Shown: piece by piece, positions 1 through 64,000 of the stretch
Layout: every line of letters begins with the position of its first letter
How positions within the stretch are numbered: position 1 is the stretch's first letter
Assembly (NCBI GenBank): GCA_963674965.2
Contig: CAXXFL010000006.1
Span: 544,001-608,000 of the forward strand
Reading direction: 5' to 3'
Length of the DNA stretch: 64,000 nucleotides
DNA from: a bacterium
Lineage (GTDB): Bacteria > RBG-13-61-14 > DATKZS01
Program-made: the position numbers and the translations under genes
The notes under the pieces: generated by a model
What the model saw: only the letters and a program-made list of their open reading frames with translations
Told to the model about the DNA's origin: nothing
The model's database searches: none

Positions 1-1066
1 CGCACACGGCATCGAAGTTCTCCTTTTGGGCGGCCTCCTCGCTTAGCCCCACGGCCGCGATGTACTTGTCGAAGAGCCTGACCGCCGTGGCCCCGAGCAA
101 TCCCGGGAACGGTATCTCGTAACCCGCCAGCCGCTTGGCCGCCAGACGTCCCTGGATGACGGCCGGTCCGCGAAGCTGGATGGGCACGGGCTTTTTCGTG
201 ACGAAATGGAAGTTCTCGATGCAGTCGCCGGCGGCGATCACGTCGGGGTCGGAGGTCTCGAGGAACTGGTTGACCTTGATCCCGAACCTGCCCATCTCGA
301 GACCCATCCGCTCGGCCAACTCCAGGTTGGGCCTGGCCCCCACGTTCATGAAGACCATGTCCGCCTCCAGGCTTTGTCCCGAACCGAGTTCCACGCCGGC
401 GACCATCCCGTCCTTGCCCAGGATTTTCGTCACCTTCTCGCCCATGCGGAAGGCGAGGCCCTTCTCCGTGAGGTAATCCTTCAGCCCGGCCCCCAACTCC
501 GCGTCGAGCATAAGCGGGAGCGGATGACCGAGCAGCTCGATGATAGTTATCTCGTACTGGCCGGGAGCGTTCTCCATGAGGAGAGTGGCCTGCTCCATGC
601 TGATGAAGCCCGCCCCGATGAACACCAGCCGCTTGGGTTTCTTTTCGGTCAGGAACTTCCTTATCCTCTCGGCGTCCTCGAGGGAGCGCAGGGTGAACAC
701 GCCCTCCAGGTCGCAACCCTCAAGGGGGGGCACGAACGGCCTCGATCCTATCCCCAGCACCAGCTTGTCATAGGCAAGCTCTTTCCCGTCGCTGAAATGA
801 AGTTTTTTAGCCTTGACGTCGACATTTTCCACCTTGGCAACGATCGAGTCAATGCGGTTGTCCGTGAACATCTTGTCCGGGTTGGTGATCGATTCTCCCG
901 TGGCCAGACCGGCCACCACGTGGGGAAGCGCTCACCGCACAATGAAGGTTTTTTCCTCCCGGATCACCGTGACGTCCACGTCCGGCATCAGTTTCCTCGA
1001 GAGCATGGCGGCGGGACCGCCCACTCCGCCGCAGCCTAATATCACAAGTTTCTCTCCCTTTTTCAT
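1..1066 (-). CDS. FAD-dependent pyridine nucleotide-disulfide oxidoreductase (NADH oxidase / CoA-disulfide reductase family), probable selenoprotein; 3' end runs off the window
   Basis: Manual translation from ATG 1066 (AAGGAG RBS 7 nt upstream): MKKGEKLVILGCGGVGGPAA...TFIVR-TGA-ALPHVV...YDKLVLGIGSRP...VFIGAGFISME...ETSDPDVIAAGDC. This has both Rossmann motifs and the FAD TxxxxxxAxGD motif. The single in-frame TGA (codon 45, 932-934) is at the catalytic Cys position; no other stop to the window edge. Confidence 0.92.
897..931 (-). promoter_or_regulatory. Bacterial SECIS-like hairpin downstream of the in-frame UGA
   Basis: UGA-GCGCUUCCCCACGUG-GUGGCC-GGUCU-GGCCAC-GGGA: a perfect 6-bp stem (900-916) with a GGUCU loop like the E. 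coli fdhF SECIS apex, 21 nt after the UGA. UCCC/GGGA can form a lower stem. Confidence 0.8.
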
Positions 1067-1284
1067 GGGCCATCTCCTTTTTAATTGCTTTTACTTATGA
1101 ATAAGTATCATCTTTCCCACGTCATTGGCAACATATCCTTCCCCATAATCACGCGCCCTTTTGGCAAACGGGACTCCAAATATTATAAGGCGGATGACAA
1201 ACACCTTCTCCAGGGCTAAGGTAATAGCGCATCGGAAGCGTGAAAGCCTCAAGCCGGGTTTCAAGGAGAATTGTTTCAGTGAAA

Positions 1285-2163
1285 TCATGGCAGTGTGATC
1301 GCGTCCTCCGGGCAAACGTCAACGCAGGAGCCGCACGAAATACAATCGCGCCCGACCACGACGGCCTTGCCCTTGCTCAAGCTAATCGAGTTATTGGGAC
1401 AGACGTCAACGCAGGCCCCACATCCCGTGCAGAGTTCGCGGTCAACGACGGCCGCGGGGGAAGCGGACCCCATTCCTTCCAGTTGTTGAAGACGCCCCTT
1501 GATTTCATCCAATCGCCGCGCCAATACATCAACCTGCCCCTGGAGCATGGTCCTTTCGTCCATGGGAGCCGCGGCCGCCTCGGGCGTCGATTGAGTTGTA
1601 CCAGCGTTGGAAATTCCACCCATGCCTCCACCCATTCCCCGGCCCGTGCCCATCCCCATTCCGCGACCCATGCCCATGCCCCGGCCCATGCCCATGCCTC
1701 GGCCTCCGCCCATTCCGCGACCCATCCCCATTCCACGGCCCATACCCATTCCGCCGCCGGCCGCCGGCTGCGCCGCGCTCTGAGGATTTCCCGCTACCAT
1801 GCCCATGCCGAAATGGCCGGCAACGCTGGGTTGGCTCGCGGTGGAATAGGCCCCATTGCTGAAATTATGCACCGCCTCGCGGACGAGGCCTGAAACGCCA
1901 ACGACGACCTCGACGCCGGCGGCGGAAAGCGTCTGGTGAGCGTTGGGGCCGCAGTTCCCCGTAAGCACGTATTTCACTCCCTTTTCGGCCATTAGCTGAG
2001 CCGACTGGATACCGGCTCCGCTGGCGGAAGAAACGTTTGAGTTTTCCACCGCCTCGAAGCTCAAATCATCGGTATCCACGATCACGAAGAATGAGCATCG
2101 GCCGAACCGGGGATCTACCGGAGATTCCAAAGACCGCCCATTAGCGCTTACCGCGATTTTCAT
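1285..2163 (-). CDS. NifB/NifX-family cluster-binding protein fused to a Gly/Met-rich linker, a coiled coil and a C-terminal 2x[4Fe-4S] ferredoxin
   Basis: N-terminal MKIAVSA...VDPRFGRCSFF...GAGIQSAQ...LTGNCGPNA; GMGMGRG repeats; C-terminal CTGCGACVDVCP and CISCGSCVDVCP. Confidence 0.88.
   Translation of the reverse strand: MKIAVSANGRSLESPVDPRFGRCSFFVIVDTDDLSFEAVENSNVSSASGAGIQSAQLMAEKGVKYVLTGNCGPNAHQTLSAAGVEVVVGVSGLVREAVHNFSNGAYSTASQPSVAGHFGMGMVAGNPQSAAQPAAGGGMGMGRGMGMGRGMGGGRGMGMGRGMGMGRGMGMGTGRGMGGGMGGISNAGTTQSTPEAAAAPMDERTMLQGQVDVLARRLDEIKGRLQQLEGMGSASPAAVVDRELCTGCGACVDVCPNNSISLSKGKAVVVGRDCISCGSCVDVCPEDAITLP
1615..1758 (-). repeat. Intragenic low-complexity (GMGMGR)n repeat
   Basis: Encodes GGGMGMGRGMGMGRGMGGGRGMGMGRGMGMGRGMGMGTGRGMGGGMGG, with a degenerate 18-nt period. 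Confidence 0.9.
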
Positions 2164-2295
2164 TAGAATAAAGGCCTCCTTTTCCGGAAAAAGCGGGGAA
2201 AATCGTCCCCGTCATTTCCAGACAAAATAAAATGATCAATCAATCCGAGCCAAGCCATCCCTCGTTAAAGCGCTTGGTACAGGCCGCGGTATTTC

Positions 2296-2673
2296 TCAAC
2301 TTTCCCCGTTACCCCCTTGAATACGACGTCGGCGGCCGCAGCACCCGGGCATTAAAAAGGAGTCCTCCGAGAATCCGCCGCTTAAAAATACCCTGACCAC
2401 GTCATCAACCGGTCCGCAGGTGTGAGGAATTACTTGAACACCGGCGGACGAAAGCGCCATTTCCAAGGGCCAGGAAATTGCGCCGCATATGAGAACGTCA
2501 ACGCCAACTCCCGAGATTTCCCGGGCTCGCGAAAAAGGGTCCTGAAAGAACAATTTCTTCTCGACGCGGCCGGCCTCTTTCCCGCCTACCGCCTCTATCA
2601 CCAGCAATTTCCTTGCGACGTCCAAAACCGGAGAGACGCGCCTTTGCCAAATCGGAAGAGCAACCTTCATCAT
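2296..2673 (-). CDS. Small NifB/NifX-family protein
   Basis: MKVALPIWQRRVSPVLDVA...VDVLICGAIS...MPGCCGRRRR, the typical partner of PAS-sigma54 activators in deltaproteobacteria. Confidence 0.82.
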   Translation of the reverse strand: MMKVALPIWQRRVSPVLDVARKLLVIEAVGGKEAGRVEKKLFFQDPFSRAREISGVGVDVLICGAISWPLEMALSSAGVQVIPHTCGPVDDVVRVFLSGGFSEDSFLMPGCCGRRRRIQGGNGES

Positions 2674-2685
2674 TTATTTATTTAG

Positions 2686-2700
2686 GCAATCAATGTGCCG
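2686..2700 (-). promoter_or_regulatory. Sigma54 (-24/-12) promoter for the NifX-family genes
   Basis: Minus strand CGGCAC-ATTGA-TTGC matches TGGCAC-N5-TTGC and lies next to a sigma54 activator gene. Confidence 0.75.
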
Positions 2701-2777
2701 ACAATTATAAAATCCCCTAACTGGCCTTTTTCAAAGGATTATTCAAATTGAATAACGGCCATGCAATCATCCGGATA

Positions 2778-2824
2778 TTCGCAAAATGCGATTTATCCAT
2801 GTATTATCGGTTGCATTTTGCGAA
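2778..2824. promoter_or_regulatory. Pair of candidate upstream activator sites
   Basis: TTCGCAAAATGCGA (2778-2791) and inverted TTGCATTTTGCGAA (2811-2824), 80-125 bp upstream of the sigma54 promoter. Confidence 0.65.
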
Positions 2825-2846
2825 ATTAAGGCTAGCCTAAAAGGAT

Positions 2847-4217
2847 ATGAAAAAGACCCTGGACAAATCAAAACGCGAATGCCAGGACGTGATCCTGGAT
2901 TCTATCAATGAGGGGGTTTTTACCGTCGGCCTGGATTGGCGGATCAGTTCCTTTAATCGCGCCGCTGAAATCATCACGGGAGTAAGCCGGGAAAAAGCGG
3001 TGGGCCACGCTTGCTACGAGGTCTTTCGGACCAACATCTGCGAAGACTCCTGCGCGCTGAAAAAGACCATGTCCACCGGCGAGCCGATCGTTAACGCCAC
3101 CGCGCATATCGTGACCGAGTCCGGAATCCGCGTCCCCATCCGCGTCTCCACGGCCTTGTTGAAAGACGATCATGGAGTGGTGATCGGGGGCGTGGAGACG
3201 TTCCAGGATTTGACCCAGGTGGAACGGCTTCGAAAGGAACTGGAGGCCCGGTACACCTTCGAGGACGTCATCGGCCGGAGCCAGGCCATGACCGAGCTTT
3301 TCCAGATTCTCCCGCAAATCGCCGAAAGCGATTCCACGGTATTGATCGAGGGAGGCTCAGGCACGGGCAAGGAGTTGTTCGCTCGCGCTCTTCACAACTT
3401 GTCTCCTCGCAAAAAAAAGCGCTTCGTGCCCGTGAATTGCGCGGCCCTTCCCGATACTCTTCTGGAGTCCGAGCTTTTCGGATACAAAGCCGGGGCCTTT
3501 ACCGACGCGAAAAAAGACAAGCCCGGCCGTTTCGCCCTGGCCGATGGGGGCACGATATTTCTTGATGAAATCGGGGACGTCTCACCCGCCATGCAGGCCC
3601 GGCTGCTGAGGGTACTCCAGGACCAGAAGATTGAGCCTTTAGGCTCGGTCGAGCCAATCCAGGTGAACGCTCGAGTGGTGTGCGCCACCAACAAGGACTT
3701 GACCAGGCTCGCCCGATCGGGCAAGTTCAGGGAGGACCTTTATTATCGGGTCCGGGTTATCCATCTCAAGCTGCCTTGCCTTAAGCGGCGCCGGGAGGAT
3801 ATTCCCCTCTTGGTGGACCACCTGATCGGCAAGTTCAACCTGCTCCAGGACAAAGATATAGCCGGGGTTTCGGGAGCGGTCATGGCCCGACTGATGGAGC
3901 ACGATTTCCCGGGTAACGTGCGTGAACTCGAGAACGTCATCGAGCGAGCCTTCGCTCTCTGCCGGGGAAACATGATCGAAATGCATCATCTGCCCGCGGA
4001 CCTCCGGCCTGATGAAGTCAAAATGGGAGAGCACGGTTCCGCCACCACGCTCGATTCCATGGAAAAGATAATGATCACCGAGGCGCTCAGGCGCTGCCAG
4101 GGCAATAAAAAACAGGCCGCCCGGGAACTCGGCGTTAACGCCAGCACGATATACCGCAAGATCAAAGCCCTGGGAATCGAGCCTCCCGAACGCCGACGAG
4201 AGACCCTCAAAAAATAA
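2847..4217 (+). CDS. PAS-domain sigma54-dependent transcriptional activator (Fis-type HTH)
   Basis: N-terminal PAS; Walker A GGSGTGKE; ESELFGYKAGAFTDA; FLDEIGD; FREDLYYR; FPGNVRELEN; C-terminal HTH. Confidence 0.95.
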   Translation: MKKTLDKSKRECQDVILDSINEGVFTVGLDWRISSFNRAAEIITGVSREKAVGHACYEVFRTNICEDSCALKKTMSTGEPIVNATAHIVTESGIRVPIRVSTALLKDDHGVVIGGVETFQDLTQVERLRKELEARYTFEDVIGRSQAMTELFQILPQIAESDSTVLIEGGSGTGKELFARALHNLSPRKKKRFVPVNCAALPDTLLESELFGYKAGAFTDAKKDKPGRFALADGGTIFLDEIGDVSPAMQARLLRVLQDQKIEPLGSVEPIQVNARVVCATNKDLTRLARSGKFREDLYYRVRVIHLKLPCLKRRREDIPLLVDHLIGKFNLLQDKDIAGVSGAVMARLMEHDFPGNVRELENVIERAFALCRGNMIEMHHLPADLRPDEVKMGEHGSATTLDSMEKIMITEALRRCQGNKKQAARELGVNASTIYRKIKALGIEPPERRRETLKK

Positions 4218-4218
4218 A

Positions 4219-4232
4219 TTCGCAAAATGCAA
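4219..4232. promoter_or_regulatory. Third copy of the candidate activator site
   Basis: TTCGCAAAATGCAA, the exact reverse complement of 2811-2824. Confidence 0.6.
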
Positions 4233-4338
4233 CGTTCTTCATTATTTATCCGGACCTTAAAAATCGCGGCCTTCATATTACGTGAAAAAATTCTATATTT
4301 TAAGGCTCTTAGATCGAGGAATATTACCCGTTTTCAGC

Positions 4339-4354
4339 GGGTATGTTTATTGCT
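4339..4354 (+). promoter_or_regulatory. Candidate sigma54 promoter for the small Cys-rich gene
   Basis: GGGTAT-GTTTA-TTGCT has correct GG-N10-GC spacing and lies about 110 bp downstream of the 4219 site. Confidence 0.55.
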
Positions 4355-4453
4355 TGTTCTCTTTTTAAGCTCGGCTCGTTTTATTGGAGAAAAAGTCCTT
4401 GGATGGGTCCCCATGCTTATCGAACAAGTATGGCAAATAACCGGGAGGTGGTT

Positions 4454-4660
4454 ATGAATTGTCCATTACTTAAAGGCAAATTTAATAAACAGTGCGGGGC
4501 GGTAAAGGCCCTGGTCGTGCTTTCCAACGCCCAGCTTGTACTTTACTGCGAAAACGGACGCTTCGAGGAATGCCCGGTATACATGACTTGGCAAAACCTT
4601 TCAGGCAAGGAAATGTCCCTGGCCGCCTACGCCGAGCTTGAAAGGGAAGCGACGCTCTGA
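4454..4660 (+). CDS. Small four-cysteine hypothetical protein (68 aa)
   Basis: Strong RBS GGGAGGT before ATG 4454; MNCPLL...KQCGAV...LYCENGRFEECPVY. Confidence 0.7.
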   Translation: MNCPLLKGKFNKQCGAVKALVVLSNAQLVLYCENGRFEECPVYMTWQNLSGKEMSLAAYAELEREATL

Positions 4661-4673
4661 GTTGCCTATTCTA

Positions 4674-5669
4674 TTACAGCAACCCGAAGGCGGCCACGGG
4701 CATTCCGGGGAGGGCCACGGAGGAATCGGAGTGGCCCAGGACCAGGCCCGCTCTTTCGGTCACGAGGGTTTCCTGGAGCTTGCCGAACACGTTATGAATC
4801 TTGGCCACCTTGTGCCCGGCCTTCACGATCTGGCCGGGTTTGACCAGGAACCTTATGACCCCGCTGCTCGAGGCCGGCGGGCGGTGGGAATAATCCAGTA
4901 TCTTGTCCTTCAGGGATGGGGGAACGGGCCGGTTCAGTATCTTTTCCCGAGGCCGGGTCATGCCGAGAAAAGACAGGATATTCCAAACGGACGTCACGCC
5001 GTCGTCCACGTTCTGCTCGTTGACCACGAAGGACTCGCCCAACTCGAGGGTTATGGCGGGCGCCCCGCGCCGAATGACGCTGCCGGTCAGGGACTTCTCC
5101 AGGTAGGGGTCCGAGGTCTCGGGGGCCTGCTCCTTGACCACGATGAAGCCGCTCAGCCGGGCGAAGGTCACCGACTTGTCGAAGATTTCCTTTTCCCCCT
5201 CCGGCCATCGCGGCTCGATGAGGGCGTAGGGAATGGACTTGATCCAGTCGTTATGCAGGTCGAGCACCAGGGTGGGATTGGTCTGGATGATGGTCGAGAA
5301 AATCCTTTCGGCAATGCGCTCGGCCAGCGACCCGTTGGGGTCCCCCGGGAAGGACCGGTTCAGGTCCTCCATGGACAGGCCGATGTGCCTGGAGGCGGTC
5401 TCGAAGCCGATGGGGTTCATGAGGGGAAAGGCGTATAGCCGTCCGCAAAGCAGGGGTTCCTTCCGAAGCCGTTTGAAAATCTCCTGGATGACCACCATGC
5501 CCCCCACCTCGTCGCCGTGCACGCAACCGGTGAGCCAGACCACGGGACCGGGACGCGGACTCGAGGCCTCCATCATCGCCAGCCTCCGCCTCGAAAGGTC
5601 CGAGCCGGTAAGTATCTTGAGGAAGGAATACTTGATCCTTTGCGAAGAATCCTTCTCGGTCAAGGCCAT
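4674..5669 (-). CDS. Succinylglutamate desuccinylase / aspartoacylase family (M14-like)
   Basis: Motifs VHGDEVGG, NPIGF, DLNRSFPG, VLDLHN, ITLELG; C-terminal barrel-sandwich segment. Confidence 0.88.
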   Translation of the reverse strand: MALTEKDSSQRIKYSFLKILTGSDLSRRRLAMMEASSPRPGPVVWLTGCVHGDEVGGMVVIQEIFKRLRKEPLLCGRLYAFPLMNPIGFETASRHIGLSMEDLNRSFPGDPNGSLAERIAERIFSTIIQTNPTLVLDLHNDWIKSIPYALIEPRWPEGEKEIFDKSVTFARLSGFIVVKEQAPETSDPYLEKSLTGSVIRRGAPAITLELGESFVVNEQNVDDGVTSVWNILSFLGMTRPREKILNRPVPPSLKDKILDYSHRPPASSSGVIRFLVKPGQIVKAGHKVAKIHNVFGKLQETLVTERAGLVLGHSDSSVALPGMPVAAFGLL

Positions 5670-5776
5670 CTCGAGTCACCCCTTTGTTCGCGCCTTTTGC
5701 CGAAGCGGCCTTAAAGTCGGCCGTTTCTTTTCATCCGGCCATCGGGTCCTATATCTTTTCAAAGCGGCTAGCCCGC

Positions 5777-6847
5777 TCAGGCCATAATCCAGGTATAAAG
5801 CGCCGCGAGCAGCAGGCCGGCCACGAACCATCCGCCGGCGATCCTCACCCACCACACTCCCCAGGCCACGTACCAGAGGGGCCATAAAGGATAGCTCTCG
5901 GGCGGGGCCTCGGGATCGAACCTGCCTTTCAGGTCCTCGGGGATAACGTCCTCAGCCATGGCGAAGGCCTCGGCCGGGGTCGCGGGCGTCGGGCTCGAGA
6001 GGGTCACGATAAACCTCGTGGCCCGAGGAATCGAGACCAGAGCCAGGAGGGCCAGCCAATGAATCCAGCCAGCGGCCGCGAGGGCGGTGATGACGATGTA
6101 GAAGCTCCACACCATGATCTGCGTGGCCACCCGGCCTTTTTCCTCACCCAGAAGCACGGGCAGGGTACCCACGCCCTTGGCCGCGTCCTTCTCCCGCTTG
6201 TCCAGGTGCTTGCCCATGAGCACCGCGCTCACGCCCAGGCCGTAGGGCACGGAGCAGGCCATGACCTGCCATGACAGGGTCTCGGTCAGCACGAAATAGG
6301 TCCCGCCGATCATGAGGGGGCCCCAGATGAGGAATATGGCCGGCTCGCCCAGGCCGCGGTGCTTGAGCTTAAGGGGCGGGGCCACGTAGAATACGCTGGT
6401 CGCCAGGCCGGCCGCGGCGAAGGCCATCACGGTCCAACCCACCTGGCCGACCAGGTGAATGGCGATGATGAGATCGACAAGGTTGCAAAAGAGGATGGCC
6501 GCCACCAGCCCTTCCCCGCTGACCAGGTTGTCCAGGAGGGGATGGGGCGCGTAGTTGGCGCGGGGGTAGTCCTTGGTGTCCACGCCCTCGAGGAGGTCGA
6601 AGGCGTCGTTGACCATGTTGTTGGCCGCGTGGGCCAAGGTCAGTCCCAACGCCACGAGGAGGAAGCGTCCCAAATTAAAGCTCCCGTCAATGGCCGCCAG
6701 GAGCCCGCCGATCAAGGCGGAGAGCAGGGTCATGGAAAAAACGCACGACCTGGTGATAATCAGCCACTTGCTGACCAGGTCCATTTCGGCGCCCTCGGGC
6801 AGGTTGCACGTCCTTAAAACCTCTATCCAGTTGCGTACCATTTCCAT
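5777..6847 (-). CDS. UbiA-family prenyltransferase, MenA-like
   Basis: HAANNMVNDAFD...GVD, YVAPPLKLKHRGLGE, LDKREKDAAKGVGTLPVLLG; multiple TM segments; start moved to the ATG after GGAGG. Confidence 0.85.
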   Translation of the reverse strand: MEMVRNWIEVLRTCNLPEGAEMDLVSKWLIITRSCVFSMTLLSALIGGLLAAIDGSFNLGRFLLVALGLTLAHAANNMVNDAFDLLEGVDTKDYPRANYAPHPLLDNLVSGEGLVAAILFCNLVDLIIAIHLVGQVGWTVMAFAAAGLATSVFYVAPPLKLKHRGLGEPAIFLIWGPLMIGGTYFVLTETLSWQVMACSVPYGLGVSAVLMGKHLDKREKDAAKGVGTLPVLLGEEKGRVATQIMVWSFYIVITALAAAGWIHWLALLALVSIPRATRFIVTLSSPTPATPAEAFAMAEDVIPEDLKGRFDPEAPPESYPLWPLWYVAWGVWWVRIAGGWFVAGLLLAALYTWIMA

Positions 6848-7129
6848 CCCTCCCTTGAATAGGACTATTGTTACATCATGGGCCGGCGCGAGCAAGAAGG
6901 GTCGCCGGCGTGAAGACGAGATCGCTCGGTTTGCGGATTGGCCGGATTCGCGCCAAGACGACCGAGTGGGCGGCAAGTTAAAAGAAGAGCGGCAAACTGG
7001 TTTTAATCCGAAGCATGACTCCCGGTTTGGCCACGAACGGCCCGCCTGAGATTTCTATTGGGGCCACTCTAAAATCGTAATGGCGGTCGAGTCCGTTCAT
7101 ATCCTAATATGATGGCCGCCGTCTCCCGG

Positions 7130-9067
7130 CTATTTCTTGTCCCTGGTCCTCTTCGGCCTGACCTTGATCAGCGGGTCGCCCTGGGCCACCTGCGAGCCCT
7201 CGGCCACGTCCACCTTGTGCACGACCCCGTCTATGGCGCTGGCAATGGTATTGAGCATCTTCATGGCTTCCAGCACCAGAAGCGGGTCGCCCTCGGAGAC
7301 CTTGTCGCCCTCATTCACCCTGACCTCGACCACCACTCCGCGGAGGGGCGCCCGGGTCTCGCCCATCTCGGCCAGGGTCGCGATCTCCTCGGGGCTGAGG
7401 GACTTCTTTTCCTGCTCCGCCGCCTGCTTGCCCTCGGGGCGATAAAGGTACGGCTCGGGGTGATGGTTAATAAGGAGGTAAGTGAGCGTGCCCCCGTCCG
7501 ATATCCGGTGGGACGGACCCATGGACACCTGATGGTGCTTGCCGCCGTGGTCCTCGAACACGATCTGCTCGTCCTGACCGAACCCTCCCTCCCGGAACCA
7601 TATCTCGGGACCGAAAATATAGGTCTTGCCGTACTCCTCCTCGAACTTGAAAAAGTCGGCCGCGTCGCGTGGATGCTGGAGGTATAGCGCGAGGTCCTCC
7701 TCATCGGGGGGACGGCCCAGGGCCTTCTCCAGTTTCTCGCGCTCCACCTCCAGGTCGATCGGCTCGATGGACTCGCATCCTCCCTCGTTGCAAAGGGTCT
7801 TTTTCCACTCGGGGCCGAAGACGGCCTGGTAAATCTCGTCCGCCGGACGCCTGAAGGGGAAAGGCCCATACCTTTCGAGGAGGAGTCTTTTCAAGTCCTC
7901 CGAGGCGTTGACGTAACGCTTGCCGGAAAGGACGTGAGCCACGGCGGTGGTCCACAATATCTGGGAACCGGGCGTGACCGACCAGAAGTTGCCCAGCTCG
8001 ACGTGGACCCTGGGCAACTCCTTCATAAGTATCTCGGGCATGCGGTCCAGGAAGTCGCCCTTTACCGCCTGCTCGAAGCTCGAGCCCATGGCGCCGCCCG
8101 GCAGCTTGTGGATATGAACGGTGGGGTCGAAGCCCTTGAACTGCGACTCGAAGGCCTGGTAAAAGGGACGGACCTTCCGCAGCTTCGAACTGGCGGCGAT
8201 GACGGCGTCCTTATCCACGTTCGCGGCCTTGACGCCCTTGTCCTCCAGCATCATTATGGTGGTGAGCAAGGGAGGAGGGCCGTAAAAGCCGGTGAGGGCG
8301 TGGTCGCAGGCGTCCACGATCTTGGCGCCGGCCTTGACCGCGGCCAGTATCCGGCCGACGTCGTTCCCGTCCGTGTTGTGTCCGTGATAGTGGATGACGA
8401 GGTCCGGATAGGCCTTCTTGAGGGCGTCAACCAGGGAGTAAATCCGGCCCGGCTCGCCCAGGCCCGAGTGGTTCTTGATGGCCATGATTATGTCCGGTCC
8501 CGTCATCTCGAGTATCTCGCCCGCCTTATCCACGTAGAAACGGTCCGTGTGCTCGGGACCGGTCGAGAAGCAAAGGGCGGGCTCGAGGATTTTGCCGGCC
8601 CTTTGCACCTCCTCGAAGACCGGCGCCATGTTGGGCACGTGGTTGAGGAAGTCGAACACGCGCCACACGTCCACGTAGCGGGCGAAGTTACGCACGGTCA
8701 GCCTGATCACGTTCTCGGGGTAAGGCCTGTATCCGAAGAGGTTGACGCCGCGGCACAGGGTCTGGAACATGGTGTTGGGCATCTTGCGGCGGAGGAGCTT
8801 GAGCCTCTCGAAGGGATTGATCTGTTTTCTGAGCATATCCACGTGTACGGACGCTCCCCCCGTTATCTCGAGGGAGAAGAACCCGGCGGCGTCTCTTTCC
8901 TCGGCGACCAGGAGGTCGGTATGCGGCAGTATCCGGTTTTTGAAGTCCGACTGAGAGGCGTCTCTGGCGGTGTTGGTGATGAAGTATCCTTCGGTCTCGC
9001 GCAGTTTTCTTATGGCCCCGGCCGGGTCCGCGCCGGGCAGTATCCTGTCTTTAATATTAATATCCAT
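7130..9067 (-). CDS. pycB: Pyruvate carboxylase subunit B (carboxyltransferase plus biotin carrier)
   Basis: RDASQS, GGASVHV, RGVNLFGYRPYP, HYHGHNT, LPGG, VTPGSQI, biotinylation motif EAMKM. Confidence 0.85.
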   Translation of the reverse strand: MDINIKDRILPGADPAGAIRKLRETEGYFITNTARDASQSDFKNRILPHTDLLVAEERDAAGFFSLEITGGASVHVDMLRKQINPFERLKLLRRKMPNTMFQTLCRGVNLFGYRPYPENVIRLTVRNFARYVDVWRVFDFLNHVPNMAPVFEEVQRAGKILEPALCFSTGPEHTDRFYVDKAGEILEMTGPDIIMAIKNHSGLGEPGRIYSLVDALKKAYPDLVIHYHGHNTDGNDVGRILAAVKAGAKIVDACDHALTGFYGPPPLLTTIMMLEDKGVKAANVDKDAVIAASSKLRKVRPFYQAFESQFKGFDPTVHIHKLPGGAMGSSFEQAVKGDFLDRMPEILMKELPRVHVELGNFWSVTPGSQILWTTAVAHVLSGKRYVNASEDLKRLLLERYGPFPFRRPADEIYQAVFGPEWKKTLCNEGGCESIEPIDLEVEREKLEKALGRPPDEEDLALYLQHPRDAADFFKFEEEYGKTYIFGPEIWFREGGFGQDEQIVFEDHGGKHHQVSMGPSHRISDGGTLTYLLINHHPEPYLYRPEGKQAAEQEKKSLSPEEIATLAEMGETRAPLRGVVVEVRVNEGDKVSEGDPLLVLEAMKMLNTIASAIDGVVHKVDVAEGSQVAQGDPLIKVRPKRTRDKK

Positions 9068-9081
9068 GTCTTTTATCCTTC

Positions 9082-10536
9082 TTACATGGCAAAGGGGTTC
9101 TTTTTATTATGGTGGATGGCCGCCAGGAGCTTGCCCAGCTTGGCCCCCTCCCTGACCTGGTCGCGGTAATCGAACAGCTCGGGATGCCGCTCGATGTACT
9201 CGGTGTCTATCTTGCGCTCGAGGAACTCGGGCTCCATAACCAGTTTCTGGTAAAAGGGGATGGTGGTCTTGGGTCCCGCGATGACGAATCCCTTCAGGGC
9301 CCGCTCGAGCCTGCTGGTGGTATCGCTCCAGGTGAAACCGTAGACCGTCAGCTTGACCAGCAGGGAGTCGTATTCCTCGGGTATGCGATAGCCCTGGTAG
9401 ACCATGCCGTCAAGCCTGATGCCGGGTCCGCCCGGCGAGTTGTAGACGGCCACGGTGGTCCCGCTGTCGGGCGCGAAGTCGCGGCGGGGGTCCTCGGCGT
9501 TGATCCGCATCTCGATGGCGAAGCCCCGGCAGAGGACGTCGGACTGCATGACGTCGAGGGGCATGTCCTGGGCCACCCTTAATTGGCGCCTTACAATGTC
9601 GATGCCGGTAATGGACTCGGTCACCGTGTGCTCGACCTGGAGTCGGGTGTTGATCTCGAGGAAGTAGAACTTGTCGTCCGAATCAAGGAGGAACTCGACC
9701 GTGCCGGCGTTGGTGTAGCCGGAATGGCGGGCGTAAAGGAGCGCGGTCTCGAGGACCTTGGCCTCCAGCTCGGGCGCGATAAGGCCTGGGGCCACCTCGA
9801 CCAGCTTCTGGTGGCGGCGCTGGATCGAGCAGTTCCTGGCCCCGAGATGGATTATATCTCCGTGATGGTCGCCTAGAATCTGGACCTCGAGATGGCGGGG
9901 CTTGACCAGACCCTTCTCCAGGTAGAGCCTGTCGTCGTTAAAGGCGCTCTTGGCTTCCCTGCGGGCCAGCCCGATCTGGTCCTTAAGCTCCTTTTCATTA
10001 TCCACCCGGCGGATGCCGCGGCCGCCGCCGCCGGCCACCGCCTTGATCATCACCGGGTAACCGACCTCCTTGGCGAACGACAGGGCCTGACTCAGGCCGT
10101 CATCCCCGGAAGGAAGGATGCCGCTCCCGGGTATCACGGGCACGCCGGCCTCGATGGCCAGATTGCGGGCGATGGTTTTGTCTCCCAGGCTTTTGACCAC
10201 CCTGGAGGGAGGCCCGATAAATATTATGCCCTCATCCTCGCAGGCGGCGGCCAGGTCGGGGTTCTCGGCCAGGAAACCGTAACCCGGATGAAGCGCCTGG
10301 CACTCCGAGCGTTTGGCCGCCCAGATGATGCGGTCAATGTCCAGATAGTCCTTTTTCGGGCCGGGACCGATCCAGATGGCCTCGTCCGCCGTGTGGATGT
10401 GCCGTGAATACTGGTCCGGCGTCTCGTAAATGGCGACGGCTTTGAGGCCCTCTTCCTGTACGGCTCGGCAGATTCTTATGGCTATCTCGCCGCGGTTGGC
10501 CACCAACACTTTATTAATTTTTCCTACTCTTCGCAC
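9082..10536 (-). CDS. pycA: Pyruvate carboxylase subunit A (biotin carboxylase)
   Basis: KVLVANRGEIA, HPGYGFLAEN, GGGGRG, CSIQRRHQK, EINTRLQVEH, RINAEDP; GTG start; adjacent to pycB. Confidence 0.9.
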   Translation of the reverse strand: MRRVGKINKVLVANRGEIAIRICRAVQEEGLKAVAIYETPDQYSRHIHTADEAIWIGPGPKKDYLDIDRIIWAAKRSECQALHPGYGFLAENPDLAAACEDEGIIFIGPPSRVVKSLGDKTIARNLAIEAGVPVIPGSGILPSGDDGLSQALSFAKEVGYPVMIKAVAGGGGRGIRRVDNEKELKDQIGLARREAKSAFNDDRLYLEKGLVKPRHLEVQILGDHHGDIIHLGARNCSIQRRHQKLVEVAPGLIAPELEAKVLETALLYARHSGYTNAGTVEFLLDSDDKFYFLEINTRLQVEHTVTESITGIDIVRRQLRVAQDMPLDVMQSDVLCRGFAIEMRINAEDPRRDFAPDSGTTVAVYNSPGGPGIRLDGMVYQGYRIPEEYDSLLVKLTVYGFTWSDTTSRLERALKGFVIAGPKTTIPFYQKLVMEPEFLERKIDTEYIERHPELFDYRDQVREGAKLGKLLAAIHHNKKNPFAM

Positions 10537-10719
10537 GATACTCCCCTTTTTTCAAGGACTTGCCTTGAAAAACAACGAACCTAATAATTTTAATAAGCAA
10601 TGCTACCGGGCAAGAAATATGATCAAAGCCGGAAGAACGAATTGATATTGATTTTAGTACAAATCATCCGGACGTTCAAATCTCGCGCTAAAAAAACTGA
10701 TTCTTGGCGGCGAAGCCGC

Positions 10720-10843
10720 TTTGGACTGCGGTCGTTTGAGACCGCTTTAGATGGCCTTGGCTTGACAAGGCCAATAAATACAACGCCTTTCCTCGCGTCA
10801 AGCCGCTCGGAAGCAAAGCGGAGTCGAGCCGCCGCACTCCAAA
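10720..10843. repeat. Inverted pair of REP-like palindromic elements (REPIN-like)
   Basis: TTTGGACTGCGGTCGTTTGAGACCGCTTT (10720-10748) and, on the minus strand, TTTGGAGTGCGGCGGCTCGACTCCGCTTT (10815-10843): 22/29 identical, each with an internal GCGG..CCGC palindrome. Confidence 0.65.
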
Positions 10844-11023
10844 TCTGGACTTTTATAAGAGGCGCAATAATTACCAGTAAAAGCCGCCGTACAAAATATA
10901 GCGCCCGGAAATATAATCGTTACAACGCCGCGACACTAATAACAATATACATTACTAAGAGACTGATATATCAAAGGAAAGGACGGCCGATTGGCCGCCA
11001 TTTCCCGGTAAAGGTCCAAGACT

Positions 11024-14000
11024 TTACTGGGCCACTATCGTGACTATCCTGTCTTCGGTGATGGCGGCACAATATCTTCCAAGTCCTCCGCTCCCGCACT
11101 CGGGGGTCGAGGCCTTGAGGTAAATGGTACCGGCGGCCGTGGCGCGAAGCACAATGGTGGACCGTCCGCCAGAGGCTATGGCGCCGGAGATATCGTAACG
11201 TCCCGAGCCGGAGTCGCCCTCCCCTCCCAGAATTACCGCCGAGCCCGTAGAGCCGGCGCCGTCAATCTCGAATACCACGCCAAAGCCGGCCGTGTAGTTG
11301 GGATAATCGTTCTTTACGCCAATGGTGACCCGAACGGTCGAGCCCACGTCGACGTTAACGATTGAGTCTCCCACCAGCTCGAGGGAAGTGGGTCTTCCAG
11401 GCACGGAAGAAACGCTCTGCAGGGAGGCCATCTGTCTAAGGAGAGAGAGGTCCAGGGACGAGACGATCTCGTCCATGTCCAACTCCTGGGTGTCGCCGTT
11501 CGGTGGAATAACTCCCGTATAGGAAACCGAACTCAGGGCTATCCTGGACTTGAGCGTATTTACGTCGAGGGGGGACAGGAGGCCGTCGGCGGAGGTCGTG
11601 TTGCCGGAATCGGTCCAGTAGAAACACCCCGGCCCGCCGGTCACGTTCTCGTCCCACAGGTCCGTGTCGTTGTAGTACTCATGGCAGTTGGGGTTCCCGT
11701 CCGCGTCGAAGTCGGCCGAGCATCCGTCCGAGTCGTCAAGCGGATTCAAGTTGTTCGAGTGACCCGAGGAATTGGCAACCTCGAAGGGGTCGGGCAGATG
11801 GTCGCCGTCCGTGTCCCAGGCGGTTGATCCGGTCCCGTAGGTCACCGTCTCCTCGTAGTCGTCGAGTCCGTCGTCGTCGGAGTCGTCGTCGCAGGGACTG
11901 CTCTCGGTCGAGTCCACCACTCCGTCGGCGTTTAGGTCCTCGCCCTTGGCGCAAAGAACGGTGTCACCGTCCATTACCGAGGTGTTGCCGTCACAAAGGC
12001 CGTCATCGTCCGAGTCGTAGTCCTCCGAGTCGAGACATCCAACGCCGTCCTCGACCGAGTCCTCGATGCCGTCGCCGTCCGTGTCGACCCCACCCACCGG
12101 CGTCATGCTGAAGTCGTGCCTGGTCGTCTCGCCGTCGGAAACCTCGAGGTCCTCGACCAGGTAGGTCTCATAGCCGTCAAGCGCGGCGAAAATGTAATGG
12201 TTGCTCGCCTGCACCAGGCGGATGGAGAACTCGCCCTTGTGGTCGGTCGAGGCGGATTTGCCCGAAATCTCGAGGCTGAGGCCGCCCAGGGGATCGCCGT
12301 GCTCGTCCGTGACCTTGCCCAGCAGGACTCCCGTGCTGGCGAAGGGCGAGAGCACCACGTTCTTGGTCGAGGTCGAGTTCTCGTTAATGACGGGACAAAG
12401 CTCGGTCTTGCTCGAGTAGTTGGTGGCGCTGTAGCTGCACAGGTATCCGCTGCCCGAGGGCACGGTGCCGTTTATGTAGTATTGGCCGCCGCCGCTGGTA
12501 TAGACGATGGTCCCGGTGGTGGGCATCTGCCAGATCACCTGGACCCTGGCGCCCTGGACCCCGAACCCGGTGGCCAGGTCCGTGACCTTGCCGTTAAGGG
12601 AGCCGAAGGTCCCGGACTCCTGGTCCACGTAGAGGCTGTAGGAGGTCCCGGCTCCGTAGCCGCTCAGGCTGTGCCGAACCATGGCGTAATAGGTGGCCCC
12701 GTCCGCCACGAAATAGATATAGGACTCGGACTCGTGGAAGTCGTCGTTAAAATCGACCAGGTCGAGGGTCGAGCCGTTCAGCTTGTAAAGCTCCATGTAG
12801 GTGTCGCAGTTCTCGCCCAGGTTGCCCGTGTAAACCACGTAGGGGTTGCCCTCGTTGCCGTAAAACACGATCCAGTCCTCATCCACGTCGGAGTGGAAGT
12901 TATGGAGCTGGCCGGTGCTCGAGCCCACGGTGATCGAGCTGGCCTGGGTCTCGTCGTTGTCCGGCTCGTAGGCGTCCATGCCCCTCAGCGTGATGTAGGT
13001 AGTGGCCGGGTCGCTCAGGTTGCCCGCGCTGTCCTTGGCGTAAACGGTGACCGTGTAGTCGCCGTTGATGGTGAAGATGTTGTCCGACTGGGTCTGGGTG
13101 AACACGTGCTCGTAGCGGTCGTCGCCGTCGGGATCGGTCAAGTGCACGATCGGTATCAGGTCGTCCTCTATCTTGGGCGTCTCGAAGCTCTCGTCGATGG
13201 TGGGGGCCTCGTATCCTGGAGGCGTGATGACGGCGTAAACGCCGGCGATGTCGTTGAAATTCATCACGTCCACCCAGATGGTGGCGGTGTCGCCCGAGTC
13301 GATCTCGACCGAGGGGCTGGCCTGCAGGTCGGGCGTCTCGTCTCCGGTGAAGAACTCGGACCCGAGGTACTTGCCCTCCGAGTAGGCCCCGTCCCGGTCG
13401 GCCCCGGAGGCCACGTAAACGCCGTCGCCGTTGTCGTCCAGCCGCGGCGACTGTCCCGACCATCCCTTGATGGCGGCCGCCGCCAGGTTGAAGGAACTCT
13501 TGATGTCCTGGCCGGCCATGACGTTATTGAGGAAGAACTGGCTGAAGCTGACCGTGCCGTTGACCGTGAAGAAGGCCGGGCTGGTGGCCGAGGCGCTCGA
13601 GATAACGATCCGGTCGGCCGAGCCCGAGCCCAGGTTGTCGATGAAGCTGCCCGAGTAGCAGGCGTCGTAAATGACGTTGACCCGGCAGGGATGGGACGTC
13701 TGAATATCGTCCAGCCACCCGTCCAGGCTGTCGGCGGAAAGCACCACCGGAGTGACCGTTTCGCCCACCACTATCCTGTCCACCAGGAAGCTGTCCACCC
13801 CGCCGTGGTCCAGGAGGTACACGGTAAGAGGAACGTCAGGATCGCTGGACACGGGAGAAGTGGGACCGTTGAACCAATGGCCGTCAACCGTCCCGCCCTC
13901 GGCCGCGGCCCAGCCGGTGATGGCGTACCTCATATTGTCCAGGCTGGGCAGGGCGTCCACGTCGTTGTAGTAGCCGTCGCCGTTGCCGTCGAAGGTCTGG

Positions 14001-17000
14001 GTCTTGTTCGGGTTCATGTAGAATATCTTGTCCGGCGTGAAGCCCCTCGAGATGAGGGTCTTGTACGCGAAGTTGGCCAGGTAGTTGATGTTGTTGACCA
14101 GGCGGTTGTCGTCCAAAAGGCCGCCGCCCGCCACGATCACCGCTCTGCCCACGTCCTCGGTGATGGTGATCTTGGCGCTCACCACGTCCGCGGGAGTGGA
14201 TGAATCGAGCACCGAGATGGTGTACTCGCCGTAAATCGATCCCGCCTGGAACATGAAGGTGTCGCCGTCGCCGATCGAAATCATGCCGCCCAGGGCGTAC
14301 CACTCGTAGGGAGCGGTCCCGCCCACGACCCTGAACTCCTGCGTCTCGCCCGGGGCCAGGCCCACGGCCTGCGGCTGTATCTGGAACACCAGCTTGGTCA
14401 GCTTCACGTCGGCCGCGAAGCTCACGCCCCTGGTGTCCACCACGGCGACCAGGTAAGAACCCGGATCGGGTCCGGGCGCGTAATGAAGGGTCGTTCCCTC
14501 CACGACGGCCGTCCCGCCCGTATAGGACCAATCGTAGGGAGGTATGCCGCCGGTGACCTTGAAGTCCACCGTGTCGCCGTTGGTGGGTACCTCGACCACG
14601 GACGGCGTGATAACAACCAGTCCCGGCTTGTCGATGGTGAAGACCAGGTTGCGGTCCAGGGCCCGCCCGGTCGAGGCCACGTCGTCGGCCAAGATGGACA
14701 GGCTGTGGGTGCCGAGTTTGGAGCCGGCCTTGACCTCGACCAGGTGGTCGTCAAGGCCCTGTTGGGTAAGGTCGATGGTCACGGTGTTGCCGGTCCAAAC
14801 CTCGTTGTAATCGACGCCCAGTGCCAGGACGTCCTCGTCGAGGGCCAGGACCGGGTAAGCGGGAGTATCTATTCCCGAGGTCTTATCGTACAGGACCACC
14901 TGCACGGTGATAGTGTCGCTGAGGATCACGTCCCCATCGTAAGGCGATGCGCTTATCAGTTGGGGACCGACAATGTCCATCTTGCTAACGTCCGAGGAGA
15001 CGGGAGAGGCGGAAACTCCGCCCTGGTTGACGGCGATGACCGTGGCCACCACCGAGTCGCCGTCGGAAAGGAGAAGACCCTGCGCCGTGACCTGGCAGTA
15101 GCCCACCGTGCAGGAGTAGCCGACTCCCGTGTAGCCTAGGTACTCGGTCCCGCCCGGCGCGGCGCCGATGGCGTAGAGGTAGCCGACCTCGGAGTCGGGG
15201 TCGGTGGCCTCGTCCCATCCGATCCAAAGGGTGCTTCCCTCGCTGAGCCAGTAGCTCTCGAGCATGACCGACATGCCGTCGATTACCGGAGGTGAAACGT
15301 CGATAAAGGTCGAGCAGTCGGGTATAGCCGGTGATTCCTCCACGTTGCCCGCGCGGTCCACCGCGATGGTGGAAAACTCGTAAGTCCCGTTGGCGGTCGA
15401 GCCGAACAGGAAAGAGCCCGAGGAGCCCGAGTCGGTGGAGCCGAAAAGCGTCATCTCTCCTCCGTCATGGCTATACCACAGACTGACCTCGGCGCAGTCC
15501 TCGTCGGCCGTCCAGGTGACGGGGAAGGCCACGTCGCCGCCGTAAGGAGGGCTCGAGGCCGAGGACGACGGGTCGGTCCAGTCCACGATGGTGGTGGCCT
15601 CAGCCGAGCTCTTGGGCGGCTCGACGTGTATGGGCGAGAAGAAGCCTCGCGTATAGAACCGGTACGTGCCTTCTCCGTATTGCGGCACGTACTGGAATTC
15701 TCCAAATTCCTGCCTGGCCGTGTAGCCCGAATTCTGGAACAAAGACCCGTTCCAGCTCACGTATAGAGTGACCAGCGAGGTGGGCTCGGTGGTGTTGGCG
15801 AATATGACCCAGACCGTGTTGCCGTTCTCATAGGGCTCGGATGAGCAGATCGTGACGGGGTCGCCGTTGGCCGTGAACATGTCCGAGCCGTATGTGTACT
15901 CGTCGCCGTCGTTTCGGCCGTCGTCGTCCATGTCCGGGTCCAGGGGGTCGGATAAAACCGGATAATTGACTTCAACGTAGTCGCTAAGGCCGTCGCCGTC
16001 CGTGTCAACCTGGTTCGGGTCGGTGCCGTAAGTAATGATTTCCTCGCCGTCCCATAGCCCGTCGCCGTCCGTGTCAGGGTCGTTCGGGTCCGTGCCGTAG
16101 GCGGCCTCCGCCGCGTCGGGCAGGTAGTCGCCGTCGTTGTCGAAACCGACCTGGTCGAACATTATGCCGTCCAGCGTGTTGCCGACCACGAACCAGGCCA
16201 CGCCGTATACCGATCCCGTCCACTCGATGGATGGATAATAGGCGTTAGCGGAATCTCCCGAGATGGAGATGGGATAGCCCATCTGGAAGCCGCCCACGTG
16301 GACTCGGGACAAGAATATCATGTCGCGTCCGGAGTCGCTCTCCCATTGGAAATAGGCGATCCCGAACTCGTGATTCCCGGCCGTTATGTCCGCGTCGCCG
16401 CAGTTGTAACTATACCCCTCTGACACGGTGAACGGCGTCTCAAGGGTGTCGCCGTCGGCCGAAATTCCGACGAATTGGACGTTACACCACATGTAATCGA
16501 TGTATTTGAAGGCCAGCCCAAAAAGGCCATCGTCGTGCCAGGCTAGGGACGGCTCTCCATGGTATGAAAACATCGCGGAATGAGTAATTTGTTGGCCGAG
16601 CGACAAGACGTTGCCAGCGTCGTCGATCCTTGTGAAATAAATCTCGACCGTAGACCCTTCTCCAGGCATGTCCCACTCGTAAGCCACGCCGAACTCACTT
16701 CCGCTCCATGCGATCGTCGGCGAGTGGGCCCCACCGTAGGGGGCGCTGGAGGTAAGCTGCACTCCCGGCATTAAGGTGTCGCCGTTTTGATCGAGCCTGG
16801 TGAAGAACAACTCCTCGTTCCCGTCGGCCAACCAGTTTATATAGACCGCGCCGTACTCCGATCCGGTCCAGGCGACGTCGGGGTAGGTCTCTAAATCCAT
16901 GGCGTCGTTGGCAAAGGGCTTCTCGGGCCCGGCCGTGTCGCCATACTGGTCAATCTGAATGAAATAGGAGTCATCGCCTCCTCTTTCCCATACCAGGGCA

Positions 17001-20000
17001 AACTCCGAGCTTCCCCAGGTCAATTTCGGGTTGACGTCGTCCATGATATGCGAGGTGATGGTGGTCCCGCCCAGCACGGTGTCGCCGAACTCGTTGATCC
17101 GGGCGAAAATAATATTGTAGTCATAGAGGGCGTCCATCTCGGTCCAGGCCACTCCGTACTGGGAGCCGGTCCAGGCCAGCGTCGGGGCCCAGGCGTCGGT
17201 AGCGGTGTCTCCCGAGGAAACCAACAGCCGCTTGCCGAAGGGCGCGAAGCCCGCGTCGTCATAAGGGTCCTCGGGGTCGCGGCCGCCCGCTATCTCGCTT
17301 CCGTCAAGCTCGCCGCCCATGTCCGTGTCGGGCGAGAGCGGGTTGGTAAAGTATCCGTACACGTGCATGACTTCCTCGAAGTCAGTAAGGTCGTCGTGGT
17401 CCGTGTCCTCGTCGGTCGGGTCGGTCTCCGAGTTGTAGACCTCGAAGCCGTCGCCAAGGCTGTCGTCGTCAGTGTCCCAGTCGTTGGGATCGGTCCCGTT
17501 AAGATACTCGTTCAGGTTGCTAAGGCCGTCGTAATCAGGGTCTCCCGAGGCGTCGTATAAATTCGGATTGAGCCCGTTCTCGACCTCCCAGCCGTCGGGC
17601 ATGTCGTCGCCGTCCGTGTCCCAGTTAATGGGATTGGTCATGGTGTCGTAAAGTTCCTGGTAGTCGGTCAGCCCGTCCGCGTCCGTGTCGGGGTCGCAGG
17701 GATCGAGTTGGGGCCGGTTCGTAAACTCGAACCAGTTGGTCAGGGTGTCCCCGTCCGCGTCGAGCATGTTGTCCACCGTGTTTATCATCAAACAGCCGTA
17801 CATGTACTCGTAGCCGTCGGGCATTCCGTCCGCGTCCGTGTCCTCGTAGACGCACGGATTGTGGCCGTTCTGGTACTCGAAGAGGTTGGTGTAATAGTCG
17901 TAATCAGCGTCCAGGTCGGAGTCGAAATAATTGGGATCTATGTAACAGGACGACCCGACCATCACCTCCCAGCCGTCGTCCATGCCGTCGTCGTCCGTGT
18001 CCCAGTCATAGGGGTCGGTCTCGTAGTCGTTTATCTCCTCCGCGTCCGTCAGCCCGTCGCCGTCGGTGTCGGCGTTGGTCCCTCCCATGCCGACGCGGGC
18101 GAACCATATCTCGTCCTCAATCCTGCCGTCCCTCCAGGCCACGCCGTACTCGGAGCCGTTCCAGTCCAGGGACGGGGCTTGGGACGTATCCACGTCGTCC
18201 TCGCTCACCTGTATGGGCGCGCACAGAGTCGATCCCGCGAGGTCGAGCTCGATGAAGAAAATCTCCTTGTAAGTTGTAGGCCGGAACTCGTAGGCCAGTC
18301 CGAACGCGGAGTGGCCATAAACCAGGTCGGGCATGGTGGGTTCATATAAACCGCCGCTATAGGTGATCCTTAAATTGGGGCCGATGGTGTCTCCGTCCGC
18401 TCCGACGCGAGTGAAGAATATCTCTCCGTACCAGTCACGATAATCCTCCCAGGCCGCGGCGTACTCATCGCCGGTCCAGACGAGTTTCGGGTTCTCGGGG
18501 CATTGCGTGGTGGCCCCCCCGCTGAGACTTATCTGAGGGCCGATGGTGTCGCCGTCCGCCGCCAGACGCGCGAACTTGACGTCCAAGGCCCCCCAATCCT
18601 CCCAGGCCAAGCCGAACTCCCCGTCGGCCCAGACAAGGGAAGGAGCTTGCGCGTCTCCGGAGGAATTGGAAACGATCCTTACGCCGTCCACGGTGTCTCC
18701 GTTAACGGCCACCCTCTGGAACAATACCTCCGTGTTCGCTCCTAACCGATATTTCTGGTAGGCCACGCCGTACTCGGACCCGGTCCAGGCGATGGAGGGA
18801 TAGCCGATGGATTCGATCGTCAACTCGGAGATGGCGGCCGGGCTTATTATGGTCGAGCCGTCCACGCCCACGCGGGTGAAATAGATCGAGTCCTGGGAAG
18901 CCGAATATTTCCAGCTCACGCCGAATTCAGACCCGGTCCACACGGCGTCCGTATGCGCTTGGGTGTCGTTCTCCAATTTCAGTCGAACGTCGGGGCCCAG
19001 GGTGTCCCCGAACATGTCGAGACGCTCGAAAAACACGTTTAAGTCGCTATCGCCTCGATTGTCCTCCCAGAACAGGCCGTACTCCGTGCCCCTCCAAAGC
19101 AGGGTCGGGTTAATGGCGTAGGCGCCGGCGTAGGTCACGCGCACCTCGTCCCCAATCCTTCCCATGTCGCCGGGATAGGGGGTGATGTCCGGGTCGAGCG
19201 GGTTGGACCCGTTTAATATCTCGATCCCGTCGTCCACGCCGTCGCCGTCGGTGTCGTTATCATAGGGGTCGGTGCCCGCGTTGCTGGGGCCGTTATACAC
19301 GCCCGTGTCGGTCTCGACCGCGTCGGGAGCGGAGTCGGAGTCGCCGTCGTCGTTCCAGACCATGGGGTCGGTCAGCCAGAAATAGACTTCCTTGCCGTCG
19401 TCGAACCCGTCGTCGTCGGAATCAATATCGTCCGGATAGGTGAGGTAAAGGTTCACCTCGTCGCCGTCGGTCACGCTGTCGCCGTCGGTGTCGCTCACGC
19501 AGGGAAGGGCGTCGTTCAGGAACTCATCGATATTACTTAGGCCGTCAAAGTCGTAATCCCAGGTAGCGTCGTAGTATGTGGGGTCGAGTCCGCAGATGGA
19601 TCCGTAATTTACCTCCCAGCCGTCCTCCATGCCGTCGCCGTCGCTGTCCTCGTCGCAGGGGTTGGTTCCCGACGCCAACTCGTAAATATTGCCGAGCCCG
19701 TCCGTGTCCCCGTCAAGCAGGGAATCACCCACCGTCGGATCGAGGCCGCAATACATGTAGAGATATTCCCAGTCGTCCCCCATGCCGTCCCCGTCGCTGT
19801 CCTCTTCGCAGGGGTTCGTGCCCAGCATGTATTCCTGCATGTTGGTCAGGGAATCCTCGTCTCCGTTGCTTGCCGAGTCGCCGACCATGGCGTTCACGCA
19901 GCCGTACATGGACTCCCAATGGTCGTCCATGCCGTCGCCGTCCGTGTCCGCCATAGTGTAATCGGTGCCGGCCAAGTCCTCGAGGAAGTCGCTTAGGCTG

Positions 20001-23000
20001 TCGCCGTCAGTGTCCAGGGTCATGTTGAAGCGGCCGTAATAGATATCGCCGCCGTCCCAGTCGTTGCCGGACCATACCACGTGCAAGTCCCCCTCGGGAC
20101 CGAAGGAACACTTGGGGTCGGCCGCGGAATTGCCGGCCAACACCGAGTACCATTCCTCGCCGACCAGGAAGCCAAGGTATAAGTTATCGGAAGAGTTGGT
20201 CCAGGCCAGGGCCACCAGGCCGTCGGACTGACGGGCCGCGGCGTGAGCCTCGTAACCCCCGAAAATATCTTGGCCGTATTGCCAACCCGCCGCGGTTTTC
20301 TTTCCCATCCGGATATAGGCGCTATTGAGCCAGAAAAGGTAAACGCCGTCGCCGGAGGTCACGGCCGATGGGATGTGATACGTGCTGGTGTAGCCGCCAT
20401 ATATCTGTTGCTGGTACTCCCAGCCCTCGCCTGGAGAATAATCGGAGACGTATATCTCACCGTCGTCCGTTCCCTCGTACCAGTAGACGCTGAGGGAGGA
20501 ACCGTCGAGGCCCAGGCCGGGCCGATACGAGTAATATCCGGGGTACGAAATACGATACTCCGCCGTGGTGTTTCCGCCGCTCTCGATGGTGAAGTGGTAA
20601 ACGTCGGATAGATCACTGTCTCCCCGCTGGTAAACCAGCTCGATGGTGTCTCCCATGGCCATGGCCTGAGGCCAATATTCCTCCTCGCTAGTGGCCTTGG
20701 CCGTTACCGGCCCGCTCCAGCTTCCGCCATTCCAGAAGGAATGGGCTATGTCCGAGCTGTAACCGTAGAGGGTGTCCTCGAAGAAGACGTGGACCACGCC
20801 CGAGGCGTCTATGACCACCTCAGGATGGCGGTTATCGTCTCCGGACGAGACGGTAAGAGGAGTGGCCCATCCCGTCGAGCCGTCCTTGATATTATGCACG
20901 ATGAAGTCCGGTCCCGTGCCGCCCCACTGCTCCCAGACCACGTTGATATCACCCGCGTCGTCGATGGCCAGGTCCGGCCTCGAGTTTCCAGCGGCCGTGT
21001 CCGAAATGATTACCACCGGGTAAACCAGGGGCACGTCGTCCAGCGGGTTGAGCGGATCGCGGCCCGCGTCGACCTCCCTCTTGTCGTCCTCGCCCCCGCC
21101 GTCGGTGTCAACGGCGCAGGGGTCGGTCGAGTTGCCGTATTCCTCGAGGTTGGAAAGGAGGTCGCCGTCGGGATCGCCCAGGGAGTCGCCCCATCCCACC
21201 ATCAGGCCGCAGCTGCCGCCGGCCAGTATCTCGAAGCCGTCGCTCATGCCGTCGCCGTCGGTGTCCCAATTGTCGGGATCGGCCCCCGCCGGTATCTCCT
21301 GCGAAGCCAAAAGTCCGTCGCCGTCGGCGTCAAGTGCGATACGCGAGAATTGCAGCGTCTCATGCGTGCTTCCGTACTCCTGCTGGACCCAGACCATGGC
21401 GTACTCGCTGCCGGTCCAGAGGACGCCCTGCTTGGAGGAACTGAGGTAATCGTCATCCATGCTGTTGGTCAATCTGGATTCTTTGAGGCTTACATTGCCT
21501 TTATCGTCGAGCAGGCCGCAGTAGATTTCGTAGTTTCCGTCCCTGTCGTCCTGCCATACCACCAGGTATTCCCCATCATCCTCGTTCCAGGCTATATCCG
21601 GGCTTACGCTTTCGTTACCATCCGAGGTCAGGATGCTCTCGGGTCCCAGGGTGTCTCCATCGCTTTCCATCCTTTGGAAAAGTATGGTGGAGTCGTTGGA
21701 ACTCCAGGCCATTCCCAGCGCGTCTCCCGCCCATTCCAAGGCGGGGGCCGAGGCGTTGACGGAGTTGTAGGTAATTCTGTTTTCATAGGTCACGGTGGCG
21801 CCGCTTGTAATGCCGGCCGCGTATACCTGGTAAATGGCGTCTCTGTTGTCGTACCAGGCCGCGGTGTATTCGCTTCCGGTCCAGACGAAATCGGGCAGAT
21901 ACTGCCGGTTGGTATCGGTCGTTACCTGCAGCTCGGAGGACGCGAAGCCTCCAAGGTTGGTAAGCCTTCTGAAATATATGTCCGGCATGCCGCCTCGCCA
22001 GTCCTCCCAGGCCAGTCCGTAACCGTTTTGGTCCCATACCAGTTTTGGGTTGCCTCGGTTTAGGGTCGAGTTGGTTATCCTTCTGTCGGACCCCATGGGC
22101 ATGCCGGTGGGAGAGATGCGGTTGAAAATTATTTCGTAGTTGCCATAAACGTTCGACTGCCACGCCAGGCCGAATAGCCAGTTCGATTCATTCCAGGCAA
22201 TGGAGCAGTTCCGGGCGACGCCCGTGCCGCCGGTTATCTGGACGACCGGGTCCACGCTCGAGCCATAATAGGTGAGAGGCACATAATAGATATCGTAGAT
22301 TGTTGAATACCCCTCGTACCAGCATACGCCCAGACCCGAGTCGTAATCCGCCATGGCCGGCCTGCCCACGCCGCTGGAGGAACCCCTCACCACCCTGGCC
22401 GAGCCCGCCATCTTGACGCTGGAGGCTATCTTCGAATCGTGGGGATTGGAGCCCCTGATCACCTCGAAGCCGTCAAGCACGCCGTCGTCGTCCGTGTCCG
22501 GATCGTTGGGATCGGTGCCCGTGTTGGTGGTTCCCGCGTAAACGCCCGTGTTCGTCTCGACCTGATCGGGCAACCCGTCCGAGTCCGTGTCGCCGTCGGG
22601 CGTGGAAGGGGAAGTGCCCCAAAGGTAAATTTCATCGTAGTCGGAAAAGCCGTCGCCGTCCGTGTCCGGGTCGCACGGGTCGGTCGAGTTGCCGTACTCG
22701 ATTATATTGGTCACGCTGTCGCCGTCGGCGTCGAGGAGTGAGTCAACGGCCAACGGGTCGAGCCCGCAGGAGGAATAGGAGTGTTCCCAGCCGTCCTCCA
22801 TGCCGTCGCTGTCCGTGTCGTCCGAACCGGGATGAGTCCCGAGAAAGTATTCCACGCGGTTAATGAGGCCGTCCGTGTCCCCGTCAAGGATGGCGTCGGA
22901 CGAGTCTCCCGCGCTGAAACCGTAAAAGGTTTCCCAGGTATTCGGTATGCCGTCGAAGTCGCCGTCCCAGAAGGCCGAGTCGGGACCGCCGGTAAAGCCC

Positions 23001-23944
23001 ATATCGTTCCGGGAGGAGTCAGGGTCCCGCTCGAAAAAGCCGGTCCCACCGGCGTTAATGCATTGGGACCCGATCTGAAGTCCGTGATCGATGTAGTTGG
23101 CGTCCCAGAAATTCGGGTTCGCGCAGATGTTGCCCGTGCCGGTGACCAGCTCGCAAACGTCGGTATAGTCGACGGTGCCTCCGGAAGCCAGGTCAAGCTG
23201 GTCATCGTTTCCATAGATAATCGCGTTCCTGATGGTCGTGGTGGGCTCCGGATAAGTAGAGGTAGTTCCCGTTTCGAGGCCCACGCTGTTTCCCGAGATA
23301 GTATCGTTGGTGGATTTCAACTCCAGGTAATAGCCGGAATAGGTATGGACCGCCTTAACGCCTGATTTATTGCCGATAATGAGATTGTTCGAAGTGTTCT
23401 GGTAAGCCCGCCAGCCTGGAAAATACGAGGGCACCGTCGCGTAAATGCCGACTTCGTTACCCCTGATAATACTGTTACTGATGGAAAAGTGCGAGCTTGC
23501 GCTCTCGAGTCCGGCCGTTCCGTTTTGCAGGATAAGGCCGTCGATAAATATCATCTGCTCCATATTGGTTATGGATATGGCCGGCCCCGTTCCCCCGCCG
23601 TCGACTATGGTCCTGAAAACGGGCACGTTACGGGCCCAGCCCGACGGGTTGTACCCACCCAAAAGGGAAAGGTACTGGTAATCGATCTCGACGTTTTCTT
23701 GGTAAACTCCGGCGGCCACGCAGATCGTGTCTCCCCATCCCACGTTGTCCACGGCGTGGCCTATCGTGGCCCAGGGCATACCTTGCGTTCCATAGCCGGA
23801 GGTGTCGTTTCCCGTGGTGATGGACACGTACAACTTGGTCGCCCGCGCCTGGCCGGCAAAAAGCAGAAAGCCGAGGGCCGCCATGAAAGCGAGAACGGAC
23901 GGCCTCCAGGAAAATAATCCGCGGGTTTTCGTCGAGAGCTTCAT
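11024..23944 (-). CDS. Giant secreted multidomain protein (4306 aa): beta-helix, DxDxDG Ca-binding repeats, propeller-like repeat blocks, Ig-like domains, C13/clan CD peptidase domain, carboxypeptidase-regulatory-like domains, dockerin-like C-terminus
   Basis: Signal peptide ending AQARA-like (GQARA); RBS AGGAGG; many DTDGDG..D..E repeats; recurring WTGSEYGVAW blades; YLLDHGG and IYDACYSGSF dyad motifs; two EF-hand-like loops near the C-terminus. Confidence 0.9.
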   Translation of the reverse strand: MKLSTKTRGLFSWRPSVLAFMAALGFLLFAGQARATKLYVSITTGNDTSGYGTQGMPWATIGHAVDNVGWGDTICVAAGVYQENVEIDYQYLSLLGGYNPSGWARNVPVFRTIVDGGGTGPAISITNMEQMIFIDGLILQNGTAGLESASSHFSISNSIIRGNEVGIYATVPSYFPGWRAYQNTSNNLIIGNKSGVKAVHTYSGYYLELKSTNDTISGNSVGLETGTTSTYPEPTTTIRNAIIYGNDDQLDLASGGTVDYTDVCELVTGTGNICANPNFWDANYIDHGLQIGSQCINAGGTGFFERDPDSSRNDMGFTGGPDSAFWDGDFDGIPNTWETFYGFSAGDSSDAILDGDTDGLINRVEYFLGTHPGSDDTDSDGMEDGWEHSYSSCGLDPLAVDSLLDADGDSVTNIIEYGNSTDPCDPDTDGDGFSDYDEIYLWGTSPSTPDGDTDSDGLPDQVETNTGVYAGTTNTGTDPNDPDTDDDGVLDGFEVIRGSNPHDSKIASSVKMAGSARVVRGSSSGVGRPAMADYDSGLGVCWYEGYSTIYDIYYVPLTYYGSSVDPVVQITGGTGVARNCSIAWNESNWLFGLAWQSNVYGNYEIIFNRISPTGMPMGSDRRITNSTLNRGNPKLVWDQNGYGLAWEDWRGGMPDIYFRRLTNLGGFASSELQVTTDTNRQYLPDFVWTGSEYTAAWYDNRDAIYQVYAAGITSGATVTYENRITYNSVNASAPALEWAGDALGMAWSSNDSTILFQRMESDGDTLGPESILTSDGNESVSPDIAWNEDDGEYLVVWQDDRDGNYEIYCGLLDDKGNVSLKESRLTNSMDDDYLSSSKQGVLWTGSEYAMVWVQQEYGSTHETLQFSRIALDADGDGLLASQEIPAGADPDNWDTDGDGMSDGFEILAGGSCGLMVGWGDSLGDPDGDLLSNLEEYGNSTDPCAVDTDGGGEDDKREVDAGRDPLNPLDDVPLVYPVVIISDTAAGNSRPDLAIDDAGDINVVWEQWGGTGPDFIVHNIKDGSTGWATPLTVSSGDDNRHPEVVIDASGVVHVFFEDTLYGYSSDIAHSFWNGGSWSGPVTAKATSEEEYWPQAMAMGDTIELVYQRGDSDLSDVYHFTIESGGNTTAEYRISYPGYYSYRPGLGLDGSSLSVYWYEGTDDGEIYVSDYSPGEGWEYQQQIYGGYTSTYHIPSAVTSGDGVYLFWLNSAYIRMGKKTAAGWQYGQDIFGGYEAHAAARQSDGLVALAWTNSSDNLYLGFLVGEEWYSVLAGNSAADPKCSFGPEGDLHVVWSGNDWDGGDIYYGRFNMTLDTDGDSLSDFLEDLAGTDYTMADTDGDGMDDHWESMYGCVNAMVGDSASNGDEDSLTNMQEYMLGTNPCEEDSDGDGMGDDWEYLYMYCGLDPTVGDSLLDGDTDGLGNIYELASGTNPCDEDSDGDGMEDGWEVNYGSICGLDPTYYDATWDYDFDGLSNIDEFLNDALPCVSDTDGDSVTDGDEVNLYLTYPDDIDSDDDGFDDGKEVYFWLTDPMVWNDDGDSDSAPDAVETDTGVYNGPSNAGTDPYDNDTDGDGVDDGIEILNGSNPLDPDITPYPGDMGRIGDEVRVTYAGAYAINPTLLWRGTEYGLFWEDNRGDSDLNVFFERLDMFGDTLGPDVRLKLENDTQAHTDAVWTGSEFGVSWKYSASQDSIYFTRVGVDGSTIISPAAISELTIESIGYPSIAWTGSEYGVAYQKYRLGANTEVLFQRVAVNGDTVDGVRIVSNSSGDAQAPSLVWADGEFGLAWEDWGALDVKFARLAADGDTIGPQISLSGGATTQCPENPKLVWTGDEYAAAWEDYRDWYGEIFFTRVGADGDTIGPNLRITYSGGLYEPTMPDLVYGHSAFGLAYEFRPTTYKEIFFIELDLAGSTLCAPIQVSEDDVDTSQAPSLDWNGSEYGVAWRDGRIEDEIWFARVGMGGTNADTDGDGLTDAEEINDYETDPYDWDTDDDGMDDGWEVMVGSSCYIDPNYFDSDLDADYDYYTNLFEYQNGHNPCVYEDTDADGMPDGYEYMYGCLMINTVDNMLDADGDTLTNWFEFTNRPQLDPCDPDTDADGLTDYQELYDTMTNPINWDTDGDDMPDGWEVENGLNPNLYDASGDPDYDGLSNLNEYLNGTDPNDWDTDDDSLGDGFEVYNSETDPTDEDTDHDDLTDFEEVMHVYGYFTNPLSPDTDMGGELDGSEIAGGRDPEDPYDDAGFAPFGKRLLVSSGDTATDAWAPTLAWTGSQYGVAWTEMDALYDYNIIFARINEFGDTVLGGTTITSHIMDDVNPKLTWGSSEFALVWERGGDDSYFIQIDQYGDTAGPEKPFANDAMDLETYPDVAWTGSEYGAVYINWLADGNEELFFTRLDQNGDTLMPGVQLTSSAPYGGAHSPTIAWSGSEFGVAYEWDMPGEGSTVEIYFTRIDDAGNVLSLGQQITHSAMFSYHGEPSLAWHDDGLFGLAFKYIDYMWCNVQFVGISADGDTLETPFTVSEGYSYNCGDADITAGNHEFGIAYFQWESDSGRDMIFLSRVHVGGFQMGYPISISGDSANAYYPSIEWTGSVYGVAWFVVGNTLDGIMFDQVGFDNDGDYLPDAAEAAYGTDPNDPDTDGDGLWDGEEIITYGTDPNQVDTDGDGLSDYVEVNYPVLSDPLDPDMDDDGRNDGDEYTYGSDMFTANGDPVTICSSEPYENGNTVWVIFANTTEPTSLVTLYVSWNGSLFQNSGYTARQEFGEFQYVPQYGEGTYRFYTRGFFSPIHVEPPKSSAEATTIVDWTDPSSSASSPPYGGDVAFPVTWTADEDCAEVSLWYSHDGGEMTLFGSTDSGSSGSFLFGSTANGTYEFSTIAVDRAGNVEESPAIPDCSTFIDVSPPVIDGMSVMLESYWLSEGSTLWIGWDEATDPDSEVGYLYAIGAAPGGTEYLGYTGVGYSCTVGYCQVTAQGLLLSDGDSVVATVIAVNQGGVSASPVSSDVSKMDIVGPQLISASPYDGDVILSDTITVQVVLYDKTSGIDTPAYPVLALDEDVLALGVDYNEVWTGNTVTIDLTQQGLDDHLVEVKAGSKLGTHSLSILADDVASTGRALDRNLVFTIDKPGLVVITPSVVEVPTNGDTVDFKVTGGIPPYDWSYTGGTAVVEGTTLHYAPGPDPGSYLVAVVDTRGVSFAADVKLTKLVFQIQPQAVGLAPGETQEFRVVGGTAPYEWYALGGMISIGDGDTFMFQAGSIYGEYTISVLDSSTPADVVSAKITITEDVGRAVIVAGGGLLDDNRLVNNINYLANFAYKTLISRGFTPDKIFYMNPNKTQTFDGNGDGYYNDVDALPSLDNMRYAITGWAAAEGGTVDGHWFNGPTSPVSSDPDVPLTVYLLDHGGVDSFLVDRIVVGETVTPVVLSADSLDGWLDDIQTSHPCRVNVIYDACYSGSFIDNLGSGSADRIVISSASATSPAFFTVNGTVSFSQFFLNNVMAGQDIKSSFNLAAAAIKGWSGQSPRLDDNGDGVYVASGADRDGAYSEGKYLGSEFFTGDETPDLQASPSVEIDSGDTATIWVDVMNFNDIAGVYAVITPPGYEAPTIDESFETPKIEDDLIPIVHLTDPDGDDRYEHVFTQTQSDNIFTINGDYTVTVYAKDSAGNLSDPATTYITLRGMDAYEPDNDETQASSITVGSSTGQLHNFHSDVDEDWIVFYGNEGNPYVVYTGNLGENCDTYMELYKLNGSTLDLVDFNDDFHESESYIYFVADGATYYAMVRHSLSGYGAGTSYSLYVDQESGTFGSLNGKVTDLATGFGVQGARVQVIWQMPTTGTIVYTSGGGQYYINGTVPSGSGYLCSYSATNYSSKTELCPVINENSTSTKNVVLSPFASTGVLLGKVTDEHGDPLGGLSLEISGKSASTDHKGEFSIRLVQASNHYIFAALDGYETYLVEDLEVSDGETTRHDFSMTPVGGVDTDGDGIEDSVEDGVGCLDSEDYDSDDDGLCDGNTSVMDGDTVLCAKGEDLNADGVVDSTESSPCDDDSDDDGLDDYEETVTYGTGSTAWDTDGDHLPDPFEVANSSGHSNNLNPLDDSDGCSADFDADGNPNCHEYYNDTDLWDENVTGGPGCFYWTDSGNTTSADGLLSPLDVNTLKSRIALSSVSYTGVIPPNGDTQELDMDEIVSSLDLSLLRQMASLQSVSSVPGRPTSLELVGDSIVNVDVGSTVRVTIGVKNDYPNYTAGFGVVFEIDGAGSTGSAVILGGEGDSGSGRYDISGAIASGGRSTIVLRATAAGTIYLKASTPECGSGGLGRYCAAITEDRIVTIVAQ

Positions 23945-24443
23945 AACCTTAATCCTCCTTGCGCTCCGGGGAGCGATGACGTCAACAGGGTGGTCTCAAT
24001 ATATCTGTAAAAAATTGGAATCACGCGAGAAGCGCCGGCGGCGCCGCGAAAAGTCGGCTTGGACCTCTCATTATGAGAGTATATATCGGAGCGCGGGTCG
24101 GCGTAGCGCAAAACAATCTCCCTGTGCCCGAGAAGCCGAATCGGCCCTTTACCCTGGTCCGAGTCGAGGGAAGTCCAGAATCCTCTTGAAGTTGAACGTC
24201 AGCCGGCCTTGTGCAGCCAGAGCTAGAGCCTTGGAGTCTGAGCGCGAACCGGCGGACACGCGGCGCTTCGATTCCCCGTGAAAAGCGCCTCAAAAAATTA
24301 CCCTTTCTTCTAAAAGTCCCTAAAGAAGACTTGATTACAATAGACGAAGAGGAGTCAAAAATCAAACCAAAAATACGCGCCGCGTCCTTCTCCCTACGAT
24401 AATACGGCGTAATTCCAGGGCTTGGGCTTCGAGCGAATATCGG

Positions 24444-24659
24444 CTAATCTCCCAGGGCGGACGCCTGTTTTTCCTTTTGCCGTATTTTGTAAGCGGCGTA
24501 TACCATGGCCGCCATTGCCGGCGTCGTAACCACGCCGAGGGCGATCAGCTTCGGCTCACCAGTCATCAGCGCCCCAATAGCCGCTCCCTGCAGCCAGAAG
24601 CCGAAATAGGCAATAATCGGAAAATAATCCAGATACTTATCCATGTTTATATCCCCCAT
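24444..24659 (-). CDS. Small membrane protein
   Basis: 71 aa with two hydrophobic segments and a basic tail; overlaps the end of the upstream gene. Confidence 0.55.
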   Translation of the reverse strand: MGDINMDKYLDYFPIIAYFGFWLQGAAIGALMTGEPKLIALGVVTTPAMAAMVYAAYKIRQKEKQASALGD

Positions 24660-25558
24660 ACGGTCAAATTCACCGTGCTATCCAGTATCTGCATGGTTAT
24701 CGTCCCGTAAATTATAAAGAAAATCAGTATGCAAATCTCCAGTCCCATAAGCAGGGCATAGAAGATGACCGCCGCCTTCGACGGCCCCCACCTCGAGACC
24801 ATGGCCGGTAACTTCTCAAAAACTATGGCGAAAACGAATATGAGCAGGAACCAGCCAATAAAGTTGGAAAGAGGTATGGAAAACAGGTTTATCCTGTCGC
24901 CCTCGAACCAGATCCAGGACTTGAAAGTCTCGTGGGTCTGCACCGGGTCCAGCCAGAGATCGAGGTTCATGGCCAACAGGCCGCCCAGGCCGGCCTTGGC
25001 CACTATCCCGGCCCGGGGTATGATTATGTCCGCCACGTAAACGCAAGAATAGGCCACGAAAAACCATCCCAGGCAGGCGAGGAGAGGCGTCTCGAGGAAC
25101 CAGAAAAATCCTCGCGTGAAGAAATATGTCCCCGTCACTTCCTTAGCCCCTTCTCCCAGGGCCGCGTCGGCCACCTGGGCCCCGCCAAGCGCCTGTATCT
25201 CGGCCTGGTAGCGGCCGAGTAAAATCCACATGCTTTCCTCAACGCCGGTAAAGACAAAGGACCCGCCCAGGAAGATCATGGCGCGATAGATGCCCAGCCT
25301 CTTCCAGGCGTGGTGGAAACAAAGCCAGGCCAGGAAGACGGGTATAAGATCGAGGGCGAACATTTCTCCATATCCGGAGAAAGGAACTCCCAGTTCGGCG
25401 TTGGAGGGCACGTTGAAGACCCCGGGAAAGGCGTGGTGAATAACGGTAAAAATAAGGGTCGAGATCACCAAGCTTATACCGATGATCCAGCTAACCCTGA
25501 TCTCCTCGGGGTTGGCCTGGGCGGCGAGGCTTCCGTCGGCCAGTACGATGTTAGGCAT
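24647..25558 (-). CDS. Polytopic membrane protein, CruF/DUF422 (carotenoid hydratase-like) family
   Basis: Motifs PLLACLGWF, MNLDLWLDPV, WIW, FSIPLSNFIGW; RBS GAGGAGG. Confidence 0.7.
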   Translation of the reverse strand: MPNIVLADGSLAAQANPEEIRVSWIIGISLVISTLIFTVIHHAFPGVFNVPSNAELGVPFSGYGEMFALDLIPVFLAWLCFHHAWKRLGIYRAMIFLGGSFVFTGVEESMWILLGRYQAEIQALGGAQVADAALGEGAKEVTGTYFFTRGFFWFLETPLLACLGWFFVAYSCVYVADIIIPRAGIVAKAGLGGLLAMNLDLWLDPVQTHETFKSWIWFEGDRINLFSIPLSNFIGWFLLIFVFAIVFEKLPAMVSRWGPSKAAVIFYALLMGLEICILIFFIIYGTITMQILDSTVNLTVWGI

Positions 25559-25635
25559 ATGTCCCTCCTCTTTGGGTTTTTGCCCCTATATATAACAAAC
25601 GTTATGGCCTTATGGCAAGAAAAAAATACAAAAAG

Positions 25636-26442
25636 TTATCCGGGCCAAAGCTCGGGAGGCGCGGCCTCGGCCGTGCACCTTCCCTCCTCCTGGCAACTAT
25701 ATGGGCCGGACATAAGCTCGAACTTCTCGCCCCCGCCCTCCCCCATCACCACCAGGTGCGGGTCGTCCTTTAAAAGCCAGAAGTAGTTGTCGGGAACGAC
25801 GTACCCCAAAGCCCCGGCCAAAGTCATGCGAAACTTATAGCACTCGAACTCACCAGCCGGTACCTTGATCTTCTCGGTCCCCAGTGGAATTAGATAAATG
25901 GAGAACACCCGGGGTTTCTGGAGAAGGGCGTTGGGCTCGGCCACCAGAACGTCCACCGGGGCCAGCGAGTCCTTTTCCCCAAAGGGATACCCCTTCAGGA
26001 GGAAGGCAAAGGACTCGGTGTCGTGAACGCCCCTCGCCGCCTCGACCACCACGTCCATGGGGTAAGGAACTCCCTCCCGTATGACCCGAGCCTTGTCGTC
26101 TCCGTAGAGGCGCTTGATGAATTTCTTCTCGTCCTTCCATTCCTCGATGGAGGCGATGGGGGTGAGGTCCGAGGCCCGCATGGTCACGCGCCTTATCCGG
26201 TCGTCGAACGCGCTGACGGACTGGTAGGCCTTCTCGCCCCCGACCTCGATCTCCTTGGCGAAGACTTTATAGACCTCGGACTTCCCGCTCTCCTGCGAGG
26301 TCCTTCTGTACTCGACCTCCATCCCGCAAGTCGGGGCCCGGGCCTCCATCTTCACCCGCTTCTCGCCCCAGCCGAAAAGGGCGAGCGGAACCAGCGCGCA
26401 TAAAGCCGCGAAGAAAAAGGCCAGCCTGGTCTTGAATTTCAT
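25636..26442 (-). CDS. Exported hypothetical protein (DUF3108-like)
   Basis: Signal-like MKFKTRLAFFFAALCALVPLA; GTEKIKVPAGEFECYK motif. Confidence 0.6.
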   Translation of the reverse strand: MKFKTRLAFFFAALCALVPLALFGWGEKRVKMEARAPTCGMEVEYRRTSQESGKSEVYKVFAKEIEVGGEKAYQSVSAFDDRIRRVTMRASDLTPIASIEEWKDEKKFIKRLYGDDKARVIREGVPYPMDVVVEAARGVHDTESFAFLLKGYPFGEKDSLAPVDVLVAEPNALLQKPRVFSIYLIPLGTEKIKVPAGEFECYKFRMTLAGALGYVVPDNYFWLLKDDPHLVVMGEGGGEKFELMSGPYSCQEEGRCTAEAAPPELWPG

Positions 26443-26711
26443 TTGGCCCTTAATAGACCACAGGGTATACCCGATGTCAACGGAAGGTTTGCGAAGGGTT
26501 TGGTGATCATAGCGCGCGTAATTTTTGGCGCGCCCCTGGAGGGAATATTTCCGAAGGGGGCCATTTTCTGATAAAATCTCATTTCGAATCGGCCATGGGA
26601 CCCAAAGGCGCCTGAGCGCTAAAGTCAATCCTCGTCACGATTAGAATCAGGCTTCCTTCTTTCGAGTCAAGGCGGCTGGAGTTGGAATCCTCAGAAACCA
26701 TGGGGCTGGAT

Positions 26712-29438
26712 ATGGAAAAAATATCTGAACGAAACTGGCATGCTCTTTCCGCCGATGAGGTTATAAATACTTTCGAAACCAACGTCGCCAACGGTCTGGC
26801 CGGCGATGAGGCTTATAAACGCCTTGAATTATTCGGACCGAACGATCTGACCAAGAAAAAGGGGCAAGGCCCGATAATCCGTTTTCTTCTTCAGTTCAAT
26901 CAGCCACTTGTAATTATTCTCCTCGTCGCGACGGTGGTCACTTTCGTTCTTGGCGAATACGTCGATTCGGCGGTCATATTCGCGGTGGTTCTGGTCAACG
27001 CGATAATCGGCTTTATCCAGGAGTCCAAGGCCCTCAAGGCGATCGAGGCTCTGGCCAAAGCCATGACCAGCGAGACCACGGTAATGCGTGACGGCGAGCG
27101 ACGCCGATTGAATTCCAAGTCCCTGGTTCCAGGCGATATCGTGATTCTTCAGTCTGGGGACAAAGTTCCGGCGGACCTCAGGCTAATCAGGACTCGCGAA
27201 CTTCAGGTGGACGAGAGCGCGCTGACGGGCGAGAGCGTGCCCGTCCAGAAGGAGCAGACCGTTCTGGACGCCGAGATGGGAGTCGGCGACCGGCGCAACA
27301 TGGCCTATTCTTCAACGCTGGTTACCTACGGCGGCGGACAGGGAGTAGTCGTTTCCACGGGTGACGACACGGAGATAGGCAAAATCAACGAACTGATCGC
27401 GTCGGCGGACGTTCTCGAGACCCCTCTTACCCAGAAAATCCACCACTTTTCCAATATCCTTCTGTACGCGATCATGGGCATGGCCATCCTTACCTTCGTG
27501 GTGGGGTTCCTTCGCGGGCAGGACTGGGTGGAAATGTTCATGGCCTCAGTGGCGCTCGCCGTGGGAGCCATACCGGAGGGACTGCCCGCGGCCATCACCA
27601 TAACCCTGGCTATCGGCGTATCCAGAATGGCGAAAAGAAACGCCATTATCAGGAAACTTCCCGCCGTCGAAACCTTGGGCTCGACCATGATTATTTGCTC
27701 CGACAAGACCGGCACTCTTACCCAAAACCAGATGACCGTACAGGACATGGTGGCCGGGGGGGCAAGATACTCGGTAAGTGGGGTGGGCTACGCGCCGGCG
27801 GGAGAAATTCTGGAGGACCAAAAGAAAGCGGACCCGGAAAAGAACCTCGCCCTGCGCGAGTTGCTTATTGCCGGGGCGCTGTGCAATGATTCGTCCATCG
27901 ACGAGACCGACGAAGGCTGGAGGGTCGCGGGGGACCCCACGGAGGGAGCTCTAATAACGTCAGCCATGAAAGCCGGCTTCACTCCCAAGGAATTGGCAAC
28001 CCAACTTCCACGCCTTGACTCTATCCCCTTCGAGTCCGAGCGCCAATACATGGCAACCCTCCACGACCAGGGCGAGGGCAAGCCCAGGATCATCTACGTT
28101 AAGGGGTCCATCGAGAGCATTTGCGTGGAATGCAACGTGACTTTCGGTCCAGACGGTTCCTCACATATCCCGGGCAAGGGCCAGGTGACCGAATGGGTGG
28201 AGTCCATGGCCGACAAAGGACTCAGGGTACTGGCCTTCGCCAGAAAGGAGGTCGGTCCCGAGACAAATGAGATCACTCACGCCGACGTCGAGCAAGGGAT
28301 AGAGTTTATCGGTCTCCAGGGCATGATCGATCCTCCCCGACCCGAGGCCATCGAGGCCGTAAAAGCCTGCCAAGCGGCCGGCATCAGAGTAAAAATGATT
28401 ACGGGGGACCACGCCGGCACGGCCGCCGCCATCGCCAGGCAGATTGGGCTTTGCGGGGAAAGCTGCTCATATCACTCCCGCGAGGTCCTGACCGGCAAGG
28501 ACGTGGCGAGCCTACAAGACGAGGAACTCGTGGAACAGGCAGACCGCACGGCCGTCTTCGCCAGGGTCTCTCCCGAGCAGAAGCTCCGCCTGGTGGAGGC
28601 GTTGCAGAAGAGACGCTACGTGGTGGCCATGACTGGAGACGGCGTCAACGACGCTCCGGCGCTGCGGCAAGCCAACATTGGCGTGGCCATGGGCGTCACG
28701 GGCACCGAAGTATCGAAGGAATCGGCCGATATGGTCCTCACGGACGACAACTTCGTCACCATCAAGGCGGCCGTTGAGGAGGGCCGCGGAGTATTCGACA
28801 ATCTCATTAAATTCATAACCTGGACCCTTCCCACCAACGGCGGTGAAGGACTGGTGATTTTAACCGCCATCTTCCTCGGCGCCAAGTTGCCAATACTTCC
28901 GCTCCAGATACTCTGGATCAACATGAGTACCGCCCTGCTTTTAGGGCTGATGCTGGCCTTCGAGCCGAAAGAACCCGGCATTATGACCCGACCTCCAAGG
29001 AACCCGGACACGCCAATCCTCACCAGGACTCTGATCATGAGGGTTGTTCTGGTGAGCGTTCTTCTCGTTATTGGGGCATTTGGCCTGTTCAAGCTTGAAA
29101 TGGCCCTGCGGGGAGCCAGCGAGGACCTGGCAAGGACCTTGGCGGTCAACGTCTTCGTCTTCGGGGAGATGTTCTACCTGTTCAATTGCCGGTCCATTAC
29201 CAAACCCTTCTGGTCCCTGGGGATTTTCAGCAACAAGTTCCTTTGGGGCGGCGTGGCGATAATGGCCATGCTCCAGGTGGCCTATACTTATATCCCTGCC
29301 TTTAACGGCGTTTTCCAGAGCGAGCCCATGGGGCACGTTGAATGGCTCCTGGTGATAGGCAACAGTTTGCTGATTTTCATCATCGTGGAGGTCGAGAAAT
29401 GGGTGAGAAGATCGAGAGGCCAAAACCCCATAGCCTGA
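26712..29438 (+). CDS. Cation-transporting P-type ATPase (type II, Ca2+-ATPase-like)
   Basis: LTGES, IPEGLP, CSDKTGTLT, MIDPPR, MITGD, MTGDGVNDAPAL, QILWINM. Confidence 0.95.
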   Translation: MEKISERNWHALSADEVINTFETNVANGLAGDEAYKRLELFGPNDLTKKKGQGPIIRFLLQFNQPLVIILLVATVVTFVLGEYVDSAVIFAVVLVNAIIGFIQESKALKAIEALAKAMTSETTVMRDGERRRLNSKSLVPGDIVILQSGDKVPADLRLIRTRELQVDESALTGESVPVQKEQTVLDAEMGVGDRRNMAYSSTLVTYGGGQGVVVSTGDDTEIGKINELIASADVLETPLTQKIHHFSNILLYAIMGMAILTFVVGFLRGQDWVEMFMASVALAVGAIPEGLPAAITITLAIGVSRMAKRNAIIRKLPAVETLGSTMIICSDKTGTLTQNQMTVQDMVAGGARYSVSGVGYAPAGEILEDQKKADPEKNLALRELLIAGALCNDSSIDETDEGWRVAGDPTEGALITSAMKAGFTPKELATQLPRLDSIPFESERQYMATLHDQGEGKPRIIYVKGSIESICVECNVTFGPDGSSHIPGKGQVTEWVESMADKGLRVLAFARKEVGPETNEITHADVEQGIEFIGLQGMIDPPRPEAIEAVKACQAAGIRVKMITGDHAGTAAAIARQIGLCGESCSYHSREVLTGKDVASLQDEELVEQADRTAVFARVSPEQKLRLVEALQKRRYVVAMTGDGVNDAPALRQANIGVAMGVTGTEVSKESADMVLTDDNFVTIKAAVEEGRGVFDNLIKFITWTLPTNGGEGLVILTAIFLGAKLPILPLQILWINMSTALLLGLMLAFEPKEPGIMTRPPRNPDTPILTRTLIMRVVLVSVLLVIGAFGLFKLEMALRGASEDLARTLAVNVFVFGEMFYLFNCRSITKPFWSLGIFSNKFLWGGVAIMAMLQVAYTYIPAFNGVFQSEPMGHVEWLLVIGNSLLIFIIVEVEKWVRRSRGQNPIA

Positions 29439-29519
29439 ACAGTGGAGCCTGAAAGCCGCTTGTCTTTAAAAAGTTCTTGGAATACAATTAAGCAATAAAT
29501 TATCCCCAAGGAGAGCGTA

Positions 29520-30416
29520 ATGAAGAAGTACAATAAAATTCTCGTTGCAATTAATCTTGAAGACGAAGATTATTCGTCAACGAAATTCGCGGCCAGGCTG
29601 AGTCATATGGCCGAGTCCCAGGAAGTACATTTTTTCCATGTAACCGATGAACTCGACCTTCCAGAAAGCCTATGCTCCGCCGTGGAGGGAAATACCGGTT
29701 GCGACGCCGTCACCGCCGCCATGAAGGATCGGGTGGAAAAAAACTGGGACGGCTTTGCCAAAACCAGGCTCTCCTTTGACGCGTCCGACGGCGACCTCCT
29801 CAGGGACGCGCTAGCTTACATTAAAAAACAAGAAATGGACGTGGTCATAGTCGAGAAAGTCTGCGGGGGGTCCAAAATACCGGAGAGGCTGGCCAGGAAA
29901 GCCCCCTGCTCAACGCTGCTTGTCCCTCCCGGATCGGAGCCGTCTTTTAAAAACATCTTTGTGGCCATTGACTTCTCCGATCACAGCCGAGAGGCACTCA
30001 CGAGCGCGCTGGCCTACGCGAAGGCCTCGGGGGCCGGCAAGTTAACCTGCGTTCACGTTTATTCCGTTCCCATGGGCTATCACCGGAGCGGAAGGACCCA
30101 CGAGGAGTTCTCGGACATTCTAAAGAAGAACGCGGCCGAAGAGTTCGATAAACTGATGAAATCTTTGGACCCCGGAGACGTTAAAGTCGAGTTGATCGTC
30201 GAGATGAACGAACGCCCCTACCAGGGCATCATCGATATTGTCCGCTCCAACGACGCGGACCTTTTGGTGGTCGGCTCTCGCGGCAGAAGCAAAACCGCGG
30301 CGATACTGTTGGGATCGGTAACCGAGCGTCTGATAGAGGCCTGTAACGTTCCCGTCTTGACCATCAAGAAAAAGGGACAGGGACTTTCGATCCTGGAGGC
30401 CATGTTCGACCTCTGA
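29520..30416 (+). CDS. Tandem-domain universal stress protein
   Basis: KILVAINL and NIFVAIDFSDHS domain starts; DLLVVGSRGRS...LLGSVTERL...PVL. Confidence 0.9.
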   Translation: MKKYNKILVAINLEDEDYSSTKFAARLSHMAESQEVHFFHVTDELDLPESLCSAVEGNTGCDAVTAAMKDRVEKNWDGFAKTRLSFDASDGDLLRDALAYIKKQEMDVVIVEKVCGGSKIPERLARKAPCSTLLVPPGSEPSFKNIFVAIDFSDHSREALTSALAYAKASGAGKLTCVHVYSVPMGYHRSGRTHEEFSDILKKNAAEEFDKLMKSLDPGDVKVELIVEMNERPYQGIIDIVRSNDADLLVVGSRGRSKTAAILLGSVTERLIEACNVPVLTIKKKGQGLSILEAMFDL

Positions 30417-30508
30417 TCGGTCGATCCCGGCGGGACCCTGGAGGACTTGCTTTCAAGAAGGTCATCGAAAGCTTTGACAAGATAATCATTTCTTTCCTCC
30501 TGGGACTG

Positions 30509-30931
30509 ATGATGGTGGCCGTATTCGTGGCCACCATCGAACTGGCCTGTACCCTTTTCAAAGAGTTGATGAAGCCGCCCCTGTTGCTGCTTAACATCAG
30601 CGAGATGCTGGAGGTCTTCGGCTTCTTTCTTATGGTCCTAATTGGCCTCGAGCTGTTCGAGACCATCAGGTCCTATCCCAGGGAGAAGCGTATCCACGCG
30701 GAGGTGGTAATTCTTGTGGCCATCGTGGCGGTCTCCAGAAAGGTTATTATAATCGAGTACAAGGAAACTACTCCGGGGATGCTCTATGGAATCTCCGCCA
30801 TCATTATCGCTCTTGGCATTGCCTATTTCCTCATAAGGAAAGCACTCGACTTTAAAGTCGCGGACGCGACGGGACCTTCCTCGCGCCCCGAGGGAAAAAA
30901 ACAAGAAGGCGGCCGGGAAAATAACAAATAA
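30509..30931 (+). CDS. Phosphate-starvation-inducible PsiE-family membrane protein (true start uncertain)
   Basis: EVFGFFLMVLIGLELFETI...HAEVVILVAIVAVSRKVII. Confidence 0.78.
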   Translation: MMVAVFVATIELACTLFKELMKPPLLLLNISEMLEVFGFFLMVLIGLELFETIRSYPREKRIHAEVVILVAIVAVSRKVIIIEYKETTPGMLYGISAIIIALGIAYFLIRKALDFKVADATGPSSRPEGKKQEGGRENNK

Positions 30932-31188
30932 ATCCTTGCCGGCGGCGGGGCGGCCTATTGATATCAAGGCTTTTGGCGGGGTTGTTAACCTTCATTAACC
31001 TATCCATTATTACCATGCCTCGTGACAAAGAACTTCAACGGACTCAGTTTGTACTTGCCAATTGAGCCGGCCATGACGCTTGGGCTTTCGTATAGTAAAA
31101 GAAGACATGGCGAGATGAAACATATTTTTTCCGACCTTTTCCTTATTTCCCCTTGCGGACGCTGCAATCATTATTGGATAGCGCTCTT

Positions 31189-32175
31189 TCACGCCGCGGG
31201 ACCGACCCCGATATTCTCCCGGTAATAGGGCGACTGCCGGAGCATGTACCAGCGAGCGACGGGGCTAAACAACGCGGCCAGGTGGCGGGCGAGGCCAAGT
31301 TCCTTTTTAACGGCGCTCAGGTAGTCGTCATAAGTATGGTTCTGGTACCTCAGCAGTTCCTGGCTTTCCTCGGTGTCATACCAGTCAAAGTAGCGGTGCT
31401 CATCGGTAAAGGCCTCCGCCGGCATTTCTCCCAGTCCCAACTCTTTCATGCTTTTGCCTATCATTTCCCCATAGGTCATCTGGCAGCGCGTACCGCCGGC
31501 GACGATCAGCCGCTTTCCCGCAGCCTCTTTGCTACCGGCCGCGTTGGCGCAGGCGGTCCCCACGTCCCGTGTGTGGGTGAACTCGATGCGGTTGTCCAAA
31601 GGCACGTCGAACATCTCCGGAGTCATGCGTACGCCCAGGGCGGGAATGGCCGAGAAACGCAGGATCACCCACTCGAGACCGGAGCCCGTCACCAGTTCCT
31701 CGCATTTCATTTTATGGTCCGTGTAATGGTCGCTCACGGTGACCGGATCGTCCACCTTGACGGGAGGTTCCCGGTCGTGGGTGAACCCGTAAAGGGAGAC
31801 GCTGGAGGCAAAGACCAATCGGGGAGGCGCGTCCATCTTTTTCGCGGCCTCGACCACGTTTCGGGTCCCGCCCACGTTGATCTCCTCGGCCCATTCCGGG
31901 TGGTCCTCACTGGACCTGCCCGAGCGGCTGATGGCGGAGGGAATGATAAAGGCAAGATGGATGACCGCGTCTCGCCCTTCCATCGCCTTCTCAACGTCCT
32001 CCACCTTTCGAACGTCTCCCCAGCGGACCTCGGCCTGATTCCCGTATGAGGCTGCGACCTTTTCATTGAGAGGGCTTCTCACGTCGAGGCACCTCACGTC
32101 GTGTCCCCTCCCGACCAACTCCTCGATGGTGGACCCGCCCACGTTTCCAAAAGCTCCCGTCAACAGTATTTTCAA
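31189..32175 (-). CDS. NAD-dependent epimerase/dehydratase (extended SDR)
   Basis: LLTGAFGNVG, VIHLA, NVGGT, VFASS, YTDHK (YxxxK); TTG start after AAGGAGAGGGG. Confidence 0.9.
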   Translation of the reverse strand: MKILLTGAFGNVGGSTIEELVGRGHDVRCLDVRSPLNEKVAASYGNQAEVRWGDVRKVEDVEKAMEGRDAVIHLAFIIPSAISRSGRSSEDHPEWAEEINVGGTRNVVEAAKKMDAPPRLVFASSVSLYGFTHDREPPVKVDDPVTVSDHYTDHKMKCEELVTGSGLEWVILRFSAIPALGVRMTPEMFDVPLDNRIEFTHTRDVGTACANAAGSKEAAGKRLIVAGGTRCQMTYGEMIGKSMKELGLGEMPAEAFTDEHRYFDWYDTEESQELLRYQNHTYDDYLSAVKKELGLARHLAALFSPVARWYMLRQSPYYRENIGVGPAA

Positions 32176-32409
32176 ACCCCTCTCCTTATGCCGCGCATCA
32201 TTCGCTCCAAAGGTAATTTAATAAAGATCGGCCCAAGGTTCAAGACCGACCCGCGCGTCACAAACAAAGAAGCACGAGGACCGTATACTTCTATCAATTC
32301 AAGCATCATGAGTTATTCTCGCGAGCACCAACGCTGAATGGCGGCTTTGGTTTGCCCCGGATAAAAGCATACAGTATTATTTCATTTGAAAATTTCAGGA
32401 GCCGCAATA

Positions 32410-33849
32410 ATGAAACGTTCTTTGTATCCGTGCATATGCGTTCTTATGGCGTTAACTTGCGCTTTTTCCGCGCTCGGCGCCGACTTGACTTTATCCACCT
32501 CGGGCTCCCGGTTCGTTGACGCTTACGGCCGGGAGGTCATCCTGCGCGGCGCCAACGCGGGCATGAGGAGCAAGATGCCCCCGTTTTTGCCCTTCGATCC
32601 CGAGCCGGACTTCGAGACGGCGCTCGAGGCCTACGTGGACGCCTTTGAAGAGATGGGATTCAACGTCGTCCGCCTTCTTATTATCTGGGAGGCCGCCGAG
32701 CCTGAGCGTGGGCGCTACGATGAGGAATACCTTTCCAGGTACGACCGCATGGTCGAGGAATTCACCTCCCGAGGCGTCCGGGTCATCGTTGACGGACACC
32801 AGGACATAGTAAGCCGCCGCTTCTGCGGTGACGGCTTCCCCGACTGGGCCCTGGCCAGGCGCTAACGCGACAACCGGCAACGCGCCGACTGCGGCTTATG
32901 GGAGGCTCGCAACTTCCAGCCCGGCGTTTACGGATCGTGGGACCGCTTCTGGGAAAACAAGGACGGCATCCAGGACGCCTACGTCGAGATGTTCAGCGCG
33001 CTGGCCGCCCGTTACAAGAACAACCCTGGAGTCATCGGCTTCGAGCCGATAAACGAGCCCATGCCCGGCTTAAAAGGGAGCTTATCCTACGGGTCATGGA
33101 ACGAGAAACGGCTGTACGTCCTGTATGAGAAAGTCGGCCGGGCCGTTCATTCGGTTGACGAACGTTTCCTCATATTCGCCGATAGTTGCGCCCTGGAGAA
33201 CCTCGGCTCCTGGAGCGAAAAAAGGCGAAGGCCCGAGGTGGGCAACCTGGTGTTCGCCCCTCATTACTATGACGTGGGTTATTTCAAGATCGAGCTGACC
33301 ACCGGCCGGGACCGAGCGCTTATGAAGAACGGCCTTACCAGGCGCCTGGCCCTGGGCCGGCAATGGGAGGTCCCTATACTGGTGGGCGAGTTTGGAATCG
33401 AGATGGAGCGAGAAGACGCGCCCGAGTACATCCACGATCTATACTCGGTGTTCGACGAAATGAAACTGTCGGGGACCATATGGGAGGCCTCCATGAGCGA
33501 CGCCCTGTGGAACGGCCGGGTGAAAAACGTCATGTACGCCGACGGGTCCATCCGGCCCAACGCCATGGCCGTCAACCGCCCCTACCCTCGAGCCGTAACG
33601 GGAATGATTAGAGAATTCGGTTATGACCCTGGTGATAAAAGCTTTCACCTGGAGTATAAGGAAGACCCGAAAGCGGAAGTGGCGACGGAAATCTATCTGC
33701 CGCGGGCCGTATATGGAAACGATCCTTTGGTCTCGGTTTCGGGCGCTGAAGACGGCCACGATTTCAATCCCGCGAAAAGGACTCTGACCGTGTACCGAGC
33801 TAAAAGGGCCGGAGTAATAAATATCAGGGTAACGCCGTCAAAGCCCTAA
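32410..33849 (+). pseudogene. GH5 endoglycoceramidase-like glycoside hydrolase interrupted by an in-frame TAA at 32863-32865
   Basis: The two track ORFs are in the same frame. FVDAYGREVILRGAN...GFNVVRLLIIWEAAEP...DGHQD...GDGFPDW precedes the stop; GFEPINEP, FAPHYY, VGEFG, RPYPRAV follow it. Confidence 0.8.
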
Positions 33850-33861
33850 AACATTACCGCT

Positions 33862-35073
33862 CTATAGAGACTCCACCGCCAGCGTGGCCGGTGGTCCCGC
33901 CACGCCGAATCCGTTGACCGCCTTGATTGTGATTTTATTCTCTCCGCGATGAATATTCCATCTATAGTCAATAACGGCGCCATATTCGGCGGTTATATAT
34001 ATCCCGACCCCCTTTTGCGTTTCCCTTGCCATGGAAATGAAGGGGTTGGTGATTTTTTGATCGAGGCCCCCGTCTATCCTGACGATAAGATGATCCATGT
34101 CGTCCATGTTGGTCCTGATACGGCATGAGAGCTCGTGAGGGTCTCTTGTTTTTACCACGGTCACATGGACCTGGTTGAGAGGAAAGTTGAACTCAAGCGG
34201 GTCTTCGGTTACATACCCGTAAGGTCCTTGTGTGCCGTCCGTGAATTCATCCTTCCAGGCGAGATAGCTCATTTCACGCTCCATGAAATAGCCGGGACGA
34301 GACATGTAATCGTTCCTTAAATCGACGGCTATCCCCATGAAGGAGGACAAGGAATATTGCGAGCATACTTCAGGGTTGTTGTTAGGGCCGGCCGGTACTT
34401 TGCGGATCGATGCATCCATACCCCTCGAGACAAGGTCATGGATTTCAAGGCCGCTGAGGGGAATACCCCCCGACTCGAAATAATTGGCGCAGTCGGGGTC
34501 CATCGCGACCCAGCGGTTATATTGGTTGGACCATACCTCGACCATGAAATGCCCGCTCTTTGGCCCCACAATTTCAAGGTATCTTGCCTTCCAACCGAGA
34601 GCCAGGCAGGCCTGCGCGAAAACCACAGCGTACTGACCGCAGTATCCTCCCGTCTTGCCCGTCCTTATCATCTCGAGGATAACGTTGGCGTTCCAGGGCG
34701 GATAGGGCCTGGCCATGCCGTGGACCCATTGGCGATTGGTCCAGGCGAGCAGTAACAGCGTCTTCTCGAATTCGGAGTTCCCCGCCGAGACTACCGATTC
34801 CAGGTTTTCCCCGGCGCGGAGAGCGGCCAGTTCCGGATGGCCGGGACCGTCCGCTCGGTATTGCAAGGATCGTTGCAGGATAAGGCCGTTCCTTTCCGCC
34901 TTCATCCTCACGCCGGGGGGCAGGTCGTGGTCCGCCTTGGATCTCTCCGCCATGGTAAGAAAAGCTTTTTTCTCCGGGGGAGCCGGGCCCTTTTTCGGGC
35001 CGAGAAGATATCCTCCGCCAAAGGCCAACGCCAGAAGCGCAAGGAGAATCGGATATTTGAACCAGTCCTTCAT
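33862..35073 (-). CDS. Membrane-anchored transglutaminase-like domain protein
   Basis: N-terminal TM helix; triad motifs GGYCGQYA, GHFMVEVWS, WVAMDP. Confidence 0.75.
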   Translation of the reverse strand: MKDWFKYPILLALLALAFGGGYLLGPKKGPAPPEKKAFLTMAERSKADHDLPPGVRMKAERNGLILQRSLQYRADGPGHPELAALRAGENLESVVSAGNSEFEKTLLLLAWTNRQWVHGMARPYPPWNANVILEMIRTGKTGGYCGQYAVVFAQACLALGWKARYLEIVGPKSGHFMVEVWSNQYNRWVAMDPDCANYFESGGIPLSGLEIHDLVSRGMDASIRKVPAGPNNNPEVCSQYSLSSFMGIAVDLRNDYMSRPGYFMEREMSYLAWKDEFTDGTQGPYGYVTEDPLEFNFPLNQVHVTVVKTRDPHELSCRIRTNMDDMDHLIVRIDGGLDQKITNPFISMARETQKGVGIYITAEYGAVIDYRWNIHRGENKITIKAVNGFGVAGPPATLAVESL

Positions 35074-35163
35074 GGATTGGGCGCTTTCCCCTATTAATCT
35101 TCCCGCGCGGTCTTCTCGGCCGTCTCCGGCCAAAAGATAGTATATCTCCGACCCGCGCCGGCT

Positions 35164-36576
35164 TTACGGATTGATCCTGATCGACGGGTAAATGCCCTTA
35201 TTCTCACCAGCCCTGTAAGGCTGGATCGTGTTAAATGAAATGTCCTGGTCGTCCTGGGCGTGTCCCCGGTTTTCCCCGTCCTTGTAGAGCGCCCCGTTAA
35301 GAAGCAGTATTTTCCTTATCCTCTTATGGAAGTCATTTATAAAGACCGACCCCATCCCGGTGAAGTTCATGTTGCCGATGGTCAGGTCCTCCCTCGCTTC
35401 CTCCAGGTCGTCGAGGGAAATGGCATGGTCCTTGACGTCCGCCGCCCGGCCTATGTAGCCCCAGACCAGGTGGTTATTGGGAATCTCGATCTTCTCTTCC
35501 GAGTCTATAATTGTGTGCGGCATAACGATGCAATGGTCCCCGATCTTGATTTTGCGGTCCGTCCGGCCGTTAAGAAAACAGTTGAATCCCACCATGGTCT
35601 CGAAGCCGACCTCGGAGTTGATGATCTTGCCGCCGTGTGCCGTGATGGTGTTGCCCACCAGCCTCGAGTTGATTATGTAAGAGTTCTCCTGCGCGTTCGA
35701 GCCGTCGCCCATCTCCGCGTTCTCTAAAAATGACCGCTGCGCGATCAGCACGTTCTCGCCAATGGAGGTGTCTCCGATCACCACCGAGTACCTGTTTACG
35801 GCCGAGGTGTCGGGCGCCTCGATCGGGTCCAGGTCGATGACCTTGAAGAGCTTCTCGAAATTCTTTTCCCTCTGGGTCACGAAGTCGTAGATCATGCCGC
35901 GGGGCTGGTGAGCGTCGTTGACCCCGATGTATTTGTCCAGAACGCTTTTCTCGAAGTTGTATTTGAAATTGTAATGTTTGCCCCTGGCCCAAATGGTGCC
36001 CGGCTGTATTCTTCTGTGGAAAAGCTCTCCAGCCTGCACGTACGAGAATTCTCCCACCACGCAGGAATGCAGGTTCATAAGGTCGACCGTCGAGAAGGCC
36101 CCGAGAAAGCAACCCTCCATGGTCGAGCCGTGAATGTTGGCGTAGTGGGCGGAAATGGTGTTCCGGATAAGAAACTCCTCGGGCGACTCCGGGTTGTGGG
36201 AGTTGCTGTGCACGAGCGTTTTATAAAGAAGGCTGTCCCTGATGGTGATCATCTCGTCCGCCACCAGGGGGATCTTCTTGGACTGGTCAAGGACGTCTCC
36301 TTTCCTCTTCAACTCGTCGCCCCGGATGTCGCTCTTATAGATCGCAGAGTTGCCGACGTAGCATTTGCCCAGGAAGTAACTGCCCGCCATGTTCGAATAC
36401 CTGAAATGGAAATATATGGGGTGCTGTGAGGTTATCCCATAGAAGGCGTAAAACTTCATCATCTTCTCATAGTCCATGGAATTGGCCACGTACTTGTCCG
36501 TTTGGAAATCGAACTCCTCCAGGTTGATGTTCACCCTGTTGACGATCCGGTCCAGAAGTTGCTTAATCGCTTGCAT
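35164..36576 (-). CDS. Left-handed beta-helix (hexapeptide repeat) transferase / gamma-carbonic-anhydrase-like protein
   Basis: Isoleucine-patch repeats (VIGDTSIGENVLIAQ, IKIGDHCIVMPHTII) in two blocks; 470 aa. Confidence 0.7.
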   Translation of the reverse strand: MQAIKQLLDRIVNRVNINLEEFDFQTDKYVANSMDYEKMMKFYAFYGITSQHPIYFHFRYSNMAGSYFLGKCYVGNSAIYKSDIRGDELKRKGDVLDQSKKIPLVADEMITIRDSLLYKTLVHSNSHNPESPEEFLIRNTISAHYANIHGSTMEGCFLGAFSTVDLMNLHSCVVGEFSYVQAGELFHRRIQPGTIWARGKHYNFKYNFEKSVLDKYIGVNDAHQPRGMIYDFVTQREKNFEKLFKVIDLDPIEAPDTSAVNRYSVVIGDTSIGENVLIAQRSFLENAEMGDGSNAQENSYIINSRLVGNTITAHGGKIINSEVGFETMVGFNCFLNGRTDRKIKIGDHCIVMPHTIIDSEEKIEIPNNHLVWGYIGRAADVKDHAISLDDLEEAREDLTIGNMNFTGMGSVFINDFHKRIRKILLLNGALYKDGENRGHAQDDQDISFNTIQPYRAGENKGIYPSIRINP

Positions 36577-36765
36577 GTATTACTCCCCCTCCAATGAAAA
36601 GATAGATATTATTCAAACGCTTATTTTAACATGGCAAATAGTTTTTCTCCACGGCACGGCGCAATTCATGCCCGAGAGCATGATATGCCGCAAAGGCGCC
36701 GGGACCGTCAGGAACGCGATAGAAAAGGGTTAGTACAAGGCGGTGGGCGAGGTAGTCGGGACGGA

Positions 36766-37425
36766 TCAGGAAAGATCGAGACTGAAACATCCCGAGTTTC
36801 TTTCCACTCGACCTTGCCGAAACTCCACGGGCTCGTCGAATATGGGGCCGTCGTAAACGAAGGTGTGGTATTCACCCTCCTCCCCGCAAAGATCGACCCC
36901 CAGCGCCGCGAATTCATCCAATACGTCGTAATCCAGGGCCCTGCCAAGGAAGTCCTTCCCAAGCCTTTCGGCGCGGACCGTGACGATTATGGCCTTGAAT
37001 CCAAGGGCCAGAAACTCGTGAATCAATTCCTCGCGGCCCTTGCCCCAAAGGGGAAGAAATGGCTCGAGGCCGGCGGCGGAGCAGACTTTTTCCTCCCACT
37101 CGCGGTTCGGCGCGACGTCGATGTCCCCGAAGACGCCCGCTTTTACTCCCCTAGCCGAAAGGTCGCGCATGGAGGCCACGAACTCCCGCTCGTAATTTTC
37201 CCACGAGGCCCGGCCGAAAAGAATGGGCGCGCCCATGGCCTTGGCCTGACGCTCGAGCAGAAAAGGCGCCAGGCCATGCGAGCGTGACCTCTGGCCTGTC
37301 TCGTCGAGCATGTTGAAAAGGGTCTTGATCTCGAGGCCCGAGCGGCGAGCCTTGTACAGGGCCAGGGCCGAGTCCTTGCCCCCGCTCCAGGAAACTACCG
37401 AGGGCTTACTGGAATTTATCTTCAT
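36766..37425 (-). CDS. Diphthine-ammonia ligase-like / MJ0570-family ATP pyrophosphatase
   Basis: PP-loop SWSGGKDS, VFGDI, PLW, DLCGEEGEYHTFVYDGPIF. Confidence 0.9.
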   Translation of the reverse strand: MKINSSKPSVVSWSGGKDSALALYKARRSGLEIKTLFNMLDETGQRSRSHGLAPFLLERQAKAMGAPILFGRASWENYEREFVASMRDLSARGVKAGVFGDIDVAPNREWEEKVCSAAGLEPFLPLWGKGREELIHEFLALGFKAIIVTVRAERLGKDFLGRALDYDVLDEFAALGVDLCGEEGEYHTFVYDGPIFDEPVEFRQGRVERNSGCFSLDLS

Positions 37426-37539
37426 AACCGGATTGTATCACGACGCCATCGATTTTTCATCGCCGCATGGCTTGGATGGCCCTCGGTTCAATTGCGGGCG
37501 GCTCGGGGCTATAATAACCGTCAAGCTCGGGAACGGGAC

Positions 37540-38940
37540 ATGAATAAATCGCGGCAAAAAGATCGGCGGCTAAACATTGGAAAGGGACGTCTTGGGCTCG
37601 CGTGGGCCTTCTTGGCCATGCTAATCGCGTCGTCCATAATGGTGGAATCCTGCAAAGGCCCCAAAACAAAGCCTCAAGAGATGAACTTCTTATGGATCGT
37701 TATAGACGACCTCAAGGCGTCCCATCTGGGAGCGGCCGGCTACGCTCGGGAGATAACTCCCAACCTGGACGCCCTGGCCAGGACCGGCGTCCGATTCGAG
37801 CGGTGCGTGACCCAGGCGCCATGGAGTCTGCCCAGTTACGCCTCCATGCTCACCTCGAGGTATCCTTACGAGTTGGTGATGGGAAAACCCTACAAGATGC
37901 ACGTCATGGCCGAGACCGAGGTGGCCAGGTCAAGGGACCCCTTCAGAATGCCGGATAAAAACCTCCACTGGTACGCGGCCGCGCCGGAAAACGTTACAAC
38001 CATAGCTCAAATACTTGAACGAAGAGGGATCGCAACCGCGGCCTGGATAAACAACCCCTGGCTGTCGCCGAACGCCTACGGACTCGAGAGAGGCTTCGAC
38101 CACTATTTCGACGGGACCGAGGGCGATGGCCCCTATGCCCCGGCCGACGTTACCGCCGACCTGGCCATGGAATGGATCGAGCAAAACAAGGATGGAAGAT
38201 GGTTCGCCTTCGTGCAGTTCATGGACCCTCACAAGCCCCACCTCGAACATGAGGGGATCGACCACGGTGAAAGGATCATCGACCGCTACGACGCGGAAAT
38301 TCAATTCACCGACGGGCAAATAGGCCGGCTCATGGAGGGGGTCGAGCGGCTGGGCCTTTTTGATAAAACCATTATCGTCGTGGGTTCCGACCACGGGGAG
38401 GGGGTGTTCGAGAACGACAAGGACTTCGTGGGACACGGAGGAGGGGTCATCCCCGAGATAGTCCGCGTTCCTCTCATCATCAAATGGCCGGGTGGGCCGA
38501 ATGGAAAAGTCGTGAGCGGGCTGTGCCGCAACCTCGATATCATGCCGACCGCGCTCGAGCTGATGGGAATAGAAGACGGCCCTTCTCTTCGCGGGGTCTC
38601 GCTGCTGGGCATGATCGGGGGTGATGGGGAAGCGGTCGACGTCGCCTATACGTCTTCCGTGCTTAAAGGACCTGAAAGGGTATCGGCCATCGTGAGGGAC
38701 GGGCCGGGCGGCGACTTCTATCAGGGAGTGGCCACACCCGCTTATAAAGACCTTCGCTTCTATCCGCTGGAGAAAAAAGGCGACCGCCAGATCCCGCCGA
38801 GCGTACAGAAGCGCCTGGCCATCTTATTGGATTCATTCGTAAGGGAAGCGGCCAGATCGGCCGAGGCCTCGGAGGAGGAGTCCCCCCGGCTTTCGGAAAA
38901 AACAAAGGCGAGCCTTAAAAGTCTTGGTTATCTGCAATGA
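37540..38940 (+). CDS. Exported sulfatase-like hydrolase (alkaline phosphatase superfamily)
   Basis: NFLWIVIDDL, APWSLPSYASMLTSRYP, MDPHKPH, YDAEI, SDHGE, DIMPT, C-terminal LKSLGYL. Confidence 0.85.
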   Translation: MNKSRQKDRRLNIGKGRLGLAWAFLAMLIASSIMVESCKGPKTKPQEMNFLWIVIDDLKASHLGAAGYAREITPNLDALARTGVRFERCVTQAPWSLPSYASMLTSRYPYELVMGKPYKMHVMAETEVARSRDPFRMPDKNLHWYAAAPENVTTIAQILERRGIATAAWINNPWLSPNAYGLERGFDHYFDGTEGDGPYAPADVTADLAMEWIEQNKDGRWFAFVQFMDPHKPHLEHEGIDHGERIIDRYDAEIQFTDGQIGRLMEGVERLGLFDKTIIVVGSDHGEGVFENDKDFVGHGGGVIPEIVRVPLIIKWPGGPNGKVVSGLCRNLDIMPTALELMGIEDGPSLRGVSLLGMIGGDGEAVDVAYTSSVLKGPERVSAIVRDGPGGDFYQGVATPAYKDLRFYPLEKKGDRQIPPSVQKRLAILLDSFVREAARSAEASEEESPRLSEKTKASLKSLGYLQ

Positions 38941-38957
38941 AGCAAAATCCGGGTTTA

Positions 38958-39509
38958 TTATTCCCAGTTCAACTCGATTACGGTCGAGTCGTCCCCCTCC
39001 CATGACCTGGATATTATCGAGCCCCTGACCTTCTTTCCGCCCGACAGCTCGACAATGCGCTCGAAAAAACCCATGGTCTGGTAAACGCTGGCCTCCTCGC
39101 CCTCCCGCGTCATGTCGAAGTATACCTCGAAGCGGGCCCGGTTCGTGCGCGTCGAGACGACGTTGATGGCGTCGAAGTCGAACAGGCTGTGTCTGAGCAC
39201 CTGGAAACGCATGAGGGACTCGACCGGGTTACCCTCCTCGATGACGTCCTTGTAAGCGTGAATGAGGTCGTCCATTTGGAAGCGACCCCAGTGGCGGACG
39301 GCCTCGAGGTCGGACTTGCCAATGACCTTGAAAGCCGCCAGGCCCATGCGCTCGAACACGTCGAGGGGATACCAGGAGTCGGGGTTGATCTTCTCATCGA
39401 GATATGTCATGTCGGTGGGAGAGAGGTGCTCGCTCCAGTCTATGTCCTTGCCGCTCTTTAGCATGCGGACCGGATCGATGAACAAGCTGCCCTTTACGTT
39501 CCTGGCCAA
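38958..39509 (-). CDS. Conserved hypothetical protein (DUF2378/V4R-like)
   Basis: Likely TTG start after GGAGGGG: MARNVKGSLF...DSWYPLDVFER...GFFERIVELSGG...IELNWE. Confidence 0.6.
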   Translation of the reverse strand: MARNVKGSLFIDPVRMLKSGKDIDWSEHLSPTDMTYLDEKINPDSWYPLDVFERMGLAAFKVIGKSDLEAVRHWGRFQMDDLIHAYKDVIEEGNPVESLMRFQVLRHSLFDFDAINVVSTRTNRARFEVYFDMTREGEEASVYQTMGFFERIVELSGGKKVRGSIISRSWEGDDSTVIELNWE

Positions 39510-39572
39510 ATGATTTCCCCTCCCCCGGCCCGCGAGCGCGAGCCGCCCGGTCATGTCTGCCATTTATTTAAA

Positions 39573-39598
39573 GGACGGGGCCGTCGTCGACCCCGTCC
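39573..39598 (-). terminator. Probable intrinsic terminator after the giant lipoprotein gene
   Basis: 8-bp GGACGGGG/CCCCGTCC stem followed on the minus strand by TTTAAAT. Confidence 0.5.
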
Positions 39599-39620
39599 AA
39601 TAGTTTGAAGCCTAAAGCGG

Positions 39621-42600
39621 CTACGGGTTCGAGTGATATCCCAGGTCCACCGTTCCGCCGTCCACCACGCCGTCTTTTCTCGTGGTCTTGCCCGACATTC
39701 CCGCCGCCGCCGCGGTCACGGCCCCGGCGTCGATGCCCGGGCTGTCAACGAGGTCTCCCGCCAGCGTATTGCTGAGGTAGAAGGCCCCGCGTGGACCGAT
39801 AACGAAAAGCGGGTCCGCGTCGATAATGTTGGTCCACGTGCCCGGGGCCCCGGCCGAGTCGCCGTCCACTATACAGTTGCTGATGGTGGGCAGCGCCGTA
39901 CCCGAGGCGTCCAACTCGTCGAATAACCCCAAGCTGGTAGAGTTGTTCCAGAAAATGCTGTCCCGGATTAAGCTCGATGACTCCTCGTTGTAAATCGCGC
40001 CGGGACCGTTGGTGGAGCTGTTTAAATTGAAAGTCGAGTTCGTGATCGTGGGCGAGGAATTAGCGACGTTCATGGCGCCGCCCATCAAGCCGCCGTTGTT
40101 CACGAACAGACAGTTCGATATGGCGACCGTATCCGAATTGAGAACGCCTACCGCTCCGCCCCCAACCAATGATGAATTGGCGTCGAAGATGGTCTGCGAG
40201 ATCGACGCGGAATTTCCGTTAAGCCCGTCAATAAAAAGTCCTCCCCCGGTTCCGCCGCTGGCGGTGTTGGATAAGAGATAGCTGTTGACCAATTCCAAGT
40301 CGGACCAGTTCGAATATATCCCGGCGCCATCATTGGCCGCGTTAAGCGTGAGGAAACACCCATAGATCGAGCCTGAGGAAAGGGACATCCCAATTCCGCC
40401 TCCCGACGCCTGGGCGCTGTTCCCCTCCAAGGTCAGATACTCGAGATTGAAGTTGTCCACGCCGTCAAGGTAGATGGCCCCGCCGTCGGCCTGAGCGTAA
40501 TTACCCATCAGCAGGCAATCTCTAACCGTGACGTCCGAGGCGGCTTGAGCGTAAACTCCGCCGCCATACTGATCGGCGACTCCCGAGGCAAATCCGCTCT
40601 TGATGATAAAACCATCCAGGATTACGTCGTTACAGGATATCGCGACCACGTGGTAGGAACTGGTGTTTCCATCCAGAATCGTAAGCAACGTGTCTCCCCT
40701 GTCCACCGTGGCCCCTTCAAGGCCAAGGAAACTGCCGTATATGTCCACGCCTTCCTTCATGGAAAGAACGGGATCGGTCGCCGCGCCGGTGGTGGAGTAA
40801 GTGCCGGAGTTCACGTAGACCAGGTCGCCGTAGGAAGCGCCGTCAATGGCGGTCTGGGGGTTGGCCAGGGCCGTGGCCCAACTGGTGCCGGTGTCGCCGT
40901 CGTTGCCGGTGGCGGACACGAACCAGGTGATAAACTCCGTCGTGTCGCCCGGTCCCGAGCAGCCGGAATCGAGGGAGTCGATCATGGCGTCGCCCTCGTT
41001 GTCCGTGCCGTCGTCGCACACGTCGGCGCCGAACTCGCTCGCGTCGAGCCAGTCCACGCAGCCGGGGTCGTCATAATCCACGTCGCCCCATCCGTCGTTG
41101 TCAACGCCGTCGTCGCACTCGACTCCCGCGTCGTACTCGTCAAGGTCGCCCTCGTCCGCGCAGCCGGGGTCGGCCACGTCCACGTCGCCCCACTGGTCGT
41201 TATCGAGGCCGTCGTCGCAGGGCATGGAGGTATCGCCGTACTCGCTCGAGTCCGTCGCGTCAAGGCAGCCCAGGTCCGCCGAATCCACGTCGAGCCATCC
41301 GTCGTTGTCAACGCCGTCGTCGCACTCGACCGCCGGATCAAGCTCGGACGCGTCGTCGGGAGCGGAGCAGCCGGGGTCGGCCATGTCCACGTCCGCCCAG
41401 CTATCGTTGTTGATCCCGTCGTCGCACTCGACCGACAGGTCACGCTCCGAGGAGTCCTCCGAGTCGATGCAGCCGGGGTCGTCAACGTCGGCAAAGCCAT
41501 CGGCGTCATTGTCGCCCCCGTCGTCGCACTCGACTCCGGCGTCATACTCGGAGGTATCGGTCGGATCGGTGCAACCCGGGTCCAGCATGTCCTCGTCGAG
41601 CCATCTATCGTTATCGGCCCCGTCGTCGCACTCGACCGACAGGTTGAACTCGCCGTCCGCGTCGTCCCTGGCCGAGCAGCCCGGGTCGGCCTGGTCGATC
41701 AGAGAGTCATAGTCGTTGTTGATTCCGTCGTCGCAGTCCACGCCCGCCTCGTACTCGGAGGCGTCCGTGGGGTCCGAGCAACCGGGGTCGCCCATGTCCA
41801 CGTCGGACCACCCGTCGTTATCGACTCCGTCGTCGCACTCGACGGAAAGGTCCAACTCGCTTCCGTCCGAGGCGTCGGCGCATCCGGGGTCGTTCACGTC
41901 GGTGAGGGAATCGAAGTCGTTATTGGCCCCGTCGTCGCACGCGACCGCCGGGTTGTATTCGCTGGCGTCGGTGGGGGAAGAGCATCCTGGGTCGTCCATG
42001 TCCACGTCCCCCCAGGTGTCGTTATCGGCCCCGTCGTCGCACTGGATCGCCGGGTTGAGCTCGCCGTTGGCGTCATTGCGGCTCGAGCAGCCGGGGTCGT
42101 CGTGGTCGGTCAGGGAGTCGTAGTCGTTGTTAACCCCGTCGTCGCAGTCCACGCCCGCCTCGTACTCGTCCGTGTCGGCCGGGTCCGAGCAGCCGGGGTC
42201 GTCCATGTCGAAGTCGCCCCAGCCGTCATTGTCCGCGCCGTCGTCGCAGGCCACGGCCGCGTTAAGCTCGCTCGTGTCGGTCGGGTCCGCGCAGCCGGGG
42301 TCGTCCATGTCGAACAGGGTATCGTAGTCGTTGTTGGACCCGTCGTCGCACTGGACCGCCAGATTGAGCTCGCTCGAGTCGGTGACGTCGGTACAGCCGG
42401 GGTCGTTCACGTCGATGAAGGAGTCGTAGTCGTTGTTGATCCCGTCGTCGCACTGGACCGCCGGGTTGAGCTCGCCGGTGGCGTCGTCGCGGCTCGAGCA
42501 GCCGGGGTCGGCCTGGTCGGTAAAGGAGTCATAGTCGTTGTTGGCCCCGTCGTCGCAGTCCACGCCCGCCTCGTACTCGTCCGTGTCGGTCGGGTCCGTG

Positions 42601-45600
42601 CATCCGGGATCGTTCATGTCGACGTCCGACCAGGAGTCGTTGTCAACTCCGTCGTCGCAGGCCACGGCCGCGTTAAGCTCGCTGGTATCGGAAGGGTCCG
42701 TGCATCCGGGATCGTTCATGTCGGACAGGGAGTCGTAGTCGTTGTTGGCCCCGTCGTCGCAGGCGACCGCAGGGTTCTGCTCGCTGCCGTCGGTGGGGCT
42801 CGCGCAGCCGGGGTCGTCCATGTCCACCAGAACGTCAAGGTCGTTGTTGACGCCGTCGTCGCAGGCCACGGCCGCGTTAAGCTCGCTCGAGTCGGTGGGG
42901 TCCGTGCATCCCGGGTCGTTCATGTCGGTTAGGGAGTCAAAGTCGTTGTTGACCCCGTCGTCGCAGGCGACCGCGGGATCGTTCTCGCTGGCGTCGGTGG
43001 CGTCCGTGCATCCGGGGTCGGCCACGTCGGTAAAGGAGTCGGTGTCGTTGTTGATTCCGTCGTCGCACTCGATGGCGGCGTTGGTCTCGGCCGTGTCGGT
43101 GGGTCCGGAGCAGCCGGGGTCCGCGGCGTCGGTAAGGGAATCGAAGTCGTTGTTGGCCCCGTCGTCGCAGGCGACCGCGGGATCGTTCTCGCTCGAGTCG
43201 GTGGGGCCGGTGCATCCGGGGTCGTTCATGTCAATGTCCGACCATGAGTCGTCGTCGATCCCGTTGTCGCAGGCGATGGCGGCGTTGGTCTCGGCCGCGT
43301 CGGTCGGGGAGGAACAGCCGGGATCGTTCATGTCGGTGAGGGAGTCGTAGTCGTTATTGGCCCCGTCGTCGCAGGCGATGGCGGGGTTAAGCTCGCCGTT
43401 GGCGTCGTCCCTTGTCGAGCAGCCGGGGTCGTCGTGGTCGGTAAAGGAGTCGTAGTCGTTGTTGACCCCGTCGTCGCAGTCCACGCCCGCCTCGTACTCG
43501 CTGACGTCGGTGGGAGCGGAGCAGCCGGGGTCGTTCATGTCCACGTCGCCCCAGTTGTCGTTGTCCGAGCCGTCGTCGCAGGCCACGGCGGCGTTAAGCT
43601 CGCTGGTGTCCGTGGGACTGGAGCATCCGGGGTCGTTCATGTCCGTGAGGGAGTCGGTGTCGTTGTTGTTTCCGTCGTCGCACTGTACCGCCAGGTTGAG
43701 CTCGCTCGAGTCGGTGGGGTCCGTGCATCCGGGGTCGTTCATGTCCACCAGGGCGTCAAAGTCGTTGTTGACTCCGTCGTCGCAGGCCACGGCGGGATCG
43801 TTCTCGCTCGAGTCGGTTGGGCCGGTGCAACCGGGGTCGTTCATGTCGGTAAAGGAGTCGGTGTCGTTGTTGACCCCGTCGTCGCACTCGACGGAGGCGT
43901 CGGTCTCGGTCGCGTCCGCGGGGCTCGAGCAGCCGGGGTCGTTCATGTCCACCAGGGAATCGTAGTCGTTGTTGGCCCCGTCGTCGCAGGCCACGGCGGC
44001 GTTGTTCTCGCTGGTGTCGCTCGAGTCGGCGCATCCGGGGTCGTCCATGTCGATGAGCCCGTCGGTGTCGTTGTTGACGCCGTCGTCGCAGGCGATGGAC
44101 CCGTTGGTCTCGGTGGAGTCGGTGGGCGAGGCGCATCCGGGGTCGTTCATGTCGATATTGGCGTCGTGGTCGTTTGAAATCCCGTCGTCGCAGGCGATGG
44201 CGGGATTGAGCTCGCCGTCCGAGTCGTCCCTGGCCGAGCATCCGGGGTCGTTCCTGTCGGTAAATGAGTCGTAGTCGTTGTTGGCCCCGTCGTCGCAGTC
44301 CACGCCCGCCTCGTACTCGTCGGTGTCGGTGGGCGACGAGCATCCGGGGTCGTTCATGTCGATATCCGCCCAGGAGTCGTTGTCCGATCCGTCGTCGCAG
44401 GCCACGGCCGCGTTAAGCTCGCTGACGTCGGTGGGTGATGCGCATCCGGGGTCGTTCATGTCGGTAAGGGAGTCGTAGTCGTTGTTGTTACCGTCGTCGC
44501 AGGCCACGGTGGGATTGAGCTCGCTGCCGTCGGTGGCGCTCGAGCATCCGGGGTCGTTCATGTCGATAAGACCGTCCGAGTCGTTGTTGGCCCCGTCGTC
44601 GCAGGCGATGGCGGCGTTGGTTTCGGCCGTGTCGGTGGGGGAGGAGCATCCGGGGTCGTTCATGTCCGTAAGGGAGTCGTAGTCGTTGTTGGCCCCGTCG
44701 TCGCAGGCGATGGCGGGATTTAGCTCGCTGGCGTCGGTGGCGCTCGAGCATCCGGGGTCGTTCATGTCGATAAGCCCGTCCGAGTCGTTGTTGGCCCCGT
44801 CGTCGCAGGCCACGGCGGGATCGAGCTCGCTCGAGTCGGTGGCGCTCGAGCAGCCGGGGTCGTCCATGTCAATCAACCCGTCCGAGTCGTTGTTGGCCCC
44901 GTCGTCGCAGGCGATGGTGGCGTTGGTCTCGGCGGTGTCGGTGGGCGAGGCGCATCCGGGGTCGTTCATGTCCACCAGGGAGTCGTTGTCGTTGGTAATC
45001 CCGTCGTCGCAGGCGATGGCGAGGTTCAGCTCGCCGTCGGCGTCGTTTCTGGTCGCGCATCCGGGGTCGGCGTGGTCGGTAAAGGAGTCGGTGTCGTTAT
45101 TGGCGCCGTCGTCGCAGGCCACTCCCGCCTCGTACTCGTCGGCGTCGGTCGGAGACGCGCATCCGGGGTCCGTCATGTCGATGTCGGACCAGGAGTCGTT
45201 GTCCAATCCGTCGTCGCAGGCGATGGCGGGGTTGAGCTCGCTCGAGTCGGTCGGCGAGGCGCATCCGGGGTCGTTCATGTCGGTGAGGGAGTCGTAGTCG
45301 TTGTTCGAGCCGTCGTCGCAGGCGATGGACATGTTGAGCTCGCTCGAGTCAGTGGCGCTCGAGCATCCGGGGTCGTTCATGTCGATAAGCCCGTCCGAGT
45401 CGTTGTTGATCCCGTCGTCGCAGGCCACGGCGGGATTTAGCTCGCTCGAGTCCGTCGGCGAGGAGCATCCGGGGTCTCCCATGTCGGCCAGTCCGTCGGA
45501 GTCGTTGTTCACGCCGTCGTCGCAGGCGATGGAGGAGTTGAGCTCGCTCACGTCGGTGGGGTTGACGCATCCGGGGTCGTTCATGTCGGTGAGGGAGTCC

Positions 45601-47117
45601 AGGTCGTTATTGACCCCGTCGTCGCACTGGACGGCGGGGTTAAGCTCGGACGTATCCGTGGAGGAGTCGCATCCGGGGTCGTTCATGTCGATAAGGGAGT
45701 CGGTGTCGTTGTTGATTCCGTCGTCACAGGCGATGGCGAGGTTGAGCTCGCTCGAGTCTGCGTCGCTCGAGCATCCGGGGTCGGCAATGTCCACCAGGGA
45801 GTCGTAGTCATTGCTTATGCCGTCGTCGCAGGGACGGGAGGGGGAGTACTCGCTGGTGTCCGCCGGTCCGGTGCAGCCGGGGTCGTTAAAGTCCACGTCT
45901 CCCCACCCGTCGTTGTCGATGCCGTCGTCGCACTCGGCCGAGCCCAGCTCGTCGTCGTCGTTGGCGTCGGCGCAGCCGGGGTCGCTCGGGTAGTCGGCGT
46001 ATCCGTCGCCGTCGTTGTCCACGCCGTCCGAGCAGCGCGGCGGCGGGGAGGGGTCGCGCTGGGCCACGACCACGCCCTCGCCGGAGGTCCCGTTACAGTC
46101 GAGGAACACCAGCTCGATGGTGCAGGATTCCTCCACCGTGGGCGTGATAAAGTCGTATGTGGAGCCGCTGATGGTACCGGCGCAGGTGTCGTTGGTCCCG
46201 ACCGTTATTGTCCCGTAGTTACCCAGTCCGCCCTTGGGCTCGAAGCCCACGCTGACCCTTTCCTCCCTCATGAGGCCGGTAAGGGGCTTCTCGGGGCTGA
46301 ACTCGATAAAGGGGTCCTCGAAGTAACCGCCGAAAACCAGCGGCACGGTCTCGGTGGCCTCGTCCGTGAACAGGGTGGTCTGATAGGTAAAATCGAGGTC
46401 GGCCTGGAAAATCTCAATGTTAAAGGTCGTACTGGCCTGAAGGCCGGTCACGTCGAGGGGAACGACCATGGCCCCGTTATGAAGCTCGATGGGCACGCTG
46501 GGAAAGGTGATGCCCCAGGCCGGATCGGTGACGTTAACGTAGAAGCCCGAGCCGGGCGGACAGGTCTGACTGACGGGAATCGAGATGGTGTCTCCCCCTT
46601 GGGACACGGCCAGGAAGGGAGGATCGGCGTGCAGGGTCGAGTAGTCGTCCTTTAATTGGGTGACCAGCTCGACGGAAACGGGGTCGCCCTCCAAATCCAG
46701 GGAAGGAGGATCGGGCGTGTAGAAGTAATCGACGTTGAACTCGCCGGTGGGAGGGCTACCCGCGGGTATCCTGTAGACCTTGGCGTCGACGACCCTTCCC
46801 TGCCCGGAGTCCACCACCATGGTGATTTCCGAGCCGGGCGTATAATTATGATAGTAGTACTCCTCGGAAGGATTGGTGAGCGTGATCAGCACGTGGTAGA
46901 CGTCGCCCGAGGGCGGCGCCACGTACTGGCGCGTTTGGGCCTCCTCGGCGGCGTAGGCGACCCGGGAGGGGGAAGCCTCGGCGTCGGGGACCTCGACGAT
47001 CAGCGATATGGAGGCCTTGCCCGGACCGGCGTCGGGAATGTCCTGACAACCGAAGCCGAGCGCGGCGACCAACGAGACAACCAGCAACGCCGATCGGGAC
47101 CAAAGTATCCTGCTCAT
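39621..47117 (-). CDS. Giant surface lipoprotein with 50 Cys/Asp-rich repeats and a C-terminal pectin-lyase-like beta-helix
   Basis: RBS AAGGAG, lipobox LGFGC, CDDGxxNDxDxxxDxxDPGC repeats, C-terminal GGAIY/GGG beta-helix repeats ending in VDLGYH. Confidence 0.9.
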   Translation of the reverse strand: MSRILWSRSALLVVSLVAALGFGCQDIPDAGPGKASISLIVEVPDAEASPSRVAYAAEEAQTRQYVAPPSGDVYHVLITLTNPSEEYYYHNYTPGSEITMVVDSGQGRVVDAKVYRIPAGSPPTGEFNVDYFYTPDPPSLDLEGDPVSVELVTQLKDDYSTLHADPPFLAVSQGGDTISIPVSQTCPPGSGFYVNVTDPAWGITFPSVPIELHNGAMVVPLDVTGLQASTTFNIEIFQADLDFTYQTTLFTDEATETVPLVFGGYFEDPFIEFSPEKPLTGLMREERVSVGFEPKGGLGNYGTITVGTNDTCAGTISGSTYDFITPTVEESCTIELVFLDCNGTSGEGVVVAQRDPSPPPRCSDGVDNDGDGYADYPSDPGCADANDDDELGSAECDDGIDNDGWGDVDFNDPGCTGPADTSEYSPSRPCDDGISNDYDSLVDIADPGCSSDADSSELNLAIACDDGINNDTDSLIDMNDPGCDSSTDTSELNPAVQCDDGVNNDLDSLTDMNDPGCVNPTDVSELNSSIACDDGVNNDSDGLADMGDPGCSSPTDSSELNPAVACDDGINNDSDGLIDMNDPGCSSATDSSELNMSIACDDGSNNDYDSLTDMNDPGCASPTDSSELNPAIACDDGLDNDSWSDIDMTDPGCASPTDADEYEAGVACDDGANNDTDSFTDHADPGCATRNDADGELNLAIACDDGITNDNDSLVDMNDPGCASPTDTAETNATIACDDGANNDSDGLIDMDDPGCSSATDSSELDPAVACDDGANNDSDGLIDMNDPGCSSATDASELNPAIACDDGANNDYDSLTDMNDPGCSSPTDTAETNAAIACDDGANNDSDGLIDMNDPGCSSATDGSELNPTVACDDGNNNDYDSLTDMNDPGCASPTDVSELNAAVACDDGSDNDSWADIDMNDPGCSSPTDTDEYEAGVDCDDGANNDYDSFTDRNDPGCSARDDSDGELNPAIACDDGISNDHDANIDMNDPGCASPTDSTETNGSIACDDGVNNDTDGLIDMDDPGCADSSDTSENNAAVACDDGANNDYDSLVDMNDPGCSSPADATETDASVECDDGVNNDTDSFTDMNDPGCTGPTDSSENDPAVACDDGVNNDFDALVDMNDPGCTDPTDSSELNLAVQCDDGNNNDTDSLTDMNDPGCSSPTDTSELNAAVACDDGSDNDNWGDVDMNDPGCSAPTDVSEYEAGVDCDDGVNNDYDSFTDHDDPGCSTRDDANGELNPAIACDDGANNDYDSLTDMNDPGCSSPTDAAETNAAIACDNGIDDDSWSDIDMNDPGCTGPTDSSENDPAVACDDGANNDFDSLTDAADPGCSGPTDTAETNAAIECDDGINNDTDSFTDVADPGCTDATDASENDPAVACDDGVNNDFDSLTDMNDPGCTDPTDSSELNAAVACDDGVNNDLDVLVDMDDPGCASPTDGSEQNPAVACDDGANNDYDSLSDMNDPGCTDPSDTSELNAAVACDDGVDNDSWSDVDMNDPGCTDPTDTDEYEAGVDCDDGANNDYDSFTDQADPGCSSRDDATGELNPAVQCDDGINNDYDSFIDVNDPGCTDVTDSSELNLAVQCDDGSNNDYDTLFDMDDPGCADPTDTSELNAAVACDDGADNDGWGDFDMDDPGCSDPADTDEYEAGVDCDDGVNNDYDSLTDHDDPGCSSRNDANGELNPAIQCDDGADNDTWGDVDMDDPGCSSPTDASEYNPAVACDDGANNDFDSLTDVNDPGCADASDGSELDLSVECDDGVDNDGWSDVDMGDPGCSDPTDASEYEAGVDCDDGINNDYDSLIDQADPGCSARDDADGEFNLSVECDDGADNDRWLDEDMLDPGCTDPTDTSEYDAGVECDDGGDNDADGFADVDDPGCIDSEDSSERDLSVECDDGINNDSWADVDMADPGCSAPDDASELDPAVECDDGVDNDGWLDVDSADLGCLDATDSSEYGDTSMPCDDGLDNDQWGDVDVADPGCADEGDLDEYDAGVECDDGVDNDGWGDVDYDDPGCVDWLDASEFGADVCDDGTDNEGDAMIDSLDSGCSGPGDTTEFITWFVSATGNDGDTGTSWATALANPQTAIDGASYGDLVYVNSGTYSTTGAATDPVLSMKEGVDIYGSFLGLEGATVDRGDTLLTILDGNTSSYHVVAISCNDVILDGFIIKSGFASGVADQYGGGVYAQAASDVTVRDCLLMGNYAQADGGAIYLDGVDNFNLEYLTLEGNSAQASGGGIGMSLSSGSIYGCFLTLNAANDGAGIYSNWSDLELVNSYLLSNTASGGTGGGLFIDGLNGNSASISQTIFDANSSLVGGGAVGVLNSDTVAISNCLFVNNGGLMGGAMNVANSSPTITNSTFNLNSSTNGPGAIYNEESSSLIRDSIFWNNSTSLGLFDELDASGTALPTISNCIVDGDSAGAPGTWTNIIDADPLFVIGPRGAFYLSNTLAGDLVDSPGIDAGAVTAAAAGMSGKTTRKDGVVDGGTVDLGYHSNP
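40935..46034 (-). repeat. Intragenic tandem array of 50 units of about 102 nt (34 aa)
   Basis: Counted from the translation: 50 units of consensus CDDGxNNDxDSLxDMNDPGCxxPTDxSExNxAVA spanning 5100 nt. Confidence 0.92.
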
Positions 47118-47506
47118 AACCATCTCCTTATATCCGCAAGTGAGAGCCCTGAATAAAACCGTCTCCATCGATGGGCCGATGGAAACGCAATTTACCCATC
47201 ATAAAAATCGAAGTTACGCTATATCTATTATTAGCCGCTGGGGACGTAATAGTCAAGACAGAATTTCACCGCGTGGAAAATAAAAAAACCCTGAAATATC
47301 TTTGAGTTTATTGACAAGCGCCATATCATGCGGACAATTTTGCACGTTCCGTACCAAACACATTATATGTCTTTTTATTCCAGATAGTTAGAATAGTATT
47401 CCATATTGGAGGAGCGGCGTCTTCCCACCCGTTCTCCTCTAAGGCTTATTACCATGATTTTACCCGGTCCCGCCGGCAAGCGGCACGAGAGCTTTGCTAC
47501 CGTTCT

Positions 47507-48382
47507 TCATGGACACGGAAAAAAAGTAATGGCCGCGATCGACGATGGCATTCTTTCCGAGTCGGACCTGGCTTTCGCGAACAACTCTCCCTTTTCCTCG
47601 GCCGCTTTTTCCTTCAGGTCCAGAGGCAATTGAGGCAGGAACTCGAGTCCCGATGGTTCCCTTATCTGGCCGTACAGCCAGAGCATACCGGGCAGAAGTT
47701 CCTCGTTCTCGCCCGAGCAGTAATAGTGCCTGGAGGCGTTGGCCCATACCACGTCGAAGTCCGAGAACTGTAGCCTTACTTCCTGGGAGCTGACGGCCAG
47801 GGAGACTTGCAGGGACCTGTCGAGCCTTTCTCTTTCCGGGATGGTCAGTCCCCTCCCGAAGCCGGGTATTTTCGAGACGCAAAAGCTTATGTAGTCCTTC
47901 AGGGCCTCGTAGCTCTCGCCGGGCACGGGCGCGATCCCGTAGGTTTTCGATCCGTGTACTCCCATGGTCTCCCATCCGATCAACGCGGCGACCGACGAAA
48001 AGGGAACGTCGCCTCGTCGGGACAGCTCTCGCAGCCTGGAGCGGGCGGAGTTTTTCATGGTCCTCTTGATCATGGGCCCGGACTTATCGTAAAGTTCCGC
48101 GAACGCGGCGGGGGTCAGGGAACCCTCCTTGACGACTTCACTATCCGACGGAAGAGGACCCAGGACCCCGGCGGGATCGAAATCATCGTCCAACTCGGCC
48201 CCCGCTATCCGCAAGACCTTGACCCAGGCGTCCTTTTTGCTCACATCGGACGCTGGTTTCGCGGCGGGCTTGAGGTCGTCTCCTCGCGCCGGGATCAAGG
48301 CGCCGGCGGCGAACATGACGACCATAAAGCAGATAAATTTCCAGTGAACGCCCTGGATACCAGCCAATAGGTTCTTTTTCAT
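47507..48382 (-). CDS. Exported hypothetical protein, possibly frameshifted near the 3' end
   Basis: Hydrophobic N-terminal segment (FICFMVVMFAAGALIPARG) and GC-rich third codon positions; no recognisable domain. Confidence 0.55.
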   Translation of the reverse strand: MKKNLLAGIQGVHWKFICFMVVMFAAGALIPARGDDLKPAAKPASDVSKKDAWVKVLRIAGAELDDDFDPAGVLGPLPSDSEVVKEGSLTPAAFAELYDKSGPMIKRTMKNSARSRLRELSRRGDVPFSSVAALIGWETMGVHGSKTYGIAPVPGESYEALKDYISFCVSKIPGFGRGLTIPERERLDRSLQVSLAVSSQEVRLQFSDFDVVWANASRHYYCSGENEELLPGMLWLYGQIREPSGLEFLPQLPLDLKEKAAEEKGELFAKARSDSERMPSSIAAITFFPCP

Positions 48383-48401
48383 CGCGGGTAGCCTTTCCTT
48401 T

Positions 48402-48974
48402 TCATCTTCCATCTTGAACGGCGCTTTTGGCCTGGGCCTCGGCCTGGGCGTAAATTTCTCCATCCTCTCTCCAGACGACGCAGGAGTCCTTGATATACTC
48501 GAGCATAAATGAGGCGTAATCCGGGAGAACGGGCTCGAGCCTTTGCCTGGTGGCCCATCCCATAATGGCGGCCGGTCCCATGGCGAGGACGAGGTTCTTC
48601 AGATGCTGGCACCCCCTGGCGCCGCCGAGACGGGCGTTGACTTCCTTGCCATACCCGTAGGAAATGGCCACGCCGGCCAGGTCGCCCACCCGATGGAGGG
48701 CCTCGGGACATTCGCCAAAGGGCACGGTGGTCATCTCGGCCTCGGCCCGCTTGATCCGGGGAGGGGCCCCGCCCACGAGGAGCCTGACCTCGATGCCGTG
48801 GACCCGGCCCGGCTCGAGCGCGCGATCCGACGAGGTATGGATGGGAACGTACCTTTCATCGTCCAGTCTTCCCTCGATGATAACGTCGCCTTCATCGTTT
48901 TCGGCGAGAAAAGTCCGTATCTCGATTTTTCTGGTTTGAAGGCGCTCGCCTTTCAGCTTTTCAAGCCCGCTCAT
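48402..48974 (-). CDS. DUF2889-family protein
   Basis: R.IEIRTF...EGRLDDER...VHGIEVRL...PFGECP...LGGARGCQHL...DSCVVW. Confidence 0.8.
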   Translation of the reverse strand: MSGLEKLKGERLQTRKIEIRTFLAENDEGDVIIEGRLDDERYVPIHTSSDRALEPGRVHGIEVRLLVGGAPPRIKRAEAEMTTVPFGECPEALHRVGDLAGVAISYGYGKEVNARLGGARGCQHLKNLVLAMGPAAIMGWATRQRLEPVLPDYASFMLEYIKDSCVVWREDGEIYAQAEAQAKSAVQDGR

Positions 48975-48996
48975 TTACATCTCTCCAAGCATGATT

Positions 48997-49030
48997 AAAA
49001 AACCAGGCCGCCGGAGACGACCGGCGGCCT
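48997..49030 (-). terminator. Intrinsic terminator after the transporter gene
   Basis: 10-bp AGGCCGCCGG/CCGGCGGCCT stem followed by GGTTTTTT on the minus strand. Confidence 0.7.
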
Positions 49031-49048
49031 TGAGAATATTTCCCGCTA

Positions 49049-50536
49049 CTATTTTACCACGAGCGGCACCTGCATGCCGTGGTGGAAAATCCAGGCCACC
49101 GCGATGGCGACGGGAATAACGAAGATGAACAGGGCCACGAAGTAGACGCCTATCATCCTTCCGAACCTGGACTCGGCCAGTTTTTTAAAGTCCGTAATCA
49201 CTCCGATGCTTACAAAAGTGAGCATGAAAAAGAGGGTCCTCATGCCCTTCTCGACCGGCTTGGCCCCTATCTTGGCCAGGTCGGTCACGTGGGGCAGGAG
49301 GAACAATATCCCCAGGTAGGCGAACCAGGTGCAGAAGTAGCCCAGCACGAACTTGGGGAAACGGTGCCATATCTCGGACTTGGGCACGATCTCGCCCGGC
49401 ACCCGGTCGATCTTGTACACCCAGACCAGGGCCAGCACGAAAGCCCATAGTCCTATGAACATGTCGATCCAGATTTTGGTCATGACCGCGCTGGTGGTGA
49501 TGTATCCTTCCTTCCAGACCGTGCCGTCCATGGCAAGTTTGCGGTTGCGCATAAGCTCGTCCATCACCGCCCCCGCCGCCGCGTCCGCCCCGTCGGTCTT
49601 GACGGCCATGCCCATGGCCGCGCCCGCCACCACCGGCTCGTCGATCATGGTGGCCGTGAAAACGGGCGGGAGGACCACAAGCTCGATGACGGCGTAGACC
49701 ACCACCAGGGCCGACACCATGACGGGAACGATGGGCTTGGCCCTGACGGCCCCTCCCGTGGCCACGGCCGCCGAGACACCGCAGATCGAGATGGCCGAGG
49801 CCAGAACGGCCGCCGTTTTTCTGGGCAGGTTGAAGATTTTCCTCGAGATAAGGTAGATGCCGGGCCAGAAAATCAGGTAGGCCACGATGGTCGCCGCCGC
49901 GCCCGCCAAGGCAAGCTCGAAAATAAAACCGGACGCCTCCATGGCCATGTAGCCCACTTTGACGCCCAGGAAAACGATGGCCGTCTTGATGTACCACTCG
50001 GGCTTGGCCGCTTCACAAAGGAACTGGGCCAGGGGCTTGGCAAAGTTGCCGATCAGAAGACCCACGATAAGGGCCAGGATATAAGCGGCCCCTCCCCCGA
50101 GAGACAAGCTGAAATCGAGACCGAACTTCTGTCGCTTGGTTACGTCGGCGGCCAAAAAGGCGTGATGGCCAAGTATCCAGCAGACGTAGGTGATAAAGAA
50201 AATAATGGTCCAGCCCAAAACGTACTTTTTCACGTTCCATCCCATGAAATAGGCGCCTATGGTAGTGGGGATGGTGAAGATAAGATAGCTTACGACAATG
50301 CTTCCGAACATGCCCAGGCTCTCATAGCCTTTTCCCATGGGTTTCACCGAGTTAAGCATCCCTTTCAGATCGACCCACTGGGACGGATAGGCTATCCAAC
50401 CCACCAGGTCTACGCCGGTTATGGAAAGGAGGCCGAGAAAGAAAAAAGTAAAGCCCAGCCATACCGACCACCAGTCCTCCTGGGAAGACATGCCGCTATA
50501 CCACTTCCTGTTCTCCAGGCTCATGGGAGCGCTCAT
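49049..50536 (-). CDS. Putative sulfate exporter (YeiH/UPF0324) family transporter
   Basis: EDWWSVWLG, PEWYIKTAIV, ASAISICGVSAAVA, IWHRFPKFVLGY; many TM helices. Confidence 0.85.
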   Translation of the reverse strand: MSAPMSLENRKWYSGMSSQEDWWSVWLGFTFFFLGLLSITGVDLVGWIAYPSQWVDLKGMLNSVKPMGKGYESLGMFGSIVVSYLIFTIPTTIGAYFMGWNVKKYVLGWTIIFFITYVCWILGHHAFLAADVTKRQKFGLDFSLSLGGGAAYILALIVGLLIGNFAKPLAQFLCEAAKPEWYIKTAIVFLGVKVGYMAMEASGFIFELALAGAAATIVAYLIFWPGIYLISRKIFNLPRKTAAVLASAISICGVSAAVATGGAVRAKPIVPVMVSALVVVYAVIELVVLPPVFTATMIDEPVVAGAAMGMAVKTDGADAAAGAVMDELMRNRKLAMDGTVWKEGYITTSAVMTKIWIDMFIGLWAFVLALVWVYKIDRVPGEIVPKSEIWHRFPKFVLGYFCTWFAYLGILFLLPHVTDLAKIGAKPVEKGMRTLFFMLTFVSIGVITDFKKLAESRFGRMIGVYFVALFIFVIPVAIAVAWIFHHGMQVPLVVK

Positions 50537-50537
50537 C

Positions 50538-50807
50538 TCAACTTACCTCCTCGGACCGCCGGGAGAGGTCCAGCCGAACGATCCGGTTGAAATAATGGTT
50601 GGAATACTGCCTGATCCATTGGGGAATGACGCCGTTGTCGAAGGTCATGCGGACGTATAGCTCATCACCGCCGCCCCCCTCCCCTTTGTCCCTGAAGGCC
50701 CGGGCAAGCTCGAGGTCGAGGTTGGCCAGGGTGTCGGCCTCGGCGCGGACGTCGCCGTTCTCGGCGATCCATCGCTTTCCGTCATGGATGAGCCTTAAGT
50801 CCAGCAT
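50538..50807 (-). CDS. DUF5395-like small protein (alternative TTG start at 50816)
   Basis: LIHDGKRWIA...MTFDNGVIPQWIRQYSNHYFNR; tightly coupled to the flanking genes. Confidence 0.65.
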   Translation of the reverse strand: MLDLRLIHDGKRWIAENGDVRAEADTLANLDLELARAFRDKGEGGGGDELYVRMTFDNGVIPQWIRQYSNHYFNRIVRLDLSRRSEEVS

Positions 50808-50812
50808 GGCCG

Positions 50813-51058
50813 TCAAGTAAGGAGAAACTTGTGGATCAGGTATCCGAACAGGGCCAGAAGAAAAAGGGCCGCCCCAAACGAGCCCAGCACGACCTTGGTC
50901 TCGATGGGGTCCCAGGGCTCGGCGTTCTCGAAAACGTCGTGGGTCTCGAGAGCGTCCACGCAAAGCGCGCCCTTTTCAGCCGCGCCTTCCACCTTCGACT
51001 CCGCGTCGAGGGCGTCGCAATTTTCCTCGACTTCCTCCGGCCGCTTGTTCTCGTCCAT
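50813..51058 (-). CDS. Small single-pass membrane protein
   Basis: RBS GGAGG; acidic N-terminus, EPWDPIETKVVLGS, then one TM helix. Confidence 0.65.
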   Translation of the reverse strand: MDENKRPEEVEENCDALDAESKVEGAAEKGALCVDALETHDVFENAEPWDPIETKVVLGSFGAALFLLALFGYLIHKFLLT

Positions 51059-51349
51059 TCTCACGCCTCCATTGGAAAGTAAAATGGTTGAAGGGGACCC
51101 TCCACGCGAACGACTCCATTTTAATACCGCCCCTTTTGCAATGCAATCTTTTTCGACCTCGGTTTTGAGGGACCTGCCGAGCGAGCGACGCGCGCCTGGC
51201 CGGCCGATATCCTTCTAACGCCACCCATCCATGGGCTCGAGGACGAAAGTTTTGGCTTCGTCTTTCATCAAGCGTCGAAGCTGAATAACGCGATAAACGT
51301 TGGAAGCGCGATACCGGATATGCCGGTACGCTATTAGGAGAGGTTTTTC

Positions 51350-51469
51350 ATGAAGACATTTGCGGCGATTATCGAAAAATGCCATGACACCGGATTGTAC
51401 GTGGGATACGCGCCGGGATTCCCGGGGCCCCATACCCGGGCGGAGAAAGGATATCTCCAGTCAAAATGA
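51350..51469 (+). pseudogene. Truncated HicB-family antitoxin remnant
   Basis: AGGAGAGG RBS, then MKTFAAIIEKCHDTGLYVGYAPGFPGPHTRAE (HicB N-terminal pattern) ending after 39 aa; no hicA partner visible. Confidence 0.7.
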
Positions 51470-51525
51470 AGGTCTTTTCGGCCGGGGGAAAGTCGGATGG
51501 CGGGAAATCCAGGTTGGGAGAGAAT

Positions 51526-51562
51526 AAAAAACTTTCGGCCCCCGTGAAGGCCGAAAGTTTTT
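51526..51562. terminator. Bidirectional intrinsic terminator downstream of tRNA-Pro
   Basis: AAAAACTTTCGGCC-N8-GGCCGAAAGTTTTT perfect inverted repeat. Confidence 0.85.
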
Positions 51563-51568
51563 ATTTAT

Positions 51569-51646
<78 letters not shown>

Positions 51647-51689
51647 TATATTTGGGGACCGGTTTTGCCGATCCCCTGATTGTTTTAGT

Positions 51690-52088
51690 TTATTCCGGAT
51701 ACCGGCCCTTGTCAAGCAGACGCTTTACTTTGCGCAGCTTGTCGGCGACTTCTTTAACCGCCGCGCTTTCGTCGAGGCCCTCGAATTGAATCTTGAGCTG
51801 TTTGGGGGCCTCTTCTTTTGGCGGGTCCTGTTTTTTTCCGTCCAGCCTGGTCTTGGCGCCGGCGATGGTGTACTTCTGATCGTAGAGCAGGTGTTTGATC
51901 AGGAGAATGGTCTCGACGTCCTTTTTCCGGTAAAGCCTCTGGTTGGACCTGGTTTTTTGAGGCTTCACCTGTTTAAACTCGGTCTCCCAGTACCTTAGCA
52001 CGTGCGGCTTAAGTCCGGTCAGTCCCGCCACCTCGCCGATGCGAAAGTAGCGCTTGTCCGGGAGCGATATTTTTCCCGTTTCGGACAT
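51690..52088 (-). CDS. MerR-family transcriptional regulator (ihfA-linked)
   Basis: [12 protein letters not shown]...[10 protein letters not shown]...QRLYR...YTIAGAK. Confidence 0.92.
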
Positions 52089-52113
52089 GGCCTATTCTTG
52101 TCGTCCCGCCCGC

Positions 52114-52428
52114 TCAGTCCTCGTCGTCGCCCACTTCGCCGTCGGGGACCTCACCCAGGTTAACGGCCGTCTTGAGTATCTGGCTCGCCTTGAAAGTGAC
52201 GACTTTCCTGGCGGAGATGGTGATGGCCTCCCTGGTGTGGGGGTTTCTGCCGATCCTTTCCCGCTTGCTTCTGACCACGAAGTTACCGAAGCCGGAGATT
52301 TTAATCTTCTCGCCTTTCTCCAGGGACTCCTTCATGATCTCGAAAACCATGTCGACGATCTCCGCGGACTCCCGCTTCGAGAACCCAACCTGCTCGTAGA
52401 TCTTCTCGACGAGTTCGGCCTTTGTCAT
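52114..52428 (-). CDS. ihfA: Integration host factor subunit alpha
   Basis: MTKAELVE...KISGFGNF...GRNP...RKVVTFKASQILK; follows pheT. Confidence 0.95.
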   Translation of the reverse strand: MTKAELVEKIYEQVGFSKRESAEIVDMVFEIMKESLEKGEKIKISGFGNFVVRSKRERIGRNPHTREAITISARKVVTFKASQILKTAVNLGEVPDGEVGDDED

Positions 52429-52452
52429 GCCATTTCCTCCTTGCTCATGTTG

Positions 52453-54867
52453 TCAGCGTAAAGCGGCCCCCACCTTACGCTTTAGCTCCCCGGCTAGACG
52501 ATCGTGCTCGGCGCCGACCTCGTCGTCGGTCAAGGTCCGCTCGAGTGACTGATATCTCACGTGGAAGGCCAGGCTCTTTTTGCCCGCCCCCACCGCGTCG
52601 CCCCGGAAAACGTCAAATAACGTCATGCTTTCGAGGATCGGGCCCTTCCCCTTCATCGCCGCCCTGATAATATCCTCCATGGCGACCGTTTCGTCAACCA
52701 CCACGGCGATATCTCGAAGACTTGGCGGGAACTTGGAGATGGCCCGCGCCCTCGGAACGTAACCAGCATACTCGCATAGAATGTCAAACGCAAGTTCGGC
52801 AATGAAAACCGGACCTTTTAAGTCAAACGATTCGGCGACCCGGGGATGGACCTCGCCCAGCCGTCCCGCCGGGGTTTTTCCCGCCATCAGTTTGGCGCTT
52901 TTCCCCGGATGGAGAAAAGGCTCGGGTGAATCGTCGCGGTCTATCCTGGCGCCGGGAAATCCCATGGCCCCCAGTATTTGCTCGACCACTCCCTTCAGCT
53001 CGTAGAAGCCGTCATCGGGACCGGCCTCCGGCCAAAGGGTCTTGTCCTGAGAGGGCGAGAAGGCCAGGCATAAAAGGTTTCTTTGAATCGGCAACGCCTC
53101 GCCCGCGTCCTCAAAGGCTGAATTTATCTCGTAAAGCCTGATAGCTCCCGACTCTCCCCGGCTCCTGTTCATGGACAGGCAAGCAAGAGCCTTGGGAACA
53201 AGGCTTGTCCTTAAAACCGACTCGTCACGAGAAAGAGGATTGGCGATCTTCACGGACTTAAGGCGGGGATCGCCATCGGCCAGGCCAAGCAGCGACAGGC
53301 GCCTCGGGTCCTCGAAGCTCGTGAGTATGATCTCCGAGAAGCCAAGAGCGGCCAACCGCTCCCTTAGGCGGGAGGCGAACTCGAGGTCGGTCCTCCTCCG
53401 CATGGTCTCCATCTTGAAGCGAGGCGCGTCGGAGGGGATATTGTCGTAGCCGTAAAGCCTGGCAACCTCCTCAATAAGGTCGTGTTCCTCGAGAAGGTCC
53501 GGACGATATGAAGGAGGTATGGCCTCGATAGCGTCGCCCGCGAGCCTGGCCTCCATCCCGTCTAGACGTAGCAGAAGCTTGACCTGCTCCTCGGCGGAAA
53601 TCTCGGCCCCCAAAACGGACGAGGCCCGGGAGGGACGAAGCCGTATCACCGGGCGCTTGAACTCCTCTTTCTTGGCGTCCACCACTCCCCGCGCTATCTG
53701 ACCGCCGGCCAGTTCCTTGATGAGTTCAATGGCCCTGTCCGCGGCGGTCACCTGGAGAAGAGGATCGACTCCTTTGTCGAAGCGGCGGCTGGCCTCGGAG
53801 GGCAGTCCCAGCAGCCTGGCGGTCCTTCTTATGGAAGTCGGCTTGAAGCAGGCGCTCTCGAGCAGCACGTCCACCGTGTCTTCGCTTACCTCGGAATCGA
53901 GTCCTCCCATGACCCCGGCTATAGCCACCGGGCCCTCGCCGTCGCGTATCATGAGGCTGTCGTCGCGGAGCGTCCTTTCAACCCCGTCCAGGGTGACGAA
54001 CTTGTCGCCCGCCTTGGCGGTCCGGACCACGATCTTCTTTCCTCTTATCTTTGCGAAGTCGAAGGCGTGCAATGGCTGCCCAAGCTCGAGCATGACGTAG
54101 TTGGTCACGTCCACCACGTTGTTGATGGGCCTCATGCCGGCGGCCTCGACGCGGCTTGCCAGCCACTCCGGGGAAGGGCCGATCTTGATGCCCTTGATCA
54201 GCCTGGCGGCGTAGCGGGGGCACCCGTCGTAATCCTCGATGATCACCTCGACCTGGTCCTGGATGGGAGGTCCCGTCTCCTCGACCTCGAACCTCGGGGG
54301 CCTGGCCTTGTCCCCGGTTATGGCCGCCACCTCGCGGGCCGTTCCCAAAACGGACGTCATGTCTCCCCGGTTGGGGGTGGGCTCGGTCTCGATAACCGCG
54401 TCGTCGCTTCCCAGTGCCTTGGGAAGGGGAAGACCTATCTCGAGGCCGGCCGGCAGTATCCAGATGCCGGAGTGGTCCTCACTCATTCCCAGCTCACGCT
54501 CGGAGCAGAGCATGCCGTGGCTGGTAACGCCCCTTATCTTGGTCTTTTTGATCTTGAAGTCGCCGGGCAGTTCCGTTCCCACCGCGGCGAGAGGGACCAG
54601 GTCGCCCTCGCTGATGTTGGAGGCGCCGCACACTATGGTAAGGGGCTCCGCGCCCTTCTGAGCCACGACCTGGCAGACCGAGAGTTTGTCGGCGTCGGGG
54701 TGTCTTTCGATCTTCTCGATCCTGGCCGTAACCACGCCCTTGAAATCGGGAATGGGCGATCCCAGATTGACGGTCTCGCACCCGGTCATGGTCATGACGT
54801 GGGCGAGCTCGTCCGGGTCCATGTCCAGGTTAACGTATTCTTTCAGCCAACTCAGCGGTACCAGCAA
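52453..54867 (-). CDS. pheT: Phenylalanine-tRNA ligase beta subunit
   Basis: HPDADKL, IVCGA, GMLCS, TPNRGD, INNVVDVTNYV, GQPLHAFD, DLIEEVARLYGY, FDX-ACB C-terminus. Confidence 0.97.
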   Translation of the reverse strand: MLVPLSWLKEYVNLDMDPDELAHVMTMTGCETVNLGSPIPDFKGVVTARIEKIERHPDADKLSVCQVVAQKGAEPLTIVCGASNISEGDLVPLAAVGTELPGDFKIKKTKIRGVTSHGMLCSERELGMSEDHSGIWILPAGLEIGLPLPKALGSDDAVIETEPTPNRGDMTSVLGTAREVAAITGDKARPPRFEVEETGPPIQDQVEVIIEDYDGCPRYAARLIKGIKIGPSPEWLASRVEAAGMRPINNVVDVTNYVMLELGQPLHAFDFAKIRGKKIVVRTAKAGDKFVTLDGVERTLRDDSLMIRDGEGPVAIAGVMGGLDSEVSEDTVDVLLESACFKPTSIRRTARLLGLPSEASRRFDKGVDPLLQVTAADRAIELIKELAGGQIARGVVDAKKEEFKRPVIRLRPSRASSVLGAEISAEEQVKLLLRLDGMEARLAGDAIEAIPPSYRPDLLEEHDLIEEVARLYGYDNIPSDAPRFKMETMRRRTDLEFASRLRERLAALGFSEIILTSFEDPRRLSLLGLADGDPRLKSVKIANPLSRDESVLRTSLVPKALACLSMNRSRGESGAIRLYEINSAFEDAGEALPIQRNLLCLAFSPSQDKTLWPEAGPDDGFYELKGVVEQILGAMGFPGARIDRDDSPEPFLHPGKSAKLMAGKTPAGRLGEVHPRVAESFDLKGPVFIAELAFDILCEYAGYVPRARAISKFPPSLRDIAVVVDETVAMEDIIRAAMKGKGPILESMTLFDVFRGDAVGAGKKSLAFHVRYQSLERTLTDDEVGAEHDRLAGELKRKVGAALR

Positions 54868-55031
54868 ACCAACCTACCTCGCGAATTCCGACGCCCGGCC
54901 GGCCGGGAAACGGTATCGAGGCGAAAGGCCTTTCCTTTCGCCCAAAAGTTCCCCTCTTCCGCTCGGGCGGCGCATAAATTTTCAATTGGATTTTATTAAA
55001 CGATCCGGCCTGACTGCAAACGGCCGTCCCC

Positions 55032-56048
55032 CTAAAACTGCCTTAAAAATCTCACGTCGTTCTCGAAAAAACTTCTTATAGTTCCGATGCCGTATTTGAG
55101 CATGGCGATTCTTTCCACGCCCATGCCAAAGGCGAAACCGGTCAGTTTTTCAGGGTCGTACCCCACGTTTTTGAGCACCTGGGGATGGACCATGCCCGAT
55201 CCCAGTATCTCGAGCCACCCCGTTTTCTTGCAGACGGCGCACCCTGACCCCTTGCAGATGACGCACTCGATGTCAACCTCGGCCGAGGGCTCGGTAAAGG
55301 GGAAATAGCTCGGGCGGAACCTGACTCCCACGTCCTCCCCGAAGTAGCCGCGGATAAAGGCCATGAGAGCGCCCTTCAGGTGCCCGAAGGTCACGCCCTC
55401 GTCCACCATCAGCCCCTCCACCTGGTGGAACATGGGGGAATGGGTCAGGTCCGAGTCGCACCTGTACACGCGGCCGGGGCAGATTATGCGCACCGGCGGC
55501 TCGTGCTTCTTCATGGACCGTATCTGGACGGGAGAGGTATGGGTGCGCAGCACGACCTCCTCGTCAACGTAAAAGGTGTCCTGCATGTCCCGGGCCGGGT
55601 GGTCCTTGCCGATGTTCAGGGCCTCGAAGTTGTTGAAGTCGCTCTCCACGTCGGGACCGCTCTCGATCCAGAAACCCATGCCCGTGAATATCTTGACTAT
55701 CTCGTCCATGGCCCGGGTAACGGGATGGATCGAGCCAGTTACCGCTCCCATGCCGGGAAGGGTGACGTCGAGCCGGGAACTCTCGAGCTCACGGTTAAGG
55801 GCAATCTCCTTGATCCTGGCCTCGGCTTCCTTGATCCTTTCCTGCAGGGCCTTTTTGATCTCGTTGCCCAGTTTGCCGATCTTGGGGCGGTCCTCCGGCG
55901 CGGCCTCGCTCACCCGAGACAGGGCCTCGGTGAGACGGCCCTTCCGCCCGAGGTAGGACACGCGGATGGCCTCGAGGTCCTTGGCGTCCAAGGCCCCCTC
56001 GAGGTCCCTCTCGGCGCTGGCGCGAAGGTCTTGAAGCTCCCTTTCCAA
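55032..56048 (-). CDS. pheS: Phenylalanine-tRNA ligase alpha subunit
   Basis: HPARDMQDTFY, LRTHTSPVQ, FHQVEG, RFRPSYFPFTEPS, GFAFGMGVER. Confidence 0.98.
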   Translation of the reverse strand: MERELQDLRASAERDLEGALDAKDLEAIRVSYLGRKGRLTEALSRVSEAAPEDRPKIGKLGNEIKKALQERIKEAEARIKEIALNRELESSRLDVTLPGMGAVTGSIHPVTRAMDEIVKIFTGMGFWIESGPDVESDFNNFEALNIGKDHPARDMQDTFYVDEEVVLRTHTSPVQIRSMKKHEPPVRIICPGRVYRCDSDLTHSPMFHQVEGLMVDEGVTFGHLKGALMAFIRGYFGEDVGVRFRPSYFPFTEPSAEVDIECVICKGSGCAVCKKTGWLEILGSGMVHPQVLKNVGYDPEKLTGFAFGMGVERIAMLKYGIGTIRSFFENDVRFLRQF

Positions 56049-56057
56049 GCGCGACTC

Positions 56058-56411
56058 CTACAGCGCGGCCTGGGCCTTCTTGACGATCTCGGCGAAGGCC
56101 TGGGGCTCGTTGAGAGCGATGTCGGCCAGGACCTTGCGGTCGATCTCGACGCCGGCCTTTTTAAGTCCGCTCACGAACTTGGAATAGCTCATGCCGTGCT
56201 CGCGAACGGCCGCGTTGATCCTTACGATCCACAGGCCGCGGAAGTCGCGCTTTTTCACCTTCCGGTCGCGATAGGAATAGGCCAGGCCGCGGGTCACCGT
56301 TTCCTTGGCCACCCTGTAGTGGCGGCTCCTGGCGCCGCGATAGCCCTTGGCCATCTTCAGGATTTTCTTGTGCCGTCTTTTTCTGGGCACGCCGCTTTTC
56401 GCTCTAGGCAT
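56058..56411 (-). CDS. rplT: 50S ribosomal protein L20
   Basis: [12 protein letters not shown]...[22 protein letters not shown]. Confidence 0.98.
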
Positions 56412-56548
56412 GGATACACCCCTTTATTCGGTCCTCGCCGCTTTTCGCGGCGATGGATTTTCACTCGCGCCCCGAGGACGCGATAATTCCAAGAAACCAG
56501 GAAGGGCCGGGATTTCCTGGCCCTTCAGATCGATCCGGGAGAAGGCCT

Positions 56549-56746
56549 TTACTTGTAAGGTATCAGCGTCCTCGCCTGCTTCTCGTTGGCCGATCCCACC
56601 GTGGAACTCTGCCGAAGCTTTCTCTTGCGCGACCTGGTCTTCTTGGTCATGATGTGACTTTTATTGGCCTTGGCCCGTTTTATTTTTCCTGTCCCCGTCT
56701 TGTTAAGCCGTTTCTTGGCCCCGCTATGTGATTTTATTTTCGGCAC
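56549..56746 (-). CDS. rpmI: 50S ribosomal protein L35
   Basis: MPKIKSHSGAKKR...TGTGKIKR...LIPY; GTG start. Confidence 0.97.
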   Translation of the reverse strand: MPKIKSHSGAKKRLNKTGTGKIKRAKANKSHIMTKKTRSRKRKLRQSSTVGSANEKQARTLIPYK

Positions 56747-56760
56747 TTTATTTAGCTCCT

Positions 56761-57387
56761 TTACTCCGTCTCGTTCGTATTTTCAGGTCCGGCCTCCTCG
56801 GCCATCTCTTTTTGTTTGTCCTGTTTGACCTTCTTGGCCTGTTGCTCCTTGGTAAGGGGGGCCACCACGCAAATCAGGTTCCTTCCCTGCATCTCGCCGT
56901 TGTCCATGGGCAACCCCAGGTCCTCGAGTTCCTGGAGCACCGTCTGGAGCATTTTCCTTCCGATCTCGGGATGGACCATTTCCCGTCCCCTGTAGACGAC
57001 GTGGACCTTGACCCTGTCTCCCTTCTCGAGAAACTCCCGCGCCTTTTTCAGCTTGGTCTCGAGATCGTGCCGCTCGGTCTTGGTGCGCAGCTTGATTTCC
57101 TTCATCTGCTGCTGGGACTGTTTTTTCTTGGCCTCGCGGTTTTTTTTCTGCTGTCCGTAGATGAACCTTCCGTAGTCCATTATCCTCGCCACGGGAGGAT
57201 CGCCGCCCGGGGCGACTTCAACCAGATCAAGGCCCTTTTCGTGGGCCAGCGTTATGGCGTCTCTTGTCATCATAACGCCGATCTTGTTCTTTTCGTCGTC
57301 GATCACGAGAACCCGGGGAGCCCGAATCTTTTCGTTCACCGCGAACTCCTGCTCCGGCGCCGCTGTGGGTTTACCTTTTTTTCCCAA
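56761..57387 (-). CDS. infC: Translation initiation factor IF-3
   Basis: NEKIRA...LDLVEVAP...PPVARIMDYG...KEIKLR...GDRVKV...RGRE. Confidence 0.96.
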   Translation of the reverse strand: MGKKGKPTAAPEQEFAVNEKIRAPRVLVIDDEKNKIGVMMTRDAITLAHEKGLDLVEVAPGGDPPVARIMDYGRFIYGQQKKNREAKKKQSQQQMKEIKLRTKTERHDLETKLKKAREFLEKGDRVKVHVVYRGREMVHPEIGRKMLQTVLQELEDLGLPMDNGEMQGRNLICVVAPLTKEQQAKKVKQDKQKEMAEEAGPENTNETE

Positions 57388-57455
57388 GCGTTAAGTCCCT
57401 CCTGCCAAGGTTTTGCGCGAATCCGGCATCAGCCGCCCAAACCTCTTTAAGACCA

Positions 57456-59396
57456 TTAGTTTTTCCCGGACCTTTTTTCGAGAGGCTTTGTCTCAGGCAA
57501 CTTCATCCGAGGCGCGGCCTTCTCGATAAACTCCGAGACCTTCATTATTTTCCAGTCCTCGCCGCCATGGGTCCTTGGCGACACGCCGTCCGTCTCGGCC
57601 TCCTTGTCGCCAACCACCAGCATAAAAGGAATTTTCTCGACCTCGGCCTCCCTGATCTTTTTCTTGAGGCCCTCGTTGCGGTCGTCTATTTCCGCCCTTA
57701 TGCCGGCTTCCCTCAGCCTGGCTAAAACGGACCAGGCGTGCTCCACGTGCCGATCGGTAATGGGAAGTAGCCGAGCCTGCACCGGGGCCAGCCAAGCGGG
57801 AAAAGCTCCAGCGTAATGCTCTATCAAAACTCCCAGGAATCTCTCGATCGAACCCAGGACCACGCGATGGATCATGACCGGACGATGCTTGTTGCCGTCC
57901 GGTCCGATATAAGCGAGATCGAACCGGTCGGGCATCGTAAAATCGCATTGTATTGTAGCACATTGCCATTTTCTGTCAAGCGCGTCCTTAAGTTTGATGT
58001 CTATCTTGGGACCGTAAAAAGCTCCTTCTCCCGGGCAGATATCGTAGGGCTGTCCACTGGCGTCCAGGGCGTCGCGAAGGGCCTTGGTGGCCAGGTCCCA
58101 CACGTCGTCGGTACCGATCGAGTCGGCCGGGCGGGTGGAAAGCTCCATTTCCACTTCAAACCCGAATACTTCCATGACCTGAAGCACGAAGTCCATTACC
58201 CCCAGCACCTCGTCCTGGAGTTGGTCCGGGGTACACAGTATATGAGCGTCGTCCTGAGTAAAGGCCCTGACCCTGAAAAGTCCCGATAAAACGCCGGACT
58301 TCTCGTGACGGTGGACGTTGCCGAGCTCGAAGTAGCGGATGGGCAGGTCGCGGTAGCTTCTCACTTTACTCTTGTAAATCAGCATGTGAGACAGGCAGTT
58401 CATGGGCTTGATGCCGTACTCCACCTCGTCCACGGTGGTGAAGTACATGTTTTCCTTGTAGTGCTCGTAGTGGCCCGACTTCCTCCACAGCTCGCTCTTT
58501 AAAAGGGTCGGTCCGTAAACGATCTGGTACCCTCTTTTTATGTGCTCTTTTCTCTCGAACTCCTCGAGCAGGGTCCGTACCATGCCCAGCTTGGGATGAT
58601 AAACCAGGAACCCGGGCCCCACTTCCTCGTGGATCGAGAAAAGGTCAAGCTCTCGCGCCAGTCGTCTATGGTCGCGCTTTTTGGCTTCCTCCAGCCATGT
58701 AAGATACTTCTTCAGTTCCTTCTTGTCCGCGAAGGCCGCGCCGTAAATCCTCTGGAGCATGGGGTTTCTCTCGTCCCCTCTCCAGTAGGCCCCGGCCAGC
58801 CTGGTAAGCTTGAAGGCCTTGATCTTGCCCGTGCTGGGCAGATGGGGTCCCCTGCAGAGGTCCACGAAGTCGCCGTGCCGGTAAAGGGAAATGGTCTCGC
58901 CCTCCCCCAGGTCCTCGATCAGTTCGACCTTGTAGGTCTCCCCCATCTTTTTGAATAGCTCGATGGCCTCCTCACGGGTGACCACCTCGCGTGTAAAGGG
59001 CTTGTCGGCCTTGATTATTTCCTCCATCTTCTCCTCGATGCGGGGAAGATCGTCCGGGGTGAACCCAGGCGCGTAGTCGAAGTCGTAGTAAAAGCCGTTT
59101 TCGATGGCCGGCCCGATGGTGACCTTGGCCTCGGGGAAAAGGCCCTGGACCGCGTCGGCCATGACGTGGGCCGTGGAATGGCGAAGCACGTCCACCCCCT
59201 CGGGGTCCCTGAGCGTGACCGCCGAGAATTCCCCGCCGCCGGTCAGGGGCAGGTTAAGGTCTATAAGGGCGCCCTCAAGCCTGGCCGCAACCGCGGCGCC
59301 GGCCAGGCCCTTGGACAACCTCGAGAGCGCCTCGAGGGCGCTGACTCCATCCTCCACCTCGAGCTTCGAGCCGTCGGGAAGACTCAATACCGCCAT
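57456..59396 (-). CDS. thrS: Threonine-tRNA ligase
   Basis: [51 protein letters not shown]. Confidence 0.98.
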
Positions 59397-59494
59397 TTCA
59401 CCATCTCCTTAAAAAAAGTTACCGCCCCGGCGTACGGATAAGCGCGCTTTCACGGCCGGGGCGAGACAATAGACATATCGCTGGCGTTCTATAT

Positions 59495-59523
59495 ATATTA
59501 AGGCATACCTCCACAAATTTCAA
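59495..59523 (-). promoter_or_regulatory. Candidate sigma70 promoter of the thrS operon
   Basis: TTGAAA-N17-TAATAT on the minus strand about 100 nt upstream of thrS. Confidence 0.55.
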
Positions 59524-59566
59524 CGGGTTTTCGAGATTTGCGCCCCCGAGGCCGGGCGCGAGCAAT

Positions 59567-59722
59567 TTAGCCTCCGATTCCAAGAGGCGTCCAGCTCAAA
59601 CTGGACCTAATTTCCCTCAGGCTTGCGGGGTTTCCGGGACACATGGCCAAGAAATGATAGTGATTGCCCATGACCGCCCAGGCTTGAAGTCGCCAGTCGC
59701 ATAGCTCACAAAACTCGCGGGC
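59567..59722 (-). mobile_element. Remnant of a Y1 (IS200/RAYT-like) HUH transposase with adjacent short palindromes
   Basis: Unannotated frame AREFCELCDWRLQAWAVMGNHYHFLAMCPGNPASLRE contains the AWxxMxNHxH HUH signature; palindromes at 59570-59588 and 59589-59606. Confidence 0.65.
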
Positions 59723-59741
59723 TTAATCGATAAAGGTATTT

Positions 59742-60080
59742 TCAACCCAGCTTGGCGCCATTGGGGACCTCGCGCTCGGGGACGGCCAGGACCACGGCGC
59801 CGTCGTCAAGGTAGAAGCCGCAGAGGAGGAACTCCGACCTTACGGGGCCTATCTGTTTGGGCGGGAAATTGATCACGGCCACTATCTGCCTTCCCTGGAG
59901 TTCCTCCATCGCGTAAAGGTCCGTGACCTGGGCGCTGGTCTTCTTGATCCCTATTTGCGGACCGAAGTCGGCGGTGACCTTATAAGCCGGTTTTCTGGCC
60001 TCGGGGAATGGTTCGACCTTGGTTACCCTTCCCACCCGAATCTCGACCCTCTCGAAATCGTCCCAGCCGATGGTTTCCAT
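59742..60080 (-). CDS. csaA: CsaA / Trbp111 tRNA-binding chaperone
   Basis: [11 protein letters not shown]...[10 protein letters not shown]...KKTSAQVT...NFPPKQIG...PNGAKL. Confidence 0.9.
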
Positions 60081-60096
60081 TTGTCCATTCCCCGCT

Positions 60097-60381
60097 CTAC
60101 CTGTTTTTGCTCAGGTTATGCTGGATTTTCGCCTGCGCCTCCTGGAGGGCCTGCTGGATGGTCTGGACCAGAGTATAGGCGTTGCTCACGGACAGGACCA
60201 CGCGGTTGGAAATAGTGGCGTGGCCGGGCATGGAGCGGTGAAAGTTGCCGAACTCGATGACCACGTCGCCCGTTCCCACGAACACGTTGAAAACGTCGCG
60301 GTAAAGATACTCGAGATCGGGAGACACGTGAAACTGTATCTCGGCGGGCGCCGCCTCCTTGTTATTATTTTCGTCCTCCAT
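60097..60381 (-). CDS. DUF3467-like protein
   Basis: [19 protein letters not shown]...VVIEFG...NRVVLS pattern; RBS GGAGG. Confidence 0.6.
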
Positions 60382-60432
60382 TGATTCCTCCGTAAACCGG
60401 AAATCCATCCGGCTTAAGTAGCCGAGTCTCGG

Positions 60433-60840
60433 TCAAGACATTATTAGGAGCTTGGTTTGAGACGGGACCAGGGTGGACCCGCCGGGCACGTTGGTCGAGT
60501 TCTGCATGGCCGTGTCCAACATTCTGGTGGCGGGCATTCCTCCGTGAAAGACCTTGGTGCTTCCCTTCAAGTTGCGGGCCGGCCCGATGATGGTACCCGA
60601 CATGACGCCGCCGGCCACGCCGGGCTCGTCGCCGTTGCTGAGGGGAATGGTCGTGCCCAGGTTGTGCGCCGGCATCATGGAAATGAGGTATTTAAGGCAG
60701 GTGGTGGGCGGCAAGGCCATCATGAGTTGGGCGATATTAACGTAAGGCACGGGCACGGGCGAGGGAGAAGGAGGCGCGGGCGTGAGACACACGTCCGGCG
60801 TTCCCAAATCCTGGCCGGCCAGAGAGCAGTTGGCAAACAT
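60433..60840 (-). CDS. DUF4150 / PAAR-like spike-tip protein (TagD-like), no toxin extension
   Basis: MFANC...PDVCLTP...PVPYVNIA...SNGDEPGVAGGVMSG...GSTKV...QN. Confidence 0.9.
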   Translation of the reverse strand: MFANCSLAGQDLGTPDVCLTPAPPSPSPVPVPYVNIAQLMMALPPTTCLKYLISMMPAHNLGTTIPLSNGDEPGVAGGVMSGTIIGPARNLKGSTKVFHGGMPATRMLDTAMQNSTNVPGGSTLVPSQTKLLIMS

Positions 60841-60862
60841 TATAAATTCTCCTCTTGGCGGC

Positions 60863-61540
60863 TTATCCCATAAAGATATGCTCGCCGTCTATCTTGGTTT
60901 CCTTCTTGCTCACCATGATCGTGCGCGCCGAGTCCATCGAGTAGAGTCCGCCGGTTTTCCTTGAAATGTTCCCGGCCTGGACCTGGTCGCTGTCCTCGGT
61001 CTTGCGGACGTAGTTCTTGACCCGCGAAAGAGCGTGGCGGGCCATGGTGCTGAGCACGCGGCTGACCAAAAGCACGGACTTATAAGTTGCGCGGAGGGTT
61101 TCACCCCGAGCGGTCAGGTCTCCATAATCCACGACCGCCTCGTCGCTTTTATGGACCACCCTTCTCGATACGAGTCCGAGCCGGTCGCCCGAGGTTATGG
61201 ATACGGACTCCTCCGATACCAGGTTCAGGGGCCCGCTCGCGGCCACCAGGGTCGCTCCCGCGGGAAAGGCCAGGGTCATGCCCTTTTCCACGCCGGGACG
61301 CTCGATGATTCCGAGCACGTGATAAGTCCCGCTCCGGTCGCCGCCGAGGACGACCAGGTCCCCCGGCAGGGGCTGGACCAGACAACTGAAGGCCACCTCG
61401 GCGTCACGAACCACTCCCGCCATCTCGACGCGAGCCTCGCGGCCGCAAGCCGAGACCACCCGGGCCTTGGCAAGGCCCCAGGACTCGTTCTCCCTCAAAG
61501 GATATACGTTGGCCGTGTTGGTCATCATTTCTTCCCCCAT
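60863..61540 (-). CDS. DUF3540-family protein (TagC-like)
   Basis: AFSCLVQPLPGDLV...YHVLGIIER...KIDGEHIFMG. Confidence 0.88.
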   Translation of the reverse strand: MGEEMMTNTANVYPLRENESWGLAKARVVSACGREARVEMAGVVRDAEVAFSCLVQPLPGDLVVLGGDRSGTYHVLGIIERPGVEKGMTLAFPAGATLVAASGPLNLVSEESVSITSGDRLGLVSRRVVHKSDEAVVDYGDLTARGETLRATYKSVLLVSRVLSTMARHALSRVKNYVRKTEDSDQVQAGNISRKTGGLYSMDSARTIMVSKKETKIDGEHIFMG

Positions 61541-62577
61541 TGTTCGGCTTTTTGCCGTTTTTTATCCGTGCCCAAGGCAAGGGACTTGCTCGAGCCGCTC
61601 CAGATGCTCTTGTTGTCCTCGGCCTCGTGCAGATTGGTCCGGAACATGCCCGCGTTGGCGAAGTTCGAGCGGTCGAGCTGGGCGTGGGACATGTCGGCCC
61701 ATGAAAGGTCCGCCCCCGAGAAGTTCGTCAGCTCGGCCTTGACCTCAGCCATCTGGGCCTTGTGCAAGTTCGCGGCGGACAGGTCGGACCCGACCAGTTT
61801 CGCCCCCTGCATGCCGGCCTTTTCCAGGTTGGCCTTCTTCATGCTCGATCCCGACAGGTTGGCCTCGAAGAAGTTGGCGTACTCGAGACGCGCGCCATCG
61901 AAGACCGACTTCTCCAGGTCGGCCTTCATGAAGCCGCCCTGCTTCAGCCTCGAGCCGGTGAAGTCGCATCCCTTTAAGCTGCACTCCGTGAACTGGCACT
62001 GGGTAAGGTCCATCCTCGAGAAGTCCACCTTGTCAAGCTTGGCCTTGTTAAAGCAGGAAAGCTTGATCACCGCTCCCTTGAAGAAGTTGTTGGAAAACTC
62101 GCACTCGATGAAAATGGTCCGGTCCAACCGCGCGCCCGAGAAGTCGGCCCCCCCCATGTCGCAACCCTGCAGGACGCAGGTCTCCAGGCGGGACTCGCGG
62201 AAATGGGCGTCCGCCAGCCTCGATTTCGTGAACACCGACGTATCGAGCTTCGACTTGGCAAAGCCGGACCCGCCGAGGTCGCACTCGATGAACTTGGTGA
62301 AATCCATTTTCGTCTCGGACAGGTCGGCGTTCTTGATCTCGCATTTGATCAGGTTCGCCTCATTCAAATCGGCCTTGACGAACCTGGCCCCCGACATTTT
62401 ACAGTCGTTGAATATGGCCTCCCTCAGCCTGGCCCCGCTGAAGTCGCAGCCGTCAAAGGTTACCTCGGTGAATATACCGCCGGAGAGGTCCGAGTTCCTC
62501 AGGTCCAGGCCGGAAAAGTCGTCGCCGCTGAAAAACTCCCCGGCCTTGACCAGTCTCGAAAGCTCATGGCCCGTCAT
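61525..62577 (-). CDS. Pentapeptide repeat protein (TagB-like)
   Basis: Continuous A(D/N)(L/F)xx repeats over about 330 aa. Confidence 0.92.
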   Translation of the reverse strand: MTGHELSRLVKAGEFFSGDDFSGLDLRNSDLSGGIFTEVTFDGCDFSGARLREAIFNDCKMSGARFVKADLNEANLIKCEIKNADLSETKMDFTKFIECDLGGSGFAKSKLDTSVFTKSRLADAHFRESRLETCVLQGCDMGGADFSGARLDRTIFIECEFSNNFFKGAVIKLSCFNKAKLDKVDFSRMDLTQCQFTECSLKGCDFTGSRLKQGGFMKADLEKSVFDGARLEYANFFEANLSGSSMKKANLEKAGMQGAKLVGSDLSAANLHKAQMAEVKAELTNFSGADLSWADMSHAQLDRSNFANAGMFRTNLHEAEDNKSIWSGSSKSLALGTDKKRQKAEQWGKK

Positions 62578-64000
62578 TTCGGCCTCCAGTTCTCGATGAT
62601 CGTATTATCGAGGTTGCATCCGCTGAAGTCGGTCCGGGTTATGGTGGCCCGCAGAAAATCGACGCTGAAAAGGTTGGCGCCCCGAAAGGAGGCGTTGACC
62701 AGAAAGGCCTTGGACAAGGAACCTTCCATAAGGTTGATACCGTCGAGCCGAGCGTCTTCCAGCCTGGCCTTTCGAAAGAGCGCCCCCCTTGCCTGAGCCA
62801 GTTTCAAGTTGGCCCGAGTCAGGTCGGCCTCGAGGAAGTTCGATCCCGACAGGTCCGCCCCCGAGAAGTCCGCGTCGCGCATCTCCAAGCCCTGGAAATT
62901 GGACTTGGCCAGTCTCGCCCCCCGGAACCTCGCTCCTTTAATGCTCTTCTTCTCCGGGTCCGCCGCCACGAAGCAGGCCCCCTCCATCTCAGCCCCGTCG
63001 AAAATCACTCCATCCAAAGACGCGTCGGCAAAGGAGCTGCCCTTTAAAACGGCGCCGCTGAAATCCGTATCCCTGATCGCGCAGTTGCAGAAAACGCTCG
63101 AGGTCAGATCGGCGTTGACGAAACTCGCGCCCACAATATCCGCCCCGATGAACTGCATGTCCGGCATGATGGCCTCGCGAAACTTGGCCCCCTTCACCGC
63201 GATATCGAGGGCCTCCACGTCGGTAAAGTCGCAACCGGCAAAGTCGGCGCTCGTGAAATTGCCCCTCGTAATCACCGCCGACTTGAGACTGGCCCCCACG
63301 AATTTGGCCCGAGTCGCGTGAACTCCCCCCACGTTGGCCCCCTCGAGGTTGGCCCCGGAAAGGTCCGCGTCCATAAGGTCCGCCCGGACCATTATGGCCC
63401 CCCTCAAGTTGGCCCCCTTCAGGCTCGCGCCCTTGAAATTAACCTGCTCGAGAAAACAGCCGCTGAGATTTACTCCGTCCAGGTTTTCGCCGGACAGGTC
63501 CAGGCAGGCCCAGTCCTGGTTCGAGACGTCCTCCCCCCGCGAGATGGAGCGCAAAAGAACGTCCGTCACCAGCTCGGCCGGCTCCTTGTGGGGAGACAGT
63601 CCGTCGTCCATGAAGTGGGCCACCATGACGTAGCTTTCCTTGAAAGCCGCCGCCGCCGCCGAGAGGGATTCCTCGACCTCCTTCATCCGGTCGCCGGCCG
63701 CCTCGCGTATTTGTCTCTCGAACTCCGCCGCCGCGTCCTCCGGCAAGCCCGCCCCCTTCGCGGCCTCCAGGTGCTGCATGGCCTCCATCAGCTGGGGCGA
63801 GAGCTGCGACAACTGGCTCATCGCCTCCTCCGCGTCCAGCCGGGGCAGAGGGGAAGGACTCCTTTTCTCGACGTCCAGATCGTCCAGCGAGGCAAGCGCC
63901 GCCTCGAGCCTCTCCCCGTCCTCGTCCGAGGCGCCGCTCATCGCTTCCTCATGCTCGGCGAGTTGTTCCTTGATCTGCTTTTTAGCCTTCTCTATCTCCG
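62574..64000 (-). CDS. Large pentapeptide repeat protein (TagA/TagAB-like), 5' part outside the window
   Basis: Frame open to the window edge; helical region followed by pentapeptide repeats; stop overlaps the next ATG. Confidence 0.85.
   Translation of the reverse strand, partial: EIEKAKKQIKEQLAEHEEAMSGASDEDGERLEAALASLDDLDVEKRSPSPLPRLDAEEAMSQLSQLSPQLMEAMQHLEAAKGAGLPEDAAAEFERQIREAAGDRMKEVEESLSAAAAAFKESYVMVAHFMDDGLSPHKEPAELVTDVLLRSISRGEDVSNQDWACLDLSGENLDGVNLSGCFLEQVNFKGASLKGANLRGAIMVRADLMDADLSGANLEGANVGGVHATRAKFVGASLKSAVITRGNFTSADFAGCDFTDVEALDIAVKGAKFREAIMPDMQFIGADIVGASFVNADLTSSVFCNCAIRDTDFSGAVLKGSSFADASLDGVIFDGAEMEGACFVAADPEKKSIKGARFRGARLAKSNFQGLEMRDADFSGADLSGSNFLEADLTRANLKLAQARGALFRKARLEDARLDGINLMEGSLSKAFLVNASFRGANLFSVDFLRATITRTDFSGCNLDNTIIENWRPK

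Follow-up and report, generated by a model that had tools for sequence, protein, structure and literature searches.

A probable selenocysteine codon at the catalytic cysteine position of a persulfide/CoA-disulfide reductase-type flavoprotein gene

Here, we describe a gene that begins on the minus strand near the start of the window (the whole 64,000-nucleotide stretch of bacterial DNA that was analyzed; positions refer to it unless stated otherwise). Its product is very probably a FAD-dependent pyridine-nucleotide oxidoreductase of 450 residues that belongs to the single-cysteine group, which comprises CoA-disulfide reductase (CoADR), persulfide reductase, and NADH oxidase/peroxidase, and in which the catalytic Cys is replaced by selenocysteine (Sec) in this protein. 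The features on which this proposal is based are as follows.

1066..1, minus strand: codons 1–355 of the 450-codon Pyr_redox_2 flavoprotein gene (from translation, PF07992, PDB homologues, and a structure model).
1079..1074, minus strand: ribosome-binding site AAGGAG, read from the sequence, 7 nt before the ATG at 1066.
934..932, minus strand: UGA codon 45, read as Sec, at the column of the single redox-active Cys of the group.
936..884, minus strand: extended stem of the minimum-energy fold, in which GGUGA (936..932, holding the UGA) pairs with UCACC (888..884).
919..917, minus strand: GTG codon 50, inside the SECIS region, taken as the start by gene callers (open reading frame 2..919).
916..900, minus strand: apical hairpin of the SECIS element (stem 916..911 with 905..900, loop GGUCU at 910..906), based on covariation and frozen codons.

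The ATG at 1066 opens a frame that exits at the window start. When TGA is translated as U, the minus-strand positions 2..1066 give 355 residues with one nonstandard step only, U45, in the context FIVR-U-ALPHVVAGL. The preliminary description of this DNA had named that TGA as the only in-frame stop of the 355-codon frame, and the translation bears this out. The whole gene (G000:C6:545066..543717) has 450 codons, and its terminal stop, codon 451, is also TGA. The Shine–Dalgarno GGAG occupies 1077..1074, 7 nt upstream of the ATG. Reads carrying TGC or TGT at codon 45 had been named as evidence that would speak against a recoded TGA. Instead, independently built DNA contigs of the Logan collection, from two runs of one sample that is possibly the source of this DNA, showed identical letters, with no differences over positions 1–1100. 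No RNA run was among those found to carry the sequence.

In the Pfam search, the protein matched PF07992 (Pyr_redox_2) with an E value of 6.7e-53 (180.4 bits; gathering threshold, 26.1), and Pyr_redox was also matched. The best NCBIfam model was TIGR03385 (CoA-disulfide reductase equivalog), at 211.1 bits against a cut-off of 578.8. NF007123 (CoA-disulfide reductase equivalog) scored 177.7 against 458 bits, and NF046103 (H2O-forming NADH oxidase) scored 141.7 against 600 bits. The protein is related to CoADR, but these scores, all below cut-off, do not support the status of an equivalog. The initial identification as an NADH oxidase/CoA-disulfide reductase thus holds at the level of the family, through PF07992 and the PDB alignments, and is not supported at that of the CoADR or NADH oxidase equivalogs.

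The best PDB sequence matches were 6pfz, 6ruz, 3iwa, 3icr, 4fx9/3kd9, and 8a56 (E values from 4.5e-60 to 2.4e-49). Among them, 6pfz is the A. fulgidus persulfide reductase, 6ruz is from T. thermophilus, 3icr is the B. anthracis CoADR-RHD, 4fx9 (like 5l1n) is the P. horikoshii CoA persulfide/polysulfide reductase, and 8a56 is the E. faecalis CoA-persulfide reductase. U45 aligns on the active-site Cys of RCGLPYYV in 6pfz, ACGLPYV in 6ruz, and GCGIPYYV in 3iwa. The redox-active Cys had been expected near residues 42–45 in a CxxPY motif. The position agrees with the Cys alignment, but here the motif reads U-A-L-P-H. The read-through protein, modeled with AlphaFold2 from a 46-sequence alignment, formed one confident fold (pLDDT 92.8, pTM 0.90). 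In this model, residues 6–36 form the first β-α-β (strand–helix–strand) unit, and position 45 lies just ahead of the helix 47–51, which agrees with the placement of the single redox-active Cys/Sec in CoADR, near residue 43 where the helix following the first Rossmann unit begins. The top ranks in Foldseek were persulfide and CoA-disulfide reductases (6pfz, 3icr, 5l1n, 4fx9, and 8a56), with query-normalized TM scores of 0.89–0.92. From the homologue alignments and the model, codons 1–44 belong to the FAD-binding fold as an integral part and are no leader.

The TGA is conserved among close relatives. When 60 related genomes were searched, all four genomes of the window's own family contained an orthologue (75–81% identity) with exactly one TGA, at the same column and in the context FIVR-*-ALPHVVAGL. 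Scanning a single genome for each GTDB species gave 185 loci with a relative, and the best 80 of the 185 were analyzed. R-TGA-A-L-P-H was found in all 66 of the orthologues among them that cover the site (58–81% identity), the same four family genomes included. Two of the 80 loci (L113 and L117) begin downstream of the site, and the 12 distant loci (L118–L129, 31–37% identity) all have Cys in a GCGLPY-type motif. The seeds of the scan were the peptide patterns IGAGFISM and AAGDC[IV]EN, which fit Sec-type and not Cys-type sequences; the 66 of 66 therefore shows the stability of the TGA within the Sec lineage, not the rarity of Cys. By their record titles, the carriers are mostly labeled Desulfobacterales, Desulfobulbaceae, Desulfocapsaceae, or Syntrophobacteraceae. 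Cultured carriers include Desulfofustis glycolicus DSM 9705, Desulfoprunum benzoelyticum DSM 28570, Desulfatitalea alkaliphila M08but, and Desulforhopalus sp. IMCC35007. Codons 1–44 are conserved at least as well as the remainder (majority match of 0.871 versus 0.786 in 63 sequences) and still show synonymous variation.

Cysteine counterparts were found in a search of a 5.8-billion-protein collection, of which the best 120 matches were examined. Sixteen of them cover 99–100% of the query (449–478 residues, 59–64% identity), and all 16 of these full-length orthologues read FIVR-C-[SA]-L-P-Y. The proposed check by homologue alignment thus turned out in favor of Sec: the TGA pairs with Cys both in the PDB homologues and in these 16 proteins, and it is retained in the 66 orthologous loci. 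The other 104 of the best 120 matches cover only 86–90% of the query (388–409 residues). Three of these short records were read (P0003, P0022, and P0030), and all begin past codon 45. P0003 is the database call for the present locus, a 401-residue protein that begins with MVAGL at GTG codon 50 and lacks the FAD-binding fold and the active site. It had been anticipated that standard gene callers would truncate the gene, and this call is the truncation in question. GenBank holds similar short forms, MBS3754389.1 (404 residues) and MDZ7762690.1 (405 residues), both named ‘FAD-dependent oxidoreductase’. In an exhaustive 50%-identity library, the subfamily is represented by a single 403-residue short form, and the next cluster is 42% identical. 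No annotated full-length record bearing U was found among the only 294 candidates scored in a search with the N-terminal region.

Downstream of the UGA, the order is 15 nt, GUGGCC, the loop GGUCU, and GGCCAC, so that 21 nt separate the A of TGA from the first loop base, exactly as first described from the sequence. The local fold has an energy of −27.0 kcal/mol, compared with −20.0 ± 3.1 for shuffled sequences (z = −2.23; 5 of 200 shuffles as good), and the fold energy of this copy alone is suggestive, modestly better than chance and not decisive. It is the comparison of orthologues on which the hairpin is taken to be more than chance. For this comparison, 75 nt around the UGA were aligned gap-free for this copy and the 66 orthologues, with the TGA at columns 10–12 and the loop starting at column 34. 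The six apical pairs show standard pairing in 97.7% of 396 cells, 25 of which are changed on both sides. When the 3′ arm was slid by 1–3 columns as a control, only 16–48% were paired, and none of 500 shuffles matched the observed pairing or covariation. Pair 30–42, formed by the synonymous third positions of codons 51 and 55, is G-C in 39, A-U in 19, and G-U in 8 sequences and is never unpaired. Pair 29–43 is likewise never unpaired (U-A 35, U-G 25, and C-G 6), and the amino acids covary there, Ala51 or Thr51 occurring only with Ala56.

Codons 52–54 (Ala-Gly-Leu), which reach from the three inner pairs of the stem through the loop to the first base of the 3′ arm, are nearly frozen at GCC (63 of 63), GGT (60 of 63), and CTG (58 of 58). 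Only three of the 193 other codons for conserved residues, each of them a two-fold Gln codon, are equally invariant. The outer pairs of the extended stem (columns 9–12 with 56–59) are kept in most orthologues, largely as G-U, and the middle of the long helix is poorly conserved (67.7% paired in helix 1). The original proposal of a SECIS element just 3′ of the UGA with a G-led apical loop is therefore borne out by a conserved hairpin with compensatory changes and frozen synonymous sites. An Rfam scan of positions 780–1000 gave no SECIS family; the only matches, to miRNA and lncRNA models (E values of 1.3 and 9.5), were taken as chance.

The genome, which is 97.6% complete, contains the machinery for Sec. 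The genes selA (558 bits) and selB (378 bits) and a tRNA-Sec (69.5 bits) are adjacent on one contig (C4), and selD (361 bits) has one in-frame TGA of its own. All four scores, including that of selC, are above the curated cut-offs, and selA and selB have no internal stops. Because the RF01852 control also scored above cut-off in genomes that are not known as Sec users, the tRNA-Sec call rests on ARAGORN, which reported tRNA-SeC with the anticodon tca (UCA), and on the position beside selB. The check on the machinery, proposed at the outset, thus found selA, selB, tRNA-Sec, and selD all present. All four sister genomes contain selB and tRNA-Sec as well. The genome also has an FdhA-like gene (a molybdopterin oxidoreductase of the formate-dehydrogenase type) with one TGA, followed by a UCACC-GGUCU-GGUGA hairpin. 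Further read-through TGA genes in the window were sought by a crude scan and by Pfam searches of three candidates. None was convincing, and one was a sulfatase gene preceded by an unrelated frame.

Three other explanations of codon 45 have to be weighed. A lone early in-frame stop has the look of a pseudogene, and gene callers treat the locus in that way, as P0003 illustrates. However, it is exceedingly improbable that the stop arose by nonsense mutation, through faulty sequencing or assembly, or in a decaying pseudogene. The same codon stands in the same column in 66 of 66 orthologues of other genomes, purifying selection acts on both sides of it, the independent Logan contigs have identical letters, and a co-evolving hairpin follows the codon. 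It is hardly more credible that translation terminates at UGA45 and that the functional product is the 401-residue protein from GTG codon 50, possibly accompanied by a 44-residue peptide. The database call and the 86–90% coverage of the 104 short relatives are what this explanation would predict, but the short form lacks the GxGxxG FAD-binding unit (residues 6–36) and the catalytic residue. The first 44 codons share the reading frame, are conserved, and align with full-length homologues. Moreover, GGAG precedes the ATG at 1066, whereas the GTG lies in the SECIS region and has no such motif.

The third explanation is that UGA45 is read through with a standard residue (Trp, Cys, or Arg), by near-cognate decoding or in a reassigned code; the sequence alone cannot reveal which residue is inserted. 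Both stop-codon read-through and reassignment of TGA occur in bacteria. We nevertheless regard this explanation as very unlikely. TGA is an ordinary stop here, ending this gene in three of the five closest orthologues (TAA in the other two), and selA and selB are free of internal stops. The genome has the complete Sec machinery, the hairpin loop is shared with its FdhA-like selenoprotein gene, and homologues have Cys at this position, the residue usually found in place of Sec. The reading of codon 45 as Sec, with which the preliminary description began, is thus supported by the Cys alignment, the invariant TGA, the conserved hairpin, and the sel genes.

Here, we propose how the codon is decoded and how the enzyme may work. 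The hairpin 3′ of UGA45, with its GGUCU loop, would recruit SelB with Sec-tRNA(Sec), and the ribosome would insert Sec without termination; we infer this step from the conservation of both the UGA and the hairpin and from the Sec machinery of the genome. In the mature enzyme, electrons would pass from NAD(P)H to FAD and then to Sec45 at the start of the helix 47–51. A Glu at position 177, where the second Rossmann strand ends, suggests that the donor may be NADH. During turnover, Sec45 would pass through either a selenenic acid or a mixed selenenyl-sulfide as it reduces a small substrate containing sulfur or oxygen. The most likely substrate appears to be a CoA persulfide, polysulfide, or disulfide, with peroxide or O2 as an alternative. 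The best-supported description, as judged from sequence, is that of a putative persulfide/CoA-disulfide reductase-type enzyme that depends on NAD(P)H and FAD and uses Sec as its redox-active nucleophile.

The gene lies between genes for a Nitro_FeMo-Co/4Fe-4S protein (1285–2163) and a CGGC-domain protein, and a divergent PAS/sigma-54 activator gene is located at 2847–4217. Among the 66 orthologous loci, neighbors were matched by the CGGC protein in 9, by the Nitro_FeMo-Co-like proteins in 11 and 5, and by the sigma-54 activator in 13; nitroreductase and acyl-CoA dehydrogenase neighbors were found at none of the 66. The sole recurrent flanking cluster is a PAS/sigma-54-type regulator (19 loci). 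The neighborhood is not conserved across the 66 loci, so gene context was rejected as a clue to function, and the choice of substrate is a guess.

The distribution of Sec and Cys within the subfamily was analyzed with a quick maximum-likelihood tree of 86 rows, consisting of 65 Sec forms (this copy included), 16 Cys forms, and 5 distant outgroups. The tree excludes L060 and L114, whose rows fall below 400 residues, as well as the two loci with an incomplete N-terminus. In it, a single long branch with full support carries the subfamily, which divides at an unresolved fork into three groups: 11 Sec forms including this copy, 15 Cys forms, and 54 Sec forms with 1 Cys form. The last Cys form, P0031, is nested inside the group of 54 (SH-aLRT 93). 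Well-supported branches force at least two switches between Sec and Cys, and three is the most parsimonious number. Position 49 is the sole column that splits the two forms without exception: all 67 Sec forms have His there, and all 16 Cys forms have Tyr. Since the nested P0031 is among the latter, the coupling of Sec with His and of Cys with Tyr has recurred at least twice. A strict coupling of Sec with His throughout the family was rejected, as the 37%-identical Cys homologue P0137 has C-A-L-P-H.

A second cysteine occurs near the C-terminus. Of the 64 Sec forms extending to the C-terminus, 63 have Cys at 423 or 425, as do all 16 Cys forms. In 6pfz and 6ruz, the AYAPP stretch contains a Tyr, which we take to be in the contribution of the partner subunit to the CoADR active site; this Tyr aligns with Gly425 in the present protein, and 52 of the 64 Sec orthologues have Cys425. 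Titles of PDB entries name Tyr361, Tyr419, and Cys43 mutants of the S. aureus CoADR. One may imagine more than a simple replacement of Cys by Sec, namely a tight persulfide/CoA-disulfide reductase-like subfamily with a selenium redox center of its own, in which the catalytic center is an inter-subunit selenenyl-sulfide. We consider this unlikely; if it were true, such a center would be one that is not described for the persulfide/CoA-disulfide reductase group.

The gene call is wrong at this locus, as it is for most of the relatives in public records. The resulting models lack the active site and the FAD-binding fold, so a selenium-dependent redox enzyme is overlooked when the metabolism of these anaerobes is reconstructed. 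The clade offers a clean natural comparison of Sec and Cys, with a covarying His or Tyr four residues on, and the cultured carriers could be used to probe the role of Sec in an active site of the persulfide/CoA-disulfide reductase type. The finding leaves the knowledge of selenoprotein families and of UGA recoding unchanged; its value lies in fixing a widespread truncation and in the natural comparison of Sec-His with Cys-Tyr.

Selenoproteins of this kind have been listed before. The tables of PMC1794560 give an ‘NADH oxidase’ selenoprotein family with one sequence, from Geobacter metallireducens, and PMC1976440 has a single Sec ‘NADH oxidase’ sequence from the delta-1 symbiont of Olavius. The family also appears in tables of PMC9312934, and a 2026 review (PMC13188914) includes it in a listing with TIGR03385 and the motif UGxP. 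PMC1242214 makes no mention of an ‘NADH oxidase’ or ‘CoA-disulfide reductase’ selenoprotein family. These listings agree with the earlier remark that Sec forms of NADH oxidase-like proteins are known from selenoproteome surveys, and the kind of selenoprotein is therefore already known. The present gene is a real but unsurprising selenoprotein gene, an added member of a known family. What is added is the tight, mostly Sec-bearing clade, the truncation throughout the databases, and the association of Sec with His49 as against Cys with Tyr.

The listed Geobacter metallireducens representative (WP_011365774.1, COG0446/TIGR03385) is alike in superfamily (TIGR03385) and, by its listed motif, in carrying Sec within the Cys-x-x-Pro motif, but its Sec motif is given as U-G-x-P (UGxP), whereas the present protein has U-A-L-P-H. 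No other TGA-bearing homologues, for example of the UGxP type, were found in the 13 genomes of the window's phylum in the collection.

The solved single-Cys reductases, whose wider group includes NADH peroxidase (1npx) and NADH oxidases (2bc0 and 5er0), share with the present protein the fold, the Rossmann units for FAD and NAD(P)H, and the location of the catalytic residue. They differ in having Cys and not Sec and are only 22–32% identical in structural alignments, and a rhodanese extension is absent from the protein here. In place of the C-terminal AYAPP[YF]S of 6pfz and 6ruz, it has MCAGNPDCSSEPS. As to the RNA element, the FdhA-like gene of the same genome likewise has a hairpin in the coding sequence 3′ of its UGA with the loop GGUCU, but that loop starts 18 nt after the UGA on a 5-bp stem, compared with 21 nt and 6 bp here. 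The same apical loop is presumably also that of the E. coli fdhF SECIS, a stem-loop located within the coding region immediately 3′ of the UGA. The best-known selenoenzyme of the pyridine-nucleotide-disulfide oxidoreductase superfamily is the animal thioredoxin reductase, likewise a flavoprotein that passes electrons from NAD(P)H to selenium. The animal enzyme has an N-terminal CxxxxC disulfide and carries its Sec in a C-terminal GCUG tail, whereas in the present protein Sec replaces the N-terminal active-site residue itself.

The selenoprotein gene, encoding the 450-codon flavoprotein reductase with UGA at codon 45, is flanked by the following genes (G000, the genome of the window; C, contig; L019, a stretch of contig C6).

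Genes adjacent to the selenoprotein gene.
Window 2296-2673, minus strand: ORF of 125 aa.
Window 1285-2163, minus strand: Nitro_FeMo-Co/ferredoxin protein of 292 aa, directly upstream of the selenoprotein gene.
G000:C6:543258-543602 (= L019 9258-9602), minus strand, outside the window: CGGC-domain protein, after the selenoprotein gene.
L019 8075-9064: 4Fe-4S and nitroreductase-family protein, next after the CGGC-domain protein gene.

The Pfam search of the 292-aa protein indicated an N-terminal Nitro_FeMo-Co domain (PF02579), a Gly/Met/Arg-rich repeat (GMGMGRGMG...) that matched DUF5320, and a 2x[4Fe-4S] ferredoxin domain at the C-terminus. No Pfam match was obtained for the 125-aa ORF. The CGGC-domain protein was assigned to PF08821 (E 4.6e-20), and 9 of the 66 orthologous loci covering the TGA site contain a match to it.

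Two other selenoprotein genes were found in G000, each with one in-frame TGA.

Other selenoprotein genes of G000.
G000:C3:524265-525539, minus strand: FdhA-like molybdopterin oxidoreductase.
G000:C1:1052858-1053775, plus strand: SelD.

The Sec contexts are ART-U-HAPTV in the FdhA-like gene, which also has a hairpin with a GGUCU loop, and SASG-U-AAKLGPG in SelD. In the related genome G001, selB and tRNA-Sec were each detected twice with identical scores, on contigs C41 and C42, and this doubling is probably due to a duplicated contig in the assembly.

In the orthologues of an Acidobacteriota-labelled MAG (L060) and Desulfothermus okinawensis JCM 13304 (L114), the TGA and the hairpin are retained and the frame stops early, at 395 and 244 residues, respectively. 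These early ends may stem from a frameshift or a draft-assembly error, and both loci were omitted from the tree. In the orthologous locus of an uncultured Desulfopila sp. (L079), the gene immediately upstream of the Sec gene (1711-3198, plus strand) encodes a paralogue from this family that is of the Cys type (motif VPCGIPYMF).

The phylum of the window is represented by only 13 genomes in the collection searched. The Sec orthologue was present in all four genomes of the window's family, and the search with this query did not detect it in the eight genomes of the other four families. Relatives outside the window's family are labelled Desulfobacterales, Desulfobulbaceae, or Syntrophobacteraceae. 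This patchy distribution suggests lateral transfer.
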